In this document: positions 1 through 64,000 of the stretch, one piece after another | Layout: each line of letters begins with the position of its first letter | How positions within the stretch are numbered: the first letter of the stretch is position 1 | Source: Candidatus Omnitrophota bacterium | GTDB taxonomy: Bacteria > Omnitrophota > Gorgyraeia > Tantalellales > Tantalellaceae | DNA: 64,000 bases | Assembly (NCBI GenBank): GCA_043812935.1 | Contig: JBDRLO010000024.1 | Span: 9,295 to 73,294 of the forward strand | Direction: 5' to 3' | Translations under genes and position numbers: made by a program | Notes under the pieces: generated by a model | The model's database searches: none | Told to the model about the DNA's origin: nothing | What the model saw: the letters and a program-made list of their open reading frames with translations, nothing else

Positions 1-108
1 AAATGCGCAAGATGTGAATATGATTCAATTTGCTGGGTACAGGCAGATGTTTTGTAATTAAACACCGGATGTTTATTTAATGTAAGATAGTTTAACCGGG
101 AGGGTTAA

Positions 109-1158
109 ATGGATAAAAAATTTATTTCGGATTTTAAAGTTAATGAACAGGTTACTTCAGTTTTTATGCTTCGAAAAAAGAATCTGAAACTGACGAAGTA
201 TGATAAACCCTATCTTGAAATGACGCTTTCGGATAAAACAGGAAAAATCGAAGGCCGTTTATGGGATGATGCTGAAAAGTATAATGAAGCGGCAGATACG
301 GGAGATTTTGTTCTAATAAAGGGGACGGTTGATAAATACAGGGAGGAAAAACAGTTAAAGGTGGATTATCTGGTAAAAGCGGATGAAAGAGCGTTTTGTT
401 ATGAGGATATGGTGCGTGTTGCAGCAAACAGGGAAAAGTATTACAACGACATTTTAACCTATTTGAAAAGCATAAAGAATGTCTGGGTTAAATCCCTCTC
501 GGAATTATTTGTTAAAGATGAAAAATTAATGGCTTCATTCAAAGATGGAATCGGGGGGAAAAGCTGGCACAATGCTTATATAGGCGGATTAATGGAACAT
601 ACTTTTGAAGTAATGTATATTTCGCAAGAGATGTGCCGTTTGTGCGGTGAAGCGGACAGAGATATAGCACTTTTTGGCGCGTTTATTCATGATATCGGAA
701 AAGTGCGTGAGCTGGACCCAAAGAAACTTGAATACACGGTTGAAGGCGGCCTTTTAGGCCATATAGCGATTGGATATAGAATTCTAACGGAAAAAATCAG
801 TGAAATTACGGATTTTCCGTATGATTTACGGTTACGGCTGGAACATATTATTCTCAGCCATCACGGTGAATACGAACAGCAATCGCCGGTTCTACCAAAA
901 ACTCTTGAAGCTACAATTATATATCATGCGGATGAGTTGGTTTCTCAGGCAAATGCTATAAAAGAAATTCAGGTTGGACAAAAGGAAGAGGGAAAAACCT
1001 GGAGTAATTACGTTACAATTAAGAACAGAAAATATTTTATAAAGTCTGCCGCAGAAGAAGGGTGGAGTCAGGAAAATAAGGAGAGTAAGCAATCCGGACA
1101 AGCTGGTAGTATCTCGGAAGAAGCGGATGGCTCTGACGAAATAGGAGATTTATTTTAG
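109..1158 (+). CDS. 3'-5' exoribonuclease YhaM-like (N-terminal OB-fold + HD phosphohydrolase domain)
   Basis: N-terminal OB-fold-like segment, HD motif (FIHDIGK), second His cluster LSHHGEYE; architecture typical of YhaM family. Confidence 0.65.
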   Translation: MDKKFISDFKVNEQVTSVFMLRKKNLKLTKYDKPYLEMTLSDKTGKIEGRLWDDAEKYNEAADTGDFVLIKGTVDKYREEKQLKVDYLVKADERAFCYEDMVRVAANREKYYNDILTYLKSIKNVWVKSLSELFVKDEKLMASFKDGIGGKSWHNAYIGGLMEHTFEVMYISQEMCRLCGEADRDIALFGAFIHDIGKVRELDPKKLEYTVEGGLLGHIAIGYRILTEKISEITDFPYDLRLRLEHIILSHHGEYEQQSPVLPKTLEATIIYHADELVSQANAIKEIQVGQKEEGKTWSNYVTIKNRKYFIKSAAEEGWSQENKESKQSGQAGSISEEADGSDEIGDLF

Positions 1159-1164
1159 TTGCGC

Positions 1165-1551
1165 ATGGCTGAACGGAGAAAAATGGACCGGAGAAAATTT
1201 GAAATACTTGTTATGGAAGCGCTTAAAACATTACCGGAAATCTTTAAAAACAGTTTAAAAAATGTTGATGTTATTATTGAAGATGAACCGTCTGCTGATC
1301 AGGAAGAAAAAATTAACGCGTTGCATCGCAGGTTAGTATTGGGATTATATCAGGGCGTGCCGTTGTCCAGACGAAGCCAGTATTATGGTATGGTAATGCC
1401 CGATAAAGTTTCCATTTTCCAAAAAAATATAGAAAAAGTCTGTAGATCGGATGAAGAAATAGTGAGGTTGGTGAAACATACGGTTCAGCATGAACTTGCA
1501 CACCATTTTGGGATTTCTGACCAAAGGATGAGAGATCTTGATGTTTATTAG
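1165..1551 (+). CDS. zincin-like metallopeptidase-family protein (DUF1025-like)
   Basis: HExxH motif (HELAHHFG) near C-terminus; N-terminal EILVMEALKTLPEIF...IIEDEP pattern typical of this small family; ATG at 1165 more likely than TTG at 1159. Confidence 0.55.
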   Translation: MAERRKMDRRKFEILVMEALKTLPEIFKNSLKNVDVIIEDEPSADQEEKINALHRRLVLGLYQGVPLSRRSQYYGMVMPDKVSIFQKNIEKVCRSDEEIVRLVKHTVQHELAHHFGISDQRMRDLDVY

Positions 1552-1596
1552 CCGGCCTGTGTTGTTAACATATTGTTGTTTTGAATTTTTAAGAGT

Positions 1597-2607
1597 TTAG
1601 TTTTTATTGACGCGGATATTATCAATGCAAATATGACCGTTGTAAGCAGTGTTATATGATTCTATTCGCACCGCCAGCTTGCGGATGTCAGATCTGATTG
1701 TATCGTTAATTTGTATTGGATCCCAGTCTTTGCTTTTGTCAGTCAAGTCGGCGGTAATAGTAACCCATTTTCCGGGACACAATCTTACTGTATGGTTCAT
1801 CTCGATGAAATCCCAATTTTCGCAGGCAGTTAAGATGAGTTTTCCACGGATTTCCGTTTCAGGCGCAGTAGGAGGCAAGTATACGTCAGCGGATATAGAA
1901 TCATAATTTGTAAGGTTAAGATATTGTTGGATTTCAATCAAAGCAGCTGTCCATGTTCTTCCTGGGAATTCCACAAAAAGTTCAAGAGAACCTTTGTCCT
2001 GACTCGCAATATAATCAATTTTATCAATAAGCCGTGCTACATGATCTTGTTTATCGAGTTCCCATAAGGGTATCTCCCAGCCGTTTAAGTCATTTTCAAA
2101 ATTATAGAGAATCTTGTTTCTTGGAATTGAAAGATTTGTTTCGTCAGATGGGGCTGGAATTTTAGTATTAGTCGTCTCTAAAGGAGTGCCTGTGGAGGAC
2201 AAAGATGTAAGGCCTTTTTTGTCTGATGGTTCAGTGTCTATTAAAGAGGTAGTAATATCTTTTTCCCACGCTTCAGGTGAAATAGGACCTTTATGCACAG
2301 GTTCGATATGAATGTTTACGCTAAAAACAACGCGTTTTTGTTGAAAAAACCATACGAGAGGAATAATCAAGCCGGCAATAATTAGCAACGAGATGATCCA
2401 TTTGGCAAACCGCGAAGCGCGAACAGCATCTTTTTTTGCCGGCGCGGTTTTTATGCTGTTTCTTTTCGCTATTTTTTTAAAATGATTTTGTTGAAGCAGT
2501 TTACGGATGTCGTCCGGCTGTTCTTTTTTTTCGTTCAGCGTGTTATTCCGAAAATATGTCTTTGATAATTCAAAATCAATTTTGTCTGGTGTTTTTGTTC
2601 CCTGCAT
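1597..2607 (-). CDS. hypothetical membrane-anchored protein (basic N-terminus, single TM, extracytoplasmic domain)
   Basis: long ORF, N-terminal TM segment IISLLIIAGLIIPLVWFF; no recognisable catalytic motif. Confidence 0.4.
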   Translation of the reverse strand: MQGTKTPDKIDFELSKTYFRNNTLNEKKEQPDDIRKLLQQNHFKKIAKRNSIKTAPAKKDAVRASRFAKWIISLLIIAGLIIPLVWFFQQKRVVFSVNIHIEPVHKGPISPEAWEKDITTSLIDTEPSDKKGLTSLSSTGTPLETTNTKIPAPSDETNLSIPRNKILYNFENDLNGWEIPLWELDKQDHVARLIDKIDYIASQDKGSLELFVEFPGRTWTAALIEIQQYLNLTNYDSISADVYLPPTAPETEIRGKLILTACENWDFIEMNHTVRLCPGKWVTITADLTDKSKDWDPIQINDTIRSDIRKLAVRIESYNTAYNGHICIDNIRVNKN

Positions 2608-2774
2608 AATTGTTTGGCTAATAAGTTTAGTTTGAAAAAATATAAAAAATACAGACTAAATTATATACTATAAAATCAGAAAATGCACGTCAAAAAAATA
2701 AAAAAGAAAAAATTTTTCTATAAATAATCTGGACAAAAAATAAAAGTTTGTTTATTTACAACCTGATATCAATA

Positions 2775-2803
2775 TGATATACTTTCACCGGAATACAGTA
2801 TTG
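2775..2803 (+). promoter_or_regulatory. sigma70-like promoter with extended -10 (TTTACA-17-TGaTATACT)
   Basis: -35 TTTACA, 17-nt spacer, TG-extended -10 TATACT about 45 nt upstream of ParA-like start. Confidence 0.35.
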
Positions 2804-2846
2804 AAAGTTTTTGATACGGATCTTTAAACCATTGTCAGGAGGAAAT

Positions 2847-3890
2847 ATGAAAGTTATTTCAATCGCAAACCAAAAAGGCGGTTGTGGAAAAACGACGCTG
2901 GCAGTGAATATTGCGGCGACACTTTCCAGTTTAGGCAATGAAACTCTTCTCATGGATCTTGATCCGCAAGCTCACGCGACTTTTGCATTGGGCCTTTCTG
3001 AAAAATCTTCAGAGCATAAAACATCGTATGATATATTTCGGTCACGTTTTAACAAATCCGGTATTGATTTTGAGGAATTAGTGATACATGGCCGGGAGAA
3101 ACTTTCTTTTGTTCCCGCGAATATGATGCTTAGCGCGGCTGAAATTAATCTTGGGAGTATTGATGGTGCCGCGGCAATATTGTCACAGACTCTATCGCAT
3201 CCATATTTTGAAAAATATGAATATATTGTAATTGATTCTCCTCCGAGTTTTGGTTTTTTGACTTTAAATTCCATGTACGCGGCTGATGTTATACTTGTTC
3301 CGATAGATTTGAGTTATTTTGCTTTTAACGGGATTAATAGTGTTTATCGTGTTGCTAGTTTGTTGAATAGAGAAACAGGACGCAGTCCTTCGATTTTTTT
3401 TGCAATGAATTTATTTGATAACCGGTCAAATTTTGCAAGAAAAATAGAAAATGAAGCGCGGGCAAAGCTAGGAGAATATCTTTTATCAACTAAGATCCGT
3501 TCCAGTGTCCGCTTAAGAGAAGCGGCGAGTGAGGGTAAAACTATATTTGAATATGCGGAGGAATCGCCGTCCGCGTCGGATTTTATTAATCTCACTTGTG
3601 AGATTTTGGTTGCTGAGAGCAAAAAAGCGAATACAGTTATGAAAGAATTTATGTTTCATGCTCCGGAAGCGGGTGCGGTTTATGTGCTTGGCGATTTCAA
3701 TAATTGGCAGAAAACAGAAGCCAGCAGGCTTACGAAACTTGAGAATGGACATTGGTCCGGCCATGTTACTTTGCGGCGCGGGAAATATCGGTATAAATTT
3801 TTGGTAGATGACGAATGGATTCATGATCCGGAAAACCGTAAAGTTAGGACAAATGAGTTTGGTACGCATGATTCGATTGTTAAAGTATAG
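2847..3890 (+). CDS. ParA/MinD-family P-loop ATPase fused to C-terminal AMPK-beta-type glycogen-binding domain (CBM48)
   Basis: deviant Walker A KGGCGKTT right after RBS-preceded ATG at 2847; C-terminal ~85 aa GDFNNWQ...GKYRYKFLVDDEWIHDP closely matches AMPK beta GBD signature (GSFNNWS...HQYKFFVDGQWTHDP). Confidence 0.8.
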   Translation: MKVISIANQKGGCGKTTLAVNIAATLSSLGNETLLMDLDPQAHATFALGLSEKSSEHKTSYDIFRSRFNKSGIDFEELVIHGREKLSFVPANMMLSAAEINLGSIDGAAAILSQTLSHPYFEKYEYIVIDSPPSFGFLTLNSMYAADVILVPIDLSYFAFNGINSVYRVASLLNRETGRSPSIFFAMNLFDNRSNFARKIENEARAKLGEYLLSTKIRSSVRLREAASEGKTIFEYAEESPSASDFINLTCEILVAESKKANTVMKEFMFHAPEAGAVYVLGDFNNWQKTEASRLTKLENGHWSGHVTLRRGKYRYKFLVDDEWIHDPENRKVRTNEFGTHDSIVKV

Positions 3891-3937
3891 GGTGTAAGTC
3901 AGTAGTGCTACCTATAATATAATAACTTAAATGAAAA

Positions 3938-3970
3938 AGGTTCCCCTAATTTAGTGGAACCTTTTTCTTT
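3938..3970 (+). terminator. rho-independent terminator
   Basis: stem aggttcc/ggaacct with 11-nt loop followed by a T-tract. Confidence 0.5.
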
Positions 3971-4127
3971 GCGATAGCCGTATCGAGTGTTTTTATTTCA
4001 ATATTAATTTAAAAATAACTTGAATTATGTCATAAAATATTGTTTAATACAGATCATTAGTGTTGCATAATATACAATAATATTAATATGAATATACAAA
4101 TTCACAAATTACAGAAAGGGAAATGTT

Positions 4128-5075
4128 ATGTCACAACCAATTGTTTATTCAAAAAGCAAAGAAAATATCGTTGTCCGGTATGAAGGCAATCCAATTTTAA
4201 CAAAAGACGATGTTCCTGCAGCGGCAAAAGGAGTTTATAATTCCGGATGTATCAAAACTACGGAAGGCAAGTATGTTATGCTTTGCAGAGTTGAAACTCC
4301 GTCTATGAAACAATTAATTTGGCCGGCGGATTCTGTTGATGGAATAAAATTTAAACTGAGGCCGGAACCTATAAAAATGCCGGATACAGAAGAATTTAAA
4401 GAATATACGACAGGGATGTATTACGATCCGCGTGTTGCTCAAATTGAAGGTGTCTATTATGTGGTATTTGCTTGTCACAGTGGGCATTCTTGCCGATTGG
4501 GGCTTCTAGAATCGCCTGACATGATACAATTCAAGTGGAGAGGGTTTATTTCTGAAACGGATAATCGCAATGGAGTTCTTTTTCCTGAAAAGATAAATGG
4601 GTTATATTGCCGTTTGGATAGGCCTAATACCGGCGACGGGAAAGGATATATGTGGCTTTCGTATTCGCCGGATCTTATTCATTGGGGACAGTCAAAAGCA
4701 GTGGCTTTTTCTCAGGATGAATGGGGCTGGAAGAAGAATGGTCCGGGTGCGGTCCCGATAAGGACAGAAAAAGGCTGGTTGGTTATTTATCATGCAGTTA
4801 ATGTCCAGTGCGCGGCGCAATATGTTTACCATTTGGGAGTTATGCTGTTGGATCTTAACGATCCTTCAAAGATTGTTGCTCGTGCAAAAGCGCCGATACT
4901 TTCGCCGACTACCAACTATGAACTTAATGGCTTGACGTATGCGGTTGTATTTACTTGCGGTGCGGTAGCAGAACCTGACGGTGAAGTGAAAATATATTAC
5001 GGCGGCGCGGATACTGTACAATGTTTGGCAACCGCAAGGATTGAAGATCTTGTTGACGCGTGTTTTAATCGATGA
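4128..5075 (+). CDS. glycoside hydrolase family 130 protein (beta-mannoside phosphorylase-like)
   Basis: 315 aa, five-bladed beta-propeller-like GH130 pattern (GNPIL...NSGCIK...YYGGAD); good RBS. Confidence 0.65.
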   Translation: MSQPIVYSKSKENIVVRYEGNPILTKDDVPAAAKGVYNSGCIKTTEGKYVMLCRVETPSMKQLIWPADSVDGIKFKLRPEPIKMPDTEEFKEYTTGMYYDPRVAQIEGVYYVVFACHSGHSCRLGLLESPDMIQFKWRGFISETDNRNGVLFPEKINGLYCRLDRPNTGDGKGYMWLSYSPDLIHWGQSKAVAFSQDEWGWKKNGPGAVPIRTEKGWLVIYHAVNVQCAAQYVYHLGVMLLDLNDPSKIVARAKAPILSPTTNYELNGLTYAVVFTCGAVAEPDGEVKIYYGGADTVQCLATARIEDLVDACFNR

Positions 5076-5267
5076 ACAGGGTAACCAGCTTGTTAATGTA
5101 GATATAATGGAAAGTCGCACATCCATACATAGGTGAACAACTTGCATAAACAAGAAATCAGCGCTACACTTGGAAAAACCAAAACAGGAGGTGCGTTATG
5201 AAAAGTGTAGTATTGATGTCCATCAAGGAAATATATGTGCCCCCGTGCCTGTCCGTTAAATCAATGC

Positions 5268-5321
5268 TACGTGTAACCTGTAACCTGTAACGTGTTTCGT
5301 GCAACGTGAAGCGTGCAACGC
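5268..5321. repeat. ACGTG-rich degenerate 8-mer repeat block (copy 1 of dispersed family)
   Basis: tacgtgtaacctgtaacctgtaacgtgtttcgtgcaacgtgaagcgtgcaacgc; shares acgtgtaacctgtaacgtg and gtgcaacg with the block at 11281-11437. Confidence 0.7.
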
Positions 5322-5335
5322 ATAAGGATTTACCA

Positions 5336-5752
5336 ATGAAGTATGGCGTTTCTTTACGCAAGGAAACGGAGCTCAAGAAAAAAATGCGCCGTTTTGGCGT
5401 AAAAGAAAAAGATATTACGGAGAACTTTATACGATCCAGCGGCCGCGGCGGACAAAACGTTAATAAAGTCGCAACATGTGTTTATTTAAAACACAAACCG
5501 TCGGGTGTTGAAGTCAAATGTAAACAGGCCAGGACACAAGCGCTTAACCGTTTTATCGCGCGAAGGATACTTGTTGAAAAAATTGAAACTAAAACATTAG
5601 GAAAGCTTTCGGCAGAAAAACAACGAATAGAAAAAATCCGGCGTCAAAAACGAAAACGGTCCAAAAGGGCAAAAGAAAAAATACTTGCCGATAAAAAAAA
5701 ACAGGCACAAAAAAAGAATCTTAGAAAGTCAATAAGCGCGCAGGAAGACTAG
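5336..5752 (+). CDS. arfB: ArfB-like peptidyl-tRNA hydrolase (RF-1 GGQ domain with basic C-terminal tail)
   Basis: GGQ motif (SSGRGGQNVNKVATCV) followed by a Lys/Arg-rich tail; about 139 aa from the internal ATG. Confidence 0.65.
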   Translation: MKYGVSLRKETELKKKMRRFGVKEKDITENFIRSSGRGGQNVNKVATCVYLKHKPSGVEVKCKQARTQALNRFIARRILVEKIETKTLGKLSAEKQRIEKIRRQKRKRSKRAKEKILADKKKQAQKKNLRKSISAQED

Positions 5753-5781
5753 CGCGCTTTGTTTTTATTTAAGGAGGCCTT

Positions 5782-7344
5782 GTGTCGAAAAAAATACGAG
5801 ATTCCTGGGGGTCGCGGCTAGGTATTATCATGGCGGTTGCAGGATCTGCCGTTGGTTTGGGGAATTTTTTACGGTTTCCGGTGCAAGCGGCAAAAAATGG
5901 CGGCGGCGCTTTTATGATTCCCTACTTTATCGCGCTTTTGCTGGTAGGTATTCCGCTTATGTGGGTTGAGTGGTCAATAGGGCGTTATGGCGGCGGGTTT
6001 GAACATTCAACAGCGCCTGGCGTTTTCCATAGTTTGTGGCAAAAAAACCGTTTTATCAAATATTTTGGGGTAATAGGGATATTCGGTCCGCTTGTAATTA
6101 TGATTTATTATACTTATATTGAGTCGTGGACGCTTGCGTACAGTTTTTTCTCCCTGACGCAAAAATATGCAGGTATTACGGATCAAGTTTCAATGCAGTC
6201 TTTTCTTCGCGGGTTTCAAGGCCTTGAAAAAAATCAGTATTTTTCAAGTATCAGCACAGCTTATATATTTTTCCTTATTACTTTTATAGTTAACATTACG
6301 GTTTTGAATCATGGGATACGCGGCGGGATTGAACGTTTTTGTAAAATTGCGGTTCCTGTACTTTTTGTTTTCGGGTTGATTTTGCTTGTGAGGGTATTTT
6401 CGATGGGTGTGATAGATTTATCTAAACCGGATTGGAATGTTTTTAATGGATTAGGGTATCTTTGGAATCCTGATTTCTCACAGCTTAAAAGCGCGAAAGT
6501 TTGGCTGGCGGCTACTGGACAGATATTTTTTACGCTTAGTGTCGGAATAGGTGTAATTTTAACATACGCGAGTTATTTAAAAAAGGGTGATGACGTGGCG
6601 CTTTCCGGATTAACCGCTGTGAGTATGAATGAAATCGCGGAAGTAATTTTAGGCGCCAGTATAGTTATTCCCGCGGCATTTGTGTTTTTCGGACCAATGG
6701 CGATAGGGGATATTGCGAATTCTGGCGCTTTTAATTTAGGTTTTGTGACAATGCCGCTTGTTTTAGCCCAAATGCCGTTTTCTGAAATTTTTGGGTTTTT
6801 ATGGTTTGGATTATTGTTTCTGGCCGGCGTTACGTCATCGGTTTCTTTGGCGCAGCCTGCCATAGCATTTTTGGAAGATGAGTTTAATATCTCCCGCAAA
6901 CAGTCTGTATTGATATTTGGAATTGTGACTTTTACCTTATGTAATGCAGCAATATTTTTCTTAAGCAAAGGTGTTGTTGATGAACTGGATTTTTGGGGCG
7001 GGACATTTTGTTTAGTGCTTTTTGCTACAATAGAAGTGATATTGTTCGGATGGATATTCGGTATTAATAAAGCATGGGAAGAAGTTCATCATGGCGCTGA
7101 CATGCGACTGCCGAGAATTTATAAATATGTTATTAAATATATAACTCCGGCGTTTCTTTTGATTATACTGGGCGCTTGGTTTTTTAAGGAATGGCTGCCT
7201 ATAATCAGAATGGACAACGTTTCGTTAGCTAACCGCCCGTATGTTGTTGCGACACGATGCGGGCTTTTTTTAATATTTATTATTCTCGCTGTGCTGGTTA
7301 AAATAGCTTGGCGAAAAAGAAGAATAAAGGGAAGAGACATATGA
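5782..7344 (+). CDS. neurotransmitter:sodium symporter (NSS/SNF) family transporter
   Basis: N-terminal NSS signature AVGLGNFLRFP..GGGAFMIPY, 11-12 predicted TM segments, RBS aaggagg, GTG start. Confidence 0.85.
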   Translation: MSKKIRDSWGSRLGIIMAVAGSAVGLGNFLRFPVQAAKNGGGAFMIPYFIALLLVGIPLMWVEWSIGRYGGGFEHSTAPGVFHSLWQKNRFIKYFGVIGIFGPLVIMIYYTYIESWTLAYSFFSLTQKYAGITDQVSMQSFLRGFQGLEKNQYFSSISTAYIFFLITFIVNITVLNHGIRGGIERFCKIAVPVLFVFGLILLVRVFSMGVIDLSKPDWNVFNGLGYLWNPDFSQLKSAKVWLAATGQIFFTLSVGIGVILTYASYLKKGDDVALSGLTAVSMNEIAEVILGASIVIPAAFVFFGPMAIGDIANSGAFNLGFVTMPLVLAQMPFSEIFGFLWFGLLFLAGVTSSVSLAQPAIAFLEDEFNISRKQSVLIFGIVTFTLCNAAIFFLSKGVVDELDFWGGTFCLVLFATIEVILFGWIFGINKAWEEVHHGADMRLPRIYKYVIKYITPAFLLIILGAWFFKEWLPIIRMDNVSLANRPYVVATRCGLFLIFIILAVLVKIAWRKRRIKGRDI

Positions 7345-7445
7345 CGGTGCTTGGTTGGATATTTATGTTTTTTTCATGGGGAATGATTATTTTTTTGGCG
7401 GTCTTTTGTTTTAAAAGAATTTTCCGAAAAAAAAATGTTGACTAG
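7341..7445 (+). CDS. 34-aa single-TM peptide translationally coupled (ATGA overlap) to the NSS transporter; putative small accessory subunit
   Basis: ATG overlaps transporter TGA stop; MTVLGWIFMFFSWGMIIFLAVFCFKRIFRKKNVD has a hydrophobic core plus basic tail; not in ORF track (<60 aa). Confidence 0.45.
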   Translation: MTVLGWIFMFFSWGMIIFLAVFCFKRIFRKKNVD

Positions 7446-7588
7446 CCGGGATATTTAAATAGTTTTTGCATTCTGCCGGTATCTAATGATATACTATTAA
7501 TAATACTACTATATTTACAATTATACCTAATATATGATTTAGCTTGGTATGCTGGGTAAAGAGGCTAGAGAAAAAAGGAGGCGTCAAG

Positions 7589-7822
7589 ATGGAAAGAGAT
7601 GTTGCGGTTTTTGAAAAAAATAAGTATCAGGATGTGAAAATACGCATATCTGAATATCAGGGGAATGATGTTATAGATGTTAGAATATGGACACAGCCGC
7701 CGCAGGGAGATGAGAAAGTGCCTACGGGAAAAGGTATTAACATAAACGTAAAACTTTACTCAAAACTGAAAGAGGCTGTTGACGAATTGGGCAAAGTGCT
7801 GAAAGAAAATAATCTGGTTTAA
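7589..7822 (+). CDS. PC4/YdbC-like small ssDNA-binding protein
   Basis: about 77 aa; pattern FEKNKYQDVKIRISEYQGNDVIDVRIW...GKGININ typical of bacterial PC4-like (YdbC) proteins; RBS aaggagg before the ATG at 7589. Confidence 0.5.
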   Translation: MERDVAVFEKNKYQDVKIRISEYQGNDVIDVRIWTQPPQGDEKVPTGKGININVKLYSKLKEAVDELGKVLKENNLV

Positions 7823-7885
7823 GGTTTTGCCGTACGGAATTTTTTATTCGCGATGACTGTGAAATAGTTTTTTCAAACGGAGAGT

Positions 7886-8347
7886 ATGCTTATGTCTATT
7901 AATGAGGGGAATGCGCACAAAGAAAAACGTCGTTTTATCAGGCATTTGCTTGTTAATCCGCTTGAATTTCAAATTTTTGAAAATGATAATTTTCAAAAAT
8001 CCGAGACAATTGACGTGAGTGAAGGCGGTCTCATGTTTACTTCCAGAAAAGGTGTGGCTGCGAATGCGATAATAAACCTGCAGGTTCCTTTGTATGAGAA
8101 AATTTTCAAAATTAGAGCAAAAGTAATTCATTCCAAAAAAGATCAAAGTACCGGGCTGTACAGGATAGGTGTTGCGTTTATCAATTATTCCGATGCTTTT
8201 AAAATCAAAATAATTGAACAGATTTATTTGATTGAAGAGTACCGAGTATTACGTTCACTTCAAACGGGAAAAGATCTAAGCCTGCCGGAAGCTTCACGAG
8301 AGTGGATAAAAAGGTATTCTGCCAGATTTGAGAAATTGTATTGGTAA
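7886..8347 (+). CDS. stand-alone PilZ domain protein (c-di-GMP binding)
   Basis: RxxxR (RRFIRH) and DxSxxG (DVSEGGLMF) PilZ motifs. Confidence 0.65.
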   Translation: MLMSINEGNAHKEKRRFIRHLLVNPLEFQIFENDNFQKSETIDVSEGGLMFTSRKGVAANAIINLQVPLYEKIFKIRAKVIHSKKDQSTGLYRIGVAFINYSDAFKIKIIEQIYLIEEYRVLRSLQTGKDLSLPEASREWIKRYSARFEKLYW

Positions 8348-8409
8348 CGAAATAGCCTGTCTGTTTAATCTCTTTTTAGTTTACAAAATGAAGGTATTTA
8401 GGAGGAATC

Positions 8410-8928
8410 ATGGAACGCAAAAATGCGGTAACAATGACTGGAATTCCTTTAACCCTAATGGGAAACGAAATAAAAACCGGGCAGCATGCTCCGGGGGTTA
8501 TTGTCCTGGATGCTGATTTGTCTGAAAAAAATCTTGGAAATTTCAAAAATAAAATAAAATTAATCGCGTCAGTCCCTTCTTTGGATACTCCTGTATGCGA
8601 TCTTCAGATAAAACGGTTTAATGATGAAGCTGTAAGCATGTCTAAAGATATTCAAATTATATTTATAAGCATGGACTTACCATTTGCGCAAAAACGGTTT
8701 TGCCAGGCATATAACATAAAAAATGTGAAAGTTTTTTCTGATCATAGAGACGCAAGTTTTGGAACTAATTACGGTGTTCTTATAAAAGAATTACGTCTTT
8801 TATCAAGAGCGGTTTTTATTGTTGATAAGAATGATGCTGTGCGGTATGTGCAATATGTAAAAGAAATGAGTTTGCCTCCTGATTATGATGATGTCCTGAA
8901 AGCTTTGAAAAATATTATCGTAGAATAA
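8410..8928 (+). CDS. tpx: thiol peroxidase (atypical 2-Cys peroxiredoxin, Tpx family)
   Basis: Tpx-type N-terminus, SVPSLDTPVC peroxidatic Cys context, 172 aa; RBS aggagg. Confidence 0.8.
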   Translation: MERKNAVTMTGIPLTLMGNEIKTGQHAPGVIVLDADLSEKNLGNFKNKIKLIASVPSLDTPVCDLQIKRFNDEAVSMSKDIQIIFISMDLPFAQKRFCQAYNIKNVKVFSDHRDASFGTNYGVLIKELRLLSRAVFIVDKNDAVRYVQYVKEMSLPPDYDDVLKALKNIIVE

Positions 8929-8992
8929 TTTAGAAACACGGGCTTGTTTGAATAACATATAAGTCTATTCAATGTAGCTCAATGTTGAGTAT

Positions 8993-11302
8993 ATGAATTT
9001 ACGAAAGACAATAACATGTTCCATGATACTAACCGGCGCTGCCGCGATGGCATCGCAGATAGTATTTTTACGCGAATTTTTAATTGTTTTTTATGGTAAC
9101 GAAATTTCAATAGGTATTATTCTTGCCTGCTGGTTGTTGTGGGGAGCTTTCGGAAGCTGGTTTTTTGGAAGGTTTTCAGACAGGATAAAAGAAAAAATAT
9201 ATGTGTTTGCCATGTGCCAGATTGCTTTGGCACTTATTCTTCCGGCAACACTTCTTGCTATAAGACTAATAAAACCGGTGATGGGAATTGCGACAGGTGA
9301 AATAATCGGGTACGCTCCGATGTTTGTGTCGGCAGTTCTTATCCTGAGTTTTTCGTGCGCTACAATGGGGTTTATGTTCAGTCTTGCATGCCGTATGTAC
9401 CGGGACAACAGCAATGCTCCTGAAACCGCGCTTGCTCATGTTTATATAATGGAGGCGATTGGCGCATTATTGGGCGGGTTTATTGTCAGCGGTTTTATAA
9501 TTAGGTTCATGACGCCTTTAAGTATTTTGTTTTTATTTTCAGTTCTTAATGTATCCGCGTCAATTGTCTTGCGTAATTCCGCGGGAATTGTTTCACATAG
9601 AAAAATTTTAGATTACACGATAACGGTTGTTTTCTTAATAACGGTTGTGGTAATGGCTTTAGGGGGATTGCGTTTATTGCGGGAATTTTCTTTGGCGCAA
9701 TTGTGGAAAGGGTTTGATGTCCTTGAATCCAGGAATTCGATTTATGGGAACATTACAGTTACAAAAAGAGGGAGGGAAACTTCTTTTTATGAAAATGGCT
9801 TGCATTTATATACGGTTCCGGATGATTTTTCTGCTGAACAGGCTGTTCATTTTGCTCTTCTCGAAAATACCGATATCTCAAGGGTGCTTTTAATCGGCGG
9901 CGGTGTCGGAGGGTTACTAAAAGAGATTTTAAAATATCCGGTTGATAGAGTAGATTACGTGGAATTGGATTCTACTATTATTGATGAAGCCGAAAAATAT
10001 CTTGATATCGCGGATGCTTCGTTTCTGAAAGACGCAAGAGTAGCCATTATAAACGAGGACGGACGTTTTTTTGTAAAAAGGACGGATGAAAAATATGATG
10101 CCGTAATAATTAATCTGGGCGATCCGTACACAATACAGCTTAACAGGTTTTATACGGTCGGTTTTTTTAGAGAATTAAATCGTATACTTTCGGATGATGG
10201 AATAGTGTCATTTTCATTAACGTCGTCCGATAATTATATCGGGGATGAATTAAAAGATTATTTGAGTTCAATATATATCAGTGCGTCAAAAGTTTTTCCC
10301 GATGTTTTGCTTATTCCGGGTGATACGGTTTATTTTTTGCTTTCAAACAAACTGAATATTTTGACCGGAGATCCGGAAATTCTTATGACGCGAATGCGGA
10401 ATTTAGGAATTGAAGCTAAATATGTCAGAGAATATTATTTGTTTGATAAACTATCAAAAGAACGCATGCAATATGTTAAAAATGCGGTCGGACAAGATAC
10501 TGACGCAAAATTGAATGAAGATTTCAGGCCTGTTGCGTATTATTACGCAACTTTATTTTGGGGAACGCATTTTGATTCTCCGTTTTTCAGAAAATTTTTA
10601 AGAGGGGTAAAAGTTAAAAATATATGGGTGGTTACGGCAGTTGTATGTTTTTTGATTATAGTATTTAGCGTTGTTGACAGAAAAAAACATGGAAAACGTA
10701 CGGTTTTATTGTCGGTAATGACGACCGGGTTTGCGGAAATAGTTTTTCAGATTGCGGTGCTTCTGTCTTTTCAGGTGATATATGGGTATGTGTTTTATAA
10801 GTTAGGTATAATTTTAACATTTTTTATGGTTGGCCTGGCTTTTGGGGGATGGATAATTTCGAGACATATGAAACATATACAGAATTACATGAAAGTTTTT
10901 AAGTGGACGCAGGTGTGTATTTGTTTTTATCCATTAATTCTTCCACCCGCCTTTTTGTTGCTTGCCAGGTCGCAGTCAGGGGGTGTTTCTTGGATCGGAG
11001 CAAATATTGTTTTTCCGCTGCTTCCGATTATTGCCGGAACAATAGGCGGCATACAGTTTCCGCTTGCGAATAGGATTTATCTTGAAAACTCGGAAGATAT
11101 AGGAAAAGTAGCTGGATTGAGTTATGGATTAGATCTCATGGGGGCATGTTTCGGGTCGCTTTTGGCTGCCGCGTTTTTAATTCCAATATTAGGTGTTTTT
11201 CAGACTTGTTTGTTAACAGCTATTATAAATGTTTCAGTTCTTACAGCGCTTATGTTAGGCCGAAAGCCGGTTTTTGCGTTGCACGTAACACGCAACACGT
11301 AG
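8993..11302 (+). CDS. polytopic membrane protein with embedded spermidine-synthase-like aminopropyltransferase domain
   Basis: many TM segments at both ends; central SpeE-like methyltransferase-fold motifs (VLLIGGGVGG, VDYVELD, INLGDP); C-terminal 8 aa are encoded by the ACGTG repeat block. Confidence 0.65.
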   Translation: MNLRKTITCSMILTGAAAMASQIVFLREFLIVFYGNEISIGIILACWLLWGAFGSWFFGRFSDRIKEKIYVFAMCQIALALILPATLLAIRLIKPVMGIATGEIIGYAPMFVSAVLILSFSCATMGFMFSLACRMYRDNSNAPETALAHVYIMEAIGALLGGFIVSGFIIRFMTPLSILFLFSVLNVSASIVLRNSAGIVSHRKILDYTITVVFLITVVVMALGGLRLLREFSLAQLWKGFDVLESRNSIYGNITVTKRGRETSFYENGLHLYTVPDDFSAEQAVHFALLENTDISRVLLIGGGVGGLLKEILKYPVDRVDYVELDSTIIDEAEKYLDIADASFLKDARVAIINEDGRFFVKRTDEKYDAVIINLGDPYTIQLNRFYTVGFFRELNRILSDDGIVSFSLTSSDNYIGDELKDYLSSIYISASKVFPDVLLIPGDTVYFLLSNKLNILTGDPEILMTRMRNLGIEAKYVREYYLFDKLSKERMQYVKNAVGQDTDAKLNEDFRPVAYYYATLFWGTHFDSPFFRKFLRGVKVKNIWVVTAVVCFLIIVFSVVDRKKHGKRTVLLSVMTTGFAEIVFQIAVLLSFQVIYGYVFYKLGIILTFFMVGLAFGGWIISRHMKHIQNYMKVFKWTQVCICFYPLILPPAFLLLARSQSGGVSWIGANIVFPLLPIIAGTIGGIQFPLANRIYLENSEDIGKVAGLSYGLDLMGACFGSLLAAAFLIPILGVFQTCLLTAIINVSVLTALMLGRKPVFALHVTRNT

Positions 11303-11437
11303 CACGTTAACTGGGGGGGGGCTCGTTGGCCGGTTACTTGCAACGTATTACGTGTAACCTGTAACGTGAGGCGTGCAGCGTGTTACGTGAAACATGCAAC
11401 GTGTAACGTGTAGCCTGAAACGTGCAACGCAACGCAG
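11281..11437. repeat. ACGTG-rich degenerate 8-mer repeat block with imperfect palindromic symmetry and a G9 homopolymer (copy 2 of dispersed family)
   Basis: cacgtaacacgcaacacgtagcacgttaac-tggggggggg-...-cgtgtaacctgtaacgtgaggcgtgcagcgtgttacgtgaaacatgcaacgtgtaacgtgtagcctgaaacgtgcaacgcaacgc; left arm is roughly the reverse complement of right-arm units. Confidence 0.7.
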
Positions 11438-11451
11438 AATAACCCTGTAAC

Positions 11452-12926
11452 ACCAAAGTGATAATGTCCTATTCTACCAAAATAAGAATGTCCTATTTAG
11501 GAGATGCTATAATCGAACTCGAAAGAGGGAGGTATTATGGCGGAGGAGGACATTATCGTGATGAGACAGAAAGAATTGAATCGGTTACACGTGATACAAA
11601 AAGTGATTGAAAGAGAGCTAAAACAAGTTGAAGCGGTGGATATTTTAGGATTGAGTGGTCGGCAGGTACGAAGGATAGTAAAAAGGGTGAGAGAGGAAGG
11701 AGAAAAAGGAATAGTACATAAGTTACGAGGGAAGAAGTCAAAACGAGCAATAGCAGAGAGTCTTCGGAACAATATCATTAGAGTTTATCGTAAAAAGTAT
11801 GAAGATTTTGGACCGACATTGGCCAGTGAAAAGTTATTAGAAAGAGATAAGCTCAAAGTTAGTGATGAGACGTTGAGAAAACTGCTGATAAGAAGTGGAG
11901 ATTGGCAGAAGAAACGAAAGAGAAAGAAACACCGTAAATGGAGACCGAGAAAGCGACATTTTGGAGTTATGGTACAGATGGACGGATCGCATCATGAATG
12001 GTTTGAGGGAAGAGGATCCAAAAGTGTGCTTATGGGATATATTGATGATGCGACAAGTGAAGTATTTGCAAGGTTTTATGAGTATGAGGGCACGATGCCG
12101 GCGATGGAAAGTTTTAAGAGATATGTGAAGAAATACGGTATACCCGGAATGCTATATTTGGACAAGCATCCGACGTATAAGTCGCTAAAGAAGCCAACGG
12201 TGGAAGAACAGTTAAAAAACGAGAAGATGTTAAGTCAGTTTGAGAGAGCGTTGAAAGAGCTGGGAGTAGAAGTAAAACACGCGCATTCGCCGCAGGCAAA
12301 AGGACGAATAGAACGGTTATTTAGGACGTTTCAGGATAGAGTGATAAAGGAGATGAGATTAGCGGGAGTGGGTACGATAGAAGGAGGGAATAAATTCCTC
12401 AGAGGATATTTGCCGAAATACAACAAGCGATTTAAGGTGGACGCTGCGGAAAAAGGAGATATGCACAGGGAAGTACCTGAGTGTGTAGATTTAGAGAGGA
12501 TACTATGTAAAAAGACGGTACGTACGGTACGAAACGACAATACAGTAGCAAACAATAAAAGGCTGTATCAAATAGAAGAATATGTGGGAACAAAGAAAAA
12601 GGTGGTAGTTGAAGAGAGAACAAATGGGAAGATAGTGATAGCCAATAGCGAGAAGAAGTTGAGATACAGGGAGATAAAAGAAAGACCCGAGAGAACAGTT
12701 AAGAAACCAGCAAAACAGGACAAATTGAAAAGAAAAGTAGCATATAAGCCGGAGGAAGACCACCCCTGGAAAAAATGGATAGAAAGAGGTTATCCACAGA
12801 ATCCAAGTTATCAACAAAGAAAGAAAAAAGAAGCAAAAAAGAAAGAAAAGCTACTGCTGCTGGTGCATTAATAAAAACAAAACCGGACACTCTTACTTTG
12901 GTAAAAACCGGACATTCTTACTTTGG
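11452..12926 (+). mobile_element. insertion sequence (~1.47 kb), ISNCY/IS1202-like, with tandemly duplicated terminal inverted repeats
   Basis: left end CCAAAGTGATAATGTCC + CCAAAATAAGAATGTCC; right end (reverse complement) CCAAAGTAAGAATGTCC + CCAAAGTAAGAGTGTCC; single transposase ORF between. Confidence 0.75.
11537..12871 (+). CDS. IS transposase (N-terminal HTH + DDE-type core; ISNCY-family-like)
   Basis: N-terminus ELNRLHVIQKVIERELKQVEAVDILGLSGRQVRRIVKRVREEG typical of ISNCY/IS1202-group transposases; 444 aa; RBS gggagg. Confidence 0.7.
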   Translation: MAEEDIIVMRQKELNRLHVIQKVIERELKQVEAVDILGLSGRQVRRIVKRVREEGEKGIVHKLRGKKSKRAIAESLRNNIIRVYRKKYEDFGPTLASEKLLERDKLKVSDETLRKLLIRSGDWQKKRKRKKHRKWRPRKRHFGVMVQMDGSHHEWFEGRGSKSVLMGYIDDATSEVFARFYEYEGTMPAMESFKRYVKKYGIPGMLYLDKHPTYKSLKKPTVEEQLKNEKMLSQFERALKELGVEVKHAHSPQAKGRIERLFRTFQDRVIKEMRLAGVGTIEGGNKFLRGYLPKYNKRFKVDAAEKGDMHREVPECVDLERILCKKTVRTVRNDNTVANNKRLYQIEEYVGTKKKVVVEERTNGKIVIANSEKKLRYREIKERPERTVKKPAKQDKLKRKVAYKPEEDHPWKKWIERGYPQNPSYQQRKKKEAKKKEKLLLLVH

Positions 12927-13044
12927 CTTGACACAGCCGGTTATATCAGTTGGATTTTGTCCGGGATTACGTATAATGTGGCATTTTGGACACTTTTTAT
13001 TATGATTATTGTTATATAATTCGTCTTGTGTTAAAATTAGCCTT

Positions 13045-15837
13045 ATGAGTAAGTCATATATTATTGTAAAAGGAGCCAGAGAACATAATCTCAAGGGAAT
13101 AGATGTTGCGATTCCGCGCGATGCCATGTGTGTTATTACCGGGCTTTCAGGGTCAGGTAAATCATCGCTTGCGTTTGATACCATATATGCGGAAGGCCAG
13201 CGCAGGTATGTGGAATCTCTTTCCAGTTATGCGAGGCAGTTTATTGAACAATTGCAGAAACCTCATATAGATTTTGTTGAAGGGTTGTCGCCGACTATCA
13301 GTATTGAACAGAGGTCCGGAGGACGAAATCCTAGGTCAACTGTTGGAACTCAAACAGAAATTTATGATTATTTAAGAGTTCTTTTTGCGAAAATCGGTGT
13401 GCAGTGTTGTCCAAAATGCGGAAAAGAAATATCAGGACAAAGTTCGCAGGAAATTGTTGATGGGATAATAGCGTTGGGTGAAGATAAAGAATTAATGATA
13501 CTTGCTCCGTTAGTCAGGGGAAGAAAAGGAGAACACGTTGAAATTATGAAAGGGGCAAGGAAAGACGGGCTTGTTCGAATACGCCTGGACGGAAAAATAG
13601 TTGAAATTGGAGACAGAATTCCGAGTTTAAACAAAAAGGTAAAACATACCATTGAAGCGGTAGTTGACAGGATTGTTCTTAAAAAAGGTATCCGGTCGCG
13701 TTTGTCGGATTCTGTTGAAGTGGCGTTAAAACTTGGTGATGGTGTTATTATTGTGAGTTTGGCGGACAAAAACAAGGATTTTAACCGGGATATTTTATTT
13801 AGCGAGAAAAATGCCTGCGTTAAATGCGGGTTAAGTTTTGAAAAGTTGTCTCCTCGTAATTTTTCGTTTAACAGCCCTTATGGCGCGTGTCCGTTGTGCA
13901 ATGGTTTAGGTAATAAAATGCATATAGATCCGGAACTGATAGTTCCAGATAAAAAAGAACCGTTATTAAGAGCGGTTCTTCCGTGGCGGCGCGGAGGTAG
14001 AGGAATTATTTTGCATTACAGACGTCAGCTCCGCCGGTTAGCGCGGTATCATGGGTTTGATTATGATTTTCCGTTTGAAAGCCTTACAGCCAAACAAAAG
14101 CGGATGGTACTCTATGGTGACCCGGAGTCCGGGTTTGAAGGTGTTATCCCGAATCTTGAACGGAGGTTTCATCATTCGGAAAGTGATTTTATCAAAGAGC
14201 TGATAAGCTCGTTTATGTCTGTGCAGAAGTGTCCTGAGTGTAACGGACAAAGGCTGCGTTCTGAATCGCGCAATGTGTTCATTGACGGAAAAAATATCTC
14301 GGAAGTTTGTGAGATGTCTATAAAAAGCGCGGCTGAATATTTTAAAGCGTTAAACCTGGACAAAATGAGTAAAGAAATTGCGGAAGAGGCACTCAAAGAA
14401 ATTGAGTTGCGTCTTGATTTTATGAAAAATGTGGGTTTAGAATATTTAACTTTGGATAGAAAAAGTAACACGCTTTCAGGCGGAGAAGATCAGAGGATTC
14501 GGCTTGCTACGCAAATTGGCGCAGGGTTAGTCGGTGTTTTATATGTTTTGGATGAACCTAGTATCGGTCTTCACCAGAAGGATAACAGTAAACTTCTGGA
14601 TACTCTCATGGCACTCAGGGATTTAGGCAATACTCTAATTGTGGTTGAACATGATGAATTGACGATACGTAAAGCCGATTATGTTATCGATTTGGGACCC
14701 GGCGCCGGTGAACATGGCGGTGAAATTGTGGCGCAGGGCGCGGTTGAAGATATCCTGAAAAATGAAAGGTCTCTTACCGGAAAATATTTACGCGGAGATT
14801 TAAAAATTAGTGTGCCTGAAACGCGCCGGGAACGCAATAAAAAAAAACAGCTTGAAATTATTGGAGCGGCCGAGCATAATCTAAAGAATGTCGATATAAC
14901 GATTCCGTTGGGGCTTTTTAATTGTGTAACAGGTGTTTCAGGCTCGGGAAAAAGCACGCTTGTTGATGAAATTTTGTATCGTGCGTTAGCGAGAAAATTG
15001 TATAGGTCAAAACTTAAACCGGGAAAACACAAAACCATCAAAGGAATTGCGAATATTGATAAAGTTATAGTAATTGACCAGTCTCCGATCGGCAGGACTC
15101 CAAGGTCGAATCCTACCACATATACCGGGGCGTTTGATCCGATACGTAAATTGTTCAGTTCTTTGCCCGAGTCACGTATGAGAGGGTATAAGCCGGGCAG
15201 GTTTAGTTTTAACGTAAAAGGCGGGCGGTGTGAAGCGTGTCAGGGGGACGGGCTTAAGAAAATTGAAATGCATTTTTTGCCTGATGTTTATGTTGAGTGT
15301 CAAATTTGCGGAGGAAAAAGGTTTAATGACCAGACACTCGAAATAAAATATAAAGGATATACGATTTCAGATATACTTGCGCTTAGTGTTGAAGATGCTT
15401 TGAAAGTTTTTGAGAACATTCCTCCGATAAAAAATAAATTGCAGACTTTAAATGATGTTGGGTTGGGGTATATTCGATTAGGACAACAGGCAACAACATT
15501 GTCAGGAGGTGAAGCGCAGCGTATAAAACTGGCAACAGAATTGTCTAAGACCGCGACAGGTAAAACTTTGTATATACTTGACGAACCAACTACAGGGCTG
15601 CATTTCGCGGATATTCATAAACTGTTGGATGTCTTGCACAAATTGGTTTCAGCAGGGAATACGGTGCTGGTAATCGAGCATAATCTGGATGTGATTAAAT
15701 CTTCGGATTATGTGATAGATCTAGGCCCTGAGGGCGGGGATAAAGGCGGCGAATTAGTTGCTTGCGGTACTCCTGAAAAAATTGCTTCAGATAAACGGTC
15801 ATATACCGGTATGTATTTAAAAGAAATGTTAGTTTAA
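13045..15837 (+). CDS. uvrA: excinuclease ABC subunit A
   Basis: two ABC ATPase modules ([18 protein letters not shown]), zinc-finger Cys clusters, about 930 aa; true start likely ATG at 13045 ([17 protein letters not shown]). Confidence 0.95.
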
Positions 15838-15868
15838 CGGGTTTACGCGGTAATCGTATAGAACAATA

Positions 15869-18328
15869 ATGATGAATAAAATATTTTTTAACATAGTGTT
15901 TACTGTTTTTTTGTTTGTGGCCGGTTCAGCTGTTTTGCAGGCGGAAGAAGTTTCGGTAAGGTCGGAACTTGATTTTGTCAAAAGAGCGGTTAAAGACGGG
16001 TTTTGTGATATAGCGGAAAACAAACTAAATATGCTTTTAGGCCTTAATATCTCTAAGGCAACACAGGCGGAAGCTCATTTTCTTCGAGGAAGAGTCTATT
16101 ATGAAAGAGCTTTGCCGGCAAACGCAATAGCTGAGTTTAACATTGTGATGGAAAGGTTTAATGAGAGTGAATTTACGGAACACGCTGTTTACTGGACTGC
16201 AGAGGTATATTTTAAAGAAAAAAATTATGAGCAGGCGTTGGTGTTTTATAATCTACTCGTAACAAATTATCCTGCCAGTGAATATGTCCCGTATTCTGTT
16301 TATTCGGAGGCATGGTGTTATGAAAAACTGGGCGAATATGTCATGGCAGTTGAAATGTTTGATGAAGTCTGCCGAAAATATAGCCGAACGGATTTAGCTA
16401 TAAAAGCGTTATATCAATCTGCTGAGGTGTTATACCATACAAATAAATACAAAAAGGCGCTTTTAAGACTGGAAGATTTTTTAAGCAAATACCCCGTAAA
16501 TGAACGGGTTTTTGACGCTTATTATCTTTTGGGAGATTGTTTTTATAAATTGGGAGATTTTAATAAAGCGGTTGAAAACTTTGCAAACGCGCTTAGTAGT
16601 ACTTCTAATAATCCATGGAAGGCGTTAGCGGAATATAAAACTGCCAAGGCGTATCTTTATCAGGGAAAAAGTGATTTAAGCGAAAAATGTTTTGAAAAAG
16701 CGGCTTCGGAAAGCGATGATTCTGTGATAGAAAGCGCGGCATTAATGGGCGCGGCGCAGATAAGTTTTGAAAAAGGCGATTGGGACAAAGCTTTGTCAAA
16801 GTATCGCCGGATAGTTGACGATATTCCGGATAATGAATGGACGGATGATGCGTATTATTGGATAGGAGAAGTATTGTATAAAAAAAATGAGGCTTTGGAA
16901 GCGATAAAAATTTATAACAAAGCTTTAGAGAAATTTCCAAACGGTGAGTTGTCTGAGCAAATACATTATAATCTTGCGTGGTTATATTTAGCGGTGGATG
17001 AAGAACAAAAAGCGCTGGAGCAATATGAAATTACCGTGGATGTGGCAGAGAAGGAAGATTTGGTTGTGAACGCTTTATGCAGTATGGGCGCTATTTTTTT
17101 AAGCCGGGGAAATTATGAAAAAGCGTTTAATACATATGATAAAGTACTTCGGGATTTCCCCAGGAGCATATTGGCGGATCACGCGCAGTATGAAATTGGA
17201 GTTGTTTTGGAAAAAATGGGCAGGAAAGATGCCGCGATATTGTCGTTTCAGTCGTTGATTGTGAATTTTCCAAGGTCCGCGTTACGGGATAAAGTTCATT
17301 ATCAATTGGGTCTTTTGTATGGGCAGAAAGGTGATTATGCCACAGCTGCGTTACAATTTGATCTGGTAACCCAAAAAGCGTCAAATGCCAATTTCAGGCT
17401 TGATGCGTTTTTGCAAAAAGCCAATTCTTTTTATAACGGCGGTAATTATGCTGACGCAATAAGGATTTATGAAGATATTATGAAAAGCTCAAAAGACAAA
17501 AAATCTCTTTTGAAAGCAAGGTATCATGCCGGATGGACATATTATAAAATGGGTAATCCCAAAAAAGCGTTAGAAATTTTCAAGCAGCTTATGAAAGAAA
17601 CTGACGATAAAGTTTTGGCCGCCGGCATAAAATTATGGTTCGGTGAATATTTTTACAATAGCGGGAATTTTAATAACGCGAAAAAATATTTTCAGGAAGT
17701 AATAGATGAGTTTTCACAAACATCTTTCGCCGATGACGCTGCATATTGGCTTGGCTGGGTTTTTTATGATACGGGCATGGAAGATAATGCATTAGAGCAG
17801 TTTGAGGCCATAGTTAACGAAAGGCCGGACAGCCGATGGGCGCCTCAGGCAATACTTGCGTTGGGTGATATTTATAAGAAGAAAAGCGTGTACAGTAAAG
17901 CTATCCCTCAGTATGAAAAGCTTATACAGCGGTATCCCGGCAACAGGGTAACCATAATAGCAAATACGCGGATTGGAACAATATTAAAAGATCAAAATAA
18001 CTATACTCTTGCGATTGAATATTTTAAAGTGGCGCGTACCGAAGAAAACTCCGAAATGAACGCGCAGATTCAGTTTGATCTTGCCGAATGTTATCGTAAT
18101 TCCGGAATGGAAAACAAGGCTGTTGAAGAATATCTGAAAGTAGAATATAAATACCCCGCGGGAAAATTTTGGGTGATGAGGGCTCTTTTTAAATGTGTTG
18201 AATTGTTGGAAAAACATGGGAAAGACGAAAGAGCATTTAAATTGTATCAAAAATTGTCGGAAGGTACAGGCCCTGAGGCAGAATATGCCAAAAACAGGAT
18301 TAGCCTGTATAGTTTACGGGAAAAATAA
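15869..18328 (+). CDS. secreted tetratricopeptide (TPR) repeat protein, YbgF/CpoB- or BamD-like repeats
   Basis: N-terminal signal peptide; more than 15 TPR-like repeats with recurring A..Y..G..Y..A spacing. Confidence 0.7.
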   Translation: MMNKIFFNIVFTVFLFVAGSAVLQAEEVSVRSELDFVKRAVKDGFCDIAENKLNMLLGLNISKATQAEAHFLRGRVYYERALPANAIAEFNIVMERFNESEFTEHAVYWTAEVYFKEKNYEQALVFYNLLVTNYPASEYVPYSVYSEAWCYEKLGEYVMAVEMFDEVCRKYSRTDLAIKALYQSAEVLYHTNKYKKALLRLEDFLSKYPVNERVFDAYYLLGDCFYKLGDFNKAVENFANALSSTSNNPWKALAEYKTAKAYLYQGKSDLSEKCFEKAASESDDSVIESAALMGAAQISFEKGDWDKALSKYRRIVDDIPDNEWTDDAYYWIGEVLYKKNEALEAIKIYNKALEKFPNGELSEQIHYNLAWLYLAVDEEQKALEQYEITVDVAEKEDLVVNALCSMGAIFLSRGNYEKAFNTYDKVLRDFPRSILADHAQYEIGVVLEKMGRKDAAILSFQSLIVNFPRSALRDKVHYQLGLLYGQKGDYATAALQFDLVTQKASNANFRLDAFLQKANSFYNGGNYADAIRIYEDIMKSSKDKKSLLKARYHAGWTYYKMGNPKKALEIFKQLMKETDDKVLAAGIKLWFGEYFYNSGNFNNAKKYFQEVIDEFSQTSFADDAAYWLGWVFYDTGMEDNALEQFEAIVNERPDSRWAPQAILALGDIYKKKSVYSKAIPQYEKLIQRYPGNRVTIIANTRIGTILKDQNNYTLAIEYFKVARTEENSEMNAQIQFDLAECYRNSGMENKAVEEYLKVEYKYPAGKFWVMRALFKCVELLEKHGKDERAFKLYQKLSEGTGPEAEYAKNRISLYSLREK

Positions 18329-18342
18329 AAGGAGGAAAAAAT

Positions 18343-18975
18343 ATGTGGCAGCTTATGGTCAAAGGCGGTCCGCTGATGTTTCTGATAGTGCTGTGTTCAG
18401 TTATTGCTTTCGCAGTGGTTTTGGAAAGATTATGGCATTTATGGCGTGCAAGAATTAATACCGAAGGGTTCATGGAAGATATTGCCGAAACTTTGAAAAG
18501 AAATAAAATTATGACGGCAATTGATAAATGTAATGTTATGCCGGGTCCGATTGCGCAGATACTGAAAGCCGGGATATTGAAACATGACCGTCCGAGGCCG
18601 GAAATTAAAGAAGCAATAGAAGACGCGGGGTTACATGAAGTGCCTCGTCTGGAAAAGAATTTAGGTGTGTTGGCGACAATTGCGCACGTTGCGCCTCTTT
18701 TGGGGCTTTTAGGGACAGTTACCGGTATGGTACGGGCTTTTCAGGTTATAGAACAAAAAGCGGGGGTTATGACTCCCGTTAATCCCGGAGACCTGGCCGG
18801 GGGTATTTGGGAAGCGTTGATTACTACTGTAGCCGGACTTGCTGTGGCTATCCCAACGTATGTTGCTTATAATTTTTTAGTAACAAAAGTTGATGGTTTT
18901 GTTTTAGAAATGGAAAAAAGCGCGACAGATCTTGTTAACATATTAGGCGCGAAAAGAGACGAAGATGAAATTTAA
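18343..18975 (+). CDS. MotA/TolQ/ExbB proton-channel family protein
   Basis: 3 TM segments, conserved GLLGTVTGM and C-terminal TM; 210 aa. Confidence 0.85.
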   Translation: MWQLMVKGGPLMFLIVLCSVIAFAVVLERLWHLWRARINTEGFMEDIAETLKRNKIMTAIDKCNVMPGPIAQILKAGILKHDRPRPEIKEAIEDAGLHEVPRLEKNLGVLATIAHVAPLLGLLGTVTGMVRAFQVIEQKAGVMTPVNPGDLAGGIWEALITTVAGLAVAIPTYVAYNFLVTKVDGFVLEMEKSATDLVNILGAKRDEDEI

Positions 18976-19357
18976 AAGAAAAGTATTTTTGGAAAAAGGC
19001 CGGTTGGATATAGCACCTTTAATTGATGTTGTTTTCCTGCTTTTAATATTTTTTATGCTGACGTCAAGTTTTGTTTTTCAGCCTGGTATTAGAGTGAATC
19101 TGCCGAAGGCGGTTACAAGTGAAGTTTTGCATAAAGAACTGTTGGTGGTAACTATTACGGGTGAAAACAAAGTTTTTATAAATGAACGTCCGGTTAAATC
19201 GGATGAGCTTGTTTCCCGCATAACGGTAGCGGCGCGTGAAGATCAGCCGCTGTTGATAAAAGCTGATAAAGAGTCAAATTTAGGTAAAGCCATAGAAGTT
19301 TGGGATATCTGCCGTCAGATGAATGTTAAACAAATAAACATAGCTACTACACAATAG
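18965..19357 (+). CDS. ExbD/TolR biopolymer transport protein
   Basis: 130 aa, single N-terminal TM (IAPLIDVVFLLLIFFML) plus periplasmic domain; overlaps upstream gene. Confidence 0.85.
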   Translation: MKFKRKVFLEKGRLDIAPLIDVVFLLLIFFMLTSSFVFQPGIRVNLPKAVTSEVLHKELLVVTITGENKVFINERPVKSDELVSRITVAAREDQPLLIKADKESNLGKAIEVWDICRQMNVKQINIATTQ

Positions 19358-19380
19358 CGGTAATTATATAACAGCCAATT

Positions 19381-20073
19381 ATGAAAATAACTGTAAATAA
19401 AAGCTTATTAATAATGCTTCTGGTGTCTTTGACGGTTCATGTTTTGGGTATGAGCATGGTGACTATTATTATGCCGCAAGACATGGACAGGTTAAAAGCC
19501 TATACGCGAGTGGATTTTTTAGGAGCGGTTTTTCAGAAAACTGCTTTTGACATTATGTTGGAAAGTACGGATGCGTTTTATAAAGGCGATGTCTGCAGCC
19601 AGATAATTCAACCCCAGTATATGGAGTATTTAAGGACGCATATCCGGAAACAAAAGCCGGAGAGTAAAGAGCTGCCTGCCAATTTGGAAGATAAAATGGA
19701 CGGTACCGTAGAAAATTTTTTGAAAGGTGATAAAATTGTCCCGAAAATCTTTACAAATATTGAAACTTCAACGTTTGTAGATAGAGACGCGTTGCTTCGG
19801 GGGAAAATGCGGACAATTGTATATTCGCCTGAAAAATATTTTATCAGGTACGGGTTGTATGGAAACAAAAAATCTTTCAAAGTAAAATTCAAGGCTCTGT
19901 TAGGGGAAGACGGTGATATAAAAACAACGGAATTAATTACTACTACGGGATACCCTCAGGTGGACATGACCGCGTCAAAACTTCTACGGGAAAGCATGTT
20001 TAAATCGTCAGAAAGTATTATAGGAAAAAATGAATGGTGTGAAATTGAAGTTATACTGAAGACAGGGAGATAA
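19381..20073 (+). CDS. membrane-anchored protein, possible TonB/TolA-like energy-transducer partner
   Basis: N-terminal TM; position directly after exbB-exbD-like genes; C-terminal region only loosely TonB-C-like; no Pro-rich linker. Confidence 0.3.
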   Translation: MKITVNKSLLIMLLVSLTVHVLGMSMVTIIMPQDMDRLKAYTRVDFLGAVFQKTAFDIMLESTDAFYKGDVCSQIIQPQYMEYLRTHIRKQKPESKELPANLEDKMDGTVENFLKGDKIVPKIFTNIETSTFVDRDALLRGKMRTIVYSPEKYFIRYGLYGNKKSFKVKFKALLGEDGDIKTTELITTTGYPQVDMTASKLLRESMFKSSESIIGKNEWCEIEVILKTGR

Positions 20074-20076
20074 GAT

Positions 20077-20337
20077 ATGATAAAAGTTGATATTGCAACG
20101 GCGCTTTTTTTATATCTATTTATTACCGCAATAGGCCTTCTGATCCTATGGTCATTTTTTAGTTTTGGTACCAAATTAAAAACTTTTAGCTTTGATGAAC
20201 AGCATATTTGGCGTTGTTCGATTTGCGCGCTTACCTACATAGATTCCCGGAATGAGTTGGTCTCAAGATGCCCGAGATGTAAAAGTTTTAACCAGCGCGT
20301 TAGTGATGAAAATAAATTTGTTTTAAAAAGTACCTAG
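20077..20337 (+). CDS. small membrane protein with C-terminal CxxC...CxxC zinc ribbon
   Basis: N-terminal TM, CSIC...CPRC motif. Confidence 0.4.
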   Translation: MIKVDIATALFLYLFITAIGLLILWSFFSFGTKLKTFSFDEQHIWRCSICALTYIDSRNELVSRCPRCKSFNQRVSDENKFVLKST

Positions 20338-20401
20338 TATCATGTATAATTATTGAATTAAATACAGGCGGGATAAGACCAGAAGCGAGGAGAGGAGAAA
20401 A

Positions 20402-20602
20402 ATGATTACAAAAATAGGTATTGTTGCCGGTGAGATTTGGAACTATCTTGATAATCATAATAGATCTGCAACGATAACGGAATTTGAAAATGATCTTCAA
20501 AAACCTCACGATTTAATTTTGATGAGTGTTGGCTGGCTTGCGCGTGAAGGTCATGTTGTTGTAGATGGCGATTTTCCAAATTATGTAATAAAGTTAAAAT
20601 AA
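20402..20602 (+). CDS. winged-helix protein (DUF2582-like)
   Basis: 66 aa; pattern GEIWNYL...ATITEFE...LMSVGWLAREGHV typical of small wHTH DUF2582 proteins; RBS gaggaga. Confidence 0.55.
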   Translation: MITKIGIVAGEIWNYLDNHNRSATITEFENDLQKPHDLILMSVGWLAREGHVVVDGDFPNYVIKLK

Positions 20603-20609
20603 TATTTGT

Positions 20610-20685
20610 GGGGCAGTAGCTCAGTTGGGAGAGCATCACGTTCGCAACGTGGGGGTCGTGGGTTCGAATCCCATCTGCTCCACCA
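20610..20685 (+). tRNA. tRNA-Ala (anticodon CGC)
   Basis: cloverleaf with G3:U70 alanine identity pair, anticodon loop ttCGCaa, T-loop GGTTCGAATCC, encoded CCA. Confidence 0.85.
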
Positions 20686-20722
20686 TTTTTTCTTTTCGAA
20701 AGAAAAGAAAAAATGTCTCGCC
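20686..20722 (+). terminator. hairpin/T-tract terminator after tRNA-Ala
   Basis: tttttcttttc-gaaa-gaaaagaaaaa palindrome immediately 3' of the tRNA. Confidence 0.4.
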
Positions 20723-20772
20723 GAAGCCAGATAGTGTTAAAGTAAGTTGGCGAAGGCGGACGTGCTTGGTTT

Positions 20773-20836
20773 GCCGGTTAGCCGGTTAGCCGGTTATCCA
20801 GTTATCCGGTTAGCCGGTTATCCAGTTTACCGGTAT
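20773..20836. repeat. 8-bp tandem repeat array (GCCGGTTA-like x8)
   Basis: gccggtta gccggtta gccggtta tccagtta tccggtta gccggtta tccagttt accggtat, intergenic and downstream of tRNA-Ala. Confidence 0.8.
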
Positions 20837-20881
20837 AGGTAATGAAAAAAGAAAAGGTAATAAACGTTACAAACAATAATT

Positions 20882-21076
20882 ATGGCGGAATATATTTGTC
20901 CACACTGTAAGAAACCTGTTTATGATGACGAAGCGCTTTTGTGTCTTTATTGCGGGGAAAATCTTGAAAGAGGCGTTGGGACTCTTGGTAAAATGAAATA
21001 TTCTTCACATTGGATGATATTTGCCGGGATTGTTTTATTTGTGATACTTGCGTTTGTTTTGCTAATGTGTTTTTAA
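20882..21076 (+). CDS. small zinc-ribbon protein with C-terminal TM helix
   Basis: CPHC...CLYC motif then hydrophobic segment IFAGIVLFVILAFVLLMCF. Confidence 0.4.
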   Translation: MAEYICPHCKKPVYDDEALLCLYCGENLERGVGTLGKMKYSSHWMIFAGIVLFVILAFVLLMCF

Positions 21077-21086
21077 AAGATAGAAA

Positions 21087-21494
21087 ATGAGGAATTGTAG
21101 TATGATTAAAAAAACGTTTATTATTGTAACTGCCGTGATAGTTTTTGCTGCATTGGTTATAGGTGGTTTAAAAGTTTATGAAGCTAAAGAAATAATGAAC
21201 ATGCAGATTGATGAAATAGATCTTTCAAATGTGCCGGACGGTGTTTATGCGGGTGAAGAAAAATATATGACTTTTGTGTGCAAAGTTAAAGTGACTGTTA
21301 AGAAAAACCAAATAGTTGATATAGAGGCTTATGAAGGGCGAGAGAGTGAATATGTTGAAAGAGCGAAAGAAGTTGCGGACAGGGTGATCGCGAATCAGTC
21401 ACTTGAAGTTGATACGGTTACAGGCGCTACTGTTACAAGTAAAGCTATCCTTAAAGCAATAGAAAACGCGTTAAAATCTTCACGCATTGACTAA
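21087..21494 (+). CDS. FMN-binding domain protein (membrane-anchored)
   Basis: N-terminal TM; C-terminal VDTVTGATVTSKAI motif of FMN_bind domain. Confidence 0.6.
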   Translation: MRNCSMIKKTFIIVTAVIVFAALVIGGLKVYEAKEIMNMQIDEIDLSNVPDGVYAGEEKYMTFVCKVKVTVKKNQIVDIEAYEGRESEYVERAKEVADRVIANQSLEVDTVTGATVTSKAILKAIENALKSSRID

Positions 21495-21581
21495 ATGCAG
21501 ATGATCTTTACATCCAGATAGCTGTCGTAAAATTTTTAAATTTTTTAGTTTTCAAATGTATATGTTATAATATGCTGTAAA

Positions 21582-23165
21582 TTGAAAATGCGGGAGCATC
21601 TTATGAAAAAAATTGTTCTGATCGCAAGTATGATATTAATGCTGAATACGGGTGTTGAGGATGCCGTAAGTAAACAGGCTGATTTAGCGGGTATTTGGTA
21701 TCCTGGTTCTCCGGAAAAACTGAAAGCGGAAGTCGCGACGTATTTAAATAATGCTCAGGTTGGACATATTAACGGAAACATTATCGGCGCAATAGCGCCT
21801 CATGCGGGTATCAGGTTTTCCGGACCGATTGCGGCATATACTTACAGGGCTTTAGCCGGGCAAAATTTAACAAAACTGGTTATAGTTGGGTTTTCGCATA
21901 AGTACTATTTTCCTAATACCGTATCAGTTTTTTCTGACGATAGTTTTATCACACCGCTTGGAAGCATAAAAATAGATATGCCGCTTTCCGAAAAAATTAT
22001 GGCAAGTAACCCTAGTATTAAAAACTTTCCGGAAGCGTTTGCCTCAGAGAATTCAATCGAACTTCAGCTCCCGTTTATTCAAACCGTTTTTGGCGATAAT
22101 ATCCAGGTTGTACTTATATCTCTTTGCGATCAAAGCAAAGAAAATGCAGAAATGTTGGCAGACACGCTTTATAAAGTTTTAAAAGATGAAAAAAATTTTG
22201 CTGTGGTTGCGTCGACTGATATGTGCCATTATTTGTCGTATTTTGAAGCGGAAAGAAGGGATAGGAATACGATCAAAGAGATACAGGCGTTTGAACCTGA
22301 ACTTTTTTATTTAGCAAGCGCTAAAGAAGACCATAAACTTATGTGCGGCTACGGCGCAGTATACGCGGTTATGGAAACAAGCAAAAAACTTGGAGCGGAT
22401 AAGTCAATTGTTTTAAAATATGGCAATTCCGGAGATTTTGCGCCGCAGACAAAAAACAGTGTGGTTGGTTATTTGAGCGCTTTATTTATTAAAACTGCCG
22501 AAGAAGATAATACAAATGTTGTTGGAGACGAAAAAAATACAGAGATCAATTTTCCAGAAACCTCGGAAACAGAAGATGCTGTTCAGGGTAAAAAGGAGGA
22601 AATCGGCATGTTAAATGAAGCCCAAAGAAAAGAACTTTTGAAAATTGCCAGAGATTCAATAAAGCTTTATCTTGAAAAGGGTAAGCGGTTAAACGTGCAG
22701 ACGGATGATGCCCTGCTTAAAGAGAATATGGGCGCTTTTGTAACTTTGCATGAAACCGGTAGATTGCGGGGATGTATCGGAAGGATAATTGCGGCAGGCC
22801 CGCTTTATCTTGCTGTGCGGGATATGGCAATAGCCGCGGCAGTAGAGGATCCAAGATTTAGGCCGTTGAGTTTGGATGAACTGGGTAAGGTGGATATTGA
22901 AATATCTGTTTTATCACCTATGAAAAAAATAAATGATTCTGACGAAATTGTTATGGGCAAACATGGGGTAATGATAAAGGACGGGTTAAGAAGCGGAGTT
23001 TATTTGCCGCAGGTTGCCGATGAAACGGGTTGGGACAGGGAAACTTTTATGAATAGTTTGTGTGTCAATAAGGCCGGCCTGTCTCAAGATGCTTGGAAAA
23101 CAGGTTCTTGCGAAATTTATGTTTTTACGGCGGAAGTTTTTGGCGAACATAATAAACCAGAATAA
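21582..23165 (+). CDS. AmmeMemoRadiSam system fusion protein (Memo-like AmrB domain + AMMECR1 AmrA domain) with N-terminal signal-peptide-like segment
   Basis: Memo-type AGIWYPGS...IAPHAGIRFSGP motifs; C-terminal AMMECR1 GAFVTLHETGRLRGCIGRI; N-terminus MKKIVLIASMILMLNTG resembles a Sec signal peptide. Confidence 0.75.
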   Translation: MKMREHLMKKIVLIASMILMLNTGVEDAVSKQADLAGIWYPGSPEKLKAEVATYLNNAQVGHINGNIIGAIAPHAGIRFSGPIAAYTYRALAGQNLTKLVIVGFSHKYYFPNTVSVFSDDSFITPLGSIKIDMPLSEKIMASNPSIKNFPEAFASENSIELQLPFIQTVFGDNIQVVLISLCDQSKENAEMLADTLYKVLKDEKNFAVVASTDMCHYLSYFEAERRDRNTIKEIQAFEPELFYLASAKEDHKLMCGYGAVYAVMETSKKLGADKSIVLKYGNSGDFAPQTKNSVVGYLSALFIKTAEEDNTNVVGDEKNTEINFPETSETEDAVQGKKEEIGMLNEAQRKELLKIARDSIKLYLEKGKRLNVQTDDALLKENMGAFVTLHETGRLRGCIGRIIAAGPLYLAVRDMAIAAAVEDPRFRPLSLDELGKVDIEISVLSPMKKINDSDEIVMGKHGVMIKDGLRSGVYLPQVADETGWDRETFMNSLCVNKAGLSQDAWKTGSCEIYVFTAEVFGEHNKPE

Positions 23166-23196
23166 AGTTGCAGTATAAATAAAAACAGGAAAAAAC

Positions 23197-23934
23197 GTGA
23201 GCCGATTTTATGTTCCGAAAGAAAATGTCCGGGGAAGAGAAATTGTAATTGAGGGCAGGGAAGCGCATCATGTTGCGGATGTGATGAGGCTTCAACCTGA
23301 CGATAAGATTGTTGTTTTTGATGGTACCGGAAATGAATATACCGGTTTCATTAAAAAGGTTAACAAGAAAACAAAGAGAATCATAATTGAAATAGTGTCA
23401 ACTAAACATCCTTTGGCAGAGAAAAGTCCGGAAATAGTTTTGGCGCAGGCGCTTCCTAAAAAAGATAAAATGGACTATATTGTTGAAAAATCTGTGGAAT
23501 TAGGAGTTTCTCGGATAGTTCCGCTAATAACCAAAAGAACGATTGTACGGCCTGGTGAGGCCGGAGGTAGAAAGAAAGTTGAAAGATGGGGCAAGATCGC
23601 GGTTGAAGCTTCTAAACAATGCGGCAGGTTAAACGTGCCGCGTATAGACGATATTGCGTTATATAGTAATATGGTTCAGGAACTGGAAGAATATGATCTT
23701 GTTGTGTTTGCCTGTTTGATGCAGAGGACGGTTTCTATAAAAAAGGTGTTATCAGATTTTAAAACCGGAAAAATCCTTGTTTTTGTAGGACCGGAAGGTG
23801 ATTTTACTCCGGAAGAAGTATTTTTGGCGGATAGAGGTAATACCCGTTTTGTGTCATTAGGAAGAAGAGTATTAAAAAGTGATACTGCCGGCCTTTTTAT
23901 CCTGTCTGTGCTTAGCTATGAGTTTTCAATGTAG
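23197..23934 (+). CDS. rsmE: 16S rRNA (uracil1498-N3)-methyltransferase RsmE
   Basis: PUA-like N-terminus plus SPOUT domain with VFVGPEGDFTPEE motif; 245 aa. Confidence 0.8.
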   Translation: MSRFYVPKENVRGREIVIEGREAHHVADVMRLQPDDKIVVFDGTGNEYTGFIKKVNKKTKRIIIEIVSTKHPLAEKSPEIVLAQALPKKDKMDYIVEKSVELGVSRIVPLITKRTIVRPGEAGGRKKVERWGKIAVEASKQCGRLNVPRIDDIALYSNMVQELEEYDLVVFACLMQRTVSIKKVLSDFKTGKILVFVGPEGDFTPEEVFLADRGNTRFVSLGRRVLKSDTAGLFILSVLSYEFSM

Positions 23935-23972
23935 TCCTTGCGGTATAATCCATAAATAATAATTAAGGCTAA

Positions 23973-25208
23973 ATGATGAAGTTTTGCATAAAAACATTAG
24001 GTTGTAAAGTTAATCAGTATGAGGAACAGGTTCTCCGTGAAAATTTATCCCGGATAGGATTTGACGAAACTTCCGCGGAAAATGCTGACGTAGCAGTTGT
24101 TAATTCCTGTACGGTAACCGGACAGGCCGATAGTAAAACACGAAACCTGATTCGTAAATTAAAACGTGAAAATGAAAAACTGAAGATATTTGTTACGGGT
24201 TGTTACGCGATTTTTGATGAGGATATTAAAAACTTAAAAGCGCTGCCGGAAGTCTATAAAGTAATTTCTGGTAAAGACAAGATGAAACTTCCGGAAATTT
24301 TCAGCGCGTTGTTTTATGAAGGCAAAACTGCCGTAAATATGGAAGAAGGGATTTCAAGTTTTGGTTCACATTCAAGAGCATTTTTAAAAATACAGGACGG
24401 ATGCGGACATAAATGTTCTTATTGTAAAGTTGGATTAGTCCGCGGACCGTCCCGCAGCCGCGATGAACGTGCGATTATTGATGAACTGGTTCTTTTACAC
24501 AAAAAAGGATATAACGAAATTGTACTGACGGGTATTTGTTTAGGCGCGTGGACAGGATCTGACGACCTGACTTTTCCGGAGCTTTTGCGGAAAATTGATA
24601 ATCTGCAAGGGAGTTTTCGTGTTAGGTTGAGTTCTATTGAACCGGATTATGTAAATGACGCGTTAATTGAAACTTTTTTTTCTTCGCGCAGAATCTGTCA
24701 GCATTTGCATATCCCTTTGCAGAGCGGTTCGGATAAAATATTAAAACTTATGAGAAGACGATATTGCACTAAAGACTTTGAACTTTTGGTATATAAACTC
24801 CGGAGTAAAATGCCTTTAATAGGAATAACAATGGATGTTATTGCCGGGTTTCCGGGGGAAACCGAAACGGATTTTAATGAAACAATAAACTTTATTGACC
24901 GGATAAAACCGTCACGGTTGCATGTGTTTAGATATAGTGACCGGAAGGGAACGGCTTCTTTTTTGTTGAAAGATAAAGTACCTGTTGAAACTACTAAAAG
25001 GAGAGTGGAGGAATTAATCGGCAGAGCAAAACTATGGGAAAAAGAGTTTTCAGAAAAATTTATCGGAAAAGAAGTGAAAGTTTTAGTTGAACGACAGTCA
25101 AATTCTGATTACATGGAAGGTTATACCGGAGAATATGTCAAGATGACGCTGAGCGGAGTAACGGCACGGGAAGGGGAACTTGTAAGTGTTGTATATAAGA
25201 AACCGTGA
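23973..25208 (+). CDS. mtaB: radical SAM methylthiotransferase, MtaB-like (tRNA ms2t6A37)
   Basis: N-terminus TLGCKVNQYE (MTTase domain), radical SAM Cys cluster CGHKCSYC, TRAM-like C-terminus; rsmE-mtaB synteny as in Bacillus yqeU-yqeV. Confidence 0.7.
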   Translation: MMKFCIKTLGCKVNQYEEQVLRENLSRIGFDETSAENADVAVVNSCTVTGQADSKTRNLIRKLKRENEKLKIFVTGCYAIFDEDIKNLKALPEVYKVISGKDKMKLPEIFSALFYEGKTAVNMEEGISSFGSHSRAFLKIQDGCGHKCSYCKVGLVRGPSRSRDERAIIDELVLLHKKGYNEIVLTGICLGAWTGSDDLTFPELLRKIDNLQGSFRVRLSSIEPDYVNDALIETFFSSRRICQHLHIPLQSGSDKILKLMRRRYCTKDFELLVYKLRSKMPLIGITMDVIAGFPGETETDFNETINFIDRIKPSRLHVFRYSDRKGTASFLLKDKVPVETTKRRVEELIGRAKLWEKEFSEKFIGKEVKVLVERQSNSDYMEGYTGEYVKMTLSGVTAREGELVSVVYKKP

Positions 25209-25237
25209 ATTAACAGTGAAATCTTAAAATTTGGTTT

Positions 25238-26542
25238 ATGGAGTTATCCGGGGGGATAATGAAATTTATTTGTGATTTTCATGTGCATTCGCATTTTTCC
25301 AGGGCAACAAGCAAACAGCTTGTTCCGGAATATTTGGATTATTGGGCAAGGGTGAAAGGGATAAAAGTAGTTGGAACCGGGGATTTTACCCATCCGGAAT
25401 GGGTCTCGGAACTAAAAGAAAAACTTGAGTTTGCTGAACCGGGACTTTTTAAGTTAAAAAAGAAATACAAAAACACAATTCCGGCGTTGTGTCCTGAAAA
25501 ATTTGATGATATAAGGTTTTTACTCAGCGCGGAAATAAGCAATATATACAAGAAGGGCGGAACAGTAAGAAAAATTCATAGCCTTATTCTTGCTCCGGGT
25601 TTTGAGGCTGTGGAAAAAGTGCAGCATAAACTTGCGCAAAGAGGGGCAAACATTGTTTCTGATGGAAGGCCAATATTAGGTATGGATGTAAAAGACCTTT
25701 TAAGTTTATTCTTGGATGTTTCCGGAGATTTTGTTTTTATTCCGGCGCATATCTGGACTCCCTGGTTTTCCGTTCTAGGGTCAAAATCCGGATTTAATTC
25801 GGTTAGAGAATGTTTTGAAGAGTTGTCAGACTATATTTGTGCGGTTGAAACCGGGCTTTCCACGGATCCTTCTATGCATTGGTTATGCAGTTTTCTTGAT
25901 GAGTATACGCTTATTTCGAATTCGGACGCGCATTCACCTGAAAAACTGGGCAGAAATGCTAATATTTTTAACACAGAATTGACTTATGGCGCGATAGTTA
26001 ACGCGTTGAAAAACACAGGGCAAAACAGGAACGCATTTGTCGGGACAATTGATCTTTTTCCTCAAGAGGGAAAATATTATTATGATGGGCATCGTAAATG
26101 CCGCGTGTGTTTGAATCCAAAAGATACTATTCTAAATAACGGTGTTTGCCCTGTTTGCGGCAGCAATGTTACAATAGGTGTAAAAAACAGGGTTTTACAA
26201 TTAGCAGATAGAGAAGACGGGTTAAAAAGAAACAATAAGAAACCTTTTTATTCAATTATTCCGTTAAAAGAGATACTTTCTGAGATTTCAGGAACTTTAC
26301 CGGCTTCAAAAAAAGTAAATAAACTTTATTGGGAAATAATAAAAAAGACCGGATCTGAATTAGAACTTTTACTGGAGATGAGTATCAGCGAAATTGAAAA
26401 AAATAGTAATGAAGTATTAGCAGAAGCTGTACAGAGAATGAGAAATAAAAAAGTTTTTCTTAACCCGGGTTTTGATGGCGAATATGGTAGAATTACGCTT
26501 TTCAAAACTGCGGAAAACCAGAAAAATTCTCCAATTCATTAA
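25238..26542 (+). CDS. PHP-domain endonuclease Q-like protein (TIGR00375 family)
   Basis: PHP motifs DFHVHSHFS, GTGDFTHP, PAHIWTPW, SNSDAHSP followed by zinc ribbon CRVC...CPVCG; architecture matches EndoQ. Confidence 0.65.
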   Translation: MELSGGIMKFICDFHVHSHFSRATSKQLVPEYLDYWARVKGIKVVGTGDFTHPEWVSELKEKLEFAEPGLFKLKKKYKNTIPALCPEKFDDIRFLLSAEISNIYKKGGTVRKIHSLILAPGFEAVEKVQHKLAQRGANIVSDGRPILGMDVKDLLSLFLDVSGDFVFIPAHIWTPWFSVLGSKSGFNSVRECFEELSDYICAVETGLSTDPSMHWLCSFLDEYTLISNSDAHSPEKLGRNANIFNTELTYGAIVNALKNTGQNRNAFVGTIDLFPQEGKYYYDGHRKCRVCLNPKDTILNNGVCPVCGSNVTIGVKNRVLQLADREDGLKRNNKKPFYSIIPLKEILSEISGTLPASKKVNKLYWEIIKKTGSELELLLEMSISEIEKNSNEVLAEAVQRMRNKKVFLNPGFDGEYGRITLFKTAENQKNSPIH

Positions 26543-26589
26543 GTTAATAAACAGCAAGAACATGTTTTGCGGTTTTCTTTTCCCCTGGT

Positions 26590-26618
26590 TTGACAAGCTT
26601 ATTTTTATATGATATACT
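26590..26618 (+). promoter_or_regulatory. sigma70-like promoter with extended -10 (TTGACA-17-TGaTATACT)
   Basis: consensus -35 TTGACA, 17-nt spacer, TG-extended TATACT, about 25 nt upstream of cvpA-like start. Confidence 0.45.
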
Positions 26619-26642
26619 TTCAATTCCATTAGAGGGGAAGCC

Positions 26643-27200
26643 TTGCCTGAAATATTAAATGAAATTAACTGGGTGGACATACTTTTTGTAATTCTTTTGT
26701 TGGGAATGGTTTATAAAGGATTGCGAACTGGTGTGGGCGGACAAATACCTTCTTTAATAGGAGGATTTGTTCTCTTATATATTTCTATCGAGTATTACAG
26801 TTTTATGTCTGAAGCTATTTTTGGGTTTATGCTTCAGAAATGGACAAAACCAGCCTCATTTGTTATACTTGCGGCTGGTATTTTTGTTACGGTTAAAATT
26901 TTGGAAAGAGTGCTTAGTGTAATCGGTTCTGAGGAATTTTCCACGATAGAAAGGATAGGCGGCGCGGTTATAGGCGGGTTTCGCGCGTTTATGCTGTTTG
27001 GTGTTTTTGGAATAGTGTTTTTGCTTTTGCCGGTTGAGAATATACGCACATCGGTTGTAAATGGGTCAAAAACATGTAATGCGTTTATTAATATGGATTT
27101 GGAAATATATACATGGATGACTAAAATAATTAAGCCCAATGAAAAGAACAAAAAAGATGTTAAAGCATTGGAAAAAGAGTTATGTAACGATGGAGATTAA
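26643..27200 (+). CDS. CvpA-family membrane protein
   Basis: 4 TM segments, CvpA-like N-terminus (INWVDILFVILLLGMVYKGLRTG). Confidence 0.6.
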   Translation: MPEILNEINWVDILFVILLLGMVYKGLRTGVGGQIPSLIGGFVLLYISIEYYSFMSEAIFGFMLQKWTKPASFVILAAGIFVTVKILERVLSVIGSEEFSTIERIGGAVIGGFRAFMLFGVFGIVFLLLPVENIRTSVVNGSKTCNAFINMDLEIYTWMTKIIKPNEKNKKDVKALEKELCNDGD

Positions 27201-27239
27201 ATACTTCATTGTTACAAAGAAAGAACATGGGGGAGAAAG

Positions 27240-28196
27240 ATGAAATTAAAAACAATTTATGATCTTGCGGTAAAAAAAGGGTTAAAAGAGGATCAAAGAT
27301 CCAAAAGCACTATTAAGGAAGCAATCTTGGCTTCTAAAAAAGCTTATAAAAAAAGCAAAGGAATTGACAGAGAAGCTTTTGATATGGAAACTCTTAAACA
27401 TCCTTATAATGACACGCGCATATTAAATGGAACGGGCAGTGAGGAGATTAAGAATGTTTTAGTCGGCATAGATATTGAAGTGTCAGAGGTTTTGCTGGCA
27501 GACAGGTTAAGGGAGAAAGGAAATAAGGTTGACCTGATAATTTCGCATCATCCTTCAGGAAAAGCTTATGCACAGCTGCATAAGGTTATGGATATCCAGC
27601 CGTCTTTATGGGAGAAGTATGGGCTTACGAATGAAGTTGCGCAGGGGATTATGAAAGACAGGATCGAAGAGGTTGCGAGGGGGGTTGCTCCGGCAAATCA
27701 CGCTCGCGCAGTTGACGCGGCAAGACTTCTTGGTATTCCGTTTATGTGTATACATACTGCGGCGGACAATTGTGTAGCTCATTTTCTACAGAAGATTTTT
27801 GATCAAAAAAAACCTAAAAAACTGAATAATGTCCTGACGATATTAAAAAATATTCCCGAGTATAGACAGGCAATGAAAATGTCCGCAGGGCCTTTTTTGC
27901 TTATTGGAGAAGAAAATTCCGATGCTGGAAAAATATTTGTTGATATGACAGGCGGAACTTCCGGTCCGAATAAAATGTTCGCGAGGTTATCTCAAGCCGG
28001 TATAAAAACTATAATCGGAATGCATTGTAAGGAATCCGGATATAAAATTGCGAAATCTGAATTTTTGAACTATGTAATTGCCGGCCATATCGCAAGTGAC
28101 AATTTAGGGCTTAATTTATTATTAGACGAAGTTGACAGTAAAAAACAGTTAAAATATATAGAATGTTCGGGGTTTAAACGTATTAGGCATAGTTAA
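27240..28196 (+). CDS. Nif3-family dinuclear metal centre protein
   Basis: GIDI..S..LL......G..VDLIISHHP motif and second AGH.ASD half-site; 318 aa. Confidence 0.6.
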   Translation: MKLKTIYDLAVKKGLKEDQRSKSTIKEAILASKKAYKKSKGIDREAFDMETLKHPYNDTRILNGTGSEEIKNVLVGIDIEVSEVLLADRLREKGNKVDLIISHHPSGKAYAQLHKVMDIQPSLWEKYGLTNEVAQGIMKDRIEEVARGVAPANHARAVDAARLLGIPFMCIHTAADNCVAHFLQKIFDQKKPKKLNNVLTILKNIPEYRQAMKMSAGPFLLIGEENSDAGKIFVDMTGGTSGPNKMFARLSQAGIKTIIGMHCKESGYKIAKSEFLNYVIAGHIASDNLGLNLLLDEVDSKKQLKYIECSGFKRIRHS

Positions 28197-28249
28197 AACA
28201 ACGTTAAGAATTATTGATTAGCTGCAAGGTAGAAGTGGTGATGTAATTT

Positions 28250-30004
28250 ATGGGAAGATATTCGCAGGAACTTATTGACCAGATACTTGATCGGTTGGAT
28301 ATAGTTGAAATAATAGCAGGTTATATAGGGCTTAAACGGGCGGGTAGAAATTTTAAATCGAATTGTCCGTTTCATAATGAAAAGACACCTTCTTTTGTTG
28401 TAAGCCCTGAAAAACAGATTTATCATTGTTTTGGATGCGGTGCCGGCGGTAATGCAATCGGGTTTGTGATGAAGTACGAAAATTTGACTTTCCCCGAAAC
28501 AATTATCGTCTTGGCAAATAAGGCAGGAGTTGAGCTTCCCCAATTGGAAAAGTTTAGTTCACAGGAAGACTCAATAACAGCGAAACTTTATGAAGTAAAC
28601 AAATTAGCGGCAGCATTTTTTCAGACATCTTTAAAAAGTGATGAGGGCAAAAAGGCGCAGGTTTATCTTAAAGCGAGAGATATTAGTTTTGAATCGGTAA
28701 AAAGATTTAAAATCGGATACGCGCTTTCAGGATGGGATAATTTCAGGAAGTATTGTGAAAAAAAGAAAATATCCGTAGAAGTTTTAAGAAAAGCAGGATT
28801 GGTTATTCCCGGGAAAAAAGGTGATTATGACAGGTTTCGTAAACGTATAATGTTTCCGATTTATAATGAACGGGGGCATATTGCAGCTTTCGGCGGACGG
28901 GTAATGGATGATTCTTTGCCGAAGTATATTAATTCGCCGGAAACGCCCGTTTACGTCAAAAGCAATGTGTTATATGGCCTGAATTTCAGTAAAAAAGGAA
29001 TTAGGGAAAACGGTTGTGTAATAATAGTAGAGGGATATCTGGATGTTATTGTGCCGTTTCAGTTTGGAATAACAAATGTTGTCGCAGCGTCCGGAACAGC
29101 TTTGACTTCGCGACAGGCCAGTATGCTTAAAAAGTATACTGATACCGCTGTAATGGTTTTTGATTCGGATCAAGCCGGAGAAGCGGCAAGCCTGCGAGGT
29201 TTGGATATTTTAATTGAGAATGAAATGAAGGTAAGGATAGCCAGACTGCCGGAAGGTGCTGACCCGGATAGTTATGTGCGTAAAAACGGAAAAGAAAAGT
29301 TTGAACTTTTAATCAAAAACGCGAAAGAATTATTTGACTATAAATTAGAGCTATTAGTAAAAAAATTTGGGATCAATAACGTTGGCGATATTGCTGCGGA
29401 GATGCTCCCGACAATATCCAAAGTTGTTAATGCGGTAGTAAAAGCTGATTATATCAGGAAACTTGCGGGATATTTAAGAGTCCCAGAAAACTCATTGCGC
29501 CAGGAATTAAAAAAAGTTAAGCCGGAGTATTCCTATAAATCTTTGTTGCAGGCGGAAACAAAGAAAAAAAAGCGTACGCATATAAAAAGTGAACTGCATC
29601 TTTTAGGGCTTGCGGTTGTGGATGTAACGGTGTTTCGTTTGATCCAGGAAGAATTGGGGTTGGATAAATTCAGGGATGAAACTGTAATAAAGATATTAAA
29701 TATTATCAGTGATTTTTTTGAAAACGGCGCGATGAATATACCGCCCAGCAAAATTTTAGCGCGAATACAGGATGATGAGGACGCGAATGGAGTATTATTT
29801 GAAGCCTTAAATAAGGCCGAAATAACGGAAGAACCCTTAAAGGCAGCTCGTGAATGTATAACGTATATATTAAAAGAAAACAAGAAAACCGCGTTAAGTG
29901 AGCTTACATATCAATTAAAAAAAGCTCAGGAAGTAAACGATAATAGCGCTGTAAACGATTTGATATTAAAAATAAACAAGCTTCATAAAGAGAAAGTTAT
30001 ATGA
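28250..30004 (+). CDS. dnaG: DNA primase
   Basis: CHC4 zinc ribbon [11 protein letters not shown]...YHCFGCG, TOPRIM domain (IVEGYLDVI), 584 aa. Confidence 0.95.
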
Positions 30005-31665
30005 TTATGCCTAAACGACGAAAGCAAATAAAACGGGCAGTAAAAAAAGTTTCAGACGCGCGAAAAAATAAAAAAAGCAGTGTTGAGCCACAAGACACTG
30101 AAACAGCGCCGGAACTTAAATCGTCCAAAAAGTCAGCTATGGTACGGGAACTTATCCGGGTGGGAAAAGATAAAGGGTATCTTAGTTATGATGAAGTAAA
30201 TGATATTCTTCCTGAAGAGGTTGTGTCTTCTGATGAAATTGATGAAGTAATCGCGACGTTGCAGGACGAAGATATCCGTTTAGTTGAGTCAGAGGATGAA
30301 GAAGAAAGAATTCCGCTTGCGGTGAAAAGAGGCCAGAAAAAAGTAAAAGTACGAAAATTTGTTCAGATTGATGATCCTGTTAAAATGTATCTGAAACAAA
30401 TGGGACAAATACCTTTGTTAAGCCGCAGTGAAGAATTAGATCTTGCAAAAAGAATAAAGAGTAAAGAAAAAGAATTTAAAGAGATAGTTTTCACTATAAG
30501 ATTCGCCCGCGACTTGGCTTTGGAAGAGATTGAAGATGCGTTGGATAACGATTATAACCTGGATGAAGTTTTAGACGTTGATCCGGGATATGACCCTGAA
30601 AAACTGGAAAAACAAAAACGTCAACTCATTAAACGTATACGTATTTCAAAAAAACCTGATACAATTCAAGAGCTTATCTCTAAACTCAAAATAGCGGTTA
30701 TTCTTGCTGAAAAAGTCGCAGAAGATATAATGCATCCGCTTGAAGAAGCCAGAAGAGCTAAAAATAAAATTGATAAACTAAAAGAGGAAAAGAAAAAATC
30801 AAAAAAATGTAAAGCGGAACTTAAAAAACAACAAAGTATTTTGCGGCCGCTTGTCAGGAAACTCGGAAGAACAAGTGAAGAAGTAAAAGAAGATGTTTCT
30901 GTGTTAAAACAAATTGAAATGGAATATACGAAGTCGAAAAAAGAACTTGTTGCCGCGAATTTACGTTTAGTTGTCAGTATCGCCAAAAAGTATACAAACC
31001 GCGGGCTTTCTTTTCTGGATCTGATACAAGAAGGAAATATGGGGTTAATGAAAGCGGTTGATAAGTTTGAATATGAAAGGGGATATAAATTCAGCACCTA
31101 TGCTACATGGTGGATACGCCAGGCAATAACTAGGTCAATAGCTGATCAGTCTCGAACTATCCGGATTCCGGTACATATGACGGAAACAATAAATAAATTG
31201 GTGCGTGTTTCCCGTAGTCTTGTTCAGGAGAACGGACGGGAACCAAGTCCTGAAGAAGTCGCGTCCGCGATGAAAATACCGGTTGAAAAAGTCAGAGGCA
31301 TAATAAAAATTGCACAGCATCCGATATCCCTAGAAACACCTATCGGAGATGAAGGGGATACGAGTTTTGGCGATTTCATTGAAGATAAATCCGCGATTTC
31401 CCCGGCAAATGCTACGGCCTACGCAATGTTGAAAGAACAGATGGACGAGGTTTTAGAAACGTTGACGGATAGGGAACGCCGGGTATTAACTCTGCGTTTT
31501 GGTATCGGAGACGGTTATCCGCGTACGCTTGAAGAAGTTGGTAAAATATTCAGCGTAACGCGAGAACGGGTCCGGCAAATTGAAGCAAAAGCGTTAAAAA
31601 AATTAAGGCATCCTATTCGCGCGAAAAAATTGAAAAATTTTCTTGATATGGGTTTTTCAGAGTAG
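30001..31665 (+). CDS. rpoD: RNA polymerase primary sigma factor (sigma-70)
   Basis: regions 1.1, 2 ([12 protein letters not shown]) and 4.2 ([18 protein letters not shown]); overlaps dnaG stop (dnaG-rpoD operon). Confidence 0.95.
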
Positions 31666-31706
31666 ATATAATGACAACATAAATTAACTAAACTAAGGAG
31701 AAAACA

Positions 31707-31934
31707 ATGGGAGATAAGAAAATAGAGCTTTTTATCCCAGGAGAACTGAAAGAAGAACCGATTCTTTATTATATGATAAAGAATTTTGATGTGAGTATTA
31801 AAATTATTGAAGCGTCTTTTTCAACGGAAAGCGGATGGGCTTACCTTATTATTAATGGTAAAGATCCTGAAATTAATAAATTGTTTAGTTTTCTTAAAGA
31901 AAAACATATAAGTGTGGAAGTAAAGGAAAAGTGA
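31707..31934 (+). CDS. NIL-domain small protein
   Basis: 75 aa; NIL-like pattern (IKIIEASFSTESGWAYLIINGKDPEINK). Confidence 0.45.
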   Translation: MGDKKIELFIPGELKEEPILYYMIKNFDVSIKIIEASFSTESGWAYLIINGKDPEINKLFSFLKEKHISVEVKEK

Positions 31935-32677
31935 AAATAGTAAGGTGTTTTTATGCTGATACGCTGTATAAGGGCGTGTTAGAAGAAGATGATATAATAG
32001 TACAGGAAAAAAGTGGAAGAGAACGCCGCATTAAGCGGGATGATGTGTTATTATTAGCGCCTGTGACTCCATCAAAGATTGTTTCTGTGGGATTAAACTA
32101 TCGTTCGCATGCCGAGGAATTGGGTATGTCCATTCCTGAAAACCCGATTATATTTATCAAACCGGCAACTGCAGTTATTGGCCCGGGAGATGCGATAATA
32201 TATCCTAAAACTGCTCAAAGAGTTGATTATGAAGCTGAACTTGCTGTGGTTATTAAAAAAGAGGCAAAAAATGTCAGTGCTGCTGACGCGCAAAAATATA
32301 TAGAAGGATACACTTGTTTTAATGATGTTACGGCTAGAGATTTACAAAAAAAAGATGTGCAATGGACTCGGGCGAAATCTTTTGATACTTTTGCGCCTAT
32401 TGGGCCGTGGATCGAAACGGAGATTGAGCCGAGTGCCTTGCAAGTGCGAGCGTATGTTAACGGGAACTTGAAACAAAATTCGAATACAAGGGAATTTATA
32501 TTCAAAATCCCCCAACTGATGGAATTTATTTCAGGCATAATGACTCTGCTTCCTGGGGATGTTATTGCTACCGGAACGCCGTCAAATATTGGACCTATTG
32601 TTCCGGGAGATAAAGTTATTATCGAAATTGAGGGTATTGGTAGATTGGAAAACCATGTTCAGTCAGAGTCAGCATAG
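31931..32677 (+). CDS. fumarylacetoacetate hydrolase (FAH) family protein
   Basis: FAH-fold motifs (NYRSHAEE, YEAELAVVI, GTPSNIGPI). Confidence 0.8.
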   Translation: MKIVRCFYADTLYKGVLEEDDIIVQEKSGRERRIKRDDVLLLAPVTPSKIVSVGLNYRSHAEELGMSIPENPIIFIKPATAVIGPGDAIIYPKTAQRVDYEAELAVVIKKEAKNVSAADAQKYIEGYTCFNDVTARDLQKKDVQWTRAKSFDTFAPIGPWIETEIEPSALQVRAYVNGNLKQNSNTREFIFKIPQLMEFISGIMTLLPGDVIATGTPSNIGPIVPGDKVIIEIEGIGRLENHVQSESA

Positions 32678-32683
32678 GTACAT

Positions 32684-33124
32684 ATGAAAATAGTTTTGCA
32701 AAGAGTAAAAAGCGCGGAAGTAAAAGTTGGGGCTGAGCTTGTGGCATCAATCGGTAAAGGGTTTTTATTACTGGTAGGGATACGAAAAGGTGATACAGTT
32801 CAAACTTGCGCGCAAATGGCACGCAAGATCAGCACTTTGCGTATTTTTGAAGATACTGCCGGGAAAATGAACCTCGATATTAAACAAGTCTTTGGAGAGA
32901 TATTGAGCGTTCCTCAATTTACACTTTTAGCAAATGTTGACAAAGGCAATAGGCCTGGATTTGATAATGCGGCTGATCCCGAAAACGCCAAAGATTTGTG
33001 GCATAAGTTTAACCAGAAACTGATAGAAAATGGGATTAAAGTTTTTGAAGGAGTGTTTGCCAGTCATATGCATATAAGCTTAGTGAATGACGGGCCGGTT
33101 ACATTTGTGATTGATTCTCCGTAA
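32684..33124 (+). CDS. dtd: D-aminoacyl-tRNA deacylase
   Basis: N-terminus MKIVLQRV, C-terminal NDGPVTFVID (SQFGA/NxGPVT-type motif), 146 aa. Confidence 0.85.
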   Translation: MKIVLQRVKSAEVKVGAELVASIGKGFLLLVGIRKGDTVQTCAQMARKISTLRIFEDTAGKMNLDIKQVFGEILSVPQFTLLANVDKGNRPGFDNAADPENAKDLWHKFNQKLIENGIKVFEGVFASHMHISLVNDGPVTFVIDSP

Positions 33125-33212
33125 GTTTTAATTTAATATAAACTAAACAAGTTGGCGGAACGTCCTACGCTAAACTAATATTTATTTATGATGAAGGCAG
33201 AAAGGAAGCAGG

Positions 33213-33707
33213 ATGCTTTTACATAAACATATTCGAAATATTATAATAGCCTTAGTATTCTTAATGACGTGTCTTTTATTTATGGGCAGATCCTATGCAG
33301 ATATATCCATGGATAGTGATGGTATGGCAATTAGTTTGCCATTAGGGGCGAACTTAGAGGAATCGATGCAGGATTTATGTCCTGAAGGTATAAATGTTAT
33401 CGGGATGTTTATGGCGCTATGGAGCCAGTCTAATTATGCCGGCATGTATGAGCTTATCGATGATAAAAGCAAGGAGAACTATTCGTTTGAACAGGCAAAA
33501 TTAGATTTTCAATTTATGGAATTTAAGTTCTACACAATTAGCGCTATAAAAAAGCAGGGTGAAAATTTTGAATTTTTTTTAACTCATGGGGATTGGAAGA
33601 GCGGGGATAAAGATTTAAGAAAAATACTGCTTAACGGTAGAACTTTTAAAATTATTATGTTGAATAGGGGTGAACTTTTAAAAAAATCAGTAGACTGTTA
33701 TTTCTGA
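33213..33707 (+). CDS. hypothetical secreted protein
   Basis: N-terminal signal-like hydrophobic segment; no known motif. Confidence 0.35.
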   Translation: MLLHKHIRNIIIALVFLMTCLLFMGRSYADISMDSDGMAISLPLGANLEESMQDLCPEGINVIGMFMALWSQSNYAGMYELIDDKSKENYSFEQAKLDFQFMEFKFYTISAIKKQGENFEFFLTHGDWKSGDKDLRKILLNGRTFKIIMLNRGELLKKSVDCYF

Positions 33708-33730
33708 TAAAATAGGGAGGAGATGTAAAA

Positions 33731-34945
33731 ATGGAAAAAATAAGAAATATTGGCGTTATTACTTCAGGCGGAGATTGCGGCGGGCTAAACGCGGTTGTTA
33801 AAGGCGCGGCGGCAATGGCGAACAGCATAGGAGTAAAGTGTTTTGTTATTCCAAATGGATATGCAGGGCTTTATAATCTGATTGATTTTGAAGAGTTAAC
33901 GGAACTTACTCTGGAACGTATAGATCTGATCAACGTGAATAGGTCAGGCTCTGAAGCCGGGCATTCCAGAGTCAAGATTAAGAAAATAGAAGATGCGAAT
34001 AAATATGAGAGGATTAAAGAAGGGCTGAAGAAGTTTAATATTGACGCGCTTGTGATTAGCGGTGGCGATGATTCAGGCAGTGTAATGGTGGATTTATATA
34101 AAAACGGAATAAAATGTATACACGTTCCGAAAACAATGGATCTAGATTTACAAACATATTCAGTTGGCGGGGATTCTACAATTAATAAAATTGCGGTGTA
34201 TTTGGATGAATTAAAAACTACGGGGCGCACTCATAACCGTGTAATTGTATTGGAAGTTTTTGGCAGATACGCCGGGCATACGGCTTTTCGTAGCGGTATT
34301 GCCGCGGACGCGGACGCGATTCTTATTCCGGAAATTCCCGTAAATTTTGATGAGCTGTACGTGCATGTTAAACAAAAACTGACAGATCGTATTATTCGCA
34401 GCGACGTTCATGCCGGCACATATTTGATTGTTGTTGCGGAAGGATTACGAGATGCCAGCGGCGCGGAAATTGTTGATGAAAGTGCCGGGGTCGATTCGTT
34501 CGGTCATAAAAAATTGGCAGGCGCGGGAAAATATGTGTGCCAAGAAATCAAGAAGCGTTTTAAAGCGGATAAAGATATAATTGATTTTATGAAAAAGACT
34601 CATCTTTATGTTGAAAAAATTTATGAAATTCCGGAAGTACGCGCAGTAACCCCCGGACACCTGGTTCGATGCGGGCGAAGTTCCGCGTATGATGTAAATT
34701 TTGGCAAAGAAGTCGGCGCAGCGGCTGTTTCTCTTTTAGCGGGAAACATTGCCGGAGTTACGATGGTTGATGTTAAAGGGAGTGAAGTACGTTATATTTC
34801 CGCGGAAAAAGCAATTGAACAGAGATTTGTAGATTTAGATCAGGTAAGTTTGCATGAACAGCTGGGGATATGTTTCGGGCGAAAACAGAAAACATATAAA
34901 CCCTCGTTTAAAGAACTTAAGGATTCGCCTGAGAGATATATGTAA
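33731..34945 (+). CDS. pfk: 6-phosphofructokinase, pyrophosphate-dependent-type signature
   Basis: GVITSGGDCGGLNAV, GGDDSGS (Asp rather than Gly at the ATP/PPi-discriminating position) and PKTMDLD (Lys at the second discriminating position). Confidence 0.8.
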   Translation: MEKIRNIGVITSGGDCGGLNAVVKGAAAMANSIGVKCFVIPNGYAGLYNLIDFEELTELTLERIDLINVNRSGSEAGHSRVKIKKIEDANKYERIKEGLKKFNIDALVISGGDDSGSVMVDLYKNGIKCIHVPKTMDLDLQTYSVGGDSTINKIAVYLDELKTTGRTHNRVIVLEVFGRYAGHTAFRSGIAADADAILIPEIPVNFDELYVHVKQKLTDRIIRSDVHAGTYLIVVAEGLRDASGAEIVDESAGVDSFGHKKLAGAGKYVCQEIKKRFKADKDIIDFMKKTHLYVEKIYEIPEVRAVTPGHLVRCGRSSAYDVNFGKEVGAAAVSLLAGNIAGVTMVDVKGSEVRYISAEKAIEQRFVDLDQVSLHEQLGICFGRKQKTYKPSFKELKDSPERYM

Positions 34946-35031
34946 TATTGTGCAGGGTAAAGTGCGGGTTTTATTCTATGCTGTTTGCGGAGTGTGTGAA
35001 AATTATTGCCTAAAAATGAGTATGCTGCCTT

Positions 35032-35388
35032 ATGATTACTGACGATAAACGCGCGTTTAAAAGGGTTCCATGTAAAATGACCGTAAAGGTTATCCGTATT
35101 GAAAAGAAAGGTTTTCCTGAAAGCCTTTCAGTGACGGAGAATATCAGCTTGGGCGGTTTGTATTTTGCGAGTTTACAAAAACTTGAGATTGGTGAAAAAA
35201 TCGAATGCCGCATAAAACTGCCCAATGCGCCGGATGAAAACAAATGGACAGGTAGAGTTGTCCGTTGCGAGAAAAATGAAGACGGGATAATTGATACATT
35301 TGGTGTTGCAATTGAATTTTTAAAGTCATTCAAATCTTCAGATTCTTTTTTAAAACAAATATTAACTGTTTTAAAAAAACACGCTTAA
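35032..35388 (+). CDS. stand-alone PilZ domain protein
   Basis: RxxxR (KRAFKRV) and ENISLGGLYF (D/NxSxxG) motifs. Confidence 0.6.
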   Translation: MITDDKRAFKRVPCKMTVKVIRIEKKGFPESLSVTENISLGGLYFASLQKLEIGEKIECRIKLPNAPDENKWTGRVVRCEKNEDGIIDTFGVAIEFLKSFKSSDSFLKQILTVLKKHA

Positions 35389-35679
35389 ACAAAAAAATTT
35401 CAAAAAAATAATTATTAAAATTTTTTTTATTCATTTTTATTTTAGCAAGGGGGAATAAAGGTTTTTTTATTTATGCGCTCTAATGCCTGTGGTTTAAGGC
35501 GTATAGCAAGATGTCTATATTTCTAAAATTCAAATGTTAATGTGAGTTCGCCGCGGCAAGTATATGATGAAAAAAAATTATCTTAAGCCTTGCAAAACAA
35601 AAAAAATAATGTATATTTAAAACAAAAGAGTCGCATATAAATAGTTTTTTGATTTAGAGTTTTAACGAAGGGAGGCGAG

Positions 35680-35799
35680 ATGGTTGTAAAGAAAAAGAAA
35701 AAGGTTGCGAAGAAAAAAGTTGCGAAGAAAAAGGTTGCGAAGAAAAAAGTTGCGAAGAAAAAGGTTGCGAAGAAAAAAGTTGCGAAGAAAAAGAAATAA
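35680..35799 (+). CDS. 39-aa lysine-rich (KKKVA)x6 repeat protein, histone-H1/Hc1-like composition
   Basis: strong RBS gggagg 7 nt upstream of ATG, six 15-nt repeats encoding VAKKK, immediately followed by a perfect rho-independent terminator; ORF track only shows the antisense artefact. Confidence 0.55.
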   Translation: MVVKKKKKVAKKKVAKKKVAKKKVAKKKVAKKKVAKKKK

Positions 35800-35825
35800 G
35801 CAACAACCTTGAGATTTTTAAAAAG

Positions 35826-35856
35826 GGACGGTGGATTCACCGTCCCTTTTTATTTG
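35826..35856 (+). terminator. rho-independent terminator
   Basis: gggacggtg-gatt-caccgtccc followed by tttttattt. Confidence 0.75.
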
Positions 35857-35860
35857 TATG

Positions 35861-35910
35861 ATAAATAGGACATCTACCTATTAATTCAACCGGGAGCTGT
35901 CCTATTTACT
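35861..35910. repeat. inverted pair of IS-terminus-like motifs (ATGTCCTATTTA)
   Basis: aaataggacat (reverse-complement orientation) and tgtcctattta about 25 bp apart; same 11-12 nt core as the inner terminal repeat of the IS at 11452-12926. Confidence 0.45.
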
Positions 35911-36143
35911 GGCTAATGCTGGCTGAGTTATTTCAAAATAAACCAAACCCCAGCTATGATAGGTGGCATAAATGACCAGTTTTTTTGGTTTATTATAGCA
36001 GAAATGGGTTAGGTAGAAAAAAGTTTGCTCACTTCCTTTTTCTTCGCTTAATATTATGCTATACTTTAGGTAGATGAAGAACAATGAAAGTAGCCTTAAG
36101 TTTAGTGTTTTTAGGCATTAAGAGCTTAAAGTAGGGGCAAAGT

Positions 36144-36347
36144 ATGAAAAAGTTGCTGCTCGTCTTATGCTTGTGTTTGACAATGTGCACAGTGCAATTG
36201 AGTTATTTGGAAATTGCGGATGCTGCAACATTGCGGTCAGATTCTAAGTTTGTTTCTCGCATTGGAAACAAGCGTAAGGGGCTTTTAACTATGTCTCAGA
36301 AAAAAAGAAACTTTCCTAAAAAGGCAAAAAGTTCTTCAAAACGATAA
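36144..36347 (+). CDS. small secreted basic protein (hypothetical)
   Basis: signal peptide MKKLLLVLCLCLTMCTV, Lys/Arg-rich C-terminus. Confidence 0.25.
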   Translation: MKKLLLVLCLCLTMCTVQLSYLEIADAATLRSDSKFVSRIGNKRKGLLTMSQKKRNFPKKAKSSSKR

Positions 36348-36361
36348 CATTTTAATTGAGT

Positions 36362-36868
36362 TTATTCGGTAGTTTGGTTTACCAACTTAGAATTTTCATT
36401 TATAGCGTTACTTGTAAGTGTTAACAGGGATTCCGCGTGTTTTTTTGCCTGGATAATTTCATCAATAACTTGAGGGTCATTTGCTTCTTTTAATGTAGCA
36501 TCTAAGTATTCTATGTCGTAAACACACTGATTTTTGGTGAACGTGAGCCATTCATTTAAGATTTTAATTGCTTCTGAATTTGTTTCATTTCCAGTTGCGA
36601 TTGTGATCATTAGAATACGAAAATATGCTTCAATGGTTGTTAGAGTTGAAGTATTAAGTTCAAATATTCTTTCCAGAGTTCTTCTGTCATTTCCTGATGT
36701 TTTTTCAATTTTTTCGGGGAGAAGATTTCCTTGTTCTGTAATAGCGTCACGCAGGCTAAATAATTCCCCGACATGCATAAGTTCTTCAGAATAAAGCGGG
36801 GAACAGAAAGCTAGAGATATAATAAAACACGTTAACAAAATAATTTTTGTTGGTTTTAATCTCTTCAT
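36362..36868 (-). CDS. hypothetical secreted protein
   Basis: N-terminal signal peptide MKRLKPTKIILLTCFIISLAFCSPLYS; no motif. Confidence 0.4.
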   Translation of the reverse strand: MKRLKPTKIILLTCFIISLAFCSPLYSEELMHVGELFSLRDAITEQGNLLPEKIEKTSGNDRRTLERIFELNTSTLTTIEAYFRILMITIATGNETNSEAIKILNEWLTFTKNQCVYDIEYLDATLKEANDPQVIDEIIQAKKHAESLLTLTSNAINENSKLVNQTTE

Positions 36869-37090
36869 AAATTAAGACATTATTTAGATATTAATTTAAG
36901 TGTAATAATTACATTATTGTTCTATTCAATATATCATATTTTTCAAAAATTACAATACCAGAAGCATTAAAGACTGTTGCCGAAGCCGGATATTTCGTAA
37001 GGGCTTTTTCCTGTCGGGAGAGACTTAAAACAGCGGCCGTAATTTTTATCAGAATTTATTATTATTTTTACAATTATTATGACAATTATT

Positions 37091-37120
37091 ATGAAATCAC
37101 TTGTAAAAAATTTTAAAATT
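37091..37120 (+). promoter_or_regulatory. sigma70-like promoter for the tRNA operon (TTGTAA-18-TATAAT)
   Basis: near-consensus hexamers about 35 nt upstream of tRNA-Met. Confidence 0.5.
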
Positions 37121-37153
37121 ATGTTATAATGCGTAATCAAATTTTGACATGGC

Positions 37154-37230
37154 GGGGGCATAGCTCAAGTGGTTAGAGCAACTGACTCATAATCAGTAGG
37201 TTCATGGTTCGAGTCCATGTGCCCCCACCA
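37154..37230 (+). tRNA. tRNA-Met (anticodon CAT; elongator type, could alternatively be lysidine tRNA-Ile2)
   Basis: cloverleaf with G1:C72 pair, anticodon loop ctCATaa, no three consecutive G-C pairs in anticodon stem; T-loop GGTTCGAGTCC, CCA encoded. Confidence 0.8.
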
Positions 37231-37292
37231 GTACTTGTTTTGCGAATATATTATTATCCCGAAAAAGCAAATTGGAGCATTGGAGTATTGTT

Positions 37293-37369
37293 GGGCGCAT
37301 AGCTCAGCTGGTTAGAGCGCATGCCTCACATGCATGAGGTCGGAGGTTCGAGTCCCCCTGCGCCCACCA
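37293..37369 (+). tRNA. tRNA-Val (anticodon CAC)
   Basis: cloverleaf, anticodon stem catgc/gcatg with loop ctCACat, discriminator A, CCA encoded; one A-C mismatch in T-stem. Confidence 0.75.
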
Positions 37370-37537
37370 TGTGATATGTTGGTTAGCGGTTAGTTCGTAT
37401 AGAGTATATTGCACATTGTATATCATTTTTACGATGTAAATTGACATACCCTGTACGACATTCTATATATGATCTCGATTTATCAATATAATAAAAAATG
37501 GGATAAGGTAAAAATTTAAAGCATTGGACTAATTAAA

Positions 37538-38260
37538 ATGGAAAATAAAAATACTATTAAAGAACAAATAGGAAAATTGATTGAGGTTCAAGAACTGGAT
37601 TCTGAAAAGTTTGATTTAGAATCTCAAATTGAAATGTACCCTTCAAAAATCGAAGAATTAGATCAACTCTTGCAGTCAAAGAAAACACATATGTTAGAAT
37701 CAGAAGAAGAACTTAAAAAAATTCAGGTTTTAAAGGGAGATAAAGAAACCGAAATGATGGCAAAAGAGGAAAAAATTGCCAAACATAAAACAGACTTATA
37801 TCAGATAAAAAGTAATAAAGAATATTCGGCGCTTCAGCAGGAGATTAAAAGCATAGAAGCCGATGTGTCGTTGCTTGAGGAAGAAATAATAAATTGTTTT
37901 GATAAAATTGAGGACGTGCAGAAAATAAAAGACGAAGCAAAAGCTGTGTTTGAAACTGAAGCAAAAAAAATTGAGGAAGAAAAAAATAGTATTAAAGAGA
38001 AAGAAAAACAGCTTGCAGTAAAAATTTCTGAATTAGAAGCTAAAAGAAAAGAATTGATTTCCAGGGTGGATCCTTCAATATTAGAGCGATATGAGAGGAT
38101 TTTAAATAGTAAAGGTAAGTTAGCGATTGCTAAACTTAGCGGAGGTTTTTGCGGAGGGTGTAATATGCAGTTAAGGCCGCAGGTTATTAATGATGTGAAA
38201 CTTCAGAAAGACCTTGTCTTTTGTGAAAATTGCTCCAGGATACTTTATGTCGAAGAATGA
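37538..38260 (+). CDS. coiled-coil C4 zinc-ribbon protein (COG1579-like)
   Basis: long coiled-coil region then CGGCNMQL...CENCSRIL zinc ribbon; this family is commonly adjacent to rnhA. Confidence 0.6.
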   Translation: MENKNTIKEQIGKLIEVQELDSEKFDLESQIEMYPSKIEELDQLLQSKKTHMLESEEELKKIQVLKGDKETEMMAKEEKIAKHKTDLYQIKSNKEYSALQQEIKSIEADVSLLEEEIINCFDKIEDVQKIKDEAKAVFETEAKKIEEEKNSIKEKEKQLAVKISELEAKRKELISRVDPSILERYERILNSKGKLAIAKLSGGFCGGCNMQLRPQVINDVKLQKDLVFCENCSRILYVEE

Positions 38261-38669
38261 GACGGAGAGTTTAACAATATATACCGATGGCGGAGCAAGA
38301 GGTAACCCAGGGCCTGCCGGGATTGGTGCGGTTTTGTTTTCCGGGAAAACGAAAAAAGCGGAAATATCCAAATATATTGGACATGCTACAAATAATGTGG
38401 CAGAATATTTAGCAGTGGTATATGCTTTGCAGGAAGCGCTTTATATAGGAATTAAAAACATTGTATTAAAAGTCGACAGTCAGTTAGTTGCGAGGCAGCT
38501 CAGAGGGGAATATAAAGTAAGAGACATCAATATCCGCAAATTTTTTGATATAGTTGTTAGTTTACTGAGCAAGTTTGAGAATGTTGAAATTATCGAGATT
38601 CCAAGAGAAAAGAATAAGGAAGCCGATAAATTGGTTAATGATGCTATTGACTGTCATGTTATTATTTGA
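38247..38669 (+). CDS. rnhA: ribonuclease HI
   Basis: TDGGARGNPGPAGIG motif and RNase H fold residues; start more likely ATG at 38247 than at 38214. Confidence 0.85.
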   Translation: MSKNETESLTIYTDGGARGNPGPAGIGAVLFSGKTKKAEISKYIGHATNNVAEYLAVVYALQEALYIGIKNIVLKVDSQLVARQLRGEYKVRDINIRKFFDIVVSLLSKFENVEIIEIPREKNKEADKLVNDAIDCHVII

Positions 38670-38673
38670 TTTG

Positions 38674-39039
38674 GCTCATTGAAGTAAATTGGGTGATTGC
38701 TTTTTGATTTTTTTGTCAAAAAGAGGAAAGTCCGGGCTCCAAATAGCGGCGTAGCGGGTAATGCCCGTCCATTGAAAAATGAGGATTAGAGCCACAGAGA
38801 CGAGACTTTGCTTTAGGGCAAAGGGTGAAACGCGGTAATCTCTACGCGGAGCAAGGTCAAATAGGGAAGGAATCAGGAAAATCCGGTACATGCGGATAGA
38901 CTGGTGCGAAATGGCTAGTTTCGCCATAACTTCCGGGTAGACCGCAAAAGGTTTTACAGTAATGTAAACCGTAGATGGATAATCACCAGGCAGATTTATC
39001 TGTTAACAGAACCCGGCTTATAGATTTGCTTCAATGAGT
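38674..39039 (+). ncRNA. rnpB: RNase P RNA (bacterial type A)
   Basis: hallmark GAGGAAAGTCCGGGCTCC near the 5' end and ACAGAACCCGGCTTA near the 3' end; P1 pairing gctcattgaag / cttcaatgag; about 366 nt. Confidence 0.85.
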
Positions 39040-39058
39040 TGCTTAAAATCATATATAT

Positions 39059-39796
39059 ATGAACCAAATACTTTCCATAAAAAATTTGAATTATACTTAT
39101 AAAACCGGCCGAACTTCTGTTCCTGCCTTGACTGATTTAACGTTTGATGTATCAGATGGAGAAATCTTCGGGTTTATTGGACCCAATGGCGCGGGAAAAA
39201 CAACTACTATAAAACTTCTGTTAAATATTCTTGCCGTTCAGAAAGGCAAAGTTCTTTTATTCGGCAAGTCGCCCTCACGTCCGGACAGCCGGAAGCAAAT
39301 AGGATATATGCCGGAAATTGCCAATTACTATTGGTACCTTACTCCGCGTGAGCTTTTAAACATGTACGGCAGGATTTTTGGAATAGACAGAATTACACTT
39401 AAAACAAAAGTTCCTGTACTTCTTAATATTGTGGGTTTGGAGGAAGACGGGGACAGGCTTATGGGGACTTTTTCAAAGGGTATGATGCAGAAAATAAGTT
39501 TTGCGCAGGCATTGATTAACGATCCAAAGCTTTTAATACTTGATGAACCAATGGGCGGGCTGGATCCAGTTTCACGAAAGAAAATGCGGGATGTTATACA
39601 TGAGCTTCGCAGCCAGGGGAAAACCATTTTTTTCTCTTCACATGAACTTTCGGAAGTGGAGCTTATTAGTGACAGGATTGGGATTTTAAGTAAAGGGTGT
39701 TTATTGGCATCCGCGTCAACAAAGAACCTTTTGACAAATAAGGGCGAGGCTCAATCTTTGGAAAGTTACTTTTTAGACATAATTACGAATAAATAA
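39059..39796 (+). CDS. ABC transporter ATP-binding protein
   Basis: Walker A GPNGAGKTT, signature and Walker B LILDEP motifs. Confidence 0.9.
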   Translation: MNQILSIKNLNYTYKTGRTSVPALTDLTFDVSDGEIFGFIGPNGAGKTTTIKLLLNILAVQKGKVLLFGKSPSRPDSRKQIGYMPEIANYYWYLTPRELLNMYGRIFGIDRITLKTKVPVLLNIVGLEEDGDRLMGTFSKGMMQKISFAQALINDPKLLILDEPMGGLDPVSRKKMRDVIHELRSQGKTIFFSSHELSEVELISDRIGILSKGCLLASASTKNLLTNKGEAQSLESYFLDIITNK

Positions 39797-39859
39797 ACTA
39801 ATATTTTTAATAGCCGCGCAAAATGTTTCAAAGCAAAATAGTGAGAGAGAGGTTATAAA

Positions 39860-40630
39860 ATGGGTGCTGTTTTTGCAATTACCCGCGCGATGATAAAAGA
39901 ATTAATCCGAAAAAAAGATTTTTATGTTTTATCTCTTTTGCTGATTTGTTTTCTTGTCTTTTTATCAACTCAGAATTTTTTTCAAGTTGACGGTATTTCC
40001 CGATATATTAAAGATTTAGGCTATTCCTTAATGACGTTTTTCGCGTTTATTATTGCGGTCATATTTACCGCGAAGCAGCTTCCTTCTGAAATTGAAAGCC
40101 GAACAATATATCCGCTGTTAGCAAAGCCGTTGAGCCGTCATATGCTTATTCTGTCAAAATTTTTCGGGAGCCTGATTATTTCAATAAGCTCATATTCAAT
40201 ATTTTTTTGCGTTTTTGTTTTGTTTTGCTTTTTAAAAAACACGGGTATTAATAATGTTTTGTTATTGCAGGCTTTTATTTTCGGTATTCTTTTTCTTTGC
40301 CTGACATCTTCGGTTGTAATTTTTTTGTCTACATTTTTAACAATGGCGGCAAACGTGACAATATCATTTTTGATATATTTTCTTATAACCGGGTTTGCGG
40401 ATGTTTTATACACTGCGGCGGTTTACTCCAAAGGGTTAAAGGAGGCGGGGCTGGGCGTTTTGTACTATATTATTCCGCATATGGATTTTTATGATTTACG
40501 TTTGCGTATTACACACGCGTGGGATCCTTTGAAATTTTGGGACGTTGCGGTTGTTATCGGCTATACGCTGGTGTATTGTTCTTTTCTTTTGTATTTTGCG
40601 GGGAATATTTTTAAAGGGAAACGGCTTTGA
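39860..40630 (+). CDS. ABC-2-type transporter permease
   Basis: six TM segments, immediately downstream of ABC ATPase. Confidence 0.7.
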   Translation: MGAVFAITRAMIKELIRKKDFYVLSLLLICFLVFLSTQNFFQVDGISRYIKDLGYSLMTFFAFIIAVIFTAKQLPSEIESRTIYPLLAKPLSRHMLILSKFFGSLIISISSYSIFFCVFVLFCFLKNTGINNVLLLQAFIFGILFLCLTSSVVIFLSTFLTMAANVTISFLIYFLITGFADVLYTAAVYSKGLKEAGLGVLYYIIPHMDFYDLRLRITHAWDPLKFWDVAVVIGYTLVYCSFLLYFAGNIFKGKRL

Positions 40631-41397
40631 ATATTAAAAATATTGCAATAATTCTCATATGGTTCTTATCGGTTATTTTATGCGTTTCAACAATAATGTC
40701 TGCCGATTCTGTCCAGGCGGTATCTTATCCATTCGATTCTGCCCCATTTTTTATCCAGTTATTAGGAGAAGGAAAATCAGTTGTTTCTGCGTGGTCATTC
40801 CTGCAGGCGGATCTTTATTACCATGGGGGAGTGGGGCATTTATGCGAGGACGAAGCTGATCATGATGAGCATGATAAACAGCCCGTCATAAGCGAATGGA
40901 ATGTTTTGTTCCGGTTGAAAGATGATCTGAATATTACGGAGCATATACATCTGAAAGGTAATGATTTAAAGGAAATACTGCCATGGCTGTATTATTCCGC
41001 GGAAATTGACCCGCATAACGTGCAGGCCATAACAACGACTGCGTTTTATGTCGCGGATATGTTTGGTAAGCCTGAAGAAGCAATAAGTTATTTGCGAAAA
41101 GGGCTAAGGAATAATATTAATTCCTGGGAGATTTACGCGGAAATGGGAATAATCTATTTCAGATTTATAAATAATTCTGCTAAAGCCGTTAATTTTCTAG
41201 TGCGCGCGGAACAATTAATGTTAAAAAGTGAACATAACAAATATCAGGAAAGATCTGTCCTTACCTTTCTTGCTGCAAGTTACGTTAAGTTGGGTCAAAA
41301 TGAAGACGCGTTTCGTGTTTATTCACGTTTGGCAGAACTTTTCCCCGAAGAAGAAGCCTTTAAAAAGAAATTGGATAAGTTAGAAAAGAATATGTAA
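40627..41397 (+). CDS. secreted TPR-like repeat protein
   Basis: N-terminal signal/TM; C-terminal TPR-like helical repeats; overlaps permease stop. Confidence 0.45.
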   Translation: MNIKNIAIILIWFLSVILCVSTIMSADSVQAVSYPFDSAPFFIQLLGEGKSVVSAWSFLQADLYYHGGVGHLCEDEADHDEHDKQPVISEWNVLFRLKDDLNITEHIHLKGNDLKEILPWLYYSAEIDPHNVQAITTTAFYVADMFGKPEEAISYLRKGLRNNINSWEIYAEMGIIYFRFINNSAKAVNFLVRAEQLMLKSEHNKYQERSVLTFLAASYVKLGQNEDAFRVYSRLAELFPEEEAFKKKLDKLEKNM

Positions 41398-41501
41398 CAT
41401 GCGGCATTATATCCACTTAAATTGAGAATGGACTTGACTTTGCGAAATTTATATGTTATCATGTGAACAATTGTTCATATGATAACATTGGGGGAAGTAA
41501 A

Positions 41502-41828
41502 ATGCGGGCAAAGATTTTGGCTGATATAAAGAAAAGGATGAAGGGTAGAATAGTAATTGATAAATTATCCAGGACTTTTAGTGTTTTAGGAGATTCGACT
41601 AGAATAAGGATTATTTTCGCGTTATTGAGAGAAGAGCTTTGTGTCGCGGAACTCTCTCTTCTTTTGCAAATAAGCCATTCGGCGATATCGCATCAATTGA
41701 GGGCATTAAAGGATCTTGATTTGGTAAAAAACCGAAAAGAGGGGAAAAAGGTTTATTATTCTCTTAGCGATAAACACATTAAAAACCTTTTTGATGAAGG
41801 GTTGAAACATGTTCTGGAAAAAGTATAG
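41502..41828 (+). CDS. ArsR/SmtB-family metalloregulatory transcriptional regulator
   Basis: HTH pattern RIRIIFALLREELCVAELS...ISHSAISHQLRALKD; directly upstream of feoAB. Confidence 0.7.
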   Translation: MRAKILADIKKRMKGRIVIDKLSRTFSVLGDSTRIRIIFALLREELCVAELSLLLQISHSAISHQLRALKDLDLVKNRKEGKKVYYSLSDKHIKNLFDEGLKHVLEKV

Positions 41829-42050
41829 TGTTTATAAATACGAAAATGTTATTAAAATATGTTAAGGTTATGCAAAACATTATGGTTGGTTTTTTCGGCT
41901 TGCTTGTATTGAACAAAGCTGAAGATATTTGGAATCTATAATTCGTTTATAGAGATTTCGGGACTAAGCATTAGTGTTCGTTTGGGATGATAACCAGCGG
42001 GATTTATCCTCTTGCAGAACTTTTTAAATATAATAGAAATGGAGAAGGCA

Positions 42051-42284
42051 ATGGGTTCATTAAATTTAACACAGCTTAAGGTAAAGCAGCAGGCTGAAGT
42101 TTTGGAAATAGACGGCGGGCAGGTTCTTGTTCAGAGGCTTGAGTCTTTAGGCATACGAGCTGGTATTCAAATAACAAAAATTAGTTCGCATTTTTGGAGA
42201 GGTCCGGTTACGGTATTAGTCGGAAAAACAAAAATCGCTATTGGTTATGGAATGGCTAAAAAAATAAAAGTTATGGTAAAATAA
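42051..42284 (+). CDS. feoA: FeoA-family protein
   Basis: about 77 aa SH3-like FeoA pattern (LTQLKVKQQAEVLEI...GIRAG); RBS ggagaagg before the ATG at 42051. Confidence 0.7.
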   Translation: MGSLNLTQLKVKQQAEVLEIDGGQVLVQRLESLGIRAGIQITKISSHFWRGPVTVLVGKTKIAIGYGMAKKIKVMVK

Positions 42285-42285
42285 T

Positions 42286-44010
42286 ATGTCTTCGAGGGAA
42301 TCAAAAATTCTTCTTATGGGTAATCCCAATGTTGGGAAGAGCGCTATATTTTCACGCTTAACCGGCGCTAAAGTTACTATTTCAAATTATCCCGGAACAA
42401 CGGTTGGCTTAAGTCAGGGCTATATGAAGTTTCGCCCGGATGAGATGGGTCTTGTTATAGATGTTCCGGGTATCTACGGGTTAGAACCGTTGTCAAAGGC
42501 CGACGAAGTTGCCGTTGATATGTTAACGAAAGGCGACGTAATAATCAATGTTGTTGATGCAACCAATCTTGAGAGAAATCTTTTCTTAACACTTGAACTT
42601 AAAGAAAAAAATCCATTTATTATAGTTGCCCTTAATATGTGGGATGAAACCCGGCATAAGGGCATAGAAATAAATGTTGAAAAACTCGAAAAAGAATTGG
42701 GGATTTCTGTTGTTCCTGTGTGCGGTATTACCGGATTTGGGATTAAAGAACTTAGGGAAAGGCTTGCGAATCTGGAAAAAACCGAAAAAAATTTTTTAAC
42801 AAAAGATCAGAAATGGGAAGAGATAGGGCGTGTATTGGAAATTTCTCAGGTTTTGCATCACCATCATCATACTCTTCTTGAAAGATTTGAGGATATAAGC
42901 ACACGTCCGGGAACAGGGCTTCCCATAGCCGTTTTGGTCGTGTATTGTTCTTTTATGCTTATTCGGTTTATAGGGGAGGCTCTTATTCAAAATGTTTTTG
43001 AGCCGCTGTTTACAAAGATCTGGATGCCTTTTTTAGAAAGAATCAGCGTTTTAATGGGCAATGAAGGTTTTTTTCATGATGTACTCATTGGCAGACTGAT
43101 AGATGGAAACATTGATTATGGCCAGTCTTTCGGGCTTTTAAGTACCGGGTTGTATGTTCCTGTTGCAGCAGTTTTACCATATATCTTGAGTTTTTATCTA
43201 ATATTAGGCATACTTGAAGACTTGGGGTATTTGCCTCGGTTAGCAACACAGGTTGATAACCTTATGCACCGAATAGGGCTTCATGGGTACGCGATAGTTC
43301 CTATGATATTGGGGCTGGGTTGTAATGTTCCTGGAGCCATGGCTTTACGGCTTCTGGAAAACAGACGTGAAAAATTTATAGCAGCGACGCTTATGGCCGT
43401 TGCAGTACCTTGTATGGCGCAAATAGCTATGATAGTCGGATTAGTAGGCCAGCGCGGAGGACGTTATGTGGCATTAATTTTTGGAATACTTTTTTCAATT
43501 GTTGTAATTAAAGGTGTTTTAATGAACGCAATAATGCCGGGAAAAAGTCCTGAAATTTTATGGGAAATCCCGCCGTATAGGATGCCTCATCCAAAAGCTG
43601 TGATAAAGAAACTTTGGATGAGGGTCGGGGAATTTTTAAAAGAAGCTGTGCCGTATGTGCTTTTGGGCGTTTTTATTGTAAATATGCTTTATGCGTTAAA
43701 AATTTTTGATGTATTATCACGGATATTTGCGCCGATATTGACAGGAATGTGGGGGTTGCCGAAAGAAACAATATCAGCTCTTATGATGGGGTTTTTACGA
43801 AAAGATGTTGCAGTGGGTATGTTAGCTCCCCTTTCATTGACAACTAAACAACTTGTAATTACATGCACAATTTTAGCGGTTTATTTTCCGTGCATGGCGA
43901 CCTTTATAGTTATGCTTCGTGAGTTGGGGATTAAAGATATGTTAAAGTCCGCGTTTTTAATGATATTAACCGCGTTAATTGTTGGAGTATTGCTGAATAT
44001 TTTTCTCTGA
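42286..44010 (+). CDS. feoB: ferrous iron transporter FeoB (short form, 574 aa)
   Basis: N-terminal G-domain GNPNVGKS, DVPG switch, NMWD; polytopic membrane domain with gate motifs. Confidence 0.85.
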   Translation: MSSRESKILLMGNPNVGKSAIFSRLTGAKVTISNYPGTTVGLSQGYMKFRPDEMGLVIDVPGIYGLEPLSKADEVAVDMLTKGDVIINVVDATNLERNLFLTLELKEKNPFIIVALNMWDETRHKGIEINVEKLEKELGISVVPVCGITGFGIKELRERLANLEKTEKNFLTKDQKWEEIGRVLEISQVLHHHHHTLLERFEDISTRPGTGLPIAVLVVYCSFMLIRFIGEALIQNVFEPLFTKIWMPFLERISVLMGNEGFFHDVLIGRLIDGNIDYGQSFGLLSTGLYVPVAAVLPYILSFYLILGILEDLGYLPRLATQVDNLMHRIGLHGYAIVPMILGLGCNVPGAMALRLLENRREKFIAATLMAVAVPCMAQIAMIVGLVGQRGGRYVALIFGILFSIVVIKGVLMNAIMPGKSPEILWEIPPYRMPHPKAVIKKLWMRVGEFLKEAVPYVLLGVFIVNMLYALKIFDVLSRIFAPILTGMWGLPKETISALMMGFLRKDVAVGMLAPLSLTTKQLVITCTILAVYFPCMATFIVMLRELGIKDMLKSAFLMILTALIVGVLLNIFL

Positions 44011-44043
44011 TTGTCCGTAACAGTACTTTGACGGGAGCAGATT

Positions 44044-45225
44044 GTGAAAGAAAAATATATAGAAAAGCTAAATGGTTTGTGGCATAAAAAAATGTCACGC
44101 AGGGATTTTATAAAAAAAACCATTGCCGCAGGCATAACAGCAGGGACTTCTATGTATCTTTTGGATGTCGGTGCAAGGTACAAAACATATGCTGCAATTG
44201 GTGAAAAAAGAGGAATGCATGAAGCCCTTTTTTATGAGAAAATGGGGGAGGGAAGTGTTCGCTGTCTATTATGCCCCAATGAATGTATGCTCTCGAATGG
44301 TGCCAGAGGTTTTTGTCGTGTGCGCGAACCTATAAACGGAAAATTATATACATTGGTTTATGAACTTATTTGTTCCGCGCATGTTGATCCGATTGAAAAA
44401 AAACCATTATTTCATGTTTTGCCGGGCAGTAAATCTTTTTCAATTGCTACAGCCGGATGTAATTCACGATGTAAATTCTGTCAAAACTGGACAATTTCAC
44501 AACGTCCTCCCGAAGAAACAGTTAACCAGGTGTTGACTAACATGAACCTGACTTTAACCGCTAAACAAAATGACTGCGCTTCTATCGCGTATACTTATAC
44601 GGAACCCATTGTTTTTTATGAATATGTACTTGACGCCGGCAGGATCGCGAAAGAGAACGGGCTTCTTAATATTCTTGTAACGGGAGGTAAAATTAACGCG
44701 GAACCGCTAAAAAAATTATGCCAAGTAGCTTCTGCCGCTAATGTTGACTTAAAATCGTTTAATAACAAGTATATGAAAGAGGTATGCGCGCAGGATCTTG
44801 ATAATATTCTACAAACACTTACAATATTGCGGCAGCGGGGGGTTTGGGTTGAAATAACCAATTTGATAGTGCCAACGCTTAATGACAATATGGATGATAT
44901 AAGGCGCATGGTAAAATGGATTAAATCTAATCTTGGACCGGATGTTCCAATGCATTTTTCAAGGTTTTGGCCGCAGTATAAACTGCGTTCGTTATATCCG
45001 ACACCAGTTGAAACTTTGAAACAAGCCAGAGAAATGGCCATGGCAGAAGGTTTGAATTACGTTTATGTCGGGAACGTTCCGGAAGAAGATACGGAAAGCA
45101 CGATATGTCCGAATTGTAAAAATAAAGTAATAAAAAGAATAGGTTATAAGATAATTCAGAACAATGTATCTTCTAACGGCAAATGCAAATTTTGCGGACA
45201 TGAAATTGCAGGGATATGGAGTTAG
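44044..45225 (+). CDS. AmmeMemoRadiSam system radical SAM enzyme (AmrS-like) with N-terminal twin-arginine signal peptide
   Basis: CLLCPNECMLSNGARGFCRVR and radical-SAM CNSRCKFCQNW cluster; N-terminal SRRDFIKKTIAAGITAGTSMYLL matches Tat consensus S/T-R-R-x-F-L-K plus h-region. Confidence 0.75.
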   Translation: MKEKYIEKLNGLWHKKMSRRDFIKKTIAAGITAGTSMYLLDVGARYKTYAAIGEKRGMHEALFYEKMGEGSVRCLLCPNECMLSNGARGFCRVREPINGKLYTLVYELICSAHVDPIEKKPLFHVLPGSKSFSIATAGCNSRCKFCQNWTISQRPPEETVNQVLTNMNLTLTAKQNDCASIAYTYTEPIVFYEYVLDAGRIAKENGLLNILVTGGKINAEPLKKLCQVASAANVDLKSFNNKYMKEVCAQDLDNILQTLTILRQRGVWVEITNLIVPTLNDNMDDIRRMVKWIKSNLGPDVPMHFSRFWPQYKLRSLYPTPVETLKQAREMAMAEGLNYVYVGNVPEEDTESTICPNCKNKVIKRIGYKIIQNNVSSNGKCKFCGHEIAGIWS

Positions 45226-45339
45226 ATACATCATAGAGAAACTTGTGTTTTAAAATATAAAAAAGAATAAAGTAACAGTTGTGTTGAATTTCGGGAGGGT
45301 ATCCGGTTTAGTTAAAGGAAAACAAACAAGGAGGGGATT

Positions 45340-45801
45340 ATGGTAAGGAAGGTGTTTTTATCAGTTATGGTACTATGTGTTTTTGCTCTGGCATTTGTTC
45401 CTGTTCAGCAGGCGTTTGCGTTCGGGCACAAAGGGGGAGAGGATTACGGCAAAGATAAATCATGTTATGGCGAAGCGGGATGCGGGTTTTATAAAACCAT
45501 ACACCATGTGTTATACAAAAAGAAAGAATTGGATCTTTCTGCGGATCAGGTAAATCAGATAAAGTTGCTTGTGAAACAAATAAAAAAAGATAACATTAAT
45601 ATGGATGCCCAAATAAAAACGTTAAAAGTTGAAATTGATACCATGATGTGGGAATTTCCCTTTGAAACTGAAGGCGTAAATGATCTTGTTGCGCAGAAGT
45701 ATGACCTTAAAAAACAAAAGGCCCAACGTTTGGTAGCGGCGAACGACAAATTAAAAGCGATTTTAACAAGTGAGCAGTTAGAAAAACTTAAGACACTGTA
45801 A
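45340..45801 (+). CDS. Spy/CpxP-family periplasmic protein (LTxxQ motif)
   Basis: signal peptide, helical protein with LSADQ and LTSEQ (LTxxQ) motifs. Confidence 0.5.
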   Translation: MVRKVFLSVMVLCVFALAFVPVQQAFAFGHKGGEDYGKDKSCYGEAGCGFYKTIHHVLYKKKELDLSADQVNQIKLLVKQIKKDNINMDAQIKTLKVEIDTMMWEFPFETEGVNDLVAQKYDLKKQKAQRLVAANDKLKAILTSEQLEKLKTL

Positions 45802-45818
45802 ACATTCAAAAGTTTAAT

Positions 45819-46988
45819 ATGTCAAAAAGAGCGTTTTGGATATTGCTAATAGCCGCATTCTCATCAATGTTGGGTTTAGGTATTATATCTCCATTTTTGC
45901 CGGAATTTGCTGAGGAACACGGCGCGAACGGTTTTTGGCTCGGTATGATATTCGCCGGCTTTGGTTTTTCGCGCAGCTTTATTATGCCAATTGTTGGAAA
46001 ACTGTTTGATAAAGCGCGCGGAAAAACCATAGTAACAAGCGGATTATTGTTATATGCCGTTGTTTCGCTTTTTTACCCGGCAGCAGGTTCAATTTTTTCG
46101 TTAATTACAATACGCGTTATTCATGGGTTTGCAGCGGGCATGATTACGCCTATTGTTATGGCGTATGTTGGTGTTTTTTCAGAAAAAGGCAGGGAGTCCG
46201 TTACAACAGGCGCTCTGAATATGATGTTTTATCTTGGGCTGGCCGCAGGCCCCTTTTTAGGCGGAATACTTAACTTTTTCTTCGGGTTTAATTCCATATT
46301 TTATGTAATGGCCGGGCTGGGGTTGATTACATTTTTTATGGTATTGTTTTTTATTCCCGGAAAAATTGAGCAGAAGTTAGTTGTGGATACGGATGATAAA
46401 GGGAAAATAAAATCATTTAAGAGTCTTATTCAGAGTAATTTTATAAAGGCAGTACTTATAATTACCGCTATTATTACGTTTATGATAGTTTTGTTTTTAG
46501 CTTTAGTCCCGTCTCTTGCTGTAATCAAACATATAGATGCAATCCACATAGGAATTATCATATCTCTTGGGATATTTTTGGGAGGTATTTTGCAAATTCC
46601 TTTTGGAAAAATTGCCGATCATTTTGATAATTTTGGTAAACTGCTTATGATTGGTATAGGAACGGCTATCGGGATGTTATCACTTTTAGCAATGCCGTTA
46701 TGTCCTGATTTTACGGCAATGCTTATTGCCGGGGTTTTTATAGGGATTGGGGCCGGAGTATCAGCCCCTGCTTTGAGCGGTATTGCGGTTATCATAGGAC
46801 AAACAGCCGGTATGGGCAGCTGGATGGGGATATTTTTTTGTGTTAAAAGCCTGTCGTTTGTGATTACACCGATTATTGCAGGAATCATAATGGATTTTTT
46901 TGGAATTGATGCCGCGTTTTACACATTAGCAATCCTGGGTTTTTTCGGCGCATGGATGTTTGTGCATTATTTACGGAAAAAGAACTAA
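45819..46988 (+). CDS. MFS transporter
   Basis: 12 TM segments, MFS-type loop motif between TM2 and TM3 (FDKARGK). Confidence 0.8.
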   Translation: MSKRAFWILLIAAFSSMLGLGIISPFLPEFAEEHGANGFWLGMIFAGFGFSRSFIMPIVGKLFDKARGKTIVTSGLLLYAVVSLFYPAAGSIFSLITIRVIHGFAAGMITPIVMAYVGVFSEKGRESVTTGALNMMFYLGLAAGPFLGGILNFFFGFNSIFYVMAGLGLITFFMVLFFIPGKIEQKLVVDTDDKGKIKSFKSLIQSNFIKAVLIITAIITFMIVLFLALVPSLAVIKHIDAIHIGIIISLGIFLGGILQIPFGKIADHFDNFGKLLMIGIGTAIGMLSLLAMPLCPDFTAMLIAGVFIGIGAGVSAPALSGIAVIIGQTAGMGSWMGIFFCVKSLSFVITPIIAGIIMDFFGIDAAFYTLAILGFFGAWMFVHYLRKKN

Positions 46989-47023
46989 CGCGTTCAAACA
47001 GAAATTAAAACGCTGAGAAAAAT

Positions 47024-47056
47024 GGGGACGATTTACAATTGTCCCCATTTTTTTTA
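47024..47056 (+). terminator. rho-independent terminator
   Basis: ggggacgatttacaattgtcccc hairpin followed by a T9 tract. Confidence 0.75.
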
Positions 47057-47322
47057 TGAATGTAATATTAACAAAACTACATTTTGAATATCTTATTTTA
47101 AAAAAATACAAAAAAAATTGAAAGAAAATACCTCTTTTTGTTGTCTCTATAAGTAGGGGGAAAAGTGTTTTCGCTGAAACTTTTTCTTCGCTTTCGGAAT
47201 TCCGGGGTTCAAAAGGGAATTTGGATAAGAATTTCGCAAGTGGGGGCTGTCTCGTTTTAGTGAAAACAACAGGGAAAACTTCCGGGTGCAAGCCCGTGAA
47301 ATTTCAGCAAAAGGAGGAACAT

Positions 47323-47688
47323 ATGAACGAGCAGGAATTTTGGAACTTTATAAAAAAGTCCTGGAAACAAGGCCGTAGAATAAAAACTTCGGTAACAAGA
47401 AATTTTATAGATCCGGAGTTACAAGTTATAGGAAAATATTTTGAAGCGCATGTATATCTTCCAAAGAATTATGAAGAACTATCAGAAGAGTTATTAATTG
47501 AAATAACGAAGCTCTTATACAGCAAAAAAATTCAATTAAAAACAAAAGAAGCAATTTTGATAATCTTGGCGCATCAAAAATCACGGGATATTCTGAAGCC
47601 CCTTGAAACATATTGCAAAAATGCCGATAAAGAAATTAAAGCTTTTGCAATGCTAGCACTTGACGAATATCGAACATGGAATAATTAG
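47323..47688 (+). CDS. hypothetical protein
   Basis: RBS aaggagg 5 nt upstream of ATG 47323; ORF track start at 47221 is probably too early; no recognisable domain. Confidence 0.45.
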   Translation: MNEQEFWNFIKKSWKQGRRIKTSVTRNFIDPELQVIGKYFEAHVYLPKNYEELSEELLIEITKLLYSKKIQLKTKEAILIILAHQKSRDILKPLETYCKNADKEIKAFAMLALDEYRTWNN

Positions 47689-48310
47689 CGGAATATGGTT
47701 GCTGATTCTTCATGAAATCAACAAAATATAGATATTAGTAGGGGGGAGGTAAAATCACGAAAATCAGTTATAAATCCGTTATTTAAGTGGTTATGTAGGG
47801 AAATTATGACAAAAATTTAAAAATATACGCTATATGCGCAAAAAAGCATCAATTCAGGCAGGATATGTCAATAAAGCCCTGAACACGTCTTATATGGCTA
47901 ATAAAGGCTATTTAAAGCTGATATATGAGTAAATTTGTGGGAATAAATGGTAGTTTGCATGAAAAAATGAATAGGTTGAATGTTTGGATATAGGTAAACA
48001 CCAATATTACATAAGACGTTATAATTAAAAGAGTTAGAATTATGAGTAGATACTAACAATAAAATGTTTAGATAAGTAGGTTGCTTTTAATGTATCTTGA
48101 GACAATGTGAGTGTATTCCGTGAATATTGGCCCAAAAGAATAAAAATGACCCACCCAGTACGAAGTTAACATAAGATACATTATCGGACGTTCAGTTGTT
48201 CTGATTTGAGGGGTTTTGGATAGATTTGTTTTGAAATCTCTGATTGTTTCTATGTTTTTTGGCTTAGTCTTGTGAATTTTGACGTGTTAGTGCTTATTAT
48301 TTACAATGAC

Positions 48311-49219
48311 TCATAGACATATATGTGATATGAGTTGATATCCCTTTAAAATGCTCTCAGAGACCATCTGTGACATCATTTGGATGTTCCCCATATCACC
48401 CTTAGAAAGTGCTAAATAGTAATTATATTGGTCCTCAATACGGATTAAAGCCGGCGGAAAACCGTTTAAAAGAAGCTGTGTGTTCATTAAAAGCCGTCCA
48501 ATACGGCCATTTCCGTCAAAAAATGGATGAATTGTTTCAAATTCATAGTGATCCGCGGCAATCTTTTTTATAGGATTTGTGCCGTAATTATTAATGTTAT
48601 TCAAAAGTTTTTTCATTTTTATTGGAACCATTTGTGCTGATGGTAATTTTACTTCAGTATTAGTCAAATTTACGTAACCTGTACGGTATTTTCCCGGAAG
48701 TTTGTGGTTAAAATTATATAATACTATTTTATGCAATTCTAAAATGTAATTTTCAGTAATTTTAAATCCAGGTTTAATCATATCCAGCATAAAAACTAAT
48801 GCGTTTCTGAGATTAACAGCTTCAAGTATTTCCAAAAAGTGCCGTCCCTTTACTTCCCCATTTTCAAGAGCTTGTTCGGTTTCTTTAAGCGTCATTCTGC
48901 TGCCCTCAATTGCATTTGAATTATATGTGGTTTCGAGAAAAAATTTTTCCCGAAGCTCCCTATTGGTGTGCAGTTTTTGTATTGGATTGGGCATATTTTT
49001 AGCGATTTGTATAACGTGCGGCGTTAAGTCAATGGTTTCTTTGAAAAGCGTGTCCAAGTGCCTGGATTGTGCCGGGTGCGGTTTTATTCCCTGAGTTAAC
49101 CATCTATGGATTGTGTTGTATGATACTTCAAGCACTCTGGCAATTTCTGTTTGTGTAAGCCCCGCTGAATTGATTAGCTTTTCAAGTTTTTCTTTGTCTG
49201 TTAATGTGACATTTTTCAT
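48311..49219 (-). CDS. Fic-family protein with N-terminal HTH
   Basis: Fic motif HPFFDGNGRIGRLLMN; N-terminal HTH LTQTEIARVLEVSYNTIHRWL. Confidence 0.85.
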   Translation of the reverse strand: MKNVTLTDKEKLEKLINSAGLTQTEIARVLEVSYNTIHRWLTQGIKPHPAQSRHLDTLFKETIDLTPHVIQIAKNMPNPIQKLHTNRELREKFFLETTYNSNAIEGSRMTLKETEQALENGEVKGRHFLEILEAVNLRNALVFMLDMIKPGFKITENYILELHKIVLYNFNHKLPGKYRTGYVNLTNTEVKLPSAQMVPIKMKKLLNNINNYGTNPIKKIAADHYEFETIHPFFDGNGRIGRLLMNTQLLLNGFPPALIRIEDQYNYYLALSKGDMGNIQMMSQMVSESILKGYQLISHICL

Positions 49220-49400
49220 AGATAACTTTCAAATGCTATGTGACATATGTTATAAAATGTTATACATATTATATATAAAATGTTGTAGTGTGTCAAATAG
49301 TTTTTTGTTTTTATTGTTTTATTTGGCTTGGTGTGAGTATTTGCTACTTACCTGTTGCAAATGTAATTCTCGTAACGTTCTGTCGTATAAGAAACTTATT

Positions 49401-50066
49401 TTACGACAAAGACTTAAGAATTGTTTTCTCTAGGTATTCAAATTTGTTTTCAATATAGTAATGCCGCATTTGTGTGTCCAACAACGAGCCCAGAGCAACT
49501 TTAAAATCATTAGCACTGAACGAAGTAGCTTTTTTAAGGAGTTTTTTTAAATTATCAGTTTTTGTGTTAAGAGTGATTCCTTGTCGTAATAAAAATTCAA
49601 GGTCAAAAAAATCACGTATTGCTTTTCTTTCTAATGCGGCTTCAATTTTATTTTTCATGGCCTGTTCAAGTGTGTGTACGCGCATAATTACCTGTTTTGT
49701 GCTGTATTGTGAAAAAGCGATTCTTTCCTGAAAATCACATTTCATCAAAGCTTTGCGTATTTCAATTTTAAGCCGTCTGGGGTAATTTTTTGAACGGATT
49801 TCAAATAAAAGCGTATAAAATTTTATTTGGGCGTCAGTTATATCATAGTCTGTATTTTTTAAATATTGATGTAATTTTTTAAAATAATCTTTAACAGGCA
49901 TTTTTCGAATAAACCAAAAATCCAAATCGACAGAATACCTGTTTAAATCGTAACATAGGCGCAACATGGTTCCCCCACCGAAGACCAAAGGCTCTAAGAA
50001 CTTAGCGCTTTTCAATTGATTTAAAACTTCAATTTCAAATATTTCGTGTTTTTGCAGAACATTCAT
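49401..50066 (-). CDS. nucleotidyltransferase AbiEii-family toxin (DUF1814)
   Basis: N-terminal GGTMLRLCYDLNRYSVDLDF pattern typical of AbiEii/AbiGii; overlaps the upstream antitoxin-like gene. Confidence 0.7.
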   Translation of the reverse strand: MNVLQKHEIFEIEVLNQLKSAKFLEPLVFGGGTMLRLCYDLNRYSVDLDFWFIRKMPVKDYFKKLHQYLKNTDYDITDAQIKFYTLLFEIRSKNYPRRLKIEIRKALMKCDFQERIAFSQYSTKQVIMRVHTLEQAMKNKIEAALERKAIRDFFDLEFLLRQGITLNTKTDNLKKLLKKATSFSANDFKVALGSLLDTQMRHYYIENKFEYLEKTILKSLS

Positions 50067-50634
50067 TTTTGAAAAGCTCCTGGGTTTTTTTTGGAAAATT
50101 TTTTAATAAAAATTTTAATTTAGTTTGGTTTAATTTATTGAAATCGATAGAAGATATGTCGAAAAAATATCTATTCAACGACATTAAATATAATGCGTCT
50201 AAAAAAGCCTTTTCAGGGGTTGCTATGAAAAAAACCTTATTTTTAATAAAATCAGCATACAGAGCGTGTTGTATTTTAGTATAAGTTAAAACAGTGTTTT
50301 TTATTTCCAGGCGTTTTGTCCTTTTTATTGCGATTGATTCTATAAAGCCCTGCTGGATGAGGCTGGTTATTTCATAAAAAGAAAGTGCAGTCATCAGGGA
50401 TATATATGATGGCACTTGTACAACATTTGCCAGGAGAAATTTCTCCTCAATTTCTAATGTGACCCAACGGTTGTTTAAAATATATAAATTACGTTTTATT
50501 CTAACCAACAAGCCTTGTTTAACGTAGCGATTTGCTTCTACTCGGGCAGATTTTAATTTTGTGCCGAGAGTTTTTGCTATCTCCTCATAGCCGAAATACA
50601 GTTTAGTAATGTGATTTAATTTTGCGTAATTCAT
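50035..50634 (-). CDS. AbiEi-family antitoxin-like transcriptional regulator
   Basis: 199 aa, N-terminal wHTH-like segment, 32-nt overlap with AbiEii gene (typical type IV TA arrangement). Confidence 0.5.
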   Translation of the reverse strand: MNYAKLNHITKLYFGYEEIAKTLGTKLKSARVEANRYVKQGLLVRIKRNLYILNNRWVTLEIEEKFLLANVVQVPSYISLMTALSFYEITSLIQQGFIESIAIKRTKRLEIKNTVLTYTKIQHALYADFIKNKVFFIATPEKAFLDALYLMSLNRYFFDISSIDFNKLNQTKLKFLLKNFPKKTQELFKNECSAKTRNI

Positions 50635-50904
50635 AAGTACACCTAATTAACATATTTGTTAACTAAGTATACTTTACTAAATTTTAAAAGTCAAGGCATA
50701 AGCACAAAAAATTTACTGCAATAAATTGTGAGATGTGTTTATAAAGCATGTTTGTATTTGCAAATAAAGCAAATTATGGCATAATATAACAATTCGGCTA
50801 GTCTTAGCCTTGTTGAGCCTAAACAATAATATAAAGACATCTGCACAACCTCCTAGAAATATGATAAAATAGAAAAAAACAGGAGGATAAATAGGCTACT
50901 ACAA

Positions 50905-51123
50905 TTGGTAAAAACGGTTAAAAGAATTGGTACGTTAAAATGCGTGGCAATATCATTTGTTGTTTTAATTGTATATTATAGTGCGTTTATGTTGCCTTTA
51001 ACACCAATTGGCGCTAGTATCCATAAAAATATTCCGGAGAAAACAGTAATTTTAGATTTACAGCGGCACTACTCTGTCGAAGAGGCGTATAGTTTAATGA
51101 CGCGGGAAGAAGCGATTATTTAA
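50905..51123 (+). CDS. small membrane protein (hypothetical)
   Basis: single TM. Confidence 0.3.
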   Translation: MVKTVKRIGTLKCVAISFVVLIVYYSAFMLPLTPIGASIHKNIPEKTVILDLQRHYSVEEAYSLMTREEAII

Positions 51124-51131
51124 GAAATTTA

Positions 51132-51458
51132 ATGACAATTGATGTGCTCTTCCCTATTCTATATGCTTTCTTTTTTGCTGCAGTAATGTCATATTTGTTT
51201 TCCAGGATCGAGTCGAAAAGCGAATGGGTTAAATTTGTGTATATGATCCCGCTTTTAGCTGCTTTTTCTGATTTTCTGGAAAATATCTTTATTGTGGTAA
51301 TGCTTTTCAATTATCCGAAAGAGGTTTCTCTTGCCGCTGTTTTTGGTGTTTTTTTTACCCGCTTTAAATGGATGTTGTTTGATGCATGTATAGTGGGTAT
51401 AATATTGGAAATCTTTTGGTTAATGTGTGTAAAAATTAAAAGGAGAAAAAATGAATGA
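51132..51458 (+). CDS. small polytopic membrane protein (hypothetical)
   Basis: 3 TM segments. Confidence 0.35.
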   Translation: MTIDVLFPILYAFFFAAVMSYLFSRIESKSEWVKFVYMIPLLAAFSDFLENIFIVVMLFNYPKEVSLAAVFGVFFTRFKWMLFDACIVGIILEIFWLMCVKIKRRKNE

Positions 51459-51966
51459 AAGATTGTATGAGGAAGGTAAAAATGAGTTTTCAAAATTATA
51501 TGTTTTAGTTGAAAATGTTTTATTCATAATTCAATTTATACTTGCTTATTTGGGGATGAAAGTATTCAAAATAAGCAATATTCCCCTTCTTTCTTTGATA
51601 TATATCATTTTTGCGATGGTAATGCTTGTTTTTATCCTGAGAAAGCATTTATGTGCAGGATGCTATTATTACGGTAAATGGTGCCATTGCGGGTGGGGAA
51701 AGCTTTCCTCTCTGATGTATAAGAAGGATACAGGCAATATTGAGCTTGGTGGAAAACTTGCGGGAATGACATGGGGCGTACTTATGGGCGTACCGTTATT
51801 AGTTATGATACTGGCTATAATAATCCGGAAAGTAACTTTTTTTGAAATTGCGCCTATTTTAATTCCATTTATTATTGTTGTAATGATTAATGGTGCTATG
51901 CATGCGGCTGACTGTAAAAAATGTAAGATGAGGTTTGTTTGTCCCGGCAGTGCGGCTAAAAAATAA
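51451..51966 (+). CDS. Cys-rich membrane protein (hypothetical)
   Basis: TM helices plus CAGCYYYGKWCHCGWG and CKKCKMRFVCPG clusters. Confidence 0.4.
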   Translation: MNERLYEEGKNEFSKLYVLVENVLFIIQFILAYLGMKVFKISNIPLLSLIYIIFAMVMLVFILRKHLCAGCYYYGKWCHCGWGKLSSLMYKKDTGNIELGGKLAGMTWGVLMGVPLLVMILAIIIRKVTFFEIAPILIPFIIVVMINGAMHAADCKKCKMRFVCPGSAAKK

Positions 51967-51995
51967 ATGTATATAACAGATCCCTCCCCCGCTGT

Positions 51996-52101
51996 TTAAT
52001 AGGGACAGCTACCATTTATTAGGTGTATAAATATTTTGAATGAAAGAGATACTAACATTTTGATTTTTGTTTGCCTAATAAATGGTAGCTGTCCCTATTA
52101 A
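51996..52101. repeat. 28-bp perfect inverted repeat with about 50-bp spacer between convergent genes
   Basis: ttaatagggacagctaccatttattagg ... cctaataaatggtagctgtccctattaa. Confidence 0.8.
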
Positions 52102-52111
52102 ATAAACAGGA

Positions 52112-55100
52112 TTAGAGTGATGTAAATGCCTGGGCTTCTGCTTTATATTCAACTCGCAATTTGTCATATTCAAAGAAATCAGCATCAGGGAGCAGGAATA
52201 CTATTCGTGATTCCTCATCATAGTTTGCTATGATCGGAGGACGCTTAGTAGGCTGTAGCCCTATTGCCAGTTCTATTGTTAGGGAGAGCATTTTGACCAG
52301 CATAACCTTTTGAATTAATTGCTGGTTCCCGTCCTTACAGAATTTTATTTTTGAAGTGTTAATACTTGCAATAAACGCCCTTTTTTCTTTCGGAGTACTT
52401 TTTAAACCGCTAAACGTAGCCGCATTAATTGTTGTGTCAGAGCCCATGGCAATAATGTCTGACAGTTCTGTCGAGGTTTTTTTTGCCTTTTCCATGATTT
52501 CCGCTGCCAGATTTTCGCTGGTGCTATGTACGAAAAATACGTTATCAAGCCCCATATCCTTTAGCCGCTTTTCAAGGCGGCACATTTCCTTAGGTTTGTT
52601 TTCAGGAGGCAGAAGCTCTTTAAAAAGCGGAAAAAGCAGGTTGTGCTGAAGCTGGTCGTCTTTATTTGGTATCCAGTCTGTTTCAAACGCGACAATGAGG
52701 TTTTTATTTTGTTGTTGCTTAAGCCGAGCAAGTGCTATAAGCGAATTTATAATGCTGGCCGGTTCAAGTTCGTGCAAGTGTTTTGTAATATATTCCATAT
52801 CTTGGTCGATCTTTGCCGGAACTTTTGCAAGGTTTGCCAACTCAGCGAAATGCTCCTTTTTTTCAAGGTCTTTTATGAAGCCCATTGTTTGTAAAGTTTT
52901 TCCGATTTCCTGGCGGATTTCCTCGGAAAGGTCTTTTTTAGTAAGCGGCTGAGGGCGCAAGTCTTGAGTAAAACCGTCAATGCTTTTAAGGAAATTCCGG
53001 ATCGCGTTTGTTTTTTTTACAAGGTTTACGCGGATATTATTTGCCTCAGCTTTTGCTATGTGCAATAGCCGGATAGTTTTATCGTGTGTTTTTTTCGGAT
53101 GAGGTGCCGCGGTTTCAGGCGTTTCTGTAATTTGTAATTGTGTTGACGCGTTTTGCGCATTGTCGCCTAATTTATCTTTTTGAATGGCGGCAATAGCGCC
53201 TTTTGGGATTGGAGGATCAGTTTTTACTGGCAATTTTGTTTCTGGCGTTTCAACCATTCTTGTTTCCGGATCTTCTTCCAAGCTTGTCGTTAAAATATGT
53301 TTGAAAAAACATTTCATTGCAAAGTATAAAGCAGCTAATACCGCAATGATTAATGTTAATTTTAACGTAAAAATGCCCGGGTTATGTTCGGTTTTGAGAC
53401 ATATTTCAAAAAGATTTTGTGCCGACGCCGGGTTTTGAAAGAAATTTATTATTAATGGAACAGTTGGGATTGCCAATAGAAAAGGCAAAAGTGCCCGGAT
53501 ATTCTTTTTATCCGACGATTTATTGCCGGAGATTTTGTTTATTATTGATTTTACGAAAAATTGTATAATGTAAAACGCGATTAAAAGGAAAAATACGTAA
53601 TTAAGATAACTTATAACCGGGGAAATACGTTTTACTGTTGTAAGAAAACCGGAATAGTTTAATAATCCGGCATGTGATTGCCCTTCCCAGAAAGATACTA
53701 TTGAGAAAACAATAGCTGAAATCGTAACTAATAAAGGTAACATTGCTTTCATTGCGTTTAAGAAAGAGTTTTTCTTTCCGTTTGTTTTTAATGTTTCAGT
53801 ATCAGTTATTTTAATAACTTTTGAGTCCGCTACTGTAGAAAAGTTCTCCATTAACGAAACAGTTGTCCCGTTTTGGATTTGTTCCTTGCTCATTTTTTGA
53901 GGGTCCACCAGAAAAATCACGGTGGATTTAATAATAGGCGACATTTTGAAAACGGGCATATTCTTAAGCGCATGCGCGTTCATAATAACCATTTTTATTT
54001 TTCCGGATTGAATTGATTCAAGAAGCTTTGATTCCTGTTTTTTGTAAAGAGAACCGTCAACAAACAAAATATCTTCGTTAAATATATTTTTTTTAATTTG
54101 TGTAGCAAAGGTCATAAAACTTTTTGCAGTTGTAACATCCGGGGTTAAAACAAATTGAAGTGTTTGATTAACGCTGGTTTGGTGTTGTTTTTCTTTTTGC
54201 ATTTCGGGGACAGCGTTGAGTATGGCACTAAACTTGTCTTCAGTGTTTTTTGGAATTGAAGCTGCTCTTGTAAATATCCATATTTTACTATCTGTTTTAT
54301 AAGTGTGTTGTTTGTGTTTAGATTTATTTGACAAAACAAAGTTTTTGGCCAATAAAATAAAAGTCAGGGCTACAAGAAAAGTTGTTGCCAAGAGCCCCCA
54401 AATGGAAGGGCCTTTATTCCCTATTTTTTGGTTGGTTTCTAATATAAAATTAGCCGTTCCATTGCCCCGTAAATAGAAAACAGAAAACATTATGGGGATT
54501 ATATATTTAAGTGATGTCCAGAACGTGAAATCCTGAGTTTTTTTAGCTTCCGTGTTTGTTCTTGAGATGTTTGTATGTAGCTCCTTGAGTTTGGTCAAGG
54601 CGGAAGCTCGCCTGATAAGTATTGCACGTACGAGAATTACAAATACAGCTATGGAAAATACAATTTCGAATCCCACGATTAATTTGTTGAAAAAGGCTAC
54701 TTGGCAAGCTTTTTTTAATTCCTCTGTTAGCATTATTTGGGCAACTGGCTGTGATAATGCCCGGCTGCTTAACATAAAGATTGTTGTAGGTATAAGAAAA
54801 ACAAAAGGAACTATGCTTTTGAGGATATTTATAAGAGCGTTTTTCTTTTTCTGTGCACTGTTGAGAGTTTTTTCATCGGTCATATCCGCTATTGTAAAAT
54901 TGTTTATGTTGGAAAAACTTTTATGAGAATGAAGTGTTGCGGCTTTTTTAAGCTGGCTCCGGGTCATTGTAGGCCCGTCAACAATAAAAACGGCCAAAGA
55001 TTTAATATTAGACGATATTTTACGTTGAGGCATATCGCTGACATGGTCAGCGGCCATAATAACCCATTTTATTTCACCGGATAGAATGGATTGTAGTTTT

Positions 55101-58100
55101 TTTCGGATTTTTTCTTTGGAGGTTTTTGAGTCAATTAATAAAATATGTTTATCGGGCAGCGAGTCTCCATTCGATGTTGCCCTTAATGAGTGGTAAAAAC
55201 GTTTTGCGGTTTCAGAATCAGGGGTTAAAACAAATTGTATAGTTTGCTCAAGAGGAATTTCATATGAGCCTTCGTTTATTAAGCCACTGATAAATGTTTT
55301 AATGCGGGCATATTTATCTTTCGGCCTGTGCAGTACGGGAATTTTTTTCGATGTTTCGATGCTGTATTTTGGTGCGGCAGTAGAAATTTTTTGCGGCAGC
55401 ACCCGTTCTATGGGGGTAGTAATATGTTTTAAATGGGTAACGGTAGCCGGGTCTTTCCCCCCTCTGGTTCGAGGAATTACAGCTTTTGGTTCTTTTCTAT
55501 GCTGCAAATGAATGACTTTATCATTTTGGTCATTCGCGGGAGCAATGCGGATCGTGTTTTGGAGTTTTTTTGCCCTTTGGCAGATTCTCGTGCTAAATAC
55601 TCCTTCTTCTTTAGTTAAGATGGAATCAAATAAAGTTGCGCAATTATAAAACTTTTCAGATTTTATTTTTTGAAGGGTTTCCGCGGCTAATAACCTGGTT
55701 TCAATGTCGTTGGTTGAAACCAGAGCTGCTATTTCCAGCACGAATTCCGCTTTTTCATATTGGGTATAATAAAGATCAGGATATTTTATCCTTCCAAGAG
55801 CTGCTATGCCCAAATTTTTTATTGTGTGATTAGAAGCATTAACATCTGCCAATGCTTTTGTAAACATATCTTCTTCTGTATATTCTCCCAGTGTTTCCAA
55901 AATTTGTTCCGCGTCAGACCTGACATTAAAATTATTTTCCACTAACAACTTGCGTATATGCGGGACAAGCTCTGTTACTTTTTTTTCAAAAAGAAGTTGA
56001 TCGTCCTGAGCGATTATTTTTAAATATGTTTTCAAGGCATATTTGCGCGCGTATTCATTTGTGTTTTTATGGAATAGCGCTTTCTCTAAAATAGTAATTT
56101 TTTCAGAGGAATCGATTTCCAGAAAATCCAATGCTGTTATTGCGCCGTATTGCGAAAATTCAGGCTTTTTTGTAAATAACGTTCTTTTAATTTTAGGGAT
56201 TGCCAATTCGCCGAATTTTGCGAGTTCCCTGCTTGCGGGAAAATTATATTTAAGAGGATCGGATGGCGTTATAGTTATAGAGTGTAATAACTGTCCCAGG
56301 GCAGAAACAGCTTTTTTTCTAATATTCTTGTTGGAAGACGCGGAAAAATTACCCAATTGCTGCCAGGCATATAGTTGTTCTTCAGGAGAAGTATCTTTAT
56401 AGGTTAAATCAGCAAGATATTTTTTTATCTGTAATTGTGCTGAAAATTTCCCCTTTTTTTCCAATTTTATGGTTGTTTTGTTACGTATTTCGATATTTGA
56501 GCTTGATAGTTTTTTTCTGGTAGAGACAATAATGTAAATATATATCACGAATTCTATAAAACAAAAAATGAGAGTTAGTTCTATGAAATTTTTCAGGGTA
56601 AAGTTGTTCCGGTAAAGTCTGATACATTTTGTTAAAAATGGTATTTTTGTTTGATTAATATTTAAAGATTTATCTGCTGCATTTAGTACTACCGGAACAG
56701 CTAAAAGAAAATACAGCAAGCAGGTAATGATTTTTGATTTTTTTAAAGGTGATAATATGTCTTTTAAACTTTCAGGTTTCTTTTGTTTTTCCGCGGCTGC
56801 TGTTGTGTCTTTTTCGGCTTTTATGTTTTGCCGGGGTGTAGAATGGATAATTTTCTTTAATAATGTTTGAGCTTTTAAACAAAGCGTTTCATCAAAAATA
56901 GGGGGTTCGATGCCTATGATATCGCGCAAAAAACCGGCACAATCGAAAAATTCCGCGGCTCCAATATTTAGAAGCGCTTCTACGGCCGATAAGCGGGTTG
57001 CAGGATCATCCTTTGGATGAAGAGCGATTGTTTTTAAAATAGTACATGCTTCGTTATGAAACGTTTCAGAAAGTGGAGTATAGTTTATTTGTCCAAGTGC
57101 AGTAATTCCGGCACTTCGTGTTTCCTGGTCAGGATCTTTTATGTCTGCCAAAGCTTTATCAAAGCTATCTATGGCAGTAAGTATTTTCCAGTTATTCAAA
57201 ATTTGTTTGGCATAATGGCGTACAGGTTTATAACTATTTTTTAACTGTGAACGTATAAACGGCGTCCAATTAGTTATATTTATTTCAGAGGTCGGGGTAC
57301 GTGACATTTGCCAAATCATCCCCAAGGCATAATGCTGAACTTTTTCTTCGAGTTTTACATTACCAGTCAAAAGTATTTTTTCTAAAAATTTGAGTTTCTT
57401 GTTTTCTTCAATTTGCAAAAAGCCCAAAGCAATTATTCCGCTGTATTGCAACAGTTCGTTATTTTTTGTTAACAGTGATCGTGCAATTTCAGGAATTGCT
57501 AAATCACCGAATTTTGATATTTCCCAGGCAACAGGAAAAATGTCCTTAACATTAGAAGATGCTACATTGGTTTTGTATGCTAATATCCGTCCCAGCGCTT
57601 TTACGGCGTATTTTTTTATATCAAGGTCATCAGTTTCACTTAAGTTCGACATGTTACCAAGAGTTTTCCACGCAATTTCTTGTTTTTCTTCAGAAGTATC
57701 CCGAAACTTTAAATCTGAAAGGTATTTTTGTATTTGTAAGATTTTATTTGCGTTTTCTTCGTATAATTTTAATTTTTTTGCGGCTTTTTCGCGTCTTGCG
57801 CTGAGACTGCTTGTAAGGTTAAACACACAAATCACATGTTTCCAAATGAGCCGTGTAACTCCAATAAAAATGCTGACACTTATTAAACCGATTAAAAAAT
57901 GCTTAAGACTAAAATTGAAACGAAGGTTTCTTATAAGAGTAGTAAGGTGCCTTATCTCATTTTGGCTTATTTCAGGATATTTTTTTAGGAATTCGTCAAG
58001 GTTAGGTAGAATTAATACTGCCGTCAGTCCGGATGTCATGATTTCAGAATTCTTTATATATTTTAATAATTCCTTAAATTTACCCCAGCGTTTATTCTTA

Positions 58101-58771
58101 AAGGCTGTTTTTGTATCAGAAATAATGTTTTTTTCAGGGTTTTGAATTAATAATTTTTCTTTAGGTGGTACTGCCGTTTTAGTTAAACTTTTCGGTGCTT
58201 TATCGGCCACTGGTGCGTCTGTAAAAAGTTTTATGACGTATTTATTGGATTCAAAAAGTGTTTCGCCCTGCAATTCTTGCGCGGAAGGAGATGCTTTTTT
58301 CGCAACCAATAGTAAGGATTCAATATTATTCGGGTTATATGGAAGGGCAAGTATGTCATTCTTTTGTATATATTTTGGGGCTTTTCTTGTGCTGTTTGGA
58401 TTCTTTAGTTTTTGTAGTAAGTATTCCAGTGTAAAAATATATTCTAACGTTACATTTGCCTGTTTTTCATATGCGCACGTAAGGCTTGTGTCCAGAGCCG
58501 AAATTGGAAGCTGGTTATCATATAGGTATTTTGCGATATCCAGGATTATGTTTTGTAACACAGCATCCGCGGCAATTGACTCACGGAATGTTTCCCCGTT
58601 TTGAGTGAGCATTTTTTCCTGGAAAATGCCTTGACCGGAAATTGTAGGTGCGGTAACAGGTTTTAAAAAAGTTAAAGAAGGATTACTCCATGAAATATCC
58701 GAAGAAAGAAGAGTACATATTAAAAAAAGTGAAATGATTTTAAAGGTAAAATAACTTTTTATTTCATTCAT
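52112..58771 (-). CDS. giant (2219 aa) polytopic membrane protein with two HEAT/PBS-lyase-like repeat blocks and three copies of an unassigned alpha/beta domain
   Basis: uninterrupted 6.66-kb ORF with RBS; signal/TM at N-terminus, several TM clusters, HEAT-like units (KALGRIL, IIALGFL, ITALGQI, AVEALLNIG), internal tandem duplication, domain paralogous to the C-termini of the proteins at 60514 and 61864. Confidence 0.7.
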   Translation of the reverse strand: MNEIKSYFTFKIISLFLICTLLSSDISWSNPSLTFLKPVTAPTISGQGIFQEKMLTQNGETFRESIAADAVLQNIILDIAKYLYDNQLPISALDTSLTCAYEKQANVTLEYIFTLEYLLQKLKNPNSTRKAPKYIQKNDILALPYNPNNIESLLLVAKKASPSAQELQGETLFESNKYVIKLFTDAPVADKAPKSLTKTAVPPKEKLLIQNPEKNIISDTKTAFKNKRWGKFKELLKYIKNSEIMTSGLTAVLILPNLDEFLKKYPEISQNEIRHLTTLIRNLRFNFSLKHFLIGLISVSIFIGVTRLIWKHVICVFNLTSSLSARREKAAKKLKLYEENANKILQIQKYLSDLKFRDTSEEKQEIAWKTLGNMSNLSETDDLDIKKYAVKALGRILAYKTNVASSNVKDIFPVAWEISKFGDLAIPEIARSLLTKNNELLQYSGIIALGFLQIEENKKLKFLEKILLTGNVKLEEKVQHYALGMIWQMSRTPTSEINITNWTPFIRSQLKNSYKPVRHYAKQILNNWKILTAIDSFDKALADIKDPDQETRSAGITALGQINYTPLSETFHNEACTILKTIALHPKDDPATRLSAVEALLNIGAAEFFDCAGFLRDIIGIEPPIFDETLCLKAQTLLKKIIHSTPRQNIKAEKDTTAAAEKQKKPESLKDILSPLKKSKIITCLLYFLLAVPVVLNAADKSLNINQTKIPFLTKCIRLYRNNFTLKNFIELTLIFCFIEFVIYIYIIVSTRKKLSSSNIEIRNKTTIKLEKKGKFSAQLQIKKYLADLTYKDTSPEEQLYAWQQLGNFSASSNKNIRKKAVSALGQLLHSITITPSDPLKYNFPASRELAKFGELAIPKIKRTLFTKKPEFSQYGAITALDFLEIDSSEKITILEKALFHKNTNEYARKYALKTYLKIIAQDDQLLFEKKVTELVPHIRKLLVENNFNVRSDAEQILETLGEYTEEDMFTKALADVNASNHTIKNLGIAALGRIKYPDLYYTQYEKAEFVLEIAALVSTNDIETRLLAAETLQKIKSEKFYNCATLFDSILTKEEGVFSTRICQRAKKLQNTIRIAPANDQNDKVIHLQHRKEPKAVIPRTRGGKDPATVTHLKHITTPIERVLPQKISTAAPKYSIETSKKIPVLHRPKDKYARIKTFISGLINEGSYEIPLEQTIQFVLTPDSETAKRFYHSLRATSNGDSLPDKHILLIDSKTSKEKIRKKLQSILSGEIKWVIMAADHVSDMPQRKISSNIKSLAVFIVDGPTMTRSQLKKAATLHSHKSFSNINNFTIADMTDEKTLNSAQKKKNALINILKSIVPFVFLIPTTIFMLSSRALSQPVAQIMLTEELKKACQVAFFNKLIVGFEIVFSIAVFVILVRAILIRRASALTKLKELHTNISRTNTEAKKTQDFTFWTSLKYIIPIMFSVFYLRGNGTANFILETNQKIGNKGPSIWGLLATTFLVALTFILLAKNFVLSNKSKHKQHTYKTDSKIWIFTRAASIPKNTEDKFSAILNAVPEMQKEKQHQTSVNQTLQFVLTPDVTTAKSFMTFATQIKKNIFNEDILFVDGSLYKKQESKLLESIQSGKIKMVIMNAHALKNMPVFKMSPIIKSTVIFLVDPQKMSKEQIQNGTTVSLMENFSTVADSKVIKITDTETLKTNGKKNSFLNAMKAMLPLLVTISAIVFSIVSFWEGQSHAGLLNYSGFLTTVKRISPVISYLNYVFFLLIAFYIIQFFVKSIINKISGNKSSDKKNIRALLPFLLAIPTVPLIINFFQNPASAQNLFEICLKTEHNPGIFTLKLTLIIAVLAALYFAMKCFFKHILTTSLEEDPETRMVETPETKLPVKTDPPIPKGAIAAIQKDKLGDNAQNASTQLQITETPETAAPHPKKTHDKTIRLLHIAKAEANNIRVNLVKKTNAIRNFLKSIDGFTQDLRPQPLTKKDLSEEIRQEIGKTLQTMGFIKDLEKKEHFAELANLAKVPAKIDQDMEYITKHLHELEPASIINSLIALARLKQQQNKNLIVAFETDWIPNKDDQLQHNLLFPLFKELLPPENKPKEMCRLEKRLKDMGLDNVFFVHSTSENLAAEIMEKAKKTSTELSDIIAMGSDTTINAATFSGLKSTPKEKRAFIASINTSKIKFCKDGNQQLIQKVMLVKMLSLTIELAIGLQPTKRPPIIANYDEESRIVFLLPDADFFEYDKLRVEYKAEAQAFTSL

Positions 58772-59071
58772 CGATGTCGTACCTTCCCTTAAATACGGTT
58801 AACAACTGGGCTAGATATGTGACGTTTCTATTGATTTTAATAAATTTGTATTATAATACCATGAGGAAAAAGAAAAAACCAGAAAAAAACAAACTTTTTT
58901 AAGGTTAATGCATATTGTTGTTATTTTTCGTTAACGCCTGCAACACAATGAGAATGGCAGGTTTTAATCGGAGACTGGCACTGTAAAGAAGTTCAGCATA
59001 GCTTTTGGTAATTTTTTTCCTTGGACACTATTGGTCCCCTACGACCTACATAATAGTTTAGTAGTTAATAA

Positions 59072-59575
59072 TTAATATCGTTTAGGGGGTTTATAAGTTT
59101 TTGGAACCTTTGGCGGTGTATAGGTTTTTGGTATTTTAGGTAATCTTGGAGTGCTTTGAGTTTGCTGGCGAAGCATTCTTTGGGTTCTGTTGAAGTTTTC
59201 AACTTGTTTTAGTGCCTTGAGTTGACGTTGGGTTCGTTGAAAATTTTTCCAGGAAACTTGGCTGTTAACGGATTTAAGTAAAGTAAAAAGAGTGTCCCGG
59301 TCAACTGAATCTATCGGTAGGCCATTATATTCAAAAGTTGTTATTCCCTCTTCATTTGTTATGCTTTTTATGCCCGGTGTTGTGGCAAGAATGTCAGGAT
59401 TGTATTTGAATATGCCTTTTAATCGTGAAACGATTTCCTCTTTTTTAAGTTCAGGTGTTTCTGTTTCTGAAGAATCGGCAGTATTATCAGTTGTTTCTTC
59501 CGAAAAAGATAAATTTATATTGAATGAAGAAACTATATAAAACACGATAATTACCGTGAGCATGAATTTTTTCAT
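59072..59575 (-). CDS. secreted protein with Pro/Lys-rich C-terminal repeats (hypothetical)
   Basis: signal peptide; C-terminal PKIPKTYTPPKVPKTYKPPKRY. Confidence 0.45.
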   Translation of the reverse strand: MKKFMLTVIIVFYIVSSFNINLSFSEETTDNTADSSETETPELKKEEIVSRLKGIFKYNPDILATTPGIKSITNEEGITTFEYNGLPIDSVDRDTLFTLLKSVNSQVSWKNFQRTQRQLKALKQVENFNRTQRMLRQQTQSTPRLPKIPKTYTPPKVPKTYKPPKRY

Positions 59576-59594
59576 AGAACTCCTATTTTTTAAT

Positions 59595-60374
59595 TTACGA
59601 TATATTTTTATTTTTACGACGAAGTAGTAATACTGAGAGCAGGCATAATAAACTTACAATACAAATACTGAGCATGGTTATTTGCGATAATGTCAGCCAA
59701 TGCCATATTGTAATACTGTCAATTCGCAAAAGCTCAACAAAAAAACGAAAAAAACCATACATGCAGAATGTGCCGAAAAAAATGGCGCCGGGAACATGAT
59801 TTTTTTTGTAAAAATGGCGCATAAGAAAAAATATAATTGCCAGAAAAATGATTGAATATGCCTGTGTCGGATGGCTTGGAACGATCGGCGGAGGCATGGT
59901 TTTAAAAGCAACTGCCCATGGTAGTGTTGAAGGTTTGCCATAGCAGCAGCCGTAAGACAGGCACCCTATCCTGACAAATAACATTTGAATGATAATAAAC
60001 GGTGCCGCATAGTCAGCTGTAATGAGAAAGCTTATACGTTTTTTTCGGAATTTTGTAAATATCACGAGTGCCAGGACTTCAAACGCAAACGCTCCAAGAG
60101 AAGCATACCCCACACGGCGGAACATATATTTAAAAGAAGGGTATCCTGCTTCCTGTATAGCCTGCCAATGCAAAAATGAGAATAAAACCTTTGATCCTAA
60201 AAGCCCCATGTAACCCATTAAAATACCGCATAGAAAAATACCGATGCGGCTTATGGGAAACATTTTCGGCCGGTTAAGAACCGCAAGGGCTATTGCGATT
60301 ATAGCACCCGCAAGGAGACAAACATCCCATGTAGGGACATGAAAGCTTGTCCCCTCAAATAGTGTTGGAAACAT
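59595..60374 (-). CDS. lgt: prolipoprotein diacylglyceryl transferase-like
   Basis: 7 TM; Lgt-like motifs PTQAYSIIF (compare HPTQLYE) and FRFFVELLR (compare RFxVEFFR). Confidence 0.55.
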   Translation of the reverse strand: MFPTLFEGTSFHVPTWDVCLLAGAIIAIALAVLNRPKMFPISRIGIFLCGILMGYMGLLGSKVLFSFLHWQAIQEAGYPSFKYMFRRVGYASLGAFAFEVLALVIFTKFRKKRISFLITADYAAPFIIIQMLFVRIGCLSYGCCYGKPSTLPWAVAFKTMPPPIVPSHPTQAYSIIFLAIIFFLMRHFYKKNHVPGAIFFGTFCMYGFFRFFVELLRIDSITIWHWLTLSQITMLSICIVSLLCLLSVLLLRRKNKNIS

Positions 60375-60513
60375 AGGAAACCTTTCTTTTCTTTGTAGCT
60401 AGTATATACGATGTTCTTGTATTTGTCGAGTTTAGCCAAAGAAATTTTTATTATATATTGAAAATCAAGCCTATTTTTCAAAATATAGTTATTTTTAGTT
60501 TTTTTGGTTAATT

Positions 60514-61686
60514 TTATGCGCTTATATCCACATGGAACAGGTTATCAATGAATTCGCGTATGGTTTCTGAAATGCGCAGGCGTGAGATGTTTTCAAGCGC
60601 GGTGAATACCTGTTTCAAACGGCTCAATGTGTTTTCGGAACATTCAATTGCTATGATATGCGGAGATTTTCCGGAATCTGTATAACGTTTTAAAAGGTTT
60701 GCGGCGGCTATCATTGGTATAATACGGTTAAGCCTTTTCCCTTCCTCGTCTTTTGTCAGGATATTTTTACCAATTATGACATAACTGGGGGTGCCTGGTT
60801 CCCCGTTGATTTGTAAAGATTTAATCAGCTGATTTGTTCCGGTATCGGATTCAGGCGAAACAATGGAAACTGCAAATGGTAAAATTTCCGGGATTTTTTC
60901 TTCTTTCTTTTTGATTTTTAAAGCTGTATTTATTGCGCCGACAATATCTTCTGTGCCGTCCGGAATTGTAATATCTTTTGGATCCAATATAATGACGTTT
61001 TCAAGCAGAATAAGTTTTGATGCTGTATTTAACGGAAGAGGCGCGTTTGGATTATTAATAATCGAAACATAAAAATCGTTATGCGCAAATTTTTCTATTT
61101 CCGGAAGCATGGTATTTATATCAATGCAGGGGAGTCGACTGTCTATAACAATTGCTTTCGGAATTTTGGGCATTAAGGTAAGAACTCTGTTTATTGTTTG
61201 ACCCGTCCTAATATCCTCTTGTTCTGCCGCAATTTTCCTGTGTTTAAGAGCAATATTCGCGAATGATACATTGGGATTGTTTCTTAAATAATTGATGAAT
61301 CGTGTGTGAAAGGCAAGAAATGTGTCAATACCTTTGTCTTTTTTGTGCATTGTGCCGGCTGTATGAGCATCAATGGAAACGCCGATAGCCTCATTGTAAC
61401 TTTCAAGCCAAGGTTCCGTATCATTCGGGTTAACGGAGGGTTGTTCTTTGGGTAACTCCGGCTGTGTATTTGAAAAAACATCGGAATTATATGTATCAAA
61501 AATTGATTCGAGAATATCATGCCGCTTTTCGTCAGGAAGTGCTTTTTCAAGTATTTCCCGCATCTCACTACGGGTTCTATTTTTTAATTTTCCTAAGGTG
61601 TCTCTAGAAAAACCGCCCAGATATGGATTGACAAGGTAGGGATATATGTTCGCCAAAGCGACGAGATCGGAATGTTTATTTGTCAA
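60514..61686 (-). CDS. protein with C-terminal alpha/beta domain paralogous to giant-protein domain (unknown function)
   Basis: C-terminal ~240 aa align with C-terminus of 61864 protein (IIAIECSEN / VVAVECSEN, LLKRY / ILKRY) and with the three giant-protein copies. Confidence 0.55.
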   Translation of the reverse strand: MTNKHSDLVALANIYPYLVNPYLGGFSRDTLGKLKNRTRSEMREILEKALPDEKRHDILESIFDTYNSDVFSNTQPELPKEQPSVNPNDTEPWLESYNEAIGVSIDAHTAGTMHKKDKGIDTFLAFHTRFINYLRNNPNVSFANIALKHRKIAAEQEDIRTGQTINRVLTLMPKIPKAIVIDSRLPCIDINTMLPEIEKFAHNDFYVSIINNPNAPLPLNTASKLILLENVIILDPKDITIPDGTEDIVGAINTALKIKKKEEKIPEILPFAVSIVSPESDTGTNQLIKSLQINGEPGTPSYVIIGKNILTKDEEGKRLNRIIPMIAAANLLKRYTDSGKSPHIIAIECSENTLSRLKQVFTALENISRLRISETIREFIDNLFHVDISA

Positions 61687-61863
61687 GTCCTGTATCTGGG
61701 CGGTTTTTCTGCCGTTTCCAGCATGTTCTCTGTTGTTTTACCTCCCTGCATATTAAAAAATATATGCGGTCGTTTATCGGAAACTTTATGTTCAAAATCT
61801 TCTTTATTTCTAACAACAATTTACTTACAATAAAAAAAACCATCAAACTAAAAAACTAAACGA

Positions 61864-64000
61864 TTATAATGATCTGGTGGTTTGAATGATGGCGCTGATC
61901 TTTTCCGTGATTTCGTCGTTGATGTTTAGGCGTGTGATCACGGTTAAAATGATATCCATAAGGTTGCGAATCTTTTGCAGTATGTTTTCTGAGCACTCCA
62001 CTGCTACCACATTTGTCTGTTTTTCTTTGGATAGGTATCTTTTTAGGATACTTGTAAGCGCCATAACCGGAAGCATATTCAAGATGTGTTCGGTTTCAGC
62101 GTCTTTTTTGTCCACAACACTCCTGCCGGCAATAATAAAATTGGCTTTTTCTGCCGCAGGGCCCTCAAGGTGTGACAGAAATCCTTCCGCCATGGATTCG
62201 GTCGTGACGACCGACATTGCCGCAAACGGTAAATCATCGATCCTGAGTTTCGCAAGCAGAAAGTCTCTTGCCTGGCGGACAATGGGTCGCGCGGGGTCAA
62301 TACCCGTTAAGTGTGTAATATTGTCCGGCAATATGAATTCACCTATCGCTTTTTGCATACGGTTTTCCTGATCGATCAGGCACATATATACAGTTGGGTT
62401 TGCTTCTGCCAATCGTTCAACCGCAGGCAGTATACGGGTAAGGACATCTTCTGGTACGTCTCTCAAGTCATATACAATTGCCTGATTCTTCGGTATAAAG
62501 TCTTTGGTCAGCAGTATGGATAGGTTCTTGGCGAGTTCTTCCTCTACTGTTTCCGCCATCGCGGTATTTTCAGTATTATTCAGAAGTTGTTTTCGTATTA
62601 TATTCTTCAGTTCATACGGAAGTAATCCTATGCTTTCGAAAAAGTCTATATCTTTATTTAAAAGCTTTAATTGAAATGTTTTCTCTTCTGTCTCTGCCAT
62701 TTCTTTACCGTTGTATTCCTGCTTTCCCTCTAATGCCATTTGTAGATAATAACTTAAACCCTCTGTTCCAAAGATATCCTTATTATTTTTGTAAAGCGGA
62801 GTCTCAAATAAATCATTTAATTCAGGATGATTAACACTGAAGTAATTTTTTATTTGCTCTATTTTTTGAGGACCCAAATCATTATGTATCGAATGAATAA
62901 ATTCGTGGATAAATGGTCCAACATCTGTACTGATATAAGCACGTTGGTATATTGAATCTATGTCACAAAACGCTCCGCCCTCTTGACTATATATAACATA
63001 TTGTTGCGATATGTTGGCATCAAAACCCTTTTCAAGCATAAATAAAAGAAATTTCTTAATAACAGGCTGGGCAGTAAGACTTTTTTTAAATTCTTTCCAA
63101 TCTGTTTCGTTTTCTATCCATGAACTACAAATAGTAGGCTGAAAGTCAGCTTGCGCAGGAACCATTTCAGAAGTTTTGGATTCTATAAAAGTTGCAATTT
63201 TATCAGAATACTCATTCGGTAATTGATAATATGGTGTGCGAATACCATTAAGTGCAGTTTCTCCGAAGACAACCTCTTCCTCTACTTTCATTGCAATGTT
63301 CTTAATCTCATCATTTGAGTAGAAAACCATAAAATATACCTCTCCTCCATCAGCAAGATTACCACTATACACGAGTATACGGCTATACGCACTATGTCGG
63401 TATTCATCTAAATATTCAGCTTTAAAGAAGTTAACATGGTTAAAAAACTTTTCAATAGATTGAATGCTTAATTCACCATCTGGTATTCCTGTTATCCATT
63501 TTCGTAAAATAGTTGCAGCGGATTCGTTGTAACGCAATTTATTTAAAAGCTTTTCTTCACGGCTATCGTCAATGTCTGTGTCTTTTTCTTCTGTTTCAAT
63601 CAAAAGATCAGGATCATAATTATTCGCGAACGCTCCTATCCGCGCATCTATTGTGTTGTTGACGGGAGTTTCTCTTACAAGTTCTGTTGTAAGCGTTATC
63701 ATAGCATTTTTAAGGCGGTCTTGCCTCATTCTGCTTATTGAGACAGAGTCCAGTTGCGCTAAATACGGGTATTTTTTCACAAAAGCTGTTCGCCTTACGT
63801 ATTTTACAATATCATTTATGTTGTTTGCTAAATCCTGCGGAGACATGTCAATTAGAAATGTGGAGATTCCTGCTTTCGCAGGAATAACAGGTACTGGTTT
63901 CTTAACAATCGTAAATTCTATATCCGGATAATCCGAAGACAGTTGTTTCAGTGCATCTTTGTTAATTTCGACAATACCGACGATTGGTCGAGACGGTTTT
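61864..64000 (-). CDS. HExxH-motif protein with C-terminal paralogous alpha/beta domain; reading frame remains open to the window edge (5'-partial)
   Basis: HEFIHSIH motif in N-terminal region; in-frame sense codons continue upstream of the annotated Met at 63846 with no stop to position 64000 and no RBS before that Met. Confidence 0.55.
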   Translation of the reverse strand, partial: KPSRPIVGIVEINKDALKQLSSDYPDIEFTIVKKPVPVIPAKAGISTFLIDMSPQDLANNINDIVKYVRRTAFVKKYPYLAQLDSVSISRMRQDRLKNAMITLTTELVRETPVNNTIDARIGAFANNYDPDLLIETEEKDTDIDDSREEKLLNKLRYNESAATILRKWITGIPDGELSIQSIEKFFNHVNFFKAEYLDEYRHSAYSRILVYSGNLADGGEVYFMVFYSNDEIKNIAMKVEEEVVFGETALNGIRTPYYQLPNEYSDKIATFIESKTSEMVPAQADFQPTICSSWIENETDWKEFKKSLTAQPVIKKFLLFMLEKGFDANISQQYVIYSQEGGAFCDIDSIYQRAYISTDVGPFIHEFIHSIHNDLGPQKIEQIKNYFSVNHPELNDLFETPLYKNNKDIFGTEGLSYYLQMALEGKQEYNGKEMAETEEKTFQLKLLNKDIDFFESIGLLPYELKNIIRKQLLNNTENTAMAETVEEELAKNLSILLTKDFIPKNQAIVYDLRDVPEDVLTRILPAVERLAEANPTVYMCLIDQENRMQKAIGEFILPDNITHLTGIDPARPIVRQARDFLLAKLRIDDLPFAAMSVVTTESMAEGFLSHLEGPAAEKANFIIAGRSVVDKKDAETEHILNMLPVMALTSILKRYLSKEKQTNVVAVECSENILQKIRNLMDIILTVITRLNINDEITEKISAIIQTTRSL

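Follow-up and report, generated by a model that had tools for sequence, protein, structure and literature searches.

Omnitrophota make extremely long membrane-associated proteins, which poses the question of how they do so and to what end. The window analyzed here (i.e., the whole 64,000-nt stretch of DNA) raises it at the scale of one gene, a 2219-aa ORF of 6.66 kb (52112..58771 including the stop codon, minus strand, as are all features described below): what does this gene encode, and how did it come by its length? We favor, with a probability of roughly 0.7, the reading that it encodes a multi-pass inner-membrane HEAT scaffold, and that this single Omnitrophota gene grew through internal duplication.

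The gene and its duplicated modules

The ORF begins with ATG downstream of a AGGGAAGG-like ribosome-binding site, and its product is identical to NCBI P0001 ('MAG: HEAT repeat domain-containing protein [Candidatus Omnitrophota bacterium]'). At the local base composition, 2219 stop-free codons have a chance of ~1e-70, so the sequence-only reading was right that an uninterrupted frame of this length is beyond random expectation. The ORF is one real gene from an Omnitrophota bacterium. A promoter and terminator scan yielded nothing above shuffled expectation, and TRF found no tandem DNA arrays. The NCBIfam search of the protein gave zero matches and the Pfam search at E<=1 returned HEAT-type families only; no catalytic domain was recognized.

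TM helices were called by hydropathy alone; the scan placed one hydrophobic helix near the N-terminus (residues 8-26; 58694-58750) and proposed about 11 others along the protein as TM candidates. In addition, Pfam HEAT_2 (PF13646) matched residues 504-600 with 53.3 bits (gathering threshold, 27.7). A hydrophobic N-terminal helix, candidate TM helices, and a HEAT match, as expected from the sequence-only reading, were thus found.

Duplications were detected by masked window-against-rest BLAST, since plain self-BLAST returned the identity match alone. This analysis uncovered two duplicated modules. Module A1 (residues 205-678; 56738..58159) comprises a degenerate helix at about residues 243-258, a TM helix at 292-310, and the first HEAT block, and its paralog A2 (residues 639-1123; 55403..56857) comprises a TM hairpin (681-699/732-750) and a second HEAT block, which is assigned as HEAT through its homology to the first. 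The two copies matched with E-values down to 5e-33 and 31-46% identity (35.6% over 483 columns in a global alignment), the degenerate A1 helix aligning with a true TM helix of A2. The near-identical lead-ins to the two HEAT blocks that had been noticed by eye lie at residues 346-373 and 779-808.

Module B1 (residues 1135-1347; 54731..55369) consists of an orphan soluble domain (about 1135-1315) and the first helix of TM cluster 1, and B2 (residues 1488-1704; 53660..54310) is its paralog, with E-values down to 4e-23 and about 33% identity (28.8% in a global alignment). The motif QT[IL]QFVLTPD..TAK, said to precede both domain copies, was located at residues 1176-1190 and 1536-1550. As paralog identity falls to about 29-36%, we consider the duplications old. 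B1 and B2 still share two DNA patches in register (56 nt at 79% and 43 nt at 81% identity, with a spacing of 1074-1080 nt), and no near-identical DNA repeats were found within the gene. Hence, formal self-alignment upholds the tandem duplication within a modular protein. An alpha/beta fold of the B copies, read from the alternation of hydrophobic and amphipathic stretches in their sequence, is putative.

TM cluster 1 (residues 1316-1475; 54347..54826) contains helices at 1316-1334, 1368-1386, and 1457-1475 plus a weak one at 1418-1434, and TM cluster 2 (residues 1676-1818; 53318..53746) contains the hairpins 1676-1694/1726-1744 and 1760-1778/1800-1818. All four modules, A1, A2, B1, and B2, have a TM hairpin or cluster behind them. 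With the weak helix 1418-1434 counted, the number of TM helices between paralogous modules is even. B1 and B2 lie on the same side only if this weak helix is counted. Homologs of module B outside the 2219-aa protein were found neither by exhaustive phmmer nor by a PDB profile search nor in Pfam at E<=1. A pattern scan of JGI metagenomes gave no match, and a module B profile search of a 5.8-billion-protein collection was empty, a weak negative in that this search also missed the parent protein itself.

A family defined by its two ends

The head of the protein (residues 1-190; 58202..58771) consists of the signal-peptide-like helix, a low-confidence linker, and an alpha+beta domain; it displays the n/h/c layout of a signal peptide and a conserved SWA|YP-type site. 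In the tail (residues 1897-2219; 52115..53083), a helical bundle reaches to about residue 2021 and gives way to an alpha/beta domain that carries a conserved 'ETDWIP' motif; the tail ends at the C-terminus. The head HMM matched residues 1-181 (E 6.7e-52), and the tail HMM matched with E 1.5e-92, stopping 3 aa before the C-terminus. Exactly one head and one tail occur in the ORF and likewise across the whole window, and hmmsearch with the tail HMM gave no match in residues 1-1890.

The C-terminal region had been taken for a third copy of module B. This proposal is not supported by sequence or profile similarity: BLAST found no such copy at E<=0.01, hmmsearch found none, and hhalign gave a probability of 0.4% when the B1/B2 profile was compared with that of the tail family. 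The region is instead the unrelated, widely conserved tail domain of a family. The neighboring ORFs o390 and o660 were also considered as relatives of the tail or of module B, and showed no relation by hmmsearch or hhalign; a domain common to them, suspected from visual inspection, was dropped.

An exhaustive phmmer search with residues 1121-2219 recovered 238 representative clusters, with matches confined to the tail except for one protein, P0003 (see below), and the family accordingly has at least 238 clusters at 50% identity. The tail forms the very end of the protein in 149 of the 150 best matches among these clusters, none of which exceeds 5572 aa, and the head is present in 88 of 104 proteins of at least 800 aa. 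We define the family by a tail of about 300 aa that ends the protein and a head made of a hydrophobic helix and a domain of about 150 aa. Judged by its C-terminal tail, N-terminal head, and Omnitrophota origin, the 2219-aa protein belongs to this unnamed head-cargo-tail family with a variable middle.

Among 30 members sampled, HEAT_2 occurs in 15, and half carry HEAT_2 or HEAT_PBS; the cargo also includes kinases, phosphorylase, radical SAM, nucleotide-sugar enzymes, and others. About one third of the head-plus-tail relatives have no TM helix between head and tail; TM parity across the family was assessed with a crude hydropathy counter, and the zero-TM class alone is considered robust. Should the N-terminal helix act as a Sec signal, relatives without intervening TM helices would export 'cytoplasmic-type' enzymes.

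A scan of GTDB genomes revealed at least 30 tail loci, all in Omnitrophota MAGs, seven of which are labelled 'uncultured Planctomycetia'; the scan was built from 8 closer tail sequences and tied to one peptide pattern, and 30 is therefore a lower bound. The family is apparently restricted to the phylum Omnitrophota. In some genomes, its genes sit as tandem neighbors (L021, L022, L024, and L028). Neither head, tail, nor module B has a Pfam or NCBIfam model, no close solved structure was found for head or tail, and our searches returned no informative homolog or fold match for any of the three.

A short ortholog and the origin of the long gene

P0003 is a 1152-aa protein of another Omnitrophota MAG (GCA_043811395.1, contig JBDRNE010000016.1) and the positional ortholog of the 2219-aa protein. 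Both genes are flanked by Lgt, a 167-aa gene, Fic, MFS, radical SAM, FeoB, FeoA, and an HTH gene, the flanking genes sharing 71-91% identity. P0003 contains the head, one A module, one hairpin (the last of TM cluster 2), and the tail. Its residues 1-704 match residues 1-695 of the long protein (42% identity) and its residues 651-1152 match residues 1736-2219 (52%). Since P0003 has 1152 aa and one A module, the long protein carries about 1040 extra residues. This segment without a P0003 counterpart (residues 696-1735; 53567..56686) runs from A2 through B1, TM cluster 1, and B2 into TM cluster 2, of which it takes in the first hairpin. A head-based search of JGI metagenomes for further close orthologs found none.

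The two-fold difference in length from P0003 appears to stem from duplication, within the long gene, of units that each combine a soluble domain with a membrane hairpin; such tandem duplications, by now old, would have brought the gene to about twice its former length. A2 is equally distant from the P0003 A module (35% identity) and from A1 (36%). Internal expansion of the long gene is the more economical, and probable, reading compared with loss in P0003.

The sequence-only reading had suggested that several smaller paralogous genes were fused into one ORF. Tandem family genes show that raw material for this exists in some genomes, but the single head and tail, the absence of internal head or tail remnants, and the essential lack of internal tails family-wide all argue against it. 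Moreover, modules A and B match each other only, and P0003 is one gene with the same two ends; we regard fusion as highly improbable. Still less credible is a chimeric join or expanded repeat in the assembly as the source of the long ORF. The sequence does come from a MAG, but assembly errors give near-identical copies, whereas those in this gene agree at about 29-36% of protein positions and hardly at all in their DNA. This speaks against an artefact, as does P0003, which validates both ends. The extra segment, moreover, stays in frame across 1040 codons and has the GC, GC3, and codon usage of the rest of the gene (r=0.94).

Two further readings concern the membrane arrangement of the protein and its processing. 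Were the N-terminal helix a cleaved Sec signal and helix 243-258 membrane-spanning, head, HEAT and B modules, and tail would all sit beyond the cytoplasmic membrane, with hairpins as anchors, and the protein would serve in contact with host or prey as an adhesin or docking protein, like an Archaeovorin in small. The signal-peptide-like head with its conserved site is consistent with this arrangement, as is the alignment of helix 243-258 with a true TM helix of A2. The relatives without TM helices between head and tail must have both ends on the same side, and West-Roberts et al. 2023 (doi 10.1101/2023.11.21.568195) place Archaeovorin HEAT repeats in predicted extracellular regions. These authors themselves doubt such predicted localizations, however, and within 15 aa of the TM ends positive residues are more numerous on the cargo side (37 K+R) than on the loop side (19). 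In addition, the cargo of relatives includes NDK, guanylate kinase, ROK kinase, radical SAM, and UDPGP, i.e., ATP-, SAM-, or nucleotide-sugar-dependent enzymes that need cytoplasmic cofactors. We consider this surface-exposed arrangement unlikely. A polyprotein, in which the first helices of the hairpins serve as internal signal peptides and signal peptidase frees membrane-anchored pieces, seems very unlikely. These helices do have a K-rich n-region and AxA-like sites (LNA|AD, ALS|QP, and ASA|QN), and proteolytic processing of giant proteins has been proposed (West-Roberts et al. 2023), but the case is one of motif alone and uncleaved signal-anchor hairpins are common.

In the favored reading, an inner-membrane scaffold, the hairpins would keep all cargo modules and the tail on one membrane face, most likely the cytoplasmic one, with the head alone outside. 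The HEAT solenoids are probably docking surfaces that bring partner proteins to the membrane. A role as a membrane-tethered protein-docking scaffold is likely, and the 2219-aa protein may be built, on a small scale, in the manner of the very long Omnitrophota proteins.

Implications and comparison with known systems

Syntenic orthologs that differ two-fold in length by module-plus-hairpin units suggest a concrete mechanism by which long genes grow. With at least 238 clusters and no Pfam or NCBIfam model for its two ends, the family makes head and tail obvious targets for structure, interaction, and localization studies, and both bear on a disputed topology, namely whether such enzymes lie inside or outside the cell. 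It is a doubtful idea, but one worth stating, that head and tail are a matched pair of functional ends and not passive domains. As complementary docking modules, they could allow the often-tandem family members to join non-covalently into 'virtual giant proteins', and the covalent giants of 10-150 kaa would then be the fused extreme of head-to-tail membrane chains. Alternatively, they could be the signals recognized by a pathway, hitherto undescribed, that is dedicated to inserting or sorting very long Omnitrophota proteins. If the ends are indeed matched, the 1152-aa/2219-aa pair would show the elementary step of giant-gene growth, i.e., duplication of a domain plus its TM hairpin.

Sorting-signal architectures, such as T9SS CTD proteins and autotransporters, combine an N-terminal signal, a variable passenger, and a conserved C-terminal domain. 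The present family resembles them in its conserved N-terminal signal and extreme C-terminal domain around a variable middle, but its tail is modeled as a helical bundle plus an alpha/beta sandwich and not as a T9SS-like beta-sandwich CTD or an autotransporter beta-barrel. The cytoplasmic-type enzymes among the relatives' cargo are a further difference, and no secretion genes associated with the family protein were seen in the window.

The top Foldseek matches of the tail model were SRP-type NG domains (Ffh/FtsY), which likewise consist of a helical bundle followed by an alpha/beta domain, but the similarity is weak (probability 0.66, TM-score about 0.2, E 3e-3). The tail was rejected as an SRP/FtsY NG GTPase: the structural superposition is not significant and GxxGxGK[ST] is absent, Walker A motifs numbering 0 in the 2219-aa protein and occurring in 2 of 150 tails, which is the chance level. 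The tail sequence profile matched no solved structure. A HAD-like phosphatase, which would call for a similar fold and a DxDx[TV] motif at the end of strand 1, was also considered for the alpha/beta domain, and this lead gained no clear support.

Other likenesses are to P0003, which shares its head, A module, last hairpin, and tail with the long protein (42-52% identity), and to HEAT-repeat proteins (HEAT_2 and PBS-lyase-type HEAT), to which module A belongs above the Pfam gathering threshold. Unlike in the usual HEAT-repeat proteins, the HEAT blocks here lie between TM hairpins of a polytopic protein bracketed by head and tail.

The sequence-only reading had also linked the ORF to the giant genes of uncultivated lineages. 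The link is apt in that the source organism is an Omnitrophota, but not in size: published Omnitrophota giants have 10,000-147,000 aa, with a cut-off of >=30,000 aa for Archaeovorins (West-Roberts et al. 2023) and >=10,000 aa for the catalogue of Nielsen & Lui 2026 (doi 10.64898/2026.06.07.730766), and the present protein is 5- to 60-fold shorter. With about 12 hydrophobic helices and HEAT_2, it has the numerous TM helices and HEAT repeats of Archaeovorins, but neither their length nor their domain set (including glycoside hydrolase and a divergent SecA DEAD-like domain), Pfam at E<=1 having returned HEAT-type families only. It also lacks, by Pfam, the glycosyltransferase, methyltransferase, peptidase, NUDIX, and SecA-DEAD-like domains of the giants, and text searches of the two giant-protein preprints found no mention of the head/tail pair. 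Archaeovorins contain HEAT repeats more often than any other domain (West-Roberts et al. 2023), and 94% of long Omnitrophota proteins carry either a TM helix or a signal peptide, HEAT scaffolding being in use and repeated domains common (Nielsen & Lui 2026). The 2219-aa protein shares with these giants their phylum, a signal-peptide-like start, many TM helices interspersed with soluble domains, HEAT_2 as the main scaffold domain, and repeated domains that are old, diverged, and free of nucleotide tandems.

The long reading frame and its internal duplications

A single uninterrupted ORF of 2219 aa with an ATG start occupies positions 52112..58771 of the minus strand, with a AGGGAAGG-like ribosome-binding site ~10 nt upstream of the ATG. 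The second-largest ORF in the window encodes only 942 aa, and the probability of 2219 codons without a stop at ~36% GC is ~1e-70, which bears out the long open frame noted in the sequence-only reading. NCBI holds an identical protein (P0001), labeled as a HEAT-repeat protein, from a Candidatus Omnitrophota MAG. HEAT_2 was the only Pfam family above threshold (residues 504-600; 53.3 bits, cut-off 27.7), and NCBIfam returned zero matches; no catalytic domain was recognized in the protein. A hydropathy scan revealed an N-terminal hydrophobic helix (residues 8-26) and TM candidates at 292-310, 681-699, and 732-750 in the N-terminal half, followed by cluster 1 (1316-1334, 1368-1386, and 1457-1475, plus a weak candidate at 1418-1434) and cluster 2 (1676-1694, 1726-1744, 1760-1778, and 1800-1818).

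Masked self-BLAST uncovered duplications of two modules. The TM-plus-HEAT module A is duplicated at residues 205-678 and 639-1123 (31-46% identity per segment, E to 5e-33), and the soluble module B, followed each time by a TM cluster, at 1135-1347 and 1488-1704 (~33% identity, E to 4e-23). In global alignments, A1 and A2 are 35.6% identical and B1 and B2 28.8%. The internal tandem duplication proposed previously thus holds for both modules, and the motifs quoted in its support were found at their positions; a third, C-terminal copy of module B, also proposed, was undetectable with BLAST, hmmsearch, or hhalign (probability 0.4%). At the DNA level, similarity between B1 and B2 is left in short in-register patches only, and no tandem DNA arrays were found within the gene. 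The module duplications are old. A B1/B2 profile search of a word-indexed collection of 5.8 billion proteins failed to return the parent P0001, and its negatives are therefore weak.

A family with conserved ends

P0002, a relative of 2583 aa with ROK, DUF218, and HEAT domains, matches the window protein in the first 186 and last ~320 residues only, which pointed to conserved ends (head, residues 1-190; tail, 1897-2219) around a variable middle, the cargo. An exhaustive phmmer search of 1.84 billion representative proteins with residues 1121-2219 gave 238 matches at E<=1e-3 and 161 at E<=1e-10. In all 150 matches listed except P0003, a protein of 1152 aa, the best-matching region was the C-terminal ~230-330 residues, and in 149 of these 150 best matches the tail ends <=10 aa from the C-terminus. 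Among them, 104 proteins have >=800 aa; the head lies at the start of 88, and the headless remainder look like fragments truncated by contig ends. Besides the window protein, the 88 head-plus-tail proteins span 729-5572 aa (median ~1650).

A Pfam census of 30 members found HEAT_2 (15/30) and HEAT_PBS (11/30) in the cargo, along with DUF218, radical SAM with a B12-binding domain, guanylate kinase, glycogen phosphorylase, NDK, CofD, UDPGP, epimerase, and ROK or APH. No Pfam family covered the head or tail, either in this census or in a search at E<=1, and database entries consisting of the tail only lack Pfam domains and go under the name "hypothetical protein". Scanning the GTDB species-representative genomes with one tail peptide pattern identified 30 tail loci, all in Omnitrophota MAGs (30/30, including Ca. 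Makaraimicrobium), although 7 of them bear the label "uncultured Planctomycetia". Several genomes have two tail copies, and four loci (L021, L022, L024, and L028) host tandem same-strand pairs of head-cargo-tail genes, in which a tail is followed by the next head, with a gap of just ~100-220 bp in L022 and L028.

An AF2 model of the tail, built from a 29-sequence alignment (pLDDT 85.7, pTM 0.85), shows a long helical bundle N-terminal to a beta-alpha-beta domain. Foldseek ranked SRP NG domains at the top, but this likeness is weak (probability 0.66, TM-score ~0.2) and the tail has no Walker A motif; a profile search of the tail against PDB sequences gave zero matches. On these grounds, the head and tail are families that lack a model and whose folds are generic. 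After its first strand, the tail has a conserved "ETDWIP", which suggests a putative ligand or metal site.

Other repeated elements and ends occur in this group. By eye, six relatives (P0006, P0008, P0010, P0028, P0031, and P0032) contain several repeats per protein of another membrane module, in which TM helices precede a conserved "DGYRH.AF ... HE.F.SHF.GM"; the window protein has no such module. The P0002 gene lies in a same-strand run of very long genes (~16,000, 2583, 1842, and 2305 aa; L001, 1-23752). There, the ~16,000-aa and 1842-aa proteins share C-terminal ~100-aa regions of another type, which are 35% identical and whose end motif, ..hF.YhP.A.P..Y[DE]KEI.....AA*, is similar to the very end of the tail.

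A shorter syntenic ortholog and the probable source of the added residues

Among the 150 phmmer matches listed, P0003 alone is similar to the window protein outside the tail as well. Residues 1-704 of P0003 align with 1-695 of the window protein (42% identity) and 651-1152 with 1736-2219 (52%); A2 is 35% identical to the one A module of P0003. Its contig (JBDRNE010000016.1, locus L033) is syntenic with the window: both carry genes for Lgt, a 167-aa protein, the head/tail protein, Fic, MFS, a 151-aa protein, radical SAM, FeoB, FeoA, and an HTH protein. The flanking genes are all 71-91% identical at the protein level, compared with 42-52% for the head/tail protein (52112-58771 versus L033 7208-10666), which therefore evolves fast. 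The alignment and synteny define ~1040 extra residues in the window protein (696-1735; window 53567-56686), comprising A2, B1, TM cluster 1, B2, and one hairpin, with both edges inside a TM hairpin. Gain of A2 and B1/B2 by duplication here is more economical than their loss in P0003.

The sequence-only reading had proposed that smaller paralogous genes were fused into the long ORF. The window contains exactly one head and one tail, internal remnants are absent, and the ortholog is a single gene, and we therefore disfavor fusion. An assembly artefact is likewise disfavored: the age of the duplications excludes repeat expansion during assembly, the repeats are diverged, composition is uniform (GC of 0.352 in the extra segment versus 0.368 in the rest of the gene, GC3 alike, codon usage r=0.94), and both ends are validated.

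In L033, Fic directly adjoins the P0003 gene. In the window, the block at 49401-51966 separates Fic from the long gene and therefore looks like an insertion; its minus strand encodes an AbiEi/AbiEii toxin-antitoxin pair (49401-50634), and its plus strand has two short ORFs of very hydrophobic sequence (51132-51458 and 51451-51966). The ORF at 60514-61686 (390 aa) corresponds to the final 390 residues (68% identity) of a TPR-containing neighbor of at least 1791 aa in L033 (1-5377), and a 39-residue remnant lies at 61704-61820 in a different frame; gene length is thus unstable at the adjoining locus too. The ORF at 61864-63846 (660 aa) has only a paralogous C-terminal ~200-290-aa domain in common (27-29% identity), and a second type of conserved C-terminal domain thus exists at 60514-63846 and in L033. 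GC skew is strongly positive (+0.2 to +0.3) across 1-47 kb, a stretch in which almost every gene lies on the plus strand, falls to ~+0.1 where genes turn to the minus strand, and is negative in the final 2 kb; strand bias of replication, or a skew switch nearby, may underlie this pattern.

Topology, proposed role, and known long Omnitrophota proteins

A1 and A2 are separated by two TM helices, and four precede the tail; B1 and B2 also have four between them, provided that the weak helix at 1418-1434 counts. These even numbers would place the cargo and tail on one membrane face. K+R counts near the TM ends (37 on the cargo side versus 19 opposite) favor the cytoplasm as that side, in agreement with the dependence of relatives' cargo on ATP, SAM, and nucleotide sugars; the head alone would then lie outside the cytoplasm. 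The opposite, outside-facing topology is unlikely given this charge bias. About one-third of the relatives with both ends lack any TM helix between them, and in these either the N-terminal helix is no export signal or the proteins are exported whole, enzymes included; this ambiguity is likewise conceded for long Omnitrophota proteins (doi 10.1101/2023.11.21.568195). Processing as a polyprotein, for which AxA-like sites in the first helices of the hairpins could serve, seems very improbable. The protein most likely serves as a membrane-tethered docking scaffold made of HEAT solenoids.

Long, TM-studded, HEAT-rich, internally repetitive Omnitrophota proteins are a known phenomenon, described in two preprints (doi 10.1101/2023.11.21.568195 and doi 10.64898/2026.06.07.730766), and 2219 aa is modest against the sizes given there. 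Relative to the literature searched and to Pfam and NCBIfam, two features appear to be new: the head/tail bracket, whose conservation marks out a large family of mid-sized proteins, and a syntenic ortholog pair in which length differs two-fold by duplication of "module plus hairpin" units. Among the very long proteins, 94% bear TM segments or signal peptides, HEAT scaffolding is present, and repeated domains are the rule (doi 10.64898/2026.06.07.730766); the 2219-aa protein would be a small example of the same construction.
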